Source: Tubulanus polymorphus
Lineage: Eukaryota > Animalia > Nemertea
Direction of reading: 5' to 3'
DNA: 64,000 nucleotides
Assembly (NCBI RefSeq): GCF_964204645.1
Contig: NC_134035.1
Span: 1,426,001-1,490,000 of the forward strand
In this document: in pieces, positions 1 through 64,000 of the stretch
How the letters are laid out: every line of letters starts with the position of its first letter
Numbering within the stretch: position 1 is the first letter of the stretch
Position numbers and translations under genes: made by a program
Notes under the pieces: generated by a model
The model's input: the letters and a program-made list of their open reading frames with translations, nothing else
Databases searched by the model: none
Told to the model about the DNA's origin: nothing

Positions 1-3000
1 AGATATTCGAAATCTGATTTCAGATTTGGAATCAGCACCCCTAAAAATATAGAGGACTAAAATTTTAAGCAAATCGAAGAGATTCGATTTTTTGGCGAAA
101 ATTTTTTTCTCTGATTCCTTCGAAATTTGGTAGGAATATGTATTCTGAAGTGTAGATTCCGGATCCGCAATCAGATTTTGAATCGGAATTCATCTTCATG
201 GGCAAATAAGGGTTTTAATGGCTAAAATATGCACCCCAAAAATGGGGTGTAAAGTCAAAATTTTATTTTGGCTCAATTTTAATGAAATTTTGTGCAGACA
301 TGTTTTTTGGGGTGCTGATTACAAATATGGGGTTAGATTTTGGATCCGAAGCTCCTAAAATGAGATATTCAGGATTTCATGTTTCGGCCCCCTTCATTTC
401 GTCACAAATTTTGATGAAATTCGTCCGTGAAATTGATTCCAAAAATGATTTTTATTCAATGATGTCAAATATTCAATTAATTTTTAAGGTAGAAATTGAT
501 GCTCTTACTAAAACCCTGGATTATAATTCCTGCAACACAATTACAGGCTGCTTTGAATAACCACATTGACAATTCTTATGAAATGCAGTAAAGAGTGTTT
601 ACAGATAAACTGCTTTCACATAATTTTTTTGGAAACTTATAAAAAATTCTACTCACACACTCACTAGCCCTTGTCTAGCAGTAATGGTAGTCCACCGAGT
701 TCCACAAATCCACATACAGAGTTCCACACCTTCTGGAGTCCACCACTGACTGTTTTTTTATGCGTATCAATCCACTTATAGTCCGGTTAGTTGACTAAAT
801 AGTCCAGTTAGTTCACATATAGTCCGGTTAGTTCACTAGTAGTCCAGTTAGTTCACTAGTAGTCCAGAAGAAGTTGACTGAAGAAGTAAAACTGTGATAA
901 ATTTCAGTTGAAGTCCACCACGTCCAGTATTCATGATGAAGTTTACACCACAGCCCGACAGAGGAAAACCTGAAATATTAAAATTTAAATCACATTAACA
1001 GGGAGACTGACTGAGAGGTGGGGGAGGATGGGGTGAGAGGTTGAGGGAGGATGGGGTGAGAGGTTGGGGGAGGATGGGGTGAGAGGTTGGGGGAAGATGG
1101 GGTGAGAGGTTGAGGGAGGATGGGGTGAGAGGTTGGGGGAGGATGAAGTGAGAGGTTGGGGTGAGGTTGAGGCAGGATGGGGTGAGAGGTTGAGGGAGGA
1201 TGGGTGAAAAGTGAAACAAAACAGCACAATTACTCTGACATAGTAAAGGCTTAAGCAAAAGTTTTCAGCAGTTTTCAGTCACACTGGATTAATAGATTCT
1301 CGTTTTACACAAGAGCCCAGCCTGTGGCAGTGGGAGACAATGTTGTAACTAACTGGTCTAGTCAGCTGGTGTTAACTTGCTGAACAAGATGTGATGCTGG
1401 AGGAAGTTGAAGAACAGTTCATCAAGATTTGTGAAACTATCACCTGCACCATGTGCAATGCAAGCGGCTAGGGTAGTGCGGCCGTGTAGGCTAGAAAGTG
1501 GTTTTTGACACCGAGTGAGGTCCCTGTTAGTCTAAAGTTCTAGTTCCCTAAACAACCCGGAACCCGTAGTAACAACGACTGACTGATTAAGACAAAATTT
1601 GACGTAGGTCCCGGCCTCACTGACTGTCGAGTGTCGTGAACTTGAAGACGTGTCTGCGAAGTCACTGGAGTGAGGTCCCCCTAAACTGTGTGTGTACCTG
1701 AGGACTGAAAATGAAATATCATGTATGAATTTTTATCTTTTTTACCAATATCAAAATTCGTACATTTAAAATCATCGTGGCTTTAAAGTCTTTATCAATT
1801 GAGGAAATAGTTCACTGTAAATAAAGAATTAGCGATTGAATTGAGCCCGCTCCACAGTAAAAATAGCGCGATCCATTCAATCTCGACCGTCTAGTGCTGC
1901 CCCTATGTATAACGATAGCGTGGAAACCGTGAACTAACATAATACTCGCTTACCAGAGTCTTCGAACGGCAGGAGCGGACGAACTAATTACCGATTTGCG
2001 GGCCGGATTCCGAAGAAAATTCTCAAACTCTGAAAACTGCTAAGAACGTTCGAACCAAACAATTTTTCTATAAAAGGATGAGCCTTAAAAGAGTTAATTT
2101 GAATCGGGGTATTTCTAGTATGGTCTGGGAGAGAGCGACAGGTGTTTGTATGTTTTCTGTTTATTTGCGTGAAAATAGACTATAATCGAAGAAAAAATAT
2201 GGACATTTTGTCAATTCTAATGATAAATCATCATTCAAAAATGAAAATGAATAACTTATTCTGTATATAAACACTATGTTAATTGATAAGTAAGTAAATT
2301 TTAGCTAAAAAGAATTAAATATGTTACCTAAAAAATAAGGAAATATCATACAAAATTCAGAACGTATTCATAGTGTCATATTCAATCAGAATTAGACGAC
2401 ACATTGGTCGGTATTGTACGTAATAAGAACATTTAATCCCGGCGGTAAATATGCGCTACTATTTTAGTTCACAGAAATTCCGCTATCGTTATTCATAGGG
2501 GCAGCACTGTACGATAAATATCTAACTCAGCCTCGCTATCTTACTGTGGCATGCGAGTAATACACATATTTTTCTTAGCCGAATTTCGTTGATTATCTAA
2601 TACGATTCCATTGTATATGAATAATTCTACTATCGTTTAAGGTTATTTGAAGGGGATCATCTTTTTAAAACGAATTTCAAACCATTTTCGATAGAATTCT
2701 ATTGTCTGCGGAATGTATTAGCATCCGGTAAAGCGGTAGGCTCACATGCCATAGGAAGAATTTCAAGCAAATTAAATTTTATTCTCTAACATAGTGCATT
2801 CAACTACCAGTAACACTGTAACCAGAAATAATGCTCTGAAACTATTAAAGAATAAAGCTTAAGAGTAAATTTGAAGTCAAGTTCTCCCAATATTTGTTCG
2901 TTTGTTTGTTTATCCTCCCGGTGAGTTCTAACACTGCCCACACATATTTATCTAGTTCATCTGATCCTGATCATCAAACTCAAAAACGTCAATAATTCCA

Positions 3001-6000
3001 TCCTAATGATGACAAACATCCTAAAAGATATAAATGAAACTAAATAGATTTGAGGCCACCAATCAGTTATACAGAGTTAGAGTAAAGTCTAGTTACTGGT
3101 GTATCATAGAAATGGCAATCTAAGGTAGGCTACTCCCCAAAATGTGTGTCGGGGTCAAATATTTTTTGTCTCAGATTTTGATGAAATTCCGGTAAGACAT
3201 GTATTCTGGGGTGCTGATCACAAATCTGAACGAATTTTTCGGATCCGAGGCCCAGAAAATGTGAAATTCGAATTTTTGGGGGGACCCCCTAAATTTTCAA
3301 AAGGCCTTGGACCCCAGATTTTTTGAGATATTCGAAATCTGATTTCAAATTTGGAATCAGCACCCCTAAAAATATAAAGGACTAAAATTTTAAGCAAATC
3401 GAAGAGATTCGATTTTTTGGCCAAAAATGGCAAAAATCTAAGGTGTTAGTCCAGGAGTTTTTTTTCGGCGAAAATTTTTTTTTCTCTGATTCCTTCGAAA
3501 TTTGATAGGAATATGTATTCTGAGGTGTAGATTCCGGATCCGCAATCAGATTTTGAATCGGAATTCATCTTCATGGGCAAATAAGGGTTTTAATGGCCAA
3601 AATATGCACCCCAAAAATGGGGTACAAAGTCAAAATTTTTTTTGGCCCAATTTTAATGAAATTTTGTGCAGACATGTTTTTTGGGGTGCTGATTACAAAT
3701 ATGAGGTTAGATTTTGGATCCGAGGCACCTGAAATGAGATATTCAGGATTTTGTGTTTTGACCCCCTAAATTTCGTCACAAATTTTGATGATATTTGCCT
3801 GGGAAACGAAATTTTTTTAATGATGTCAAATATTCAATTGATTTTTAAGGTAGAAATTGATGCTCTTACTAAAACCCTGAATTATAATTCCTGCAACACA
3901 ATTACAGGCTGCTACAAATAACCACATTGACAATTATTATGAAATGCAGTGTAAACAGTGTTTACAGATAAATTGCTTTCTCATAATTGTTTTGGAAACT
4001 TATAAGAAATTCTACTCACACATTCACTAGCCCTTATCTAGCAGTAATGGTAGTCCACCGAGTTCCACAAATCGACATACAGAGTTCCACACCTCCTTGA
4101 GTCCACCACTGACTGTTTTTTTTGAGTATCAATCCACTTATAGTCTGGTTAGTTGACTAAATAGTCCAGTTAGTTCACATATAGTCTGGTTAGTTCACTA
4201 GTATCCAGTTAGTTCACTAATAGTCCAGTTATTTCACATATAGTCTGGTTAGTTCACTAGTAGTCGGGAATAAGTTGACTGAAGAGAAGTGATAAATTTC
4301 AGTTGAAGTCCACCACGTCCAGTATTCGTGATGAAGTTTACACCACAGCCCGACAAAGGAAAACCTGAAATACTAAAATTTAAATCACATTAACAGGGAG
4401 ACTGACTGAGAGGTTGAGGGAGGATGGGATGAGAGGTTGAAGGAGGATGGGATGAAAGGTTGGGGACAATGGGGTGATGAGGTTGGGTGAGGTTGAGGGA
4501 GGATGGGGTGCAAGGGAAGAAAAACAGTACAATTACTCTGACATAGTAAAGCAAAGGCTTAAGCAAAAGTTTTCAGCAGTTTTCAGTCACACTGGATTAA
4601 CAGATTCTCGTTTTACACAAGAGCCCAGCCTGTGGCAGTGGGAGAAAGCCGTTGTAACTAACTGGTCGAGTCAGGTCCGGGCCCTCACTGTGTCGTCGGA
4701 ACGCGTGTCTGCGAAGTCAACTGGAGTGACTGCGTCCCTGAGGACATATTGAAATATCATGAATTATTGTCTTTTTACCCAATATCAAAATTCGTACATT
4801 TAAAATCGTCGTGGCTTTAAAGTCTTTATCAATTGAGGGAATAGTTCACTGTAAATAAAGAATTAGCGATTGAATTGAGCCCGCTCCACAGTAAAAATAC
4901 CGCGATCAATTCAATCTCGACCGTCTAGTGCTGCCCCTATGTATAAAGACAGCGTGGAAAACGTGAACTAACATAATACTCGCTGGCCAGAGTCTTCGAA
5001 CGGCCGTAGTGGACGAACTAATTACCGATTTGCGGGCCGGATTCCGAGGAAATTTCTCAAACTCTGAAAACTGCTCTGAAACGTTCGAACCAAACAATTT
5101 TTCTATAAAAGAATAAGCCTTAAAAGAGTTAATTTGAATCGGGGTATTTCTAGTATGGTCTGGGAGAGAGCGACAGGTGTTTGTAAGTTCCCTGTTTATT
5201 TGCGCGCAAATAGACTATAATCGAAGAAAAAATATGGACATTTTGTCAATTCTGATGATAAATTATCATTAAAAAATGAAAATGAATAATTTATTTTGTA
5301 TACAAATACTATATTAATTGATAAGTAAGTAAATTTTAGCTAAAAAAATTAAATATGTTACCTAAAAATAAGGAAATATCATACAAAATTTAGAACGCAT
5401 TCATAGTATCATATTTAATCAGAATTAGACGACACACTGGTCTGTATTGTACGTAATAAGGACATTTAAATTCCGGCGGTAAATTTGCGCTACTATTTTA
5501 GTTCACAGAAATTCCGCTATCGTTATTCATAGGGGCAGCACTGTACGGTAAGTATCTAACTCAGCCTCGCTATCTTACTGTGGCATGCGAGCAATACAGA
5601 TATTTTTCTTAGCCGAATTTCGTTGATTATCTAATACGATTCCATTGTATATGAATAATTCGACTATCGTTTAAGGTTTTTAGAAGGGGATCATCTTTCT
5701 AAAACGAATTTCAAACCGTTTGTGATAGAACTCTTTTGTCTGCGGAATGTATTAGCATCCGGTAAAGCGCTAGGCTCACATGCCAAAGGAAGAATTTCAA
5801 GCAAATTAAATTTTATTCTCTAAAATAGTGCATTCAACTACCACTAACACTGTAACCAGAAATAATGCTCGGAAACTATTAAAGAAGAGTAAATTTGAAG
5901 TCAAGTTCTCCCAATATTTGTTCGTTTGTTTGTTTATCCTCCCGGTGAGTTCTAACACTGCCCACACATATTCATCTAGTTCATCTGATCCTGATCATCA

Positions 6001-9000
6001 AACTCAAAAACGTCAATAATTCCATCCTAATGATGACAAACATCCTAAAAGATATAAATGAAACTAAATAGATTTGAGGCCACCAATCAGTTATACAGAG
6101 TTAGAGTAAAGTCTAGTTACTGGTGTATCATAGAAATGGCAATCTAAGGTAGGCTACTCCCCAAAATGTGTGTCGGGGTCAAATATTTTTTGTCTCAGAT
6201 TTTGATGAAATTCCGGTAAAACATGTATTCTGGGGTGCTGATCACAAATCTGAACGAATTTTTCGGATCCGAGGCCCAGAAAATGTGAAATTCGAATTTT
6301 TGGGGGGACCCCCTAAATTTTCAAAAGGCCTTGGACCCCAGATTTTTTGAGATATTCGAAATCTGATTTCAAATTTGGAATCAGCACCCCTAAAAATATA
6401 AAGGACTAAAATTTTAAGCAAATCGAAGAGATTCGATTTTTTGGCCAAAAATGGCAAAAATCTAAGGTGTTAGTCCAGGAGTTTTTTTTCGGCGAAAATT
6501 TTTTTTTCTCTGATTCCTTCGAAATTTGATAGGAATATGTATTCTGAGGTGTAGATTCCGGATCCGCAATCAGATTTTGAATCGGAATTCATCTTCATGG
6601 GCAAATAAGGGTTTTAATGGCCAAAATATGCACCCCAAAAATGGGGTACAAAGTCAAAATTTTTTTTTGGCCCAATTTTAATGAAATTTTGTGCAGACAT
6701 GTTTTTTGGGGTGCTGATTACAAATATGAGGTTAGATTTTGGATCCGAGGCACCTGAAATGAGATATTCAGGATTTTGTGTTTTGACCCCCTAAATTTCG
6801 TCACAAATTTTGATGATATTTGCCTGGGAAACGAAATTTTTTTAATGATGTCAAATATTCAATTGATTTTTAAGGTAGAAATTGATGCTCTTACTAAAAC
6901 CCTGAATTATAATTCCTGCAACACAATTACAGGCTGCTACAAATAACCACATTGACAATTATTATGAAATGCAGTGTAAACAGTGTTTACAGATAAATTG
7001 CTTTCTCATAATTGTTTTGGAAACTTATAAGAAATTCTACTCACACATTCACTAGCCCTTATCTAGCAGTAATGGTAGTCCACCGAGTTCCACAAATCGA
7101 CATACAGAGTTCCACACCTCCTTGAGTCCACCACTGACTGTTTTTTTTGAGTATCAATCCACTTATAGTCTGGTTAGTTGACTAAATAGTCCAGTTAGTT
7201 CACATATAGTCTGGTTAGTTCACTAGTATCCAGTTAGTTCACTAATAGTCCAGTTATTTCACATATAGTCTGGTTAGTTCACTAGTAGTCGGGAATAAGT
7301 TGACTGAAGAGAAGTGATAAATTTCAGTTGAAGTCCACCACGTCCAGTATTCGTGATGAAGTTTACACCACAGCCCGACAAAGGAAAACCTGAAATACTA
7401 AAATTTAAATCACATTAACAGGGAGACTGACTGAGAGGTTGAGGGAGGATGGGATGAGAGGTTGAAGGAGGATGGGATGAAAGGTTGGGGACAATGGGGT
7501 GATGAGGTTGGGTGAGGTTGAGGGAGGATGGGGTGCAAGGGAAGAAAAACAGTACAATTACTCTGACATAGTAAAGCAAAGGCTTAAGCAAAAGTTTTCA
7601 GCAGTTTTCAGTCACACTGGATTAACAGATTCTCGTTTTACACAAGAGCCCAGCCTGTGGCAGTGGGAGAAAGCCGTTGTAACTAACTGGTCGAGTCAGG
7701 TCCGGGCCCTCACTGTGTCGTCGGAACGCGTGTCTGCGAAGTCAACTGGAGTGACTGCGTCCCTGAGGACATATTGAAATATCATGAATTATTGTCTTTT
7801 TACCCAATATCAAAATTAGTACATTTAAAATCGTCGTGGCTTTAAAGTCTTTATCAATTGAGGGAATAGTTCACTGTAAATAAAGAATTAGCGATTGAAT
7901 TGAGCCCGCTCCACAGTAAAAATACCGCGATCAATTCAATCTCGACCGTCTAGGTCTGCCCCTATGTATAAAGATAGCGTGGAAAACGTGAACTAACATA
8001 ATACTCGCTGGCCAGAGTCTTCGAACGGCCGTAGTGGACGAACTAATTACCGATTTGCGGGCCGGATTCCGAGGAAATTTCTCAAACTCTGAAAACTGCT
8101 CTGAAATGTTTGAACCAAACAATTTTTCTATAGAAGAATAAGCCTTAAAAGAGTTAATTTGAATCGGGGTATTTCTAGTATGGTCTGGGAGAGAGCGACA
8201 GGTGTTTGTAAGTTCCCTGTTTATTTGCGCGCAAATAGACTATAATCGAAGAAAAAATATGGACATTTTGTCAATTTTATCATTCAAAAATGTAAACGAA
8301 TAAGTTATTCTGTATATAAATACTACATTTATTGATAAGTAAGTGAATTTTAGCTAAAAAGAATTAAATATGTTACCTAAAAAATTAGGAAATATCATAA
8401 AAAATTCAGAACGTTTTCATAGTATCATATTCAATCAGAATTAGGCGCCACACTGGTCCGTATTGTACGTAATAAGGAAATTTAAATTCCGGCGGTAAAT
8501 ATGCGCCACTATTTTAGTTCACAGAAATTCCGCTATCGTAATTCATAGGGGCAGCACTGTACGGTAGATATCTAACTCGGCCTCGCTATCTTACTGTGGA
8601 ATGCGAGTAATAAAGATATTTTTCTTAGCCGAATTTCGTTCAATGTTTAATACGATTCGATTGTATATGAATAATTCTATTATCGTTTAAGGTTTTTTGA
8701 AGGGGATCATCCTTTTAAAACGAATTTCAAACCATTTTTAATAGAACTCTTTTGTCAGCGGAATGTATTAGCATCCGGTAAAGCGATAGGCTCACATGCC
8801 AAAGGAAGAATTCTGAGCAAATTAAATTTTATTCTCTAAAATAGTGCATTCAACTACCACTAATTCACTGTAACCAGAAAAAAATGCTCTGAAACTATTA
8901 AAGGAATAACTTTCTAGTAGGCTTAAGGCTTAAGAGTAAATTTGAATCGGGGATATTCCTAGTTTCGTCTGGGAGAGAACAACAGGTTCTAGATGCCACG

Positions 9001-9230
9001 CAGTTTTTTTTCAGTTGCCCTGTTTTTAGTTCAAAAGCAAATCGGTAGTGTCACATATTTAGTCCTCGTAAAGTTCACTATAACTGAAGTCAAGTTCTCC
9101 CAATATGTGTTCGATTGTTTGTTTATCCTCTCGGTGAGTTCTAACGCTGCCAACATCCAGTTCGATGTAGTCCTGATCAACAAACAAAAATGTCAATATA
9201 TAGTTCCTAATGATGACAAACATCCTAAAA
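1..9230. repeat. ~3.0-kb unit tandemly repeated three times (copy 1 partial 1-3026, copy 2 3027-6050, copy 3 6051-9230); probably derived from a large non-autonomous transposon
   Basis: The same sequence recurs at about 3024-bp spacing (identical ORFs 3218-3433/6242-6457 and 4474-4752/7499-7777). The junction ...AAACATCCTAAAA|GATATAAATG occurs at 3026/3027 and 6050/6051. No recognisable protein is encoded. Confidence 0.9.
1007..1207. repeat. G-rich ~23-bp minisatellite (GAGGATGGGGTGAGAGGTTG(A/G)GG)n within the 3-kb unit
   Basis: About 8 units here, with shorter versions at ~4408-4510 and ~7433-7535. It generates the spurious Pro/Ser-rich ORFs at 985-1258. Confidence 0.9.
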
Positions 9231-10501
9231 ACAGACATGACAGTCATTTTGGCCAAATTTTCATCTTCAGGAAATATGTGGTAATGTATTCTGATGGTGA
9301 AGAGTAAGAAGTGAATGGTGATAGCCCTCAGTCGGCTGAGAAATACTGTTACGCCAAACAGGAAAAAATCCTGATCAAATAAAATCCAAGAAAGACTGGA
9401 AACATTTTTTTTCGTATATATACATATTTACTATTTATATTCATCTTAAGAATAATAATTAAGTGTGTTCTGCGTTAAACCGTTTCAAACGCGGAGAAAA
9501 AAGAACTTATCAATTACTACTCGTTAAAAATAAAGTAATATCGACGTAAAGTACGTCGAGAAATTTAGGAACGGATGACGGGTCGCCATCGTCGGGCGAA
9601 TATGAAATAAATAATGAAGCAAAATCTACAAGCCCGCAATATAAACACTGTTTGTTTAGAGATAGGAATAATATCTCAATGAATAAGATAAAAATGAAAA
9701 TTTTCAACCCTCACTTTAAGAGACATTATGATTTTTGAAAAAAAGAGTTACATCAATATTTCAAAAATTTCCACAAATTTTGAACATTTGTTCATTGCCA
9801 GGTACCAGGTACCAGGTACATGATTAGGAAATCTGTTACAGTGTGGACCCCACTTTACTAGGCACCGGTCGATTATGTGTAAATTAATAAAATCCATAAA
9901 TCTCAATTTCGGTGAAACATTTTCAGTCCAAAAAAAGTTTCCGAGTTCCCCAAATTTCAGAATGGTATCTGGACAGCTCCGGCCAGCTCTGGTCAGCAGA
10001 ATATCTAAATCATCAAAGCAATTTTGTTCAAAGTTGACCCAGCCGGCCGCCTATCTACCCTGTACATTACTTTTTAAAATGTGATTAATTTGACCATAAC
10101 AGACCCGGCCGCTATAGAAATGAACTGATTACAAATTTCATCATATTTTACAAAAACGACCCGGCCGCTGCGGAGAAACAAGGTACGATTTATGTTTAGC
10201 CATACGAACGGTGTTTCATCATATATTATTGAAGGTAATAAATTACCATTGTTATTGAATTATCAATCATTTTGACTAGATATATATATTTATCGGGCGC
10301 CGAGCAAAGACAACCGATACGATAGTTATATTGATAAATAAACACGGCAACGTTCTAAAATAGCTAGTTTATAATCGTCTTGTAAACAAGTGACAAGTTC
10401 TATTAATCGTTACAGGATATTATTATTATTATGATTTTTGTTTTATTGATATGGGTACAGATCGTTGTTATACTGATTTTCATTTCATTTCATTATCATA
10501 C

Positions 10502-10786
10502 CATCCTCCATCGGCAGGGAGTCGATCCTGATGGCATTGTTAGATTCACCCACAGCATGAAACCCTACCTCGCTATGCACAGGCTTGCGCTGCCAATCAG
10601 ATTGCCCGTTGTATAAACGCTGAGGCAAATTTCACGGATAAACTATTACCGGAGAAACCAGAGCTAAAATAAAACTGGATTTCTGATTGGCTGATAATGA
10701 CATCATCTAAGCTGCACGGTCTAGTGGGGCAGGGTTTTGTACGGTGGTGATGCCGTCAGTTTCAAATCCCTGCCAGGGGAGGATGC
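10502..10786. mobile_element. MITE-like element with imperfect terminal inverted repeats
   Basis: Ends CATCCTCCATCGGCAGGGA and TCCCTGCCAGGGGGAGGATG. A related copy in opposite orientation lies at ~37090-37307 (shared CCAATCAGA and GATGATGTCAT blocks). Confidence 0.6.
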
Positions 10787-10869
10787 ATCATACAACAATG
10801 CTACTGCTGCTACTAGAGATATCGATACGCAACAATCGACAAAAACTGGAGTCAAAAAATTTCTCAATA

Positions 10870-11034
10870 GGGATCATTCATTTATTTCGTACGCATAAAA
10901 TTTGAATTTTTCAACCCCCCCTCCCCCTCTGTACGCAAAATCAGCCATTTTTTCGTATACATAAAGCATTACAGTACGCAATTGCTTTGACCCCTCCCCC
11001 TCCCCTAATGCGTACGTTATAAATGAATGAACCC
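10870..11034. mobile_element. Short foldback MITE
   Basis: Inverted ends GGGATCATTCATTTAT...CGTACGCA and TGCGTACG...ATAAATGAATGAACCC. Confidence 0.6.
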
Positions 11035-11758
11035 ATATCAAATAGATCTCAATTTGTGCTGCTAGAATTTAATTTAGATAACTTAAGCAATCATCAGAGG
11101 GCGGAGTTTCATTGTATCATCGACAGGTAAAATAATCGCAGGAAAGAGTGTGAATTCGAGCGGGCTGGCTAACGATAAAATAAACACAGAATTAAATAAA
11201 ACAGATTGAAATGAAGAGTGAACACATCTCATTTCTCTATAGACTGACTTCACTTTACAGTAACTGATGTCAAGACTAAATGGCCCCGAGGAATTTAGAG
11301 GGTCATTCTACTGTGCAGCGTGCCCCCCACCTCGCGATTGTAGTTCCATACAATTACACATTGTTATATCACAAAAACGACACCACCACAACGAGACAAA
11401 AATGAACTCTTTTCGAAAAAGAAAATATGAAAAAATATCACAGAAAACTGGACAGAAAGCTCGTTGAAATTCGTAGCAATTAACTCACCGCAAAATCTGC
11501 AGCCCGGATCCTGAAGCCGTTCAGAAATTGGGTTATTTTTATCACCAGTCTTCCGAATCATGAAATAATGTTTCAATTACTAGGCTATTGTTTAATCAAA
11601 TTGTTCACTATAAGGCGAAGCACACGCTCGAAAGAAAGACAGCACAGTATTAATCATAATTAATGTAGTATTTACTCTACTGAATACCTGAGAAACACCT
11701 CTCCATTTCATCATTCTAAAACGATTAGTTTAAGCATCACAGCGAATGCATACTCTAT

Positions 11759-12106
11759 AGCCGCGATCACACGAGCATTTCTCATCCACGACAACAACTG
11801 TTCACACGGGTGCCAAATGGGACCGTGCCGCCTGCTTGACCTGACCAAAAATGTCACACTAGGCCCGAGCCAGATTTAAATAGCACGGGTCATTGCGTAT
11901 GACTCACTTCATTTTTCCCACAAAATTTTCAAAAACTTCCATGACGTAAATTTCAACTGGTTCCTGAAGTGACTCACTTCGCTTTGTTTAAGCATTGTTT
12001 AGTATCGAGTGAGTGGTTTACGTGTGAATGCGCGCTCTGATTAGGCACGGGCCAAATTTGACTCAGGTGTGATCCGAGTCAAATCATCTCCGCATGATCG
12101 CGGCTT
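11759..12106. mobile_element. MITE-like element
   Basis: Inverted ends AGCCGCGATCACACGAG and CTCCGCATGATCGCGGCT. Confidence 0.45.
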
Positions 12107-13263
12107 CACTATATCTAACAACTCTCTCGGTCTCCGTAAGTAAAAAGCCTTTAAAAATTAGCGACGATTGAAATTTTAACCCGAACGTCGTTGACATAAA
12201 TTAAATGATTGCCTCAACCACACACACGCATATAAGCGTCAAGTTAAACTAACAGCGCCCTCTATAGGGAATCATCATCCCTGATTTGGACCAAGTTTAA
12301 GAAACGCATGTTTAACAACACTTGACCGCACAGAAAATACATATATCATCTAAAGTTACCCATGGCCAGTGTCGATTTGAACTTAGTAAAATTAGAATAA
12401 CACAATTCTACGCTGAATCAAGCAGGTTCAACGAAAGGCGATACAAACGAATTCAATTCTAAAGCAGAGTGCGATTAAATCTAGTTTTGCTTTGAAAATG
12501 ACGCTACATTTAGGCGAAATTTTTACGATGTGTTGAAAAATGCCGACCACGGAGCCTCACCGACGAACAGGTTTCATTTCTTCTCTCTTCGATTGCTCCG
12601 ATTGTTTACGCGTGACCGGACCACATCCGTAAACCGGACCACCGGACCAATACGAGTTTGTGTGTGAGTTCATTTCTGGTTCTCAAATCGATCACAGCCG
12701 TTTGCTACATACAGACATACGCATACATACATTACAGAAAAATATAATTATCATCGATAATAATAATAATATTAATAATAATAATAATAATAATAATATA
12801 TCGTATAATTACATTATGTTTTTAAACTATTTACAACTAGTTTCGTATCGTAACCAATTAATGAATTAACGAATAATATCGACGACGTTAAGATCATTGT
12901 TATTTGTTGTGCCGAACTACACGATCGGCATTTCGAAATAGATTACGGGGGATGATCGAGGGTCTGATTCAGGGAGGGGTGTACACCCAAAATATGGAAA
13001 ATAATCACAATTAAAAAGGCAACCCGAAAGAAAGAAAACTCTTCGAAAAACAATTAACTTGTCATTTTTAGTAGGTAGGCGATGATCACCCCTGGACCCT
13101 CCCCTTGATTTCACGACATACATTCGCAGACCTCGCAAGATCTCGTCGTTCAAGCTAGTTCAGCCACTGATAAATAGATGGCAGCGTGTGCGTATTTAAA
13201 CTACCGCGTCCGAACGAACGAACGAACGAACGATTCTTAAGTCACAATATAATCCTATACGTG

Positions 13264-13311
<48 letters not shown>

Positions 13312-13958
13312 ATATATATGATATGTTTTTAACGTGATACATTCAAGCTCGAAGGAGGACAAATTTAAACTAACAACCAATAAAACCCAATAGACACAGT
13401 TACAGCTTAAGCGTACATCAGGTCGACACTTCCACCCTCTATCTACTTCAAATACGATTAAAATGCAACGACAAATACCGACATAAATATTATGTCCATG
13501 TTTTTTTCTTTTGTCTAAGATAAAGCACTAGAAACCGATCGATAAAACCGAAACCCCCCGGGGGAAGAAGAATTTGCGTGGCGCGTCAAGTTTTGAGCAC
13601 GTAACGTTTGTTTTTCGCGCCGAAAAAAATACGACAATGTTTTATCTAATAATTCGCGTTAACGACGACAACCATCAAATACTGGCAATTAAATTTTGTA
13701 AAGAAGAACGGTCTATAGTGTGCTTGAAAATCATATTCTTAGACGCTTTCGATCTTTTGAGGACTTGAACCGCTGAATCTTTGAACCGATTGCTCAAATG
13801 TTGGTTTAAGTTATCCATCGTACTGGAAATCTTAATTGCCACTAAGTCAACTTGGCACAATTCAAACGGAAACTCTAAGCAACTCTTTCCTGTACTATAG
13901 CATTTATCAAGGCTTGGAAAAGATATTGACACTCTATGACGATCTAATTGTACTGTAA

Positions 13959-14395
13959 CGCAATGATCTAGCCAGTGTCGCACAACTTTAAGGACAAGTT
14001 TAATCTAGTGGGCATTGGATGATTTATTGTGACACAATGATCTAGCCAGTGTCGCTATCTATAGGGTCAAGTTTAATCTAGTGGATATTGGATGATCTAT
14101 TGTGACACAATGATCTAGCTAGAGTCGCCATCTATAGGGTCAAGTTTAATCTAGTGGATATTGGATGATCTATTGTGACACAATGATCTAGCCAGAGTCG
14201 CCATCTATAGGGTCAAGTTTAATCTAGTGGATATTGGATGATCTATTGCGACACAATGATCTAGCCAGTGTCGCTATCTATAGGGTCAAGTTTAATCTAG
14301 TGGATATTGGATGATCTATTGCGACACAATGATCTAGCCAGTGTCGCTATCTATAGGGTCAATCCTATTCTAGTAGGTACTGGACCATCTAATTG
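13959..14395. repeat. 73-bp minisatellite, about 6 copies
   Basis: Unit ACACAATGATCTAGCCAGTGTCGCTATCTATAGGGTCAAGTTTAATCTAGTGGATATTGGATGATCTATTGTG at ~13959, 14032, 14105, 14178, 14251, 14324. There are no unique spacers. Confidence 0.95.
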
Positions 14396-15363
14396 TTACA
14401 ATATGTGATAAAGACAAAGTTCGGTTGTATAGGAAAGTTACAAGCAACGACTCGAGCAGTCCGCCTCACTCAAGAGATTGAACAAACCATAATCATGATG
14501 ATAATTAACATCCGTTTTTGAATACGTAACAAAATCTACACGTGTTTTAGATCGAATCGGATTTATTCCGACGAACATCGACGAGACCCGGAGAAATACT
14601 ACGGAGGAACACGACTCCAGCCGTTGTAAGATTCCGCGGGACGCGGTGAACGATGAAGTCTTCATAACGCCGCCCCTTTTAACGAGGAAGCAGAAAATCC
14701 GTCGACAACTAACGTAATAACGATGGCAACAATTCTGACCCTTAGGAAAAACATCATCACAACACACGCGCACGTCTGCTATTAAAACACGGTTAATACG
14801 TTATTAGTACACTGATAATAATTGGCCCCGAGATCCACACACAACCACGCATGCACAAATCCCTACGATAAACTACAGATGTGGAAGGAATCGCGAACCG
14901 CCAAATATGGGTATCGAATTCATTCATACGACAACGCACGTCCAGATCCAGATTTTCATCCTATCCAAATACACACTCGTCTGTTTTATAACAAATTTCC
15001 CATAAATTTCATCCAAAAAGAAATTCGCCAAAATAAATGTTAACTTACATAGAACACTTAATTTCGCGTAATTACGTTGATCGGGATTATAAGCGGGCGT
15101 CGCGGTAGAATGTAATAACCGGTAGCTAAGCGGATATCATAGTCATGTTTTTAGAAGAAGCTGTCGTCCGTCGATGATGGCACGAAATTTTTTTCGTTTT
15201 TGAAAAAAAAACCAACGTCGTATAGCGCGTAATATACACATGTATATAACCAGGTTTTAGAGAGATATGCACAATGTCGTATCTTATATCAATCAAAATG
15301 TCTACCACACAAATTCTTTCAATCACGCTCGGTATGTTATCAACAGCAGTCTGCAGGCTCGGC

Positions 15364-15394
<31 letters not shown>

Positions 15395-15411
15395 GATTGT
15401 GTGCACGGTTC

Positions 15412-21949
<6,538 letters not shown>

Positions 21950-22120
21950 CTTGGCCCGGCGAATCTGAAACGAAACGACGGATTAACGATACATGAAAAC
22001 CGGAACGACGGTTGGGTGTCAAACCAGGAGAGGGGGGGGCACAAAAACGATACATGAAAACCTGAACAGCGGTTGGGTTTTAAACCGGGGGAGGGGAGAC
22101 ACTAATATAAATCAATTCAG

Positions 22121-22214
22121 GATCCAGTTCTACAGTCATGAGGTTGAATTAAATTAGTTTATTTTCATAGTTAACTCTGAGTCAAATCTTAACTCACAAC
22201 TGTGGAACTGGGTC
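22121..22214. mobile_element. ~95-110-bp palindromic MITE family with CWG target-site duplications (Harbinger-like); other copies at 35220-35321, ~57942-58034, 58942-59052
   Basis: Ends G(A/G)CCC(A/G)GTTCCACAG and CTGTGGAACTGGGTC; flanked by CAG/CAG (22121, 57942, 58942) or CTG/CTG (35220). Confidence 0.7.
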
Positions 22215-23745
22215 CAGATCTCTAAAATATTTAGATAGGTTTCAATCCGTAGCTTAGAGACTGAAACCTTTCAGATACTTTTCACCGTATTGAAGTGTGA
22301 ACTCTGGATGGTCAATAATAAACCAGGAACAATAAACTGCATCAGTTCAAGTGCGTCTAAAATATTTAGTTTTCATTCTGCAGCATGAAACCTGCACCCC
22401 TTCAGACCCCTCACAATTATATTAAGTGCAAAGTGTGGTCGATCAGTTTTTGAAAGTGCTCTGATAAAATGCCTAATGTCTGGTGTTTGTAGTTCATTTT
22501 CAATTAAAAATGTCTCAGGTGAAGTTCAGAACACATGCGACTATCAGTTGTTTTCGATAGTGAGCTGACAACAAAATATCTAATGTTCGTTCGTTTTCAA
22601 TCAAAAATGTCTGAAATGAAGTACAGAGTCCACGCTGCAGATCAACACACTTTAAGAATAGCAAATCATTTAATGAAAGAAACTGTGATACCAATAATAA
22701 TAACAGAGACCGATCAATAAACGGCACGTGATATAGAAGTATTTAAACGATTATTGATTATCAAACCGTGAACGCCGGGGTTAGGTTACTTAGTAACCGC
22801 AGCGGAGAACGTACCGCGCGCGACAAAGACACGACCATTGATTGATGACATGAAGTTCGGATGACGAGACGTCAATGAGCGAATATATACAAAAACACCG
22901 ACCACTCTGAGAGTCACAACTACAGTAGGCCTATATAGACATTCAGTTGCAACATTAGCTTAAAATTCAGAGAAAACCCACAATACAGACAAATCTAAAC
23001 ATCGTTTTTTCCTTTAGTTTCGGGTGCAATCCTTTCACATTTTCAGCATTCATTTGAAAATGAGTTATAGCTTTATATTACTATCATTTTCAAATGTCTA
23101 CAAGTAGTCTCTGAAGAATTCCAGAATTGGTAGGACCAATCGAAACCTACCATTATACGGTAATGGTTAAATTCTAAGCCCCACTAGTTTTCAGAATTAG
23201 TGACCATTATGAAACGCAATTCAGCTGCACTCTCAGAACTGAGGTCCTAGACGCTCAAATCCTACAGCTTAATATGAAATATTACCTGCGACTTCGCGTG
23301 GAGATATTGTCCGAACAGGAACAAATCAGACGTCAAATTTTATCAACGCACAATAACGAGGTCATTATTGACAGCGGCGTATCTATATATAACAATAATT
23401 CAAACCTCTCGACTAAACTTAACATATCAACGCAAAAAACACCATCGACGACGATTTACGTAGATTAGAAATGAATTAATAAACAACTCGCTGAAACCAC
23501 TGAACACACATAGAATCAATCAAAAATAACAACGTAGTAAACATGATTAATTTGCCGGGAGAAAAAAAAAATGATTACAGCACCATCAATCACAACAATC
23601 TATTAATGAATAGTGACTATTTTTAAACCAAACCACTACAACACCGTAGACGAGCAAAATAATATCGAGGGGAATTGACTGACTGAATCCAAACCTACGT
23701 AGAACTAAAAGGTGACTATGAAAACCGAGTTAATACAGGTAACAA

Positions 23746-23917
23746 CAGTGTTTTCAATAAGTGCCAGGTCCCAGGTTCCAGACACGTCAGTCGTTTGTAA
23801 AGGACCCGCCTGGTTTTTTCATTCAAACCTGCTTTCGTTTCAGGGAGTGTGAAATATTGCGGGACCCTCCTGTTTTTCAAAGGGACCTGGCTTGTTAATT
23901 CCTTATTGAAAACACCG
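23746..23917. mobile_element. MITE with CAGTGTTTTCAATAAG TIRs; second copy at 51195-51347
   Basis: 16-bp TIRs, a 5-bp direct flank AACAA/AACAA here, and a closely similar internal sequence in both copies. Confidence 0.8.
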
Positions 23918-24309
23918 AACAATCGGCAGTCTGATATTAGAATTTAAAATGTATCACGCGAAGTTCTGAACACATTCGAAAAGTGGATGATTATAAGTTC
24001 TAAGATCGGGTGATTGATTATTGAATGCCTGAGGGGGGGGGCGCCAGACTGCGGATCGTTACTTGTTTACAGGAGGACGGACAAAATGGAACTCATTAAC
24101 CGCTTCCTACAACCAATTTGAATATTGCCCTCTTCACCGGAGTGTGATCATCAGTGGAGGATTGATCTAGAGTATATATATATATATATAATCGCTGTGA
24201 CGATAACACAGACATAGAGGAAGCTAGTAGGGTCAGAGGAGCAGACGGGTATAAGGTATTCAGGTAGGCAGGAGAGAGAGAGAGAGACTAGAGAGTTGAT
24301 ACATCTCAC

Positions 24310-24342
24310 CTTCAGCGGTGGTCGACTTAGACGTAAACCCAT
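24310..24342 (-). CDS. Putative alternative first coding exon of the NDR kinase (MGLRLSRPPLK)
   Basis: ATG at 24342, 11 codons, donor AAG|GTGAGA (phase 0). It is in frame with the acceptor at 21964 (ATT CGC CGG GCC AAG ATG). Confidence 0.55.
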
Positions 24343-24589
24343 TCACAACATCATGCTACCATTTTCTATATATAACAAATCTTCACAATATATACAACTA
24401 TATAAAATACTGATCATTCCATACGGTCGAATTCCTTTATAACGCTACAATCTGAGCCGTCTCAAATCAAACACCGGGTCTACATTGCGCAGTGGAAATG
24501 GTTTTAAATCCTTAGATCGGTCATTCATGTTAGATTGGCTCTATAAAACAATGATGGTATGAGACTGGTCTTTAATCTAAGCCCTGCAG

Positions 24590-24730
24590 GGGCTGGTTCC
24601 ATTATAGTCAGGGCTAAGACTTAAGACCAGTCTAAGACCAACTTGGTTCTATAGCCAATCTAACAACTTAAAACCAGTCTTAAGATTTAGGACGAATTTT
24701 GATATTAAGTCTTGACAATGGAACCGGCCT
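24590..24730. mobile_element. Palindromic TTAAGACCAGTC(T)TAAG-type short element family (also ~19960-20052, 30560-30790, 32350-32530, 34815-34895)
   Basis: Recurrent GACTGGTCTTAAG / CTTAAGACCAGTC blocks, some with GGTTCCAT...ATGGAACC inverted ends. Confidence 0.6.
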
Positions 24731-26511
24731 GCGGGGTTTGTGCAGAATAGGGAATTCAAATTCCCTGACTTTAACAAGAAAAGAGTCTGAATTCCCTGAT
24801 TTTCCCTGCAGGAAAATGACTTAACCGAGAATCGACTTAACCGCGAATTCCCTGACTTTCCTGACCTTCACAAACCGTGTACGTCCAAGTGACAACTTTC
24901 AAACACTCTTGACTCTTCTAAAAAAACGTGGTGTCAAGCTATGATTAATATTACAATAATGAAACTGATAATAATAATTTGTAAATTTGTAAAGCGCCAT
25001 TTAAAAAAGTTTCACCAGCTCTTAAAATGGATGTTAGTTAAAACAGCATCAAAAGTCCATAGACTTTACAGAAAAGTGGATGTCCTAGATGTCTCAATTA
25101 AATCCTAAAATTTTGAATAGCAATTGAGTACAATTGAATACAATTGAGCCAGTGATACCGCGTAACTTTCATTCTTGTTCAAACAACTGATTACGTTTCA
25201 CATTTCGTTTCAGTTTGTGATCGCGTTATAAAGGCCTTTGACGAAACGAAACGCTGTGATTAAAAAAAAAAAGTAAAAGCAAATTCATGCAGGCATGATG
25301 AATAAGCACTTCTTCGGCGTTCTATCCGTCACTGTAATCCTCCTCGGAGAAATTCTATAACACCAAATACCAGTGCTAGTATTCGTTATTCTTTCTGGCA
25401 ACTTAACTCTTACTCATATAAACTATATCAAAATGTAATACAGTTCGGGCTCAAATTCTTGACTGAAACGCAACCGACACTGAGTGCAACAATCAACTGA
25501 CATAAATACACCCGTTCGGAACTGAAACTGAATGTCAATGTGAAATATCGCGGGTATATTAGTAATATCGCAGGTATTTTAACCCTTGACATTATTGGTA
25601 CACATTTACCACGGTTAAGTCTATGTTCTAATTTAAGGAAGTGGATACTATGCCGACACAGCAGCATTATTCTAGTAAACAAAATCATAAAAGATAAATG
25701 AAACTGCATGTCAATGTGAAATATCGTGGGTCCCTATATTTGCCCTATGTTAACATTTGACATTATTGGTATACAGAAACCGCAGTAAAATGTTTTAATT
25801 TAAGGAAGTGATTATTATGCCAAGGCAGCATTATTCTAGCAAACGAAATCATGCTAACAAAAAAAATCAGCATTATCATTATAAAGTTAGGGTAGATAGA
25901 GGGTAGGTTTAGTGCAACAGTCCTCCTCAGCAGTTCGGAAGACGCTACACGCTGGCAGAAAAAATACTGGATAACCGCTCTTTATTATAATTACATAAAT
26001 TAGCGTTAAATGTGGAGTTACGTAAAAGTGCAGATCTTGGCGTAAATGGTTCAATCAATTACATTAAATATCATTGTTTCAGATTCAAAATGTCATCAGC
26101 AATTCAGTACATTGCCATTGGTTAATTTTAAATCTTCACTAGAAAGATTTTAGCCTGGATTCTGTCATTCAGTAGATTATCACAAGAGGTGCAGATCTGC
26201 ACTTTTACCTGGAGTTATCTTCATAAAGTTGTAACGTTAACGAGGTATAATACCGACTCGGCTAAATATCCACTACCTTCTACTATACTAGTAGGCCTAT
26301 ACCCGCACACAGACTGACATGGCCGGGCAAGCTGGTGAAACCGGGCTAACTTAACTAACCATTCTTGAATTTTCACCATGTGGAGGGACAACCGGTCCGA
26401 ATTATTATTTCTTTTAAGGGGTAGCTAGCAATGAAAACGTAAAACCTGAAAAAAAATTGACTGGTTGTTGTTTCCAAATCCTCCTTGGCTTTTTTGCCTT
26501 GACCGACTCAC

Positions 26512-26725
26512 CTTCGCCTTTTCAATCGAATTATTTCTCGTTTTCCGACCAAACGACACAATGTCACCAGTCAGACGATCTGATCAACTGGAATCCCGAG
26601 CCACCTATCTAAATATCAGCGATCAGCAGCAGAAACAGCCGAAAATATCGCCGAATATCAGAAAAAAAATCTCGAAATTTCAGCAGAATCTGACAGACCT
26701 AACAACACAATCGAGAAATATCATG
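26512..26725 (-). other. Probable non-coding first exon (5' UTR) of the NDR kinase
   Basis: Consensus donor AAG|GTGAGT at 26511, CpG-rich, no in-frame ATG after an in-frame stop. The upstream boundary is approximate. Confidence 0.55.
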
Positions 26726-27110
26726 TAAATCCGCGGCGACTAATAGTTCCTTTATCTAATTTGAGATTTTGAATTTGAACAGAAGCAAAACTGTTTATAA
26801 ATTGAGAAACCCATTAATAGGCATTAAACCTGATAAAATCATCTTAAAAAATATATATTTATAAATGTTGGGAAAATATATTATGTATTCGCGGATGAAT
26901 TATATTTCGGTGCGTGGAGGTCATTTAAGGTTCGAGTCCGATGAGTTTCATAAAAAAGAAAATATTACCCGAGTGTTTCCTTTTCATTATTCACGTAGAA
27001 TTTCTCAACTAAAATCATTGAATTGAACTAAATTTACCTAAATTCATGATGGTCATTTAATTGAAATTACGACAGGGCGGTTACACCATAGAATGGTTAC
27101 ACATCCGTCT
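26726..27110. promoter_or_regulatory. Probable bidirectional promoter between NDR kinase and ABCB8
   Basis: Divergent first exons: the NDR donor at 26511 and the ABCB8 ATG at 27198 are under 700 bp apart. Confidence 0.5.
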
Positions 27111-27197
27111 TCGAGTCTCAAGGACGCGTGGACCGGGAAATAAACAAACAAGAAAAATAGGAAATAAATAAATCTTTCTTATTTTGACTTTTAAACG

Positions 27198-32878
<5,681 letters not shown>

Positions 32879-33348
32879 CGACGGAGAGTTCACTAAGTAG
32901 ATATAGTTTGCAACCTCGATATAACGAACTTTGAAAATTAGTCAATTTAAAATGAAAAATGAAATAGGAATGTTATTGTTTTATCGAAAAATAAAAACTT
33001 TTACTATGTATTTATTACCTGTAATGTTGTTATGTTATCAGTACCCTGTAACCTGTGGAATATGCGAGGGGTTCGTTTTTAACTCAGTCTTGTGTCCACC
33101 CCCACAAAAATTGCCACTTGCTATGGGCCTGGTTATTAGAAACACATACTGATTAAGTGAAATCAAATCAATCATGACCCGTCACTTGCAGGCTTACAGT
33201 TAGACCTCATTTAAACTTCCAGTGAAACTTTGTTACAACAAACTTCAGGGTACAAGAAAATCTTTTCGTTGATACATGTAGTTTGTTGTATCCAGCATGA
33301 AATTGTCTTGTTTGGGACGAAATTCTCTTACTGTGGAATAGTGTGTTA

Positions 33349-33501
33349 TTGTCTATTTCAACTTTGCTTCTGAGGACGGCGGTTGACCTAGCTCAGTCAG
33401 TTTTAGTAGTACATACCCGATAGGTATTTAAAGGACCAGAACGGGTCGACTTGACTGAACTCGGCCACCCACCGTCCTCTCGAGCATAGTTGAAATAGAC
33501 A
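33349..33501. mobile_element. Foldback MITE between ABCB8 and KRR1
   Basis: Inverted ends TGTCTATTTCAACT(T/A)TGCT and AGCATAGTTGAAATAGACA, with further internal complementarity. Confidence 0.6.
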
Positions 33502-33805
33502 TTAACACTAATATTATAAGTTCATGACAAGGTTCCACTGTATAAGAAAATGAAGAGTGTACTGGTTGACGGTTCAAATCACAGATTAATGAATGAATCC
33601 TCGAGTCTCATGGTCTTTCTCACCCCTCCAGACGGAAACAGAGAGGTTTATGTTTAGCTCAGCCTAATAATTATGGACAAGAAACGTATTTTAAGGAAAA
33701 TTTACAATATTTTTTATTTACAACGTATCCTATATACAATACTAGTAAATGACGTACATTTTTTTCAATTTTCGATCGAGGTTTCATCAACCGCCGAAAA
33801 ATTCA

Positions 33806-38410
<4,605 letters not shown>

Positions 38411-38502
38411 ATTTCTCTGTTTTCTTAATAACGAGTAATTAATCGCAATTTTTAGTTGAAAGGCATGTTTTGTATGATGATGGCTCCACGATTGATTAAG
38501 GT

Positions 38503-39671
38503 CTGTCTGCAGAGTTTGCAGAACCTGTTATGTCAGGGCCCAATACCTAACATGACAGGTGGGACCTCAGGCGACAGGTTGATTCGCTAAAATGAAAATC
38601 GTCATGACTGAACCGATGATATGCGATTAGAAGACATGAGAGGCGCGGATTTAGAACACATGATAGCCGATGAACACAAAGAACATATCGTAGCGCTTTC
38701 TGAATATATTATTCAAAAACAGGCAATTTGCTTTTGGCATCTTCATCATTCATGTGTTCTTCAAACTTTTGAAACTTTTCCCGTTAAATTACAGACTCCC
38801 CTCTCCATCTCCTCTCCCCTATATTGAATTCATCAATTCATCTAGTTAAAAGTTTTCCAGGAAACTGCATCTGATTCAACTGCCAGGGTTTGTAAATGAT
38901 TCACTGACCGGCCGTGAAAAGCAGTGAATTTAATAGAAGGGCAGTGAAATGGGGGTGTATTTAAACTATGCACTACTAAAACTAAGACGCACTTAGAGGT
39001 GTAAGAACTATGCATGACTAAAACGAAGTCCGATGAGCTATTGCACAAATTAGAAATCATCACTAGGGGTGCTATATGTGTATTCAACCATCTCTGCTAA
39101 TTAGTGTAGGCAATACCAGATAAACAAATGCATGTGAAACGTAAATTGGTCGGTTTTCTCTAGTGCATATAGTCTTTTTATTTACATGGATATAGTTAAT
39201 TTTAAGTTACTATAAAACAATAATTTTGAAGCCAGACCTCACACCACACGGCAGCTCGTGCCATTTTGCAGAGCTTCTCGAGACCTATGGTGACAGGTCT
39301 GCATTATTAAACTGATGAAATGAAGGAAAACTTTAATTTTTTGCAGAATTTCTTGTGACCTGTGGTGACAGGTCTGCATTAAAACTGATATAAATAGAAA
39401 AAAAAACTTTGTGCTTTAAATTTTGCTTTAAATTGATGAGTTGATCTAAAATAAGTCTCTATATTGCATTCGGCTCATTTACATATACATCATAAAAACA
39501 ATGAACATAAATAGTGAGACTTCAGGACAGTGAGGAGTAGTCTGAATACCAGTCTAGATATTTCTAGATATGTCTAGATATTTCGCCGTTTTGTCAATTG
39601 TTGTGAGTTTGGGTTTTTTCGGGACCTGACATGACAGGTAAGACCGAATGGTTTATTCAGACTGCACACAG
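38503..39671. mobile_element. Decayed ~1.2-kb non-autonomous TIR element upstream of KRR1
   Basis: Imperfect inverted ends CTGTCTGCAG...ACCTGTTATGTCAGGGCCC and GGGACCTGACATGACAGGT...CTGCACACAG, with repeated internal GACAGGT motifs. Confidence 0.45.
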
Positions 39672-40533
39672 TTTCGCTACTGCTGGGTGTTTCCGAAATA
39701 ATCCCAAAAAAAAACAGATCCCAGAAAAAAAAGGTGGGTGAAAAATAACCAGTTTTACAGTTGAAAAATATATCCAGAATACACAAAAAAAATCCTTAAA
39801 CAATTATTTATTACGCAGAACTTTGATAAGTTTATTTAGAATTTGATTAAGTTAACAATAACAATTATGACATCACATTCAGTGTGGCCTCAGTTAGGCT
39901 GTAAATACATTCATGGAATACATCATTATACATGTAGAAATATATAAAATTGAACTACAAATTTAGAAATACACTCGAGCTTAATTTATGTATATGGAAA
40001 AATTCCAACTATGTATACCGGTGATTATTTATCAAGATATTAGATTACAAGACCCTATTGCGTCTTCAGTTTCAATTCAGTGAATGAATAAAAATTCATC
40101 AAATTGTTTACCTTTTTTAGTTTTCTAATTGCACTAAGCCCTATAAAAATTTATCAAATTGTACTTTGCCCTATCGTGGCTATTCGGTGTATAGTGAGTA
40201 CAGCGATTAACAATATTCATAAAAGTAAAGAATGAATAATACATGAAAAGATCCGGATCTGGTTTAGCTCAGTGACAGACTGACCCAGCAGTCCTCCACT
40301 TCTGACACGCTTTTCTGGTCCTAATTAATAGCGATGGCTCAGGGGACATTATTTGCTAGCTATATTGCCAAAAATATGGTCCAAGAAATCAAAGTATATC
40401 GACGCAATCATTCGTCCCGCGATCTCGTAAGAAACACGGGTGCAACGATACAAAAGTGTAAAATGTGACGGCAAAGTTGAACATCAAATGGAGATACAAA
40501 CACCAGATGAATTGTCACGGTTCGTCTGCACGT

Positions 40534-43500
40534 TTATTCTTCACCGAAGACGATTTTCTCCATTTTCAAAATGATAGGAGATTTAGGTTGACCGAATGAG
40601 TTCTTTTGCAAAGGAATCTGTATGAAATAAACATTGTTTATTTCATTAATCAGTAATTTTTGCGTGTGTTTAATAAATCTAATCTCATTACTTACGGTTG
40701 TTTCTTTACACGGCACAAAACGGTAATTCTGCAACACGGTCGCCAGGCCGACCTTCGCTTCGAACAAAGCCAGTCGTTGAGCGATGCAAACACGCGGGCC
40801 CAATCCGAACGGTATGAAACTGCACGGGTGCATTCCTTCTCGATTTTCAGCTGAAAACCTACCAAAAATTGAAACAATAAATTCATGAAATACAAGTAAA
40901 AAATCTGAGGCTTTTTGAACAAACTAAATTCTAAAATTCAGCTGAAAAAGTATGTCAGTATCAATAAAAGCTTAAGGCCGGTATCACTCTCAGGTGGATA
41001 GTTCAGTTATATTCTACAGTGGATCGAACTCCGTTATATTAAACCTTTTTTGGGTCCCTTCAAACTTGTTTTTAATGAGGTCCACTGAGTACTCACCGTT
41101 CAGGGTCAAACTTTTCAGGTTCAGGCCAAATATCTGGATCCATGTGAATAGCGCCCACGGGTATGATGGCGATCCAGCCTTTCTCAAACACAACACCATT
41201 CATTTCAGTCCTTTCATTACAAATACGATCAATTCTGAAAATTAAATATTACGATAATGAAGGTCTCCAGTTTCACTAATATGTTTAATGTTAAACTTAT
41301 TTATTGTATGATAAAGCGTATCACAATCAAACTTGGGTAAGTCCTCATACTACTGAAGTTGTCATTAGTTTTTTCGTCACAGTTAGAATTTCCGATTCAA
41401 TTTACCAAGTATCAGTCATCATTTAGACAGGTTGTCAACATTTGGTATGTCAACTTTGTAGTATCTTTCTCTCAGATTTCACTCAGATTATAATTGAGGC
41501 CCAGTGGATAGTCGGTACAGTGATGATTAAAACTGATGCTTAATTCTAACCAACTGGCTCAGAGATTTAAGAGTAAGTACCTTGAAGCTAACGTATGCAA
41601 TCTACTGGTTTCATTGATAACCATATCCAGATATTCAACCTTAGCAACGTTGTCATAATCAGGTGCCTGAAATAGGAAATGATTTAATTACACGATAACT
41701 ACAAACCATCAACAGAATCATTCACTATCTTCCAAATGGCTTTATTCACATGAAATCTAACTATGAAAAAGTACCAGTTTCCCTATAAAGATTTACCTCA
41801 TTGCCGATGATATCGCGGATGTCTTTGATAAGTCGATCCTGTGCATCGGGGTTCAGAGCCAAACAATACGCCACGTACATCATGAAATTCGAAATATTTT
41901 CATAGCCACCAAAAATGAAAGCGAACGACTGCGCCAGAATTTCCTCCCGCAATAGACCTGTCGAAAATTCAGCAATATGCATCAAATGGCACAAAGAACA
42001 AAATAACAATCATAAGGAAAGATCATGAACTATTTGTAAGTAGGGATGAAAGAGAAATTTCATATTTTTAGTAACTGCAGCCTTAGGGTTAGAACAAATT
42101 TGATCTGTACCATTTGACGACCATTTCATTTTATTCGATTCTCTGTCTACGACGTCATCGCTCACGTACGACTTAGCCATCGTTTGCAGGAAGTCGGCGC
42201 GACTCTACAAGTTTGAACGTTCAGAATAATTTTGTCAGTAACATTTTCGTGGAAAGCAGTAAATAATTCTAAACAAAATATTGACTCGGAACCTGATCAT
42301 CGTCGGTGCGTCTGTCGTTCAGAGCTCGATCGAGAACCGTCTCAAAATATTCTATCGTTCCCTTCGGGAAAATCGACAACACGCCGAGACGCACCAACGT
42401 GGTGAACAACTTCGGCGACATAACTGAAATTTGCAAATTCAAATTCTACTCAATTCTTAAAGCTCAGCGATAGCACTGCAGCAAATACAGCCCGAAACAG
42501 TGTTTTCAACTTACACAATAATATCATGGCGAAGCTCTTATCGGTAAATCTTTGCATCAATTTCTTCGCGTGAATGACAATCGGTTCTTTAGGATTTTCC
42601 AGTGAATTCACTTGTAATCCGAATATCGTCGCGGCCGTTACATCTAACGCATAACAACCAAACGCACTGGAATTACATTTAAATACAGGTACAGGAAGAC
42701 AGTTACCACCAAGTAGATCCAGTTTTACAGTACTTTGTAATGACTCAAAAGTTGAAATTAGTTAATTTCCCAAATTTCTATTTATATCAAATTCTAACCA
42801 AGGACCCGGTCATGGAATTTAATGTGCTTCGAATTGAATATATTATAAATTCTGCAAATTCAATGTTCTATATTTCGCAGACCGATTTCATAGTCGATAC
42901 CCCTGTTTCATCCCCGGCACTCGTAGCTGTTTTGTAAGAGAGACACAACAGATAAAAAAGGCAATTTTGATATGTATCTAAAGTACCATGAACCGAAGTA
43001 TATTTTGTATAGCAACACAAGCCCCCTACTTTATTCTCAGGTTGGATTGTAAAGCACACACCAAATGGATAAAAGACTAAAAATAAATGAATTAACAGGT
43101 GCAAGTTTGATTCAGTCGATAGCAAGCAGATGAGGCAACACTTTGTTAAGCATGTACGACATCAAGCTGTATACGGCTGTATGTGGACAGTTCTATAGGT
43201 CTACTTGTAGCACGCTTTACTAGTAGCGCATAATTTCGCTGCCACTCTAAATACTGATACAACTCACAAACACTTACTCTTTCACTGTAATCGGTTTGTT
43301 TTCGTCGACAAATTTTCCGAAATTGTTCGCCAGATTTTTCGCACCGTCCTGCAACATGTCGTTCATCTGTAGGAATAAAAAAACAGTTTAGATTTCTCGA
43401 TCTAAACCCGGTACAAACACTCGAACATAGCAGCAATTCAATCCGGTGAGGTCCTAGGATCAACATCATCATCCCCAAGCTTGGGGCAGCAATCTCTCAA

Positions 43501-44828
43501 CTATAGTCAGTTCTCCGAGATCAACGTACCTTACGCATTTTACCGCTACTGAAAGTCGGTGTACACATTGAACGAACATGTTTCCAATGATCGTCGTCCA
43601 ACATTGTCAACATTTTATTCATAATCGAACTGTCGGTCATAATAAACTTCTACAAAAAAATGATAAATCGCAAAATACATAATTCGGCCACGATACAGTT
43701 AATCCACATCACTTTCTAGCATGGATTAAGTGATGTACAGACAACAGATAATCCGTAGTTCTACAGATTAACTTTGATTTGCATAAACCGTACGATTATT
43801 CAAATGACCGACCCGTACTTAAAATCAGGTGAAATGGTGACTTAAGAATCTTCTTTCGTGGAATTTCGACTTACATTTCTATTAATAAAAGATGCCGAAT
43901 CTTTGATGGCGATATTTTTAATCATGTCCAAATCACTGATCATTATATACGGTACTCCAGCAAACGTGTTCCTGTGGAATATATATATATATATCTATTT
44001 CAATATGGTGTGTCCACGATTGTGGGTATCTAACACTGAAAGTTTAACCCATACGCAAAACTGGGACCAGATTAAAAACAGTTATGTAGCTCATAGTCAT
44101 TATAGTCTCAGCAGTGGCGGATAATTGAGGATTGACAGTACAAAACTTACCCAATAACTTTCTTGTCTTTAGATTCGTTGTACAGAAACCGATCAAATTC
44201 AATAAGTCCCTGCAAATAAAACAACAATTGAAGATGAAAGAAAACAAAGAGCCTTGTTAACAAATCTAATTGAACGTAGCTGCTGTTTATAAGATCCGTA
44301 CCATTTTCATGAATTTATAGCCTGATCCGAAGAAAGCCTGAAAACCGGTCGGCGTTTCAATTCCGTTCGCTCTGATCGCATGAAGCGGGCTTTTAACGTA
44401 GCTAGAAAAAAACCAAATTTAACAACTTTTATAAAGGGTCAGATTAATGAACTCATAACAACAATGTACCTATATTGGTAGGCCTATTCTGTTATCCAAT
44501 ACCAAATATCATCTATTCTAAGGACAAACAATACAATAGCAGGATTTTTCAAATTGAGAAACATGAATGAAAGCTTTCGCTGATCTTAATTCGGACAGAA
44601 CAAACTCAACAGAAACTAAATACATATGTTTTTACTTCCTTTCTGATGGTTTAGCCATTAATTAATTAGATTACTTAGCATGAAAGATGACCGCGGACCT
44701 CTGGAAGTTTCAACAATTTGAAAAATTGCAAGCATATTAATCACTACTTACCCATAGTAGTAGATCAACAGGATGAGTAAAAGTAATATTCCAAATACCC
44801 AAACGGATATACCGAAAAACACATCCAT
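40534..44828 (-). CDS. Cytochrome P450, CYP3 clan (paralog A), about 14 exons
   Basis: N-terminal anchor [26 protein letters not shown]; C-helix [19 protein letters not shown]; I-helix [15 protein letters not shown]; K-helix ETSR; PERF; heme motif [10 protein letters not shown]. The frame is open across the exons checked. Confidence 0.92.
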
Positions 44829-46472
44829 CTCACTGGTCACAACTGCAATAATCTAGTAGCAGCACCTAGTAAAATAAAGTCAGAGTTAGTTCATATGAGT
44901 AAAAGTCTTTGCCCAGGTTCTGCTGATTGTGCAATATCAATTTAATCATTTTTAACCTCGATAAAGCGTTGATATATCGACTACTCATATGTTTATTTAT
45001 AGACTCTGACGCACATCAGTCAGACATATCACAATAGAACTATAGTTTCAAAGTACACTTCATTGCCAATGAGATTTTATCTACGACAGAATCCACTAGA
45101 CAATTATAATCATCATATTTTTTGCTAGTCCCAGAATTACATTAGCCTAAAGGAAATTCATTTATTTATCAGTTTATCGGCGTGGAAAAAATCATGATGG
45201 ATTATAAAAAGCCATAATTGATGATAGTGTATTCTTACATATTAAATAAAATTCTGTTTGTGTAGTGTTTGAGTTCTCTCTATTGACGCACTACCACCGG
45301 CAATTTTAAGTTATTGACGTCAATTCATTGAAATGATACAAAAGATTTGACATTTGAATCCAATGTCAAATGTTCATTTTAACGTCTTTTAAGCTTCTTT
45401 AAGTTGATGCGAGGTGATAAAAGTTAAGAAGAAAAAGTTTGCCTAATTATAAAGATTGAAACCAACATGTCAATCCCATTGCAATCACTATTGCACTAAT
45501 CGGTTAATTATACACACTAAAAAAAAAAGATCTATTGACAGATACTCACAACAAACAATCTGTCAAAACGACATACAAGCTTCAATCTTCCACTTACTAC
45601 TTACTACTTACAACTGTCCAATTCAATTCAATTGCAGTTTTAATACTTACAATAGTGGGCTATTATTTGCAAAATATAATCAGCTTTTGTTGCTTTAAGT
45701 AAATACAGACACATCCAGCTAGATTGTACTCATAGAAAAGAAAAGACACACTTTTACGCACAAGTTATAGATATATCTATAGGAATAAGAATCCATTACA
45801 AAGAACGCAAACAGTCAAACCTCTGATAATGACGCGCCCATGGAAGAAGGGCCCATAATTTTTGGAAATGTTTCTACGGTCATGATTCGACGAGTTAACG
45901 ACATTGACCACCAGATTCCAAGTCACAGGAGCTGCAACTCATTAGAAAAGGAGACATATACTAGCTCATGGGCTGTAGAGCTGGAATAGGGCAACTATTA
46001 AATGGAGGACAAGCAGATATAGGCTGCGCAATCTATAAGATTTTCCTCATCTGTTCCACTATTATCCTCTAGTATTCACCGTCAATGTTATGTATAGTGT
46101 AGCGCTTATAATGGTTGCGATACAAGAGACAATTTTCAAAAACCAAAATGTTCCACTGCTTGTTAATCTAAGGGAATACGAAAATGATATAGAATTAGAT
46201 TTATATCATTTACGTATAGGTGAAGTTAAGTTTGTAAGTTTTTTTCAATTTAGAATTTCCTCCTTAGTATCAATTTGCTTGCTTATTAGAAGCATTAGTC
46301 GATTACACTAATTTCCTCTGATCCGTCCAAATACCAACAAAAATTCCTAATTGAATGTAACACACGAATAAATGAAAAATTGCAAAACAATCAGTTATTA
46401 TTATGCAGAACTTAATAAAGAAAAGTTTATTTAGAATTTTGATAAGTCAACAAATCTAGGAAAAACCTCTTG

Positions 46473-46937
46473 GGGGCTGTCCATACAAAGTTGCAATATT
46501 ATGACCCTCCCTTAATCCATGTCCAAAGAATCTCCACATTACACTAACCCCTTCCCCTTGTTCATCAGACAAAAAAGTAATCAAAGACATCGGATGTCAA
46601 GTCATGCGAAATAATGTTTTTTTCATCATTTATTATACACTACTACAGTCAGTTTGTTATTCCATACATTATCTCAAGAACATTATAGGCTAAATATTTC
46701 TCCTCATTCGAGGTTGAAATCATCCATGTAATGCACTAAATGATGAGTTCTGAATGAACTAAGTCAGTTTATTTGTAGAGAACATAGATAGCCTACATTA
46801 TCACCCATAAACATAGTGTCCCATTGGTGATCACCACTCCCCTCAACGAAGGATGTCCACATCCAAACCTTAAGTACCCCTTAAGCCCAAAGTTCACGAA
46901 CCCCCACGACCTGAGACATCTGATATGGACAGCCCCT
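46473..46937. mobile_element. Tourist/Harbinger-like MITE
   Basis: TIRs GGGGCTGTCCATA and TATGGACAGCCCC; a related element is at ~61738-62114 (GGGGTCATCCATAAAGTACATA / TATGTACTTAATGAACAGCCCC). Confidence 0.6.
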
Positions 46938-47673
46938 TATCACAACATCTATAAGATAATATACTCTGTAATATAAATATCATTTGTGGAATACATTATA
47001 TACATATAGAAATATTATATAAAATTGCACTACAAATTTAGAAATACACTCGAGAAAATATCAGCTGAAATCGATGGATACAGAATATTTCACTACATAT
47101 AGGTCTTTTTTATCAAGATATTCACTGATGTGTCGTCCTATCATCCAAGTAGATAAATAATTTTTATTCAGTTTCAATTGTATGAGGTTTCTAATTGTAC
47201 TTTAAGCTATTGCGATTATTCGAGTTCACATTTTGCGGAACCTACTTTAGAAGTTAAGATTATAACGTCTGAAATTATATAATAACTTGCATTTGTGATA
47301 TTTGAACCCATCCACCACGTGCGTTCCGGTTATGAGTAAACAATAATACATGAAAAGAATTGGATCTGGTTTAGATTTTCATATACATCATTGACAGACT
47401 GACCCAGCAGTCCTTCATTTACGACACTCATTTCTGGTCGCGTTTTACGTGGATGGATCTGAAGACATTATTTGCTAGCTACATTGCCAAAAATAATATG
47501 ATCTGGAATTTCTAGGTACATCGATACAAAACACGTCATTAAATTCGTCCAGCGATCTTCGATCTCGTAAGAAACACGGGTAAAACGATACAAAAGTGTA
47601 AAATGTGACGGCATAGTTGAACATCAAATGGAGATACAAACACCAGATGAATTGTCACGGTTCGTCAGCGCGT

Positions 47674-50600
47674 TTATTCTTCACCGAAGATGATTTTCTC
47701 CATTTTCAAAATGACCGGAGATTTAGGTTGACCGAACGTATCCTTAACCAAAGGAATCTGTATGAAATAAACATTGTTTATTTCATTAATCAGTAGTTTT
47801 TGCGTGTGTTTAATAAATCTAATCTCATTACTTACGGTTGTTTCTTTACACGGCACAAAACGGTAATTCTGCAACACGGTCGCCAGGCCGACCTTCGCTT
47901 CGAACAAAGCCAGACGTTGAGCGATGCAAACACGAGGACCCAATCCGAACAACATGAAACTGCACGGGTGCATTCCTTCTCGATTTTCAGCCGAAAACCT
48001 ATCAAAAATTGAAACATAGAATTTGTGAAATACTTGTAAAAAATTTGAGGCTACTTGTACAAACTAAATTCTAAAATTCAGCGGAAAAAACATAAATTTC
48101 ATAAGCTTAAGGCAGGTATCACTCTTAGATGGATAGCTTTGCTAAGTTTTACAGTGGATGAAACCTCTATAACAACCTACCGATTAAACTGTTTTTTGGT
48201 CCCTTCAACCTTGAGATCCACAGGGTACTAGCTCTTGAGTGAAAATTACTCACCGATCGGGGTCAAATTTTTCAGGTTCAGGCCAAATATCTGGGTCCAT
48301 GTGAATAGCGTCGACGGGTATGGCAGCCATCCAACCTTTCTCAAACAAGATACCATTCATTTCAGTAGTTTCGTTACAGATACGATCGATTCTAAAAATA
48401 CACATTAAAATATGTTTTATCCGTGCCTACAGTTTCACGACAATCTTTAAACTTTAACTAATGCATAGAATGATAAACAGTATTACTATCAAACTCTACA
48501 TCAATGTCATCAATCAACGCTAAAGTCATCGACATAATGACTATTTCAACCACGAGGACTTTGACTGCATATTTGTTAAGTGTCAGTCATCTATCCTTGG
48601 GAAGAAGAGACTTTCAATGAGATGATGATCAAGAGGCTCAGATGCTTGAAATAACCAGTGGATAGTTGACACTGCGACAATTAAACAGAGCATTGACCAG
48701 ATGGTTAACTCTAACCAACTTAGAGCAACTGGCGCAGAGATTTTAAGAGTACCAGGTAAGTACCGTGTAGCAAGTGTATGTAATCTACTGGCTTCGTTGA
48801 CGACCATATCCAGATATTCAACTTTACCAATATTGTCATAATCTGGCGCCTAAAATGATAAAAGATCATGCAATTTCATTAAAGGATAACTAGAAACCAT
48901 CGACGGAAAAAGAACGGATCTTTTTCAAGATTTACCTCATTGCCGATGATATCGTGGATGTCTTTGATAAGTCGATCCTGTGCATCGGGGTTCAGAGCCA
49001 AACAATACGCCACGTACATCATGAAATTCGAAATATTTTCGTAGCCACCGAAAATGAAAGCGAACGACTGCGCCAGAATTTCCTCCCGCAATAGACCTGT
49101 CGAAAATTCGAGAATATTACATCATATATAAAATACAGAAAATTTTGATGATATCACATCAATTATATATCATATAAATTTTGAGTATTTTGAGTAACTG
49201 CGGCCCTAGGGGTTAGATTGAATTTTATCCGCACCTTTTGACGTCCATTTCATTTCATTTGTTTCTCTGTCTACGACGTCATCGCTCACGTACGACTTCG
49301 CCATCGTTTGTAAGAAGTCGGCGCGACTCTACAAGTTTGAACGTTCAGGTAAAAATTGTCAGCTTTTACATTTTTTCGAAAAGTGAGTAGTACATAGATC
49401 TTGAACCCAGGGGTCCAGGGACACCGCCCACACTAGGTGAAATGCTTAACGCTGTCTTAATTTCAATATTCGAAGCTGGACGATGTACGAAAGGTAAAAC
49501 ACAATAGCTCGTTGGGACTAAATCTAAAAATGTTGAATTGTAACCTGATCTTCGTCTTCGCGTCTTTCCTTCAGAGCCCGATCGAGAATCGTTTCAAAAT
49601 ATTTCATCGTTTCCGACGGCAACATCGACATTATACCGAGACGCGTCAACAGTGAGAACAACTTCGGAGCCATAACTGAAATTATTGAATTCAAATCCGA
49701 CTCTATTTTTGAAAGCTCAGAGATAACACTGCAGCAAATACAAGAAGAAATCCACGTTTTCAACTTACATAATAAAATCACGCCTAAACTTTTATCGGTA
49801 AATTTTTGCATCAATTTCTTCGCGTGGACGACAATCGGTTCTTTAGGATTCTCCAGTGAATTCACTTGTAATCCGAATATCGTCGCGGCCGTTACATCCA
49901 ACGAAAAACAACCAAACGCACTGAAATTCCATTTAAAAATGGGTACACGTTTTACTCAAAAGTTAAAATTAGTTCCAATGTTTTAAATCTAGTCAAATCT
50001 TAACAGAAAAATGAGTCATGGAATAAGAACGTGTCTAATCCCTCTCAAGGGCTATAATTCGAAAAAAAAAGAATTCTGCAAATTCGATTATGAATCTTTT
50101 AATCAATAATTCCAACAAAAAAAAATCACTAGCCCTGTTTCATTCCTGGCAGGTGTGGCTGGTTCGTGAAGGACACTCAAATCACCGCAGTTGAGTTTGA
50201 TTTAGTGGTAAGCAAGCAAATACTTACTCTTTTACTGTAATCGGTTTGTTTTGTTCGACATACGGACGGAAATTGTTCACCAGGTTTTTGGCACCGTTCT
50301 GCAACATGGCGTTCATCTGTAGGAATAAAACAAACAGTTTAGATTTATTCATCTAAACCCGGAACAAACCCTCGAACATAGCAGCAATTATACAATTTAT
50401 ATATATGCGAGGCCCTAAGATCAACGTACCTTACGCATTTTACCGCTACTGAAAGTTGGTGTACACATTGAACGAACATGTTTCCAATGATCGTCGTCCA
50501 ACATTGTCAACATTTTATTCATAATTGAACTGTCGGTCATAACAAACTTCTACAAAAGAACAATAAATCAAAATCAAAATACATAATTAGCCTGAAACGC

Positions 50601-52050
50601 TAATAGCGGCCATGTTGCCAGTAAACCTCCTTTTATTATTTGTCCCGTTCTCATTCCGAAGTTCAGAAGATATTGTAGTACAGAGGGACAAATTTTAAGT
50701 ACATCAATTTTCTTTATGTATGAATCTATCGTCTTTCTAATGTTATTTGTGTTATAAAGATTGTACTATCAATAGACGTTAGCTAGTGAATTACAATCAG
50801 TATTACGCAGAAACTTATGAGACATATTTTGACGTACTCCGCAGAAAATCTTCTTCATACTTAATTGAAGTTACTATTTAGTGAAGCATAGATGAATGAA
50901 ATGCTCGCAGTAATATCAGACGTGACGTTTATAGTCGATTGTTCTTTATACGGAACTTTCCGAAGACGTTACATCGCCGTTGCACATGAAGCGCCGACTT
51001 GTTTCAACGATTACATTTCCCATAATTTCAACTTACATATCTATTCGTAAAAGATGCCGAATCCTTGATGACGATATTTTTGATTATGTCCAAATCACTG
51101 AGGTGTATGCACGGTACGCCACTGAATACAGTTCTATGAAAAGAAAAAAATACTTATTTCAATACAGCATACAGCGTAGTTATCTTAGACCGCCCAGTGT
51201 TTTCAATAAGAGCCAGGTCCCAGGTCCCAGACCCGTCTGTCGTTTGTAAACTAAAGGATCCACCTGTTTTTCAAACCAGCTTTCGTTTCCGGGACCATCC
51301 TGTTTTTCAAAGGGACCTGGCTTGTTAATTTCTTATTGAAAACACTGCTGTCATACTCAATTGTCTATTTTCAGAGGAAGCAAAGCCGCACTGACTACCA
51401 AAATCCTTTACTAACTTACCCAATAGCTTTCTTATCTTTATAATCTCTGTATAAAATCCGATCGTATTCGATAAGTCCCTGTGCAAATGAAACAACAATA
51501 TTGATGATATTCGATCTCGTTAACAAATTGAATTACGTGTAGCTGAGATGTATATAGGATTCATACCGTTGTCATGATTTTCAAGCTAGATCCGAAGAAA
51601 GCCTGAAAACCGGTAAACGTTTCAATTCCGTTCGCTCTGATCGCATGAATCGGGCTTTTTACGTAGCTAGAAAAAAAACACATTGAATAACTTTTACTGA
51701 TTGAGAGATAATTACTGAATTATTCTGAAGCAAAAATCCGACGTTCATCCATTTTGAAGGAGTTTTTAAGGAATCAAGGAGTCATAGGGGGGCCCTGTTA
51801 ACTCGTGACCAGGGATCCATTTTTCGGCCCCTAATTGTTGAGGAACTAGGTGAGGTTTTCATAAATGCCAACTTAAAGCAATTAAGCTACTGGGCATAGA
51901 ACGATGGCTGTGGACCTCGAACAATTTGAAGAAAGCAAAATAAAGAATTGCAAGCATATTAAAAATTACTTACCCATAGTAGTAAATCAACAGGACGAGT
52001 ATAAGTAATATTCCAAATACCCAAACGGGTATACCGAAAAACACATCCAT
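47674..52050 (-). CDS. Cytochrome P450, CYP3 clan (paralog B), about 14 exons
   Basis: Same exon structure as paralog A; ATG at 52050 ([13 protein letters not shown]); [25 protein letters not shown]. Confidence 0.92.
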
Positions 52051-55000
52051 CTCACTGGTCACACAGCAATAATCAAGTTAGCACCTAGGAAAATAAAGTC
52101 AAAGTTAGTTCATATGAGTAATAGCCTTATATTGGCCAGGTTCTGCTGATTGTGCAATGTAAAAGCATTGATATTATGTTTATATTTAGTCTTGACACGT
52201 CAGTCAGACCTCCTGCATAGAACTAGTTCTGGGGTGAACATTTTAATGTCAATGACAATTCTCAAGGAGAATTCAAGGGTATTGTTCATAATCATGTGAG
52301 CGCATGCGTCCGTCTGTCATAAACAACCTGCATATTAAATCTGCACAATACAAACAACAGTTACATTTAGGCCTAAATGAAAAAAATATTTTTAACGCAG
52401 CCAAATTGCGTGATTCACAATTTCACCGAATGCATTGCACAGTTGTTGATGCCGATTAATATAAACTCGCTAAAAGACTGTAAAATTATAACCAAATAAG
52501 GCATATAGCCCGGGGTGTAAACAACAAGCTACAATCTTAGGCCACAAAATTATAGGCCCTAACCAAAGAAGGAAAGTGACGTTGTAAAAGCTACCGCCTT
52601 ACGTCTACAATATAGTCTGAAAGATTACAATTTTTCTATAGGCCCTATTATTAGTGGGATTGCACATTCAAAGCCCAAAGGCAATTATCAGAGGTCTTCA
52701 GCTAATTCTGGATTCCTATTCTTCAAGTGTCAATGGCAAAGCTGGTCAAGTTTGTGTCACATCACAGCACAGGGGCTTATCACAATTTGATGGTGGAAGG
52801 ATAACACTAAGTGGGCCTATCCCTAAATAAGAAAGGGATACTGGTATCATCCATCCTCCATCAAACAAATAGAGACAACCCCTCAGCCTCAGGTTTGGGT
52901 CAGCAGTTTTAACTCAATCTGACTGGTCTGAAGAAGTTTAGAACTATCAAAATATTTCATCATTTTAGCAAATTTTCGTGGATTTTTTAAATGTCAATTC
53001 CATTAAAACTGTTAAAGTGTTAACTTAATTATTTGCGCTCATTTATATTATCATATTTCACTGATAGTTTATCGTTAACACTAAAAAACAATGATTTATT
53101 GACTGATACTCACCAATTAATTCCTGTAAAAACGACAGACGAGCTTCAATCTTCAGCGTACAACTTACAACTTACAACCTACGACTATCCTGCCTCCCAT
53201 TAGTTCACGTTTTTACCGCTAACGTTATTTCTAGGGGCAGCACTTAACGGTCGAGATTGGACTCCGGCTTCTGTGGCATTCGAGTAATAAGAAACCCACT
53301 TTGGGTTCGAATGCTGCATTTACTAAAAATTTGGAATTTTATTAAGTTGGTTATGATAAATAAAAGTTTTTTTTTCTAATTTTTCTCGCTTATATTTCGT
53401 AAACGATGTGGGGGATGAATCGTGTTTTTTTCCCCATTGCAAATGACGTAGTATAAAAACTTCCAGAAGTTATAAGATAACTCTTTAAATGCACTTTTCA
53501 AAACCTGTTCTCAAATTACTCATAAATTAAAATTCCCACTTTTATAAACTGATATCAATCTAATAGAAATTACTAGAAATATTTCCCTGCTGTCAGTCTA
53601 GAATGTCTTAGACTAAAGGTGGTAGTAACCAGCCCAGTATCCACATTGGAAACCATCAATAGAGTCCGGGTTCGAACCTGTGACATCACACATGTACATC
53701 CTTGGTCCAGTTTCATCAAAAAGTATAAGATTGGTCTAGTTTTATATGTTGACCTCATTGAAAATGATGAAATAACCTGCAGCAATTTCAAGAACCAGAA
53801 ATTTTAGTTTGATTTTTTATGAAATTGATTCAGGCTTGTCGCAATTTCAAAATGATGCCCTCAAATGACTTAGGGGGTTAAAATCTTTCATTTTAGTTTG
53901 ATTTTTCATGAAATCGATACAGGCTTGTCGCAATTTTAAAATGATGCCCTCAAATGACTTAGGGGGTTAAATCATTTCCTTCTGTGTACATATGTGCATT
54001 TACACTTCTTAGGGACTTAAACTGGCGGCTAATAAATTGGCAAAATGTAGAAAAATGAATCTCTGGCTGCACCCTGGCAGATTGTCTCCGACATCAACTG
54101 AATCTACGTATCCAAGATCTTCAAGTGAGCAGAAATCCTCAGAGAAAACAACAACGAATTCTGTAAATAAACTGAAAACAAGAAATTTTTATTTATCATA
54201 GCAGTGCAGCAATATATATCTATAAAACAGCTGAAACTCACTAAATTGCACATGTTTTAATGCGAAGATAATATCGTGCTGATTTTTCTAAATTTCGACT
54301 ATAAGAATTTCGGATACAGCATCGGACCGATAAATATGCTTTTTTTTCAGCAGCCAAAGGGGAGATAGCACCAGTTTTAGCACCATTTTATTAACACCAG
54401 AACAATTTCTAGTCTTCGCAAGCACTTTTCGAGAAAAGTGTTTGGCAGCAGCAGCGGCAACAGCAGCAGCGGCAACAGCAGCAGCTGGTGCGCGTGTGGA
54501 TCTCACCACGGTAACAACTTTTGAGTTTAAGAACTACATGTAGATACAACATTGTCGAACAACACTTAGTAAAACAAAGTATAGATGCATATGTAAATCG
54601 ATGTAATTGATTAGTAATTAAACGACGAACATTTCACTTACTGATAAGAATAATCATAATATAAAACATAATACAAGTCATTCATTTTCTTTTAAATAAA
54701 GTTGAATATACATAATAATCTGAACAATTATAGATGAATGAAGCTACATCGGTTTTGTAACGAGCACAAAAAAGGGCAAGACTAGAAGACAATCAGACTA
54801 GATAGATCTCAAAATAAGGAAAAATCATCAATAAATATAAATGGTTAACGTTTTGGTTATAAAATCGTTTACAAGGAAAATCGATAAGTATTAATACTTC
54901 ATCGAGCGGATGTTAACATAATGAATTACGTAATAAGATAATAATGTTATTAATAACAACAACAGCACATATGATATATGTATTACAATAGATATGAAAC

Positions 55001-57097
55001 ATAATGTACATGAGCAGAATGTACATGTACAATGAACGAGATAATCAATTATTCAAAAATCGAGAGTTGATTTTTTTTTCGACAGAGCACTAGTTATAGT
55101 AGATGATACTTTTTACGCGGCACATTTGGTGCACTAATCATAACTAATTAGATATCCCCTATAACTAAGATCATAGAACTGAAATCATATTTGATTTCAG
55201 TTCTATGCTAAGATGTAAAATATGTTCAATGTTAGTGATGACATGTAAATGATTGTTTTAATAAGTCACCGTGTTTTCTATTAGTTTCTTTCCCAAATTG
55301 CTGACTGTGGTGAGAACGCACAGGACACCGCGCCCGACTCGGTAACACATTTCTGAGTTACTTTAAAACTCTTCACACAGAGCCGAAATCGGTTTTCGTT
55401 TTCAATTACTTTTCAACCGACGAGTCGAATTTCAACTGACAACATGTACAACCGAGTTCAGAGCTAAGAGAAGCTACTTACTCCTACATGTACATTTATT
55501 GCGTCATCATAACTGCACAAAAGCTTTATGTACAAGAACTTATCCTTCTTATCCTCATAGAACGTTCATATTGAAAAGAACACACACGTGTTCACAATGA
55601 ATGACGACCGTCGACGCGGCTGTGGCGACGACGCGGTGGCCGTCAAATTGTTTATAACAAGTGTACATTCCGCTAAAAATGGTATACGCATGCAAATCTA
55701 TAGAATCATCGTTATCGCTAATAGTAAGAGTAGTAAACAGTCGATGAGAAATGGACGATCACAACATGATTTCGACATACCACGGACAGCAGCGGTGGTG
55801 GTAGCGTTATCGGTTTTTTTTTTGTTGTTGAAATAATGAATGACGTGAAAATTACGATTTCAGTAAACAACAATCCAGTATAGGCTTTAATAAATAAACA
55901 AGCACAAAAATGCTGAATTCTTATTCCTCTTATCATTTTATATATTACAGAATAATAACGGATAAATATCGACTTCAGTTAATTATAGTTTCAGCTTTCC
56001 ATATCGAATACAACTTAAAATAACCTCGTCACAGTCGCAGTTAACGACTAGTTAAGAGTAAATCGTTTGTTGAAGCTTTCGCATTGGAAAACCTGAACCG
56101 AATAAATATCAAACCCCGCGCCTGGTTACCCCGACGACTACAACAATCATCATCTTCCGTAAAATCGCGTGAGAAAAAATTCAGCATTTAAACGCGGCAT
56201 TTTTTCATTCATCGTTTTTTCAATTCGAGAAAAAGAAACAAAAAAAGAAAAAACGAAATTACGAATATCGATCATAATAATTATCATCTTATGACACGAG
56301 TCGTATGAACGAATCACGTGCGAGTGAATGTTGCGCTATGATATAATAAAATGTACAGATTTAACGCAAGCTTTTTTTTCCCAATGATTGCAAGCGAGGC
56401 TGCCGAACAATAAAGTGCTTCATTTGTTTGAATGAACGAATGATGAGGAGGAAGATAGATATATTGTTGATTTCATCCTTCTTCTTCTTCTTCTTTTCTT
56501 AGTTTCTTCATTTAGATGTTTATATCACAAGTGCTACAAGAGAAATGATGTTTACACATATAAATGTTTTGGATGCAAATTTTTGAAATCTCCTCAGTGG
56601 ATCATATGCCTGACCACCTTATGGTGGAAGTAGGTACCAGATTGTACCAGATATTATGTACTCAAGGAAGACCCTCCCAACTACTTGATCGGAATAGCCT
56701 CAGAAGCTTCCCACAAACTTAAATCACTAACTTTTCTGAACTGTGATAGTAAGGCTAAAGGCAAAAAAATTTCTGCTGAGCTCAAATTGTTGACCAGGCC
56801 GGCTGCCCATGTACCCTGTATTATTTCAAAATCATGATCAAGCTGACCATAACAGACCCGGCAGTTATAGAAATGATTACGGTACAAATTTCATTGCAGT
56901 TCAAAAAATGACCTGGCCAATCAGGAAAAACAAGGTACCGTTATAGTTTTGAGTAAAAACATTAACTTTCCAATGAACCTAAGCAGTGAATGGTACAAAC
57001 TGATATTTCATAGAGGAACTTTGAAAGTGTTTCTAAGTAAAAATGTCAACTGTAAGAGGTACAAATGTGCCCATACCTGTAGGATACTAGTGCATTT

Positions 57098-60000
57098 TCA
57101 TGCTGTGCCTTCAGGCACTGTTACATTTAATGAAAATGACCAACTAGCAGTTCCGGCTACTGCTGTATATTCACCACTATCCGTCGCTAACGTTGCCAAT
57201 ATCTCGAGCGTTGAATTTCGATCGCCCGATTCTACTTTTATCCTATCCGAAGCTTCGACATTAGATTTTCCTTTCTTCCATGTGACTAAAACGATACAAA
57301 GGCAAAGACGTCGGTAAATTCCTTCGAGCGCGGGCACCTGAACATTTCAATTTCTCCTCAATCAACAATCTCGGTAAGTGAATGAAGAAGTCCCGCAATA
57401 GGATGAAATTCATCAAAATGAAACCATAATATTTCATCTGTTGACTAACAGCCATCTACAGGCAGAATGACCAGACACAGAAGTAACAAAGCATATAAAC
57501 TCACTGGATGTTTTGATACTTCTGGTTTCTGGTCATTCCACCCAATGATGGCTGTTAGTCAACAACCAAAAACGTTGTTGTTTCATCTCAATGAATTCTA
57601 TCCTATAAAATTCTATTGTGGAATTTCTTCACTCATCTACAGTTTACATGGATTAGTGTTTTATTCGACTACTAATCTTGGTAAACTAACAACTTATTAC
57701 AATTGACCCTGATAGCTCAGCGAGGTATTCAGCTATAGAAATCTTGACGCTAAACTGGAAAGTGAAACTTACTTTCTACGGGTGACTCGGATTTGATGGA
57801 ACAGCTAAATTTCGCAGGTGACCCCTCCTCAACTGTAACTGAGGCGGGGAATGTCTCGAACGATGGACCTGAACCTTTTTCATCGGGAACTGAAAATAAA
57901 ACGGTCGGATACTTTTTTCATATCGACAGAAAATAAAACAGGATCCTGATCCGAAGTTGTCGAGTCAGATTTGAATTATGAGATCGAGCTAGATTCTCGA
58001 AGATTCGTTCGACTCACAACTGTGAATCGGGGTCCAGATATTTGAAGAAAATTACTGTTGTTGATGGTAGTTTAGTTTGCACACTAAACACACCAAGACT
58101 GACATCCAACTCAGCACTGCCCGATTTCTGAACAAAACATAAGCAAATTTTATGAAACAAGCTTTACTTATCATTGAAGCAAAGATGCCGATGTACCAAA
58201 ATATGACACAATCAGGAACAGCGAAAGATTTTCATACCAGCTTTTCCCGAGAATTAGGCAGAGCTGGCAGCTCTGTCAGTCCGTGCATGCAAACGGCTCA
58301 AAAGCGGATTATCAAAGCGAGTACAAGGAAATCACACAATCGCGATAGTTCATCGATTCGAAAGAGAGATTTCCGTTTCGTTTTAACGGTCAAAACGCGG
58401 TTAACTTACCATCGACTCGTACCGTACATAAACTAATAGCCTCGCCGACACTATTAAAAGCTTCACACGAATATTCGCCGGTATCTTCCGGGAATACTTC
58501 CGATATCGTTAGTCTATATAGGTCTCCTTCGTTTTCCATTTTGAAGTCTTCGCTCGGCTTCACTTCGCGGCCGTTTTGCACCCAGACGACCTCGGCCGGC
58601 GGGTTCGCGCTGATGCGACACTCCAGCTTCAACTGATCGCCGTCGACTAATATTTGTCCCTTAACGTGTTGCGTGAATACTGGGGCGGATTCTACCGACG
58701 ACGGCTTCGCTTCTTTTGTCGTTTCGACGATGGCCGGTTCTTCGATGAGCTCGCCGTTTACGACAGCTGGTGTGTCGGTATCTCTGTCCAGCGGAGCGGG
58801 CATATCGATCATATCGTTCACCGCTTGCGTAGAGGGAAGGAAAAAGGAGGGTTCATCAGTATCATTTGAACTTTGTTCGAATTGATATTAAGCAGATGGG
58901 TAAGCTTTGGTGAAGAGAGAAGCCACTGCATCGAAACACAGGACTCGGTTTCATAGTTTACGGCTTATATTTGACTATTAAGCATTAAAACATCGAAAAT
59001 GAACTAAATTAAAATCTAGAGTCAAATTCAACCGAAACTGTTGAACCGGGTCCAGGAGTTTCGCAATCGATGTTTAGATCAAACATTTCACGACTTCATT
59101 AGTTAAGCTTTCGTTTACAATTCGGGTTTTCCGAAAAAAAAAAAAAGTTCTAATCCTGCGTACGATGCTCATCAAGAGTTTCAGGAAATGGTCTTAAGGT
59201 CAAACACTGCAAATTATAACGACACTGCGACCTTACATCAGGTCCACGTGTCGTATGAAATCTCAATTCATGCGAATGAAAACATTAGTTTCGCTTACCG
59301 GCAACTGCGGATACTTGCACGAAAGCGGTCGTCGAAGCCGAACCGTTGCTATTTTTTGCTTTGCAAGTGTAGTCGCCTTGATCTGACGCGGTCACCGCCG
59401 GTATTGTCAGAGTCGAAGATGTGTCTGTCGTTTCTACGTTCATATGTGATCCGAGAGGCTGAAAAGATAGAGAAATGTGACAATAAATTTTGCCTCTTCT
59501 GGTGGCGATGCCCACACAATGGCTCCACCACTGGTCTATTTTGGCAGGAGTTTAATCGCCGTGGCTGATTGGTTTGAGCCCGGTCGAGGTAGGACGACTC
59601 AATCCATATAACTAGACCAGACTACCAGAATAAGCTCAAAAGTTGGTTAGAGTTAACCAGTGGATTGTTGACATAGTGACAATTGAAATCGCAATGTTAC
59701 CACAGTATTTGTCCATGTCCAAATATCTTTAACTACATTTTGAACTGACACCTGATATTTCTAATTGTAGTATTTCTCAACAGAGAACAATTTGACATCA
59801 CAAAATGATATTTCTGATCGAAGTGGTTCCCAAAAATAACAGTTTACTCAAAAATGATCTAGAAGTTATTCTGATTTTCAGAATATTATATTCATTTGGA
59901 GTAGTTAAGCTCTAAAAAGTGTAGAAACTACTCTCAAATAGCACAGTCAAGGTCAGGTCTGAGCATGAAATCACCCAAAAATGAAGCTGCAACTTTTATA

Positions 60001-63000
60001 GTACCCTGACTAGATACTTACCAAACCATCTTTACTCCATTCTATTTCTACTTTTGTTCCAGAAAAACTACAGGATAATCGTAACTGTTCTCCAGCGTTC
60101 AGATTATCCCCTGATAATTGTCTAATTATTGAAGCCGGCATTACCATTGCGCTATCTAAACTAGATTCTGAAACGGACAAAAACAGCGAGAGACAATGAA
60201 ATCATGAAGATCAACAACGGTCGATTTAACTCTAAAAAATGCATCAACAGTACTTGCTTGATGGTTGAATAAACCGCCAAGGTTTAGATTAAAACCGAGC
60301 CCAGTTAATGGTTAAGATTGACTGCTGGTATATAGAATCAAAATTAGTTCATTTGAAATCTACAGTCAAAACTGAACCAAACCTGATGGAATTGGATTCT
60401 GATGCAGTTTGCAGGGCTGCCAACCTCTGCAAAGTGCTATCAGTAACAACTTGAATTTTTTTCTGGAACATTTCATCAAGTGTGAAGAAAATGTTCAAAT
60501 TAATCAGTAATCAACAGTAAGACCCTCAGTAACATCTTTCATATTTCTGTTCAAATTAATCAGTAATCAACAGTAAAACCCTCAGTAACATCTTTCATAT
60601 TTCTGTACAAATTAATCAGTAATCAGCTGTAAGACCCTCAGTAACATATTTCATATTTCTGTTCAAATTAATCAGTAATCAACAGTAAGACCCTCAGTAA
60701 CATCTTTCATATTTCTGTTCAAATTAATCAGTAATCAACAGTAAGACCCTCAGTAACATCTTTCATATTTCTGTTCAAATTAATCAGTAATCAACAGTAA
60801 GACTCTCAGTAACATCTTTCATATTTCTGTACAAATTAATCAGTAATCAGCTGTAAGACCCTCAGTAACATATTTCATATTTCTGTTCAAATTAATCAGT
60901 AATCAACAGTAAGACCCTCAGTAACATCTTTCATATTTCTGTTCAAATTAATCAGTAATCAACAGTAAGACCCTCAGTAACATCTTTCATATTTCTGTTC
61001 AAATTAATCAGTAATCAACAGTAAGACCCTCAGTAACATCTTTCATATTTCTGTTCAAATTAATCAGTAATCAACAGTAAGACCCACAGTAACATCTTTC
61101 ATATTTCTGTTCAAATTAATCAGTAATCAACAGTAAGACCCTCAGTAACATCTTTCATATTTCTGTTCAAATTAATCAGTAATCAACAGTAAGACCCTCA
61201 GTAACATCTTTCATATTTCTGTGCAAATCAAACAGTACAAAATACAGAAAGTCAGGAATGGTTGGCAGCCCTGAATTTGCATCTGTTGTCCTTGGGTTGA
61301 TTTACTAATCCATTAAAAACCATTGAATTTGCACATATCGAAAGTTAGAATTTTTGGAGAGAAAAAAAACATAACGCACTTTTTGTTGAGAAAGACGACA
61401 TACTGTCGAACGAACTGTCATCATCTTGTCGCATTGTACGTCGCGATGATCTAAAATCGGATGAATCCGAACTGCTACTGATGACGGATTTTGACGAGTA
61501 AGATGACTCGGTGATCGTCGTGCCGCCTTCAGTTCGTCGCGTCATTCGTGAAAACGACGACGACGTATTTTGTCCGGACGTGTCTAAACCTTTCGGTCGC
61601 AGCAATAAACGCTCTGAAAATAACCATTGACGTTTGGTTCGATTACGCGTGTAAAAACATCAGTGAAAAGCCTAGAAACAACTGAATTCAGCTCATTTTA
61701 GAATATGCAAAACAGCAATAGCAAGTTTTATCTGTAAGGGGTCATCCATAAAGTACATAGGCATCCATGAGGGGGTCATGAATTGTCCTCACTTCCCCCG
61801 GGCAGCTAATCTATTTGACTAGGTTTTACCCCCACTATTTCCTAACATGTAAGTTCCCCTCCCCTGACTTGATCTGTTAAGAATCCAATCAATTAACACT
61901 AGCTATCTCAACAAATTTCCCTGAGTTTTAGTTTTTTTTTTAAACAAAATTCCTTGACTATTCCCTGAATTCTTTAAAGAAAAGAAAATTCCTTGACTTT
62001 TCCCCATTTTCTAGGTGACTGGCTGCCCTGTTTACAACGCTTACAATTGTGTACATAGGAAAGGAGGGGTTGAAAATCAGCAACATTTAGCGTATGTACT
62101 TAATGAACAGCCCCTTAGGGCAGACTATATTTATTTACAGAGCTTTAGATTACCAGCTAGCATCCTGATAGATTTCATTAGGTTTTATTCGTACGTTTAA
62201 TTTTATGCGTAACTAAGCTGCTCTTTTTATAAATTTAATGAAACCTAAATGCGTAGATACACGACGGAGATGAAGCCAGTTTTTTTATAAGCTGCCGAGA
62301 AGAAAAAATCACGGAAAACTCTTATTAGAAATTCGCAAATGAAATAGAACGGGTCGTTACCTTTTTATTATTACACGAAGCAGAGAAAGGAAGGATACTT
62401 TAAACTAAAGACTAGAGAAATAAAATAATACATGACTAGAACAACATTAAGCTTTTCATTAACAATCTCTATGTTATTTACATTTTGAATTTACGTAAAT
62501 TTATCTAAGATTTTGAAACAAGTTTGGAAAACGTCTTTCAGGGTTGGTTATTTCTTGGCAAATGATTACTCCAAGGTTATTTAAGGGTGTTTTAAGTGCT
62601 TGTATATTCGGGATGCATATCAAGTTTTGGTGCCTGAAATTACAATGACATGTACGTGATGTGCCAGGATACATTAGCAAATCTACTTAACTACATGGAT
62701 TTTACACTCAAGATCCAGACGGGATTAACCGATTACTATTTGATTATAATTACTGATTACTATTTCGACCAGTGAGAAAATGTCACATTTAAAGCATTTA
62801 TGGGATAATATTGCGCATATTCATTAAGGAAAGTGACTAATCACGCGGCTGCCAGGTAAATGATAGGCTAAGTCTGTAAACGTTTTGGCTAACAAGACTT
62901 CGGTTCATGTATCTGGCTGCCTAGTAAACAGGTGCTTATGTGGTGGATATGTGGAATTGTTGAGGCCATATTTTCACAGCGGTATTCGAAAAACACCCGA

Positions 63001-63271
63001 TGAAAAATGCAGAATCGGAAAACGCGTAATGCCTAATTCCTAGAAAATGACTTATATCCTTCAAATGCAGACTTATATCCTTCAAATGCAGAGGTAAGGT
63101 CTGATACTTTTCAAATTGTCAGATATAAATACCACAAAGTTTTTCTCAGAATTTATGCATTTTCCGATTCGGCGTTTTTCATTTGGTGTCTTTTGGATTA
63201 AACCGATTTTCACAAAGGGGTACGCTCTATATTCGCTCTAGATTTTAGCACAGTACAGAAAATGACACACG

Positions 63272-63328
<57 letters not shown>

Positions 63329-63473
63329 CAAAATAATTTCAAATCGACATCGACGTTGTACGTCGGTCGTCGTACGTAGCTTAGAGAGGTCATTAATCAT
63401 TACAGCAGGAAGAAGCAAATACTACAAATACTCGTTTTGACACCGAACACAAAGTTACCTTTCGATTTGTCGG
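57098..63473 (-). CDS. 3' portion of a multi-immunoglobulin (I-set) protein, titin/twitchin/UNC-89-like; the 5' end lies outside the window
   Basis: Exons approximately 63459-63473, 61380-61613, 60022-60166, 59299-59458, 58410-58823, 57772-57889, 57098-57286. Three I-set domains, e.g. APVFTQ...LECRISANPPAEVVWVQNG...LTISEVFPEDTGEYSCEAFNSVGEA, DQGDYTCKAKN, DSGEYT. Confidence 0.85.
60412..61274. mobile_element. MITE with 14-bp TIRs enclosing about 13 tandem copies of a 56-bp unit
   Basis: CAGGGCTGCCAACC / GGTTGGCAGCCCTG; unit TTCAAATTAATCAGTAATCAACAGTAAGACCCTCAGTAACATCTTTCATATTTCTG repeated over ~60494-61221. Confidence 0.9.
63276..63325. repeat. (GA)n microsatellite
   Basis: About 25 GA units. 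Other microsatellites: (AAT)n ~12757-12800, (CGAA)n ~13210-13233, (TA)n ~13267-13306, (CAG)9 15367-15393. Confidence 0.95.
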
Positions 63474-64000
63474 CTGCAATAGAGAAATAGCGCGATGAGT
63501 GATGAATGAGAACATTTATGAACCGTTGATACTGTCATCAATACACACAAAATCTATGCTTCTTGTGTATCGCGACAATTACAAAGTTGGCTATTGCAAC
63601 CTGGAGAGTTATCGATTTGGACCCATTTTGTCATGGTTCCTCGTTAATATTTAAGTTAAAATCATTGGAAATGAATTCGAGAATTAAGAAGGAATTGGCT
63701 CCGAGTTCTTGGTAAAAATTTGACTCTATGTTCACTGCCACTGTGATAATACAGTGCCGCCCCCTATTGTCATTATGAGTATACTTGTAGGATAGCACTG
63801 GAGCTGTTATACATAGTCAGCTTTTGCTCGAAATTGACTAATCAGCGTTGAGAATGAAGCCGGCAGTGAACGTGTTACGCATAGGCAAGTGAACCTAACC
63901 GATAACCAAGAACTGGGAAATCGAATGATTGAATTCCAATTATTAAGATGACTTTCAGAAATATTTTCTCTTCAGTTTGCAACGGTTAGAACATCATATA

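What the first reader, a model, noticed from the sequence alone, without database searches (positions are those of the whole stretch)
21950..24342. Candidate naturally N-myristoylated, polybasic isoform of NDR/tricornered kinase from an alternative first exon
Seen: a short exon 2.3 kb upstream of the first coding exon reads ATG GGT TTA CGT CTA AGT CGA CCA CCG CTG AAG|GTGAGA (phase 0). The 15 nt between the acceptor (21964) and the canonical ATG (21949) are open and in frame (IRRAK). Spliced, the protein begins [22 protein letters not shown]. Established: Gly2/Ser6/basic7 is the N-myristoyltransferase consensus, myristate plus a basic patch is the Src-type two-signal membrane anchor, and artificially membrane-targeted NDR kinases become constitutively phosphorylated and active. 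Inference: promoter choice (26512 non-coding exon vs 24310 coding exon) could switch between a cytosolic and a membrane-tethered, pre-activated kinase. I do not know of a described natural myristoylated NDR isoform. Caveat: two tiny upstream ORFs (MVA*, MML*) directly precede this ATG.
Basis: partly seen in the sequence, partly recalled or inferred. Interest (0 to 1): 0.8.

Follow-up and report, generated by a model that had tools for sequence, protein, structure and literature searches.

The report
Possible lipid-anchored NDR kinase isoform
In the NDR/STK38 kinase gene of a ribbon worm, a tiny upstream exon with promoter-like signals of its own could give the kinase a fatty-acid membrane anchor, but no RNA evidence could be obtained and relatives lack the anchor signal, so it remains unproven.

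Summary
On the minus strand, ATG 24342 to AAG 24310 reads MGLRLSRPPLK, followed by GTGAGA. The acceptor at 21964 leaves 15 open, in-frame bases (IRRAK) before the ATG at 21949.

The gene is the RefSeq "serine/threonine-protein kinase 38-like" gene of Tubulanus polymorphus. Its isoform X2 (460 aa) is reproduced exactly by 13 exons of the window.

Evidence that the exon is real:
- Its donor is the second best of 388 GT sites in the 5.8 kb upstream region.
- The only TATAAA plus TCAGT pair with canonical spacing in that region lies just upstream of it.
- The segment is single copy in the genome.
- RefSeq models of nine molluscs read through the same linker from upstream coding exons.
- A RefSeq isoform X1 of this gene exists, but I could not retrieve it.

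Evidence against:
- Only DNA runs were found, so there is no RNA evidence.
- None of the relatives examined has a Gly2/Ser6 start.
- The ATG is the fourth in its leader, after two tiny ORFs, and has T at -3.
- The constraint on the linker is equally explained by a conserved basic extension encoded by the main first exon, often without an AUG. Human STK38 has a CUG-initiated extension.

Verdict: a plausible lineage-specific alternative first exon. Myristoylation and pre-activation remain inference. I did not search the joined spliced model.

The parts
24434..24441 (-). TATA-box-like TATAAAGG, 30 nt upstream of the Inr-like A at 24411
   Evidence: sequence; the only TATAAA plus TCAGT/TCATT pair at 28-33 nt spacing in 21965-27800 on the minus strand; dinucleotide shuffles give a mean of 0.08 pairs per region.
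24409..24413 (-). Initiator-like TCAGT, with the predicted transcription start at A 24411
   Evidence: This is inferred from the consensus only; there are no 5' end data.
24310..24411 (-). Candidate alternative first exon. It would be about 102 nt if transcription starts at 24411. The coding part is 24342-24310 (MGLRLSRPPLK), phase 0.
   Evidence: donor score 10.1, second of 388 GT sites; single copy in the genome.
24351..24362 (-). Upstream ORF 1, ATG GTA GCA TGA (MVA*), in a strong start context (A at -3, G at +4)
24343..24354 (-). Upstream ORF 2, ATG ATG TTG TGA (MML*). Its stop codon directly abuts the MG ATG.
24304..24309 (-). Donor GTGAGA of the candidate exon
21950..21964 (-). Linker of 15 nt (IRRAK) between the conserved acceptor (cag|ATT) and the annotated ATG; open and in frame
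   Evidence: The same intron position occurs in L001, L002, L011 and L013. Relatives read [SG]RRSK or GxRxK here.
21825..21949 (-). First annotated coding exon (MATVGEQ...TN, then two bases of the next codon, Arg in P0290), encoding the start of the N-terminal regulatory region
   Evidence: 100% identical to RefSeq isoform X2 (P0290).
15412..20812 (-). The remaining 12 coding exons of the kinase: 20812-20761, 19819-19697, 19471-19388, 19017-18894, 18812-18658, 18315-18213, 17910-17840, 17755-17638, 17565-17442, 16213-16118, 15702-15614 and 15530-15412
   Evidence: an exact spliced reconstruction of P0290, checked exon by exon inside the script. (Pkinase domain).
26512..26586 (-). 3' part of the main first exon, with a perfect AAG|GTGAGT donor. 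It is open in phase 0 for 25 codons (SDRLTGDIVSFGRKTRNNSIEKAK) and the 189 nt read upstream contain no ATG. It is the likely ortholog of the conserved basic extension exon.
   Evidence: the exon-end peptide ranks 7th of 2523 positions against the W[RK]L[KR]x[KR][FL]xKA[KR] profile.
22815..22838 (-). Rival in-phase candidate exon, ATG...GCG|GTACGT (MVVSLSRA)
   Evidence: gene-specific donor score 9.9, but only 6 of 9 against the general consensus. It shares no sequence similarity with the 24310 exon.

Best explanation
The gene is the single-copy-looking NDR/STK38/tricornered kinase gene of the ribbon worm Tubulanus polymorphus. The segment 24411-24310 on the minus strand is most likely a genuine, lineage-specific alternative first exon. 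It would be driven by a TATA plus initiator core promoter inside the first intron and spliced from its strong donor at 24310 to the conserved acceptor at 21964. The longest ORF of that mRNA starts at ATG 24342 and gives [22 protein letters not shown]..., 16 residues longer than the annotated 460-aa protein. If that AUG is used, removal of Met1 exposes Gly2 in a sequence that fits the N-myristoyltransferase consensus (Leu3, Ser6, Arg7). It is followed by a patch of six basic and no acidic residues, so a Src/MARCKS-type two-signal membrane anchor is chemically plausible. However, the AUG is the fourth in the leader and has a weak context. Many ribosomes would therefore translate the tiny upstream ORFs or start at the canonical AUG, and the anchored form would probably be a minor product. 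What is shown: the sequence features, the gene identity, the conserved intron position, and the use of the linker as coding sequence in other animals. What is inferred: transcription and splicing of this exon, use of its AUG, myristoylation, membrane binding and kinase pre-activation.
For: - Sequence and frame.
- The donor is second best of 388 GT sites under a matrix built from this gene's own 12 donors, and one of three strong consensus donors in the region.
- The only TATAAA plus TCAGT pair at canonical spacing in 5.8 kb sits 69 nt before the ATG; shuffles give 0.08 pairs per region.
- The segment is unique in the 268-Mb assembly, so it is not a repeat.
- The search space is bounded upstream by a divergently transcribed ABC transporter gene from about 27926.
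- The same scan applied to the scallop locus L011 returns only the RefSeq-annotated upstream coding exon. That exon lies 2.65 kb before an identical acceptor-15 nt-ATG arrangement.
- RefSeq or GenBank models of nine molluscs start in upstream exons and read through the linker.
- RefSeq names the window's product 'isoform X2', so an X1 supported by transcripts exists.
- X2 is not on record where only the longest product is kept, whereas the scallop X1 is.
- There are no NAGNAG acceptors and no duplicated exons that would offer an easy alternative source of X1.
Against: - There is no RNA evidence. The only runs found are genomic contigs, and no 24310-to-21964 joint was seen. My query stretch was mostly intron, which hides small RNAs.
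- No exon starting MG with a small residue at position 6 was found in the two closest contigs, but only 3.8 kb (L001) and 1.8 kb (L013) of upstream sequence were available.
- The extension exons of relatives show no similarity to this one beyond a short M-x-x-R-L-[AS]-R resemblance to the oyster MEKRLAR.
- Two upstream ORFs and T at -3 disfavour the MG AUG.
- The protein-level constraint on the linker, which would otherwise argue for an upstream AUG exon, is explained as well by the conserved basic extension on the main first exon.
- A second in-phase candidate exists at 22838-22815.
- The site was chosen post hoc from a very large scan.
Confidence: 0.5

Rival explanations
1. The segment is not an exon. 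An AT-rich 4.5-kb first intron contains, by chance, a short ATG ORF that ends at a donor-like GTGAGA, with TATA-like and TCAGT-like strings nearby. The kinase is made only from the 26512 first exon.
For: No RNA support was obtained. There is no conservation in L001 or L013. Strong donor matches occur by chance about 1.5 times per 6 kb, and a third of shuffles have one with an in-frame ATG. The intron is 37% G+C and holds 5 TATAAA and 28 TCA[GT]T strings.
Against: The combination of the second-best donor with the only correctly spaced TATA/Inr pair within about 100 nt is expected roughly 0.002 times by chance. RefSeq has a further isoform of this gene, and no other source for it was found. Orthologous genes in molluscs have an annotated coding first exon at a similar place.
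Confidence: 0.35
2. The exon is real, but its ORF is incidental. The alternative promoter yields an mRNA whose leader, with its two tiny upstream ORFs, tunes translation of the ordinary kinase from the canonical AUG. Little or no MG-initiated protein is made.
For: The first AUG of the leader has a strong context (aaaAUGg) and the MG AUG has T at -3. The second upstream ORF stops directly at the MG AUG, whereas the canonical AUG has A at -3 and G at +4. Upstream extension exons differ widely between mollusc species, which suggests that many annotated upstream AUGs are not under selection. Leaders of the orthologous mRNAs in other species also carry a positionally conserved small upstream ORF.
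Against: Very short upstream ORFs allow reinitiation and leaky scanning, so some initiation at the MG AUG is expected. The frame from it is open. The peptide fits the myristoylation consensus, which arose in only 0.1% of shuffles.
Confidence: 0.3
3. The in-frame linker is translated, but from the main first exon. The 26512 exon is the ortholog of a conserved basic extension exon and is read from a non-AUG start (a CUG, AUU, GUG or ACG codon lies in the open 25 codons). This would give a polybasic but unlipidated N-terminal extension, as proposed for human STK38. This reading is compatible with the MG exon also being real.
For: Five transcript contigs from other species share W[RK]L[KR]x[KR][FL]xKA[KR] plus GxRxK directly before MATVGE. 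They show six-fold-codon swaps (CGA/AGG, TTG/CTC/CTG/CTA). Mean BLOSUM62 per residue is 2.89 in this frame against 0.48 and 0.47 in the other two, at 56% nucleotide identity. Three of the five have an in-frame stop just upstream and no AUG. The T. polymorphus exon end RKTRNNSIEKAK ranks 7th of 2523 positions against the profile, and the exon has no ATG in 189 nt. Human STK38 is listed with a Ribo-seq-supported CUG start 22 codons upstream, spanning the exon 1-exon 2 junction (PMC9789052).
Against: The similarity of the T. polymorphus exon to the profile is weak and needs a 3-residue gap for the best fit. There are no ribosome data for any invertebrate. The species behind the five contigs are unknown. 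The best-placed CUG has a poor context (C at -3, A at +4).
Confidence: 0.4
4. An N-terminally extended isoform exists but comes from the other in-phase candidate, 22838-22815 (MVVSLSRA|GTACGT). That start has no Gly2 and so cannot be myristoylated.
For: Its gene-specific donor score is 9.9, third of 388 GT sites. GTACGT-type donors are used twice in this gene.
Against: It matches only 6 of 9 positions of the general donor consensus. No TATA/Inr pair precedes it. An out-of-frame ATG lies 13 nt upstream.
Confidence: 0.08

Closest known systems
Src-family kinases and MARCKS: N-myristate plus polybasic two-signal membrane anchor (established knowledge; PROSITE PS00008 pattern)
   Same: The start is Met-Gly, with an uncharged residue 3, Ser6 and a basic residue 7. 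A dense basic cluster with no acidic residue follows (R4, R7, K11, R13, R14, K16).
   Different: Nothing has been shown biochemically. The kinase is an AGC-group NDR kinase, not a tyrosine kinase. Pro8-Pro9 and Leu3 are untypical of the best substrates. The anchor would sit in front of the MOB-binding regulatory region.
Kinases whose alternative first exon decides myristoylation: ABL1 isoform 1b versus 1a, and PKA catalytic subunit C-alpha-1 versus the sperm form (own knowledge, not checked here)
   Same: One gene has two promoters or first exons, only one of which supplies Met-Gly. The rest of the protein is identical.
   Different: Those isoforms are experimentally established and conserved among vertebrates. 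Here the exon is unverified and not seen in relatives.
Engineered membrane-targeted NDR1/2, LATS1 and MOB1 (Hergovich et al. 2005, Mol Cell Biol 25:8259, as summarised in PMC4880841)
   Same: They put NDR at the membrane, where hydrophobic-motif phosphorylation and activity rise. This is the basis for the 'pre-activated' inference.
   Different: Those are artificial fusions using a heterologous lipidation motif. The review held here describes membrane-targeted MOB1 recruiting NDR1 and LATS1. I found no natural lipidated NDR isoform in the library.
Annotated N-terminally extended STK38-like/tricornered isoforms of molluscs (Magallana gigas X2, Mizuhopecten yessoensis X1, Mytilus trossulus X2, Physella acuta X4, Ruditapes philippinarum X1, Haliotis rubra, Gigantopelta aegis, Mya arenaria, Dreissena polymorpha)
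   Same: An upstream coding first exon is spliced in phase 0 to an acceptor 15 nt before the MATVGE codon, reading through a basic [SG]R[RNS]SK linker. In the scallop the exon lies 2.65 kb upstream, against 2.35 kb here.
   Different: Their extensions start ME, ML, MK, MH, MS, MF or MA. The one MG start (Physella MGGSRRSK) has Arg, not a small residue, at position 6. They are computer models and none has been studied.
Human STK38 non-AUG (CUG) N-terminal extension from ribosome profiling (Fedorova et al. 2022, Nat Commun 13:7910, PMC9789052)
   Same: Translation starts upstream of the annotated AUG, across the exon 1-exon 2 junction of an NDR kinase mRNA. This parallels the open, AUG-less frame of the 26512 exon and the conserved basic extension in invertebrate transcripts.
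   Different: The human extension has a negative PhyloCSF score among mammals in that paper's table, and it joins 5 nt rather than 15 nt before the AUG. No sequence similarity to the invertebrate extension was tested here.

Membership tests
NDR/STK38/tricornered kinases (AGC group) | Protein kinase catalytic domain followed by an AGC C-terminal extension | tested here: met
   Pkinase matches on single exons. The precomputed families for P0290 are PF00069, PF07714 and PF00433. P0290 is encoded exactly by the window.
NDR/STK38/tricornered kinases (AGC group) | Conserved N-terminal regulatory region, activation-segment site and hydrophobic motif | tested here: met
   The P0290 sequence holds [31 protein letters not shown] and [11 protein letters not shown]. 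It is 80-86% identical to named STK38-like/tricornered proteins. The source name is 'serine/threonine-protein kinase 38-like isoform X2 [Tubulanus polymorphus]'.
N-myristoylated proteins (NMT substrates) | Gly at position 2 after the initiator Met | tested here: met
   ATG GGT at 24342-24337.
N-myristoylated proteins (NMT substrates) | PROSITE PS00008 pattern G-{EDRKHPFYW}-x(2)-[STAGCN]-{P} | tested here: met
   G-L-R-L-S-R fits the pattern; the match was coded. No dedicated predictor was available.
N-myristoylated proteins (NMT substrates) | The Met-Gly codon pair is the real translation start of a real mRNA | not testable with these tools
   The context is unfavourable: it is the fourth AUG, with T at -3.
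N-myristoylated proteins (NMT substrates) | Covalent myristate on Gly2 | not testable with these tools
   This needs metabolic labelling or mass spectrometry.
Alternative first exons (alternative promoter usage) | Own core promoter and a donor joined to the common second exon | tested here: inconclusive
   The TATA/Inr pair and the strong donor are present, and the acceptor is conserved. No transcript was seen. RefSeq isoform X1 could not be fetched.
Conserved N-terminal extension of invertebrate NDR kinases (W[RK]L[KR]x[KR][FL]xKA[KR] exon) | The candidate MG exon is homologous to that exon | tested here: not met
   The profile score of the 24310 exon end is -7.4, rank 518 of 2523. The 26512 exon end ranks 7th.

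The most novel reading that the evidence does not exclude
A ribbon worm makes a naturally N-myristoylated, polybasic NDR kinase from an intronic TATA promoter. Promoter choice would then set how much of this Hippo-related kinase is tethered at the membrane, where it would be primed for activation without MOB-mediated recruitment. It would be the first natural lipid-anchored member of the NDR/LATS family. It would sit beside a second, more ancient way of extending the same N-terminus: a conserved basic peptide read from the main first exon, in several species without an AUG.
Probability: 0.2. Interest if true: 0.7.

Novelty: new variant of a known kind. Interest (0 to 1): 0.45.

Why it matters
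NDR/LATS kinases are switched on at membranes through MOB and upstream Ste20-like kinases, and artificial membrane targeting is the standard way to activate them. A natural isoform with a built-in lipid anchor would show that evolution has used the same trick. It would also provide a simple genetic handle (G2A, exon deletion) on where NDR must be to act.

The second result may reach further. The sequence just upstream of the annotated start of invertebrate NDR mRNAs is under protein-level selection, often without an AUG. Together with the ribosome-profiling call for human STK38, this suggests that the textbook N-terminus of this kinase family is incomplete in many animals.

If the exon proves unused, the case becomes a caution about reading short ORFs in AT-rich introns.

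Tried and rejected
- RNA test. The look-up of sequencing runs on 21800-24450 returned only two runs kept as contigs. Read laying on 21700-26700 showed them to be genomic: pieces cover the intron, and the joints seen are repeat artefacts at 22.2-22.5 and 24.6 kb. Choosing a long, mostly intronic query was a mistake.
Looking up P0290 by identity found nothing. All three word searches and the single exhaustive search had been used.
- Joined spliced model. Only exon-by-exon references were used.
- Homologs of other species' extension exons in the window. tblastn found only chance hits. 27230-27174 has no donor. In 37038-36991 the frame does not continue into the motif.
- The 24310 and 22815 candidates as duplicates of each other. 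Rejected: they do not align.
- NAGNAG acceptors or mutually exclusive exon copies as the source of isoform X1. None were found.
- Identifying the species behind L001, L004, L005, L007 and L012 from run or sample numbers in the literature. No paper holds them. NDR is too conserved (79-86% between phyla) to place them by identity.
- The bacterial-type promoter scan is irrelevant to an animal gene.
- Literature searches for a natural myristoylated NDR or Trc isoform found none. The original Hergovich 2005 paper is not held.
Full report
**1. Observation**

The minus strand reads ...gaaaATGgtagcATGATGttgTGA ATG GGT TTA CGT CTA AGT CGA CCA CCG CTG AAG|GTGAGA. The ATG lies at 24342 and the last exon base at 24310. 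The acceptor ...cgtttcag|ATT CGC CGG GCC AAG ATG GCT... puts the exon start at 21964 and the annotated ATG at 21949. The 15 bases between them are open and in frame, reading IRRAK. The two tiny upstream ORFs are as described, at 24362-24351 and 24354-24343.

**2. The gene**

The word search returned P0290, which NCBI names [quoted passage not shown] (460 aa).

A small spliced aligner found 13 exons between 21949 and 15412 on the minus strand. All have GT-AG borders and they reproduce P0290 residue for residue. The protein has the kinase and AGC-tail domains, the N-terminal regulatory motif, the activation-segment site and the hydrophobic motif of NDR kinases.

Upstream, a divergently transcribed ABC transporter gene begins near 27926 on the plus strand. 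Any 5' exon of the kinase must therefore lie between 21965 and about 27800.

**3. Could RNA be checked?**

No. When laid on 21700-26700 they behave as genomic DNA of another individual. They cover the intron with about 1.2% differences, and there is no joint from 24310 to 21964.

The two differences inside the first coding exon (21863 and 21905) fall on third codon positions and are synonymous, as I worked out. No difference was listed in the candidate exon or in the roughly 300 nt upstream of it, which is too little to weigh.

My query was mostly intron, and the tool warns that this hides a small RNA.

**4. Intrinsic evidence for the exon**

- Only three sites in the 6 kb upstream match the donor consensus at 8 of 9 or better: 27731, 26512 and 24310. 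Only 24310 has an in-phase ATG ORF.
- Under a matrix built from this gene's own 12 donors, 26512 and 24310 rank first and second of 388 GT sites.
- A TATAAAGG at 24441-24434 lies 30 nt before a TCAGT whose A is at 24411. This is the only TATAAA plus TCAGT/TCATT pair at 28-33 nt spacing in the 5.8 kb, and shuffles give 0.08 such pairs per region. It predicts a first exon of about 102 nt.
- The segment is unique in the 268-Mb assembly.
- As a control I ran the same donor-plus-ORF scan on the scallop locus L011. It returned only the RefSeq-annotated upstream coding exon, read from two alternative Mets.

These checks were chosen after I had seen the sequence, so I discount their nominal significance.

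**5. Evidence against translation of the MG ORF**

With a start at 24411 the leader holds four AUGs:

| AUG | Context | Reads |
|---|---|---|
| First | strong (A at -3, G at +4) | three codons (MVA*) |
| Second and third | in one frame | MML*; the stop abuts the MG AUG |
| Fourth (MG AUG) | weak (T at -3) | MGLRLSRPPLK... |

The canonical AUG, 48 nt further on in the spliced mRNA, has A at -3 and G at +4. Leaky scanning and reinitiation would give some MG-initiated protein, but the leader does not look built for it.

**6. Comparative evidence**

The exhaustive search with the first coding exon and two word searches gave three results.

(a) The intron 15 nt before the ATG is conserved. Genomic contigs read ...CAG|GGT CGT CGA TCC AAA ATG (L001)...CAG|GGT GTC AAG TCC AAG ATG (L002) and ...CAG|AGT CGC CGC TCC AAA ATG (scallop L011).

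(b) Nine mollusc models start in upstream exons and read through this linker:
- oyster: MEKRLARLEALIRLFTSEQ-SRRSK
- scallop: ...DPDRFFR-SRRSK
- mussel: MKRLAIFFK-SRRSK
- abalone: MHSCFDFLKTK-SRRSK
- Gigantopelta, Physella (MGG-SRRSK), Ruditapes, Mya and Dreissena

(c) None has Gly2 together with a small residue at position 6. The closest genomic contigs, L001 (3.8 kb upstream available) and L013 (1.8 kb), hold no comparable MG exon.

The first seven residues of the candidate (MGLRLSR) resemble the oyster start (MEKRLAR). I estimate the chance of that at about 1 in 1000 after allowing for the comparisons made. It is a lead, not a demonstration of homology.

**7. A competing explanation for the open linker**

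Five transcript contigs from unnamed species carry a conserved basic peptide directly in front of MATVGE (L004, L012/L019, L005/L006/L015, L018 and L020; L005, L006 and L015 carry the same leader):

| Contig | Peptide before MATVGE |
|---|---|
| L004 | IWRLKGRFRKTK-GYRGK |
| L015 | IWRLKNKFRKAK-GLRPK |
| L018 | IWRLKNKLLKAR-GRHSK |
| L020 | HWKLKTKLGKAR-SVKSK |
| L012 | SWKIRNRLRKAR-ALQRAGK |

 The codons show six-fold family swaps: Arg CGA/AGG/AGA and Leu TTG/CTC/CTG/CTA. In the four ungapped sequences the mean BLOSUM62 score per residue is 2.89 in this frame, against 0.48 and 0.47 in the other two. Those two frames contain stops, and nucleotide identity is only 56%. The peptide is therefore translated.

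Two contigs have an AUG 29 codons before the junction, and their whole extensions align (MSFFPVFDGRSTVKE... and MPLFPFLDGKSTVRE...). The other three have an in-frame stop two to seven codons before the Trp and no AUG.

All five also carry a small upstream ORF that starts at a conserved position. It is always in the same other frame, 32, 32, 29, 20 and 32 nt before the TGG.

In T. polymorphus the 26512 exon is open in phase 0 for 25 codons (SDRLTGDIVSFGRKTRNNSIEKAK|IRRAK), and the 189 nt read upstream contain no ATG. Its last 12 residues rank 7th of 2523 positions against the five-sequence profile, at exactly the exon end. The MG exon ranks 518th.

The literature search then showed that human STK38 is listed among genes with likely exclusive non-AUG initiation. 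The proposed start is a CUG 22 codons upstream, the extension spans the exon 1-exon 2 junction, and the CUG is conserved in the listed primates, with opossum named in the table's field for the most distant species (PMC9789052).

The protein-level constraint on the linker therefore does not need the MG exon. It can come from a non-AUG-initiated basic extension on the main transcript.

**8. RefSeq isoform X1**

The name "isoform X2" implies that an X1 exists. In every pair of same-species isoform lengths seen here, the lower number is the longer protein: Apis cerana X1 623 against X5 541, and Dermatophagoides X2 680 against X3 594.

The identity look-up keeps only the longest product of a gene. 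It lacks P0290, Physella X4 and oyster X2 but holds scallop X1. This fits an X1 longer than 460 aa, although the tool may simply leave out the window's own genome.

There are no NAGNAG acceptors and no duplicated exons. An N-terminal difference, as in molluscs and insects, is therefore a reasonable guess. The MG exon would give 476 aa and the weaker 22838-22815 candidate (MVVSLSRA) 473 aa. I could not fetch X1.

**9. Mechanism and odds**

I put the odds as follows:

| Reading | Odds |
|---|---|
| 24411-24310 is a real alternative first exon | about 0.55-0.6 |
| A physiologically relevant MG-initiated, myristoylated kinase is made | about 0.2-0.3 |
| The site is a chance look-alike | about 0.35-0.4 |

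If the protein is made, Gly2, Leu3, Ser6 and Arg7 fit the N-myristoyltransferase pattern (PS00008). Six basic and no acidic residues in 16 would supply the electrostatic second signal. Artificially membrane-recruited NDR1 and LATS1 gain activity (PMC4880841). A tethered isoform could therefore be primed, but that step is inference only.

**10. Comparison and novelty**

- Alternative first exons that decide myristoylation of a kinase are known (ABL1 1b and PKA C-alpha-1; own knowledge).
- N-terminally extended NDR isoforms are annotated in many protostomes.
- I found no natural lipidated NDR/LATS kinase in the library.

If true, this would be a new variant of a known kind, confined as far as seen to this lineage. 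The conserved basic extension, frequently without an AUG, is the better-supported and possibly broader observation, and it deserves a follow-up of its own.

Noticed in passing
L004:42-143, L012:73-180, L015:104-163, L018:68-127, L020:72-137; window 26512-26586 (-): Transcripts of five unnamed invertebrate species carry a conserved basic peptide, W[RK]L[KR]x[KR][FL]xKA[KR] plus GxRxK, directly before the annotated NDR start. It has a clear coding signature, but only two of the five have an AUG. The T. polymorphus 26512 exon looks like its AUG-less ortholog. Human STK38 has a Ribo-seq-called CUG extension (PMC9789052).
   Followed up: partly
L004:64-81, L012:95-112, L015:87-110, L018:60-89, L020:58-99: Each of these leaders has a small upstream ORF whose ATG lies 32, 32, 29, 20 and 32 nt before the conserved TGG. 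It is always in the same other frame, with unrelated peptides (MAVLQ, MANLL, MLVKAKI, MCKPLKFGD, MWINQSRCFAIGS). This is a positionally conserved upstream ORF that overlaps the extension frame.
   Followed up: no
window 22815-22838 (-): A second in-phase ATG mini-exon candidate, MVVSLSRA|GTACGT, lies 850 nt before the acceptor. Like the MG exon it has L-S-R at positions 5-7, but the DNA is not alignable to it.
   Followed up: partly
window 27926-31955 (+): A divergently oriented ABC transporter gene has an N-terminal exon near 27926-28100 and nucleotide-binding exons at 30859-31206 and 31638-31955 (the latter with the motif [16 protein letters not shown]). Its start lies about 1.3 kb from the kinase's 26512 exon, so the two genes may share a bidirectional promoter.
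   Followed up: no
window 3144-4752 and 6168-7777: A tandem duplication of about 3 kb lies downstream of the kinase gene. Near-identical ORF sets are repeated with a 3024-3025 nt offset, including proline-rich 'SPHPPSTS' frames. It is probably a repeat or satellite-like unit.
   Followed up: no
P0148/P0151, P0137, P0273: Other NDR/Trc N-termini begin with Met-Gly but do not fit the consensus at position 6: MGCGIISFFF... (arthropod-like transcript), MGSKKLLLKKRKNK... and Physella acuta isoform X4 MGGSRRSK. None was examined further.
   Followed up: no
window 22034-22534, 23704-24037, 24539-24705, 26042-26208: Parts of the first intron have read-contig depths hundreds to thousands of times the single-copy level, with many internal joints. 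They are high-copy repeats or transposon fragments. The candidate exon lies between them in single-copy sequence.
   Followed up: no
window 29035-29460: A long (TA/TATATA)n-type microsatellite reads as IYIYIY in ORF lists. A (CT)n run at about 24270-24290 follows the candidate exon's donor.
   Followed up: no
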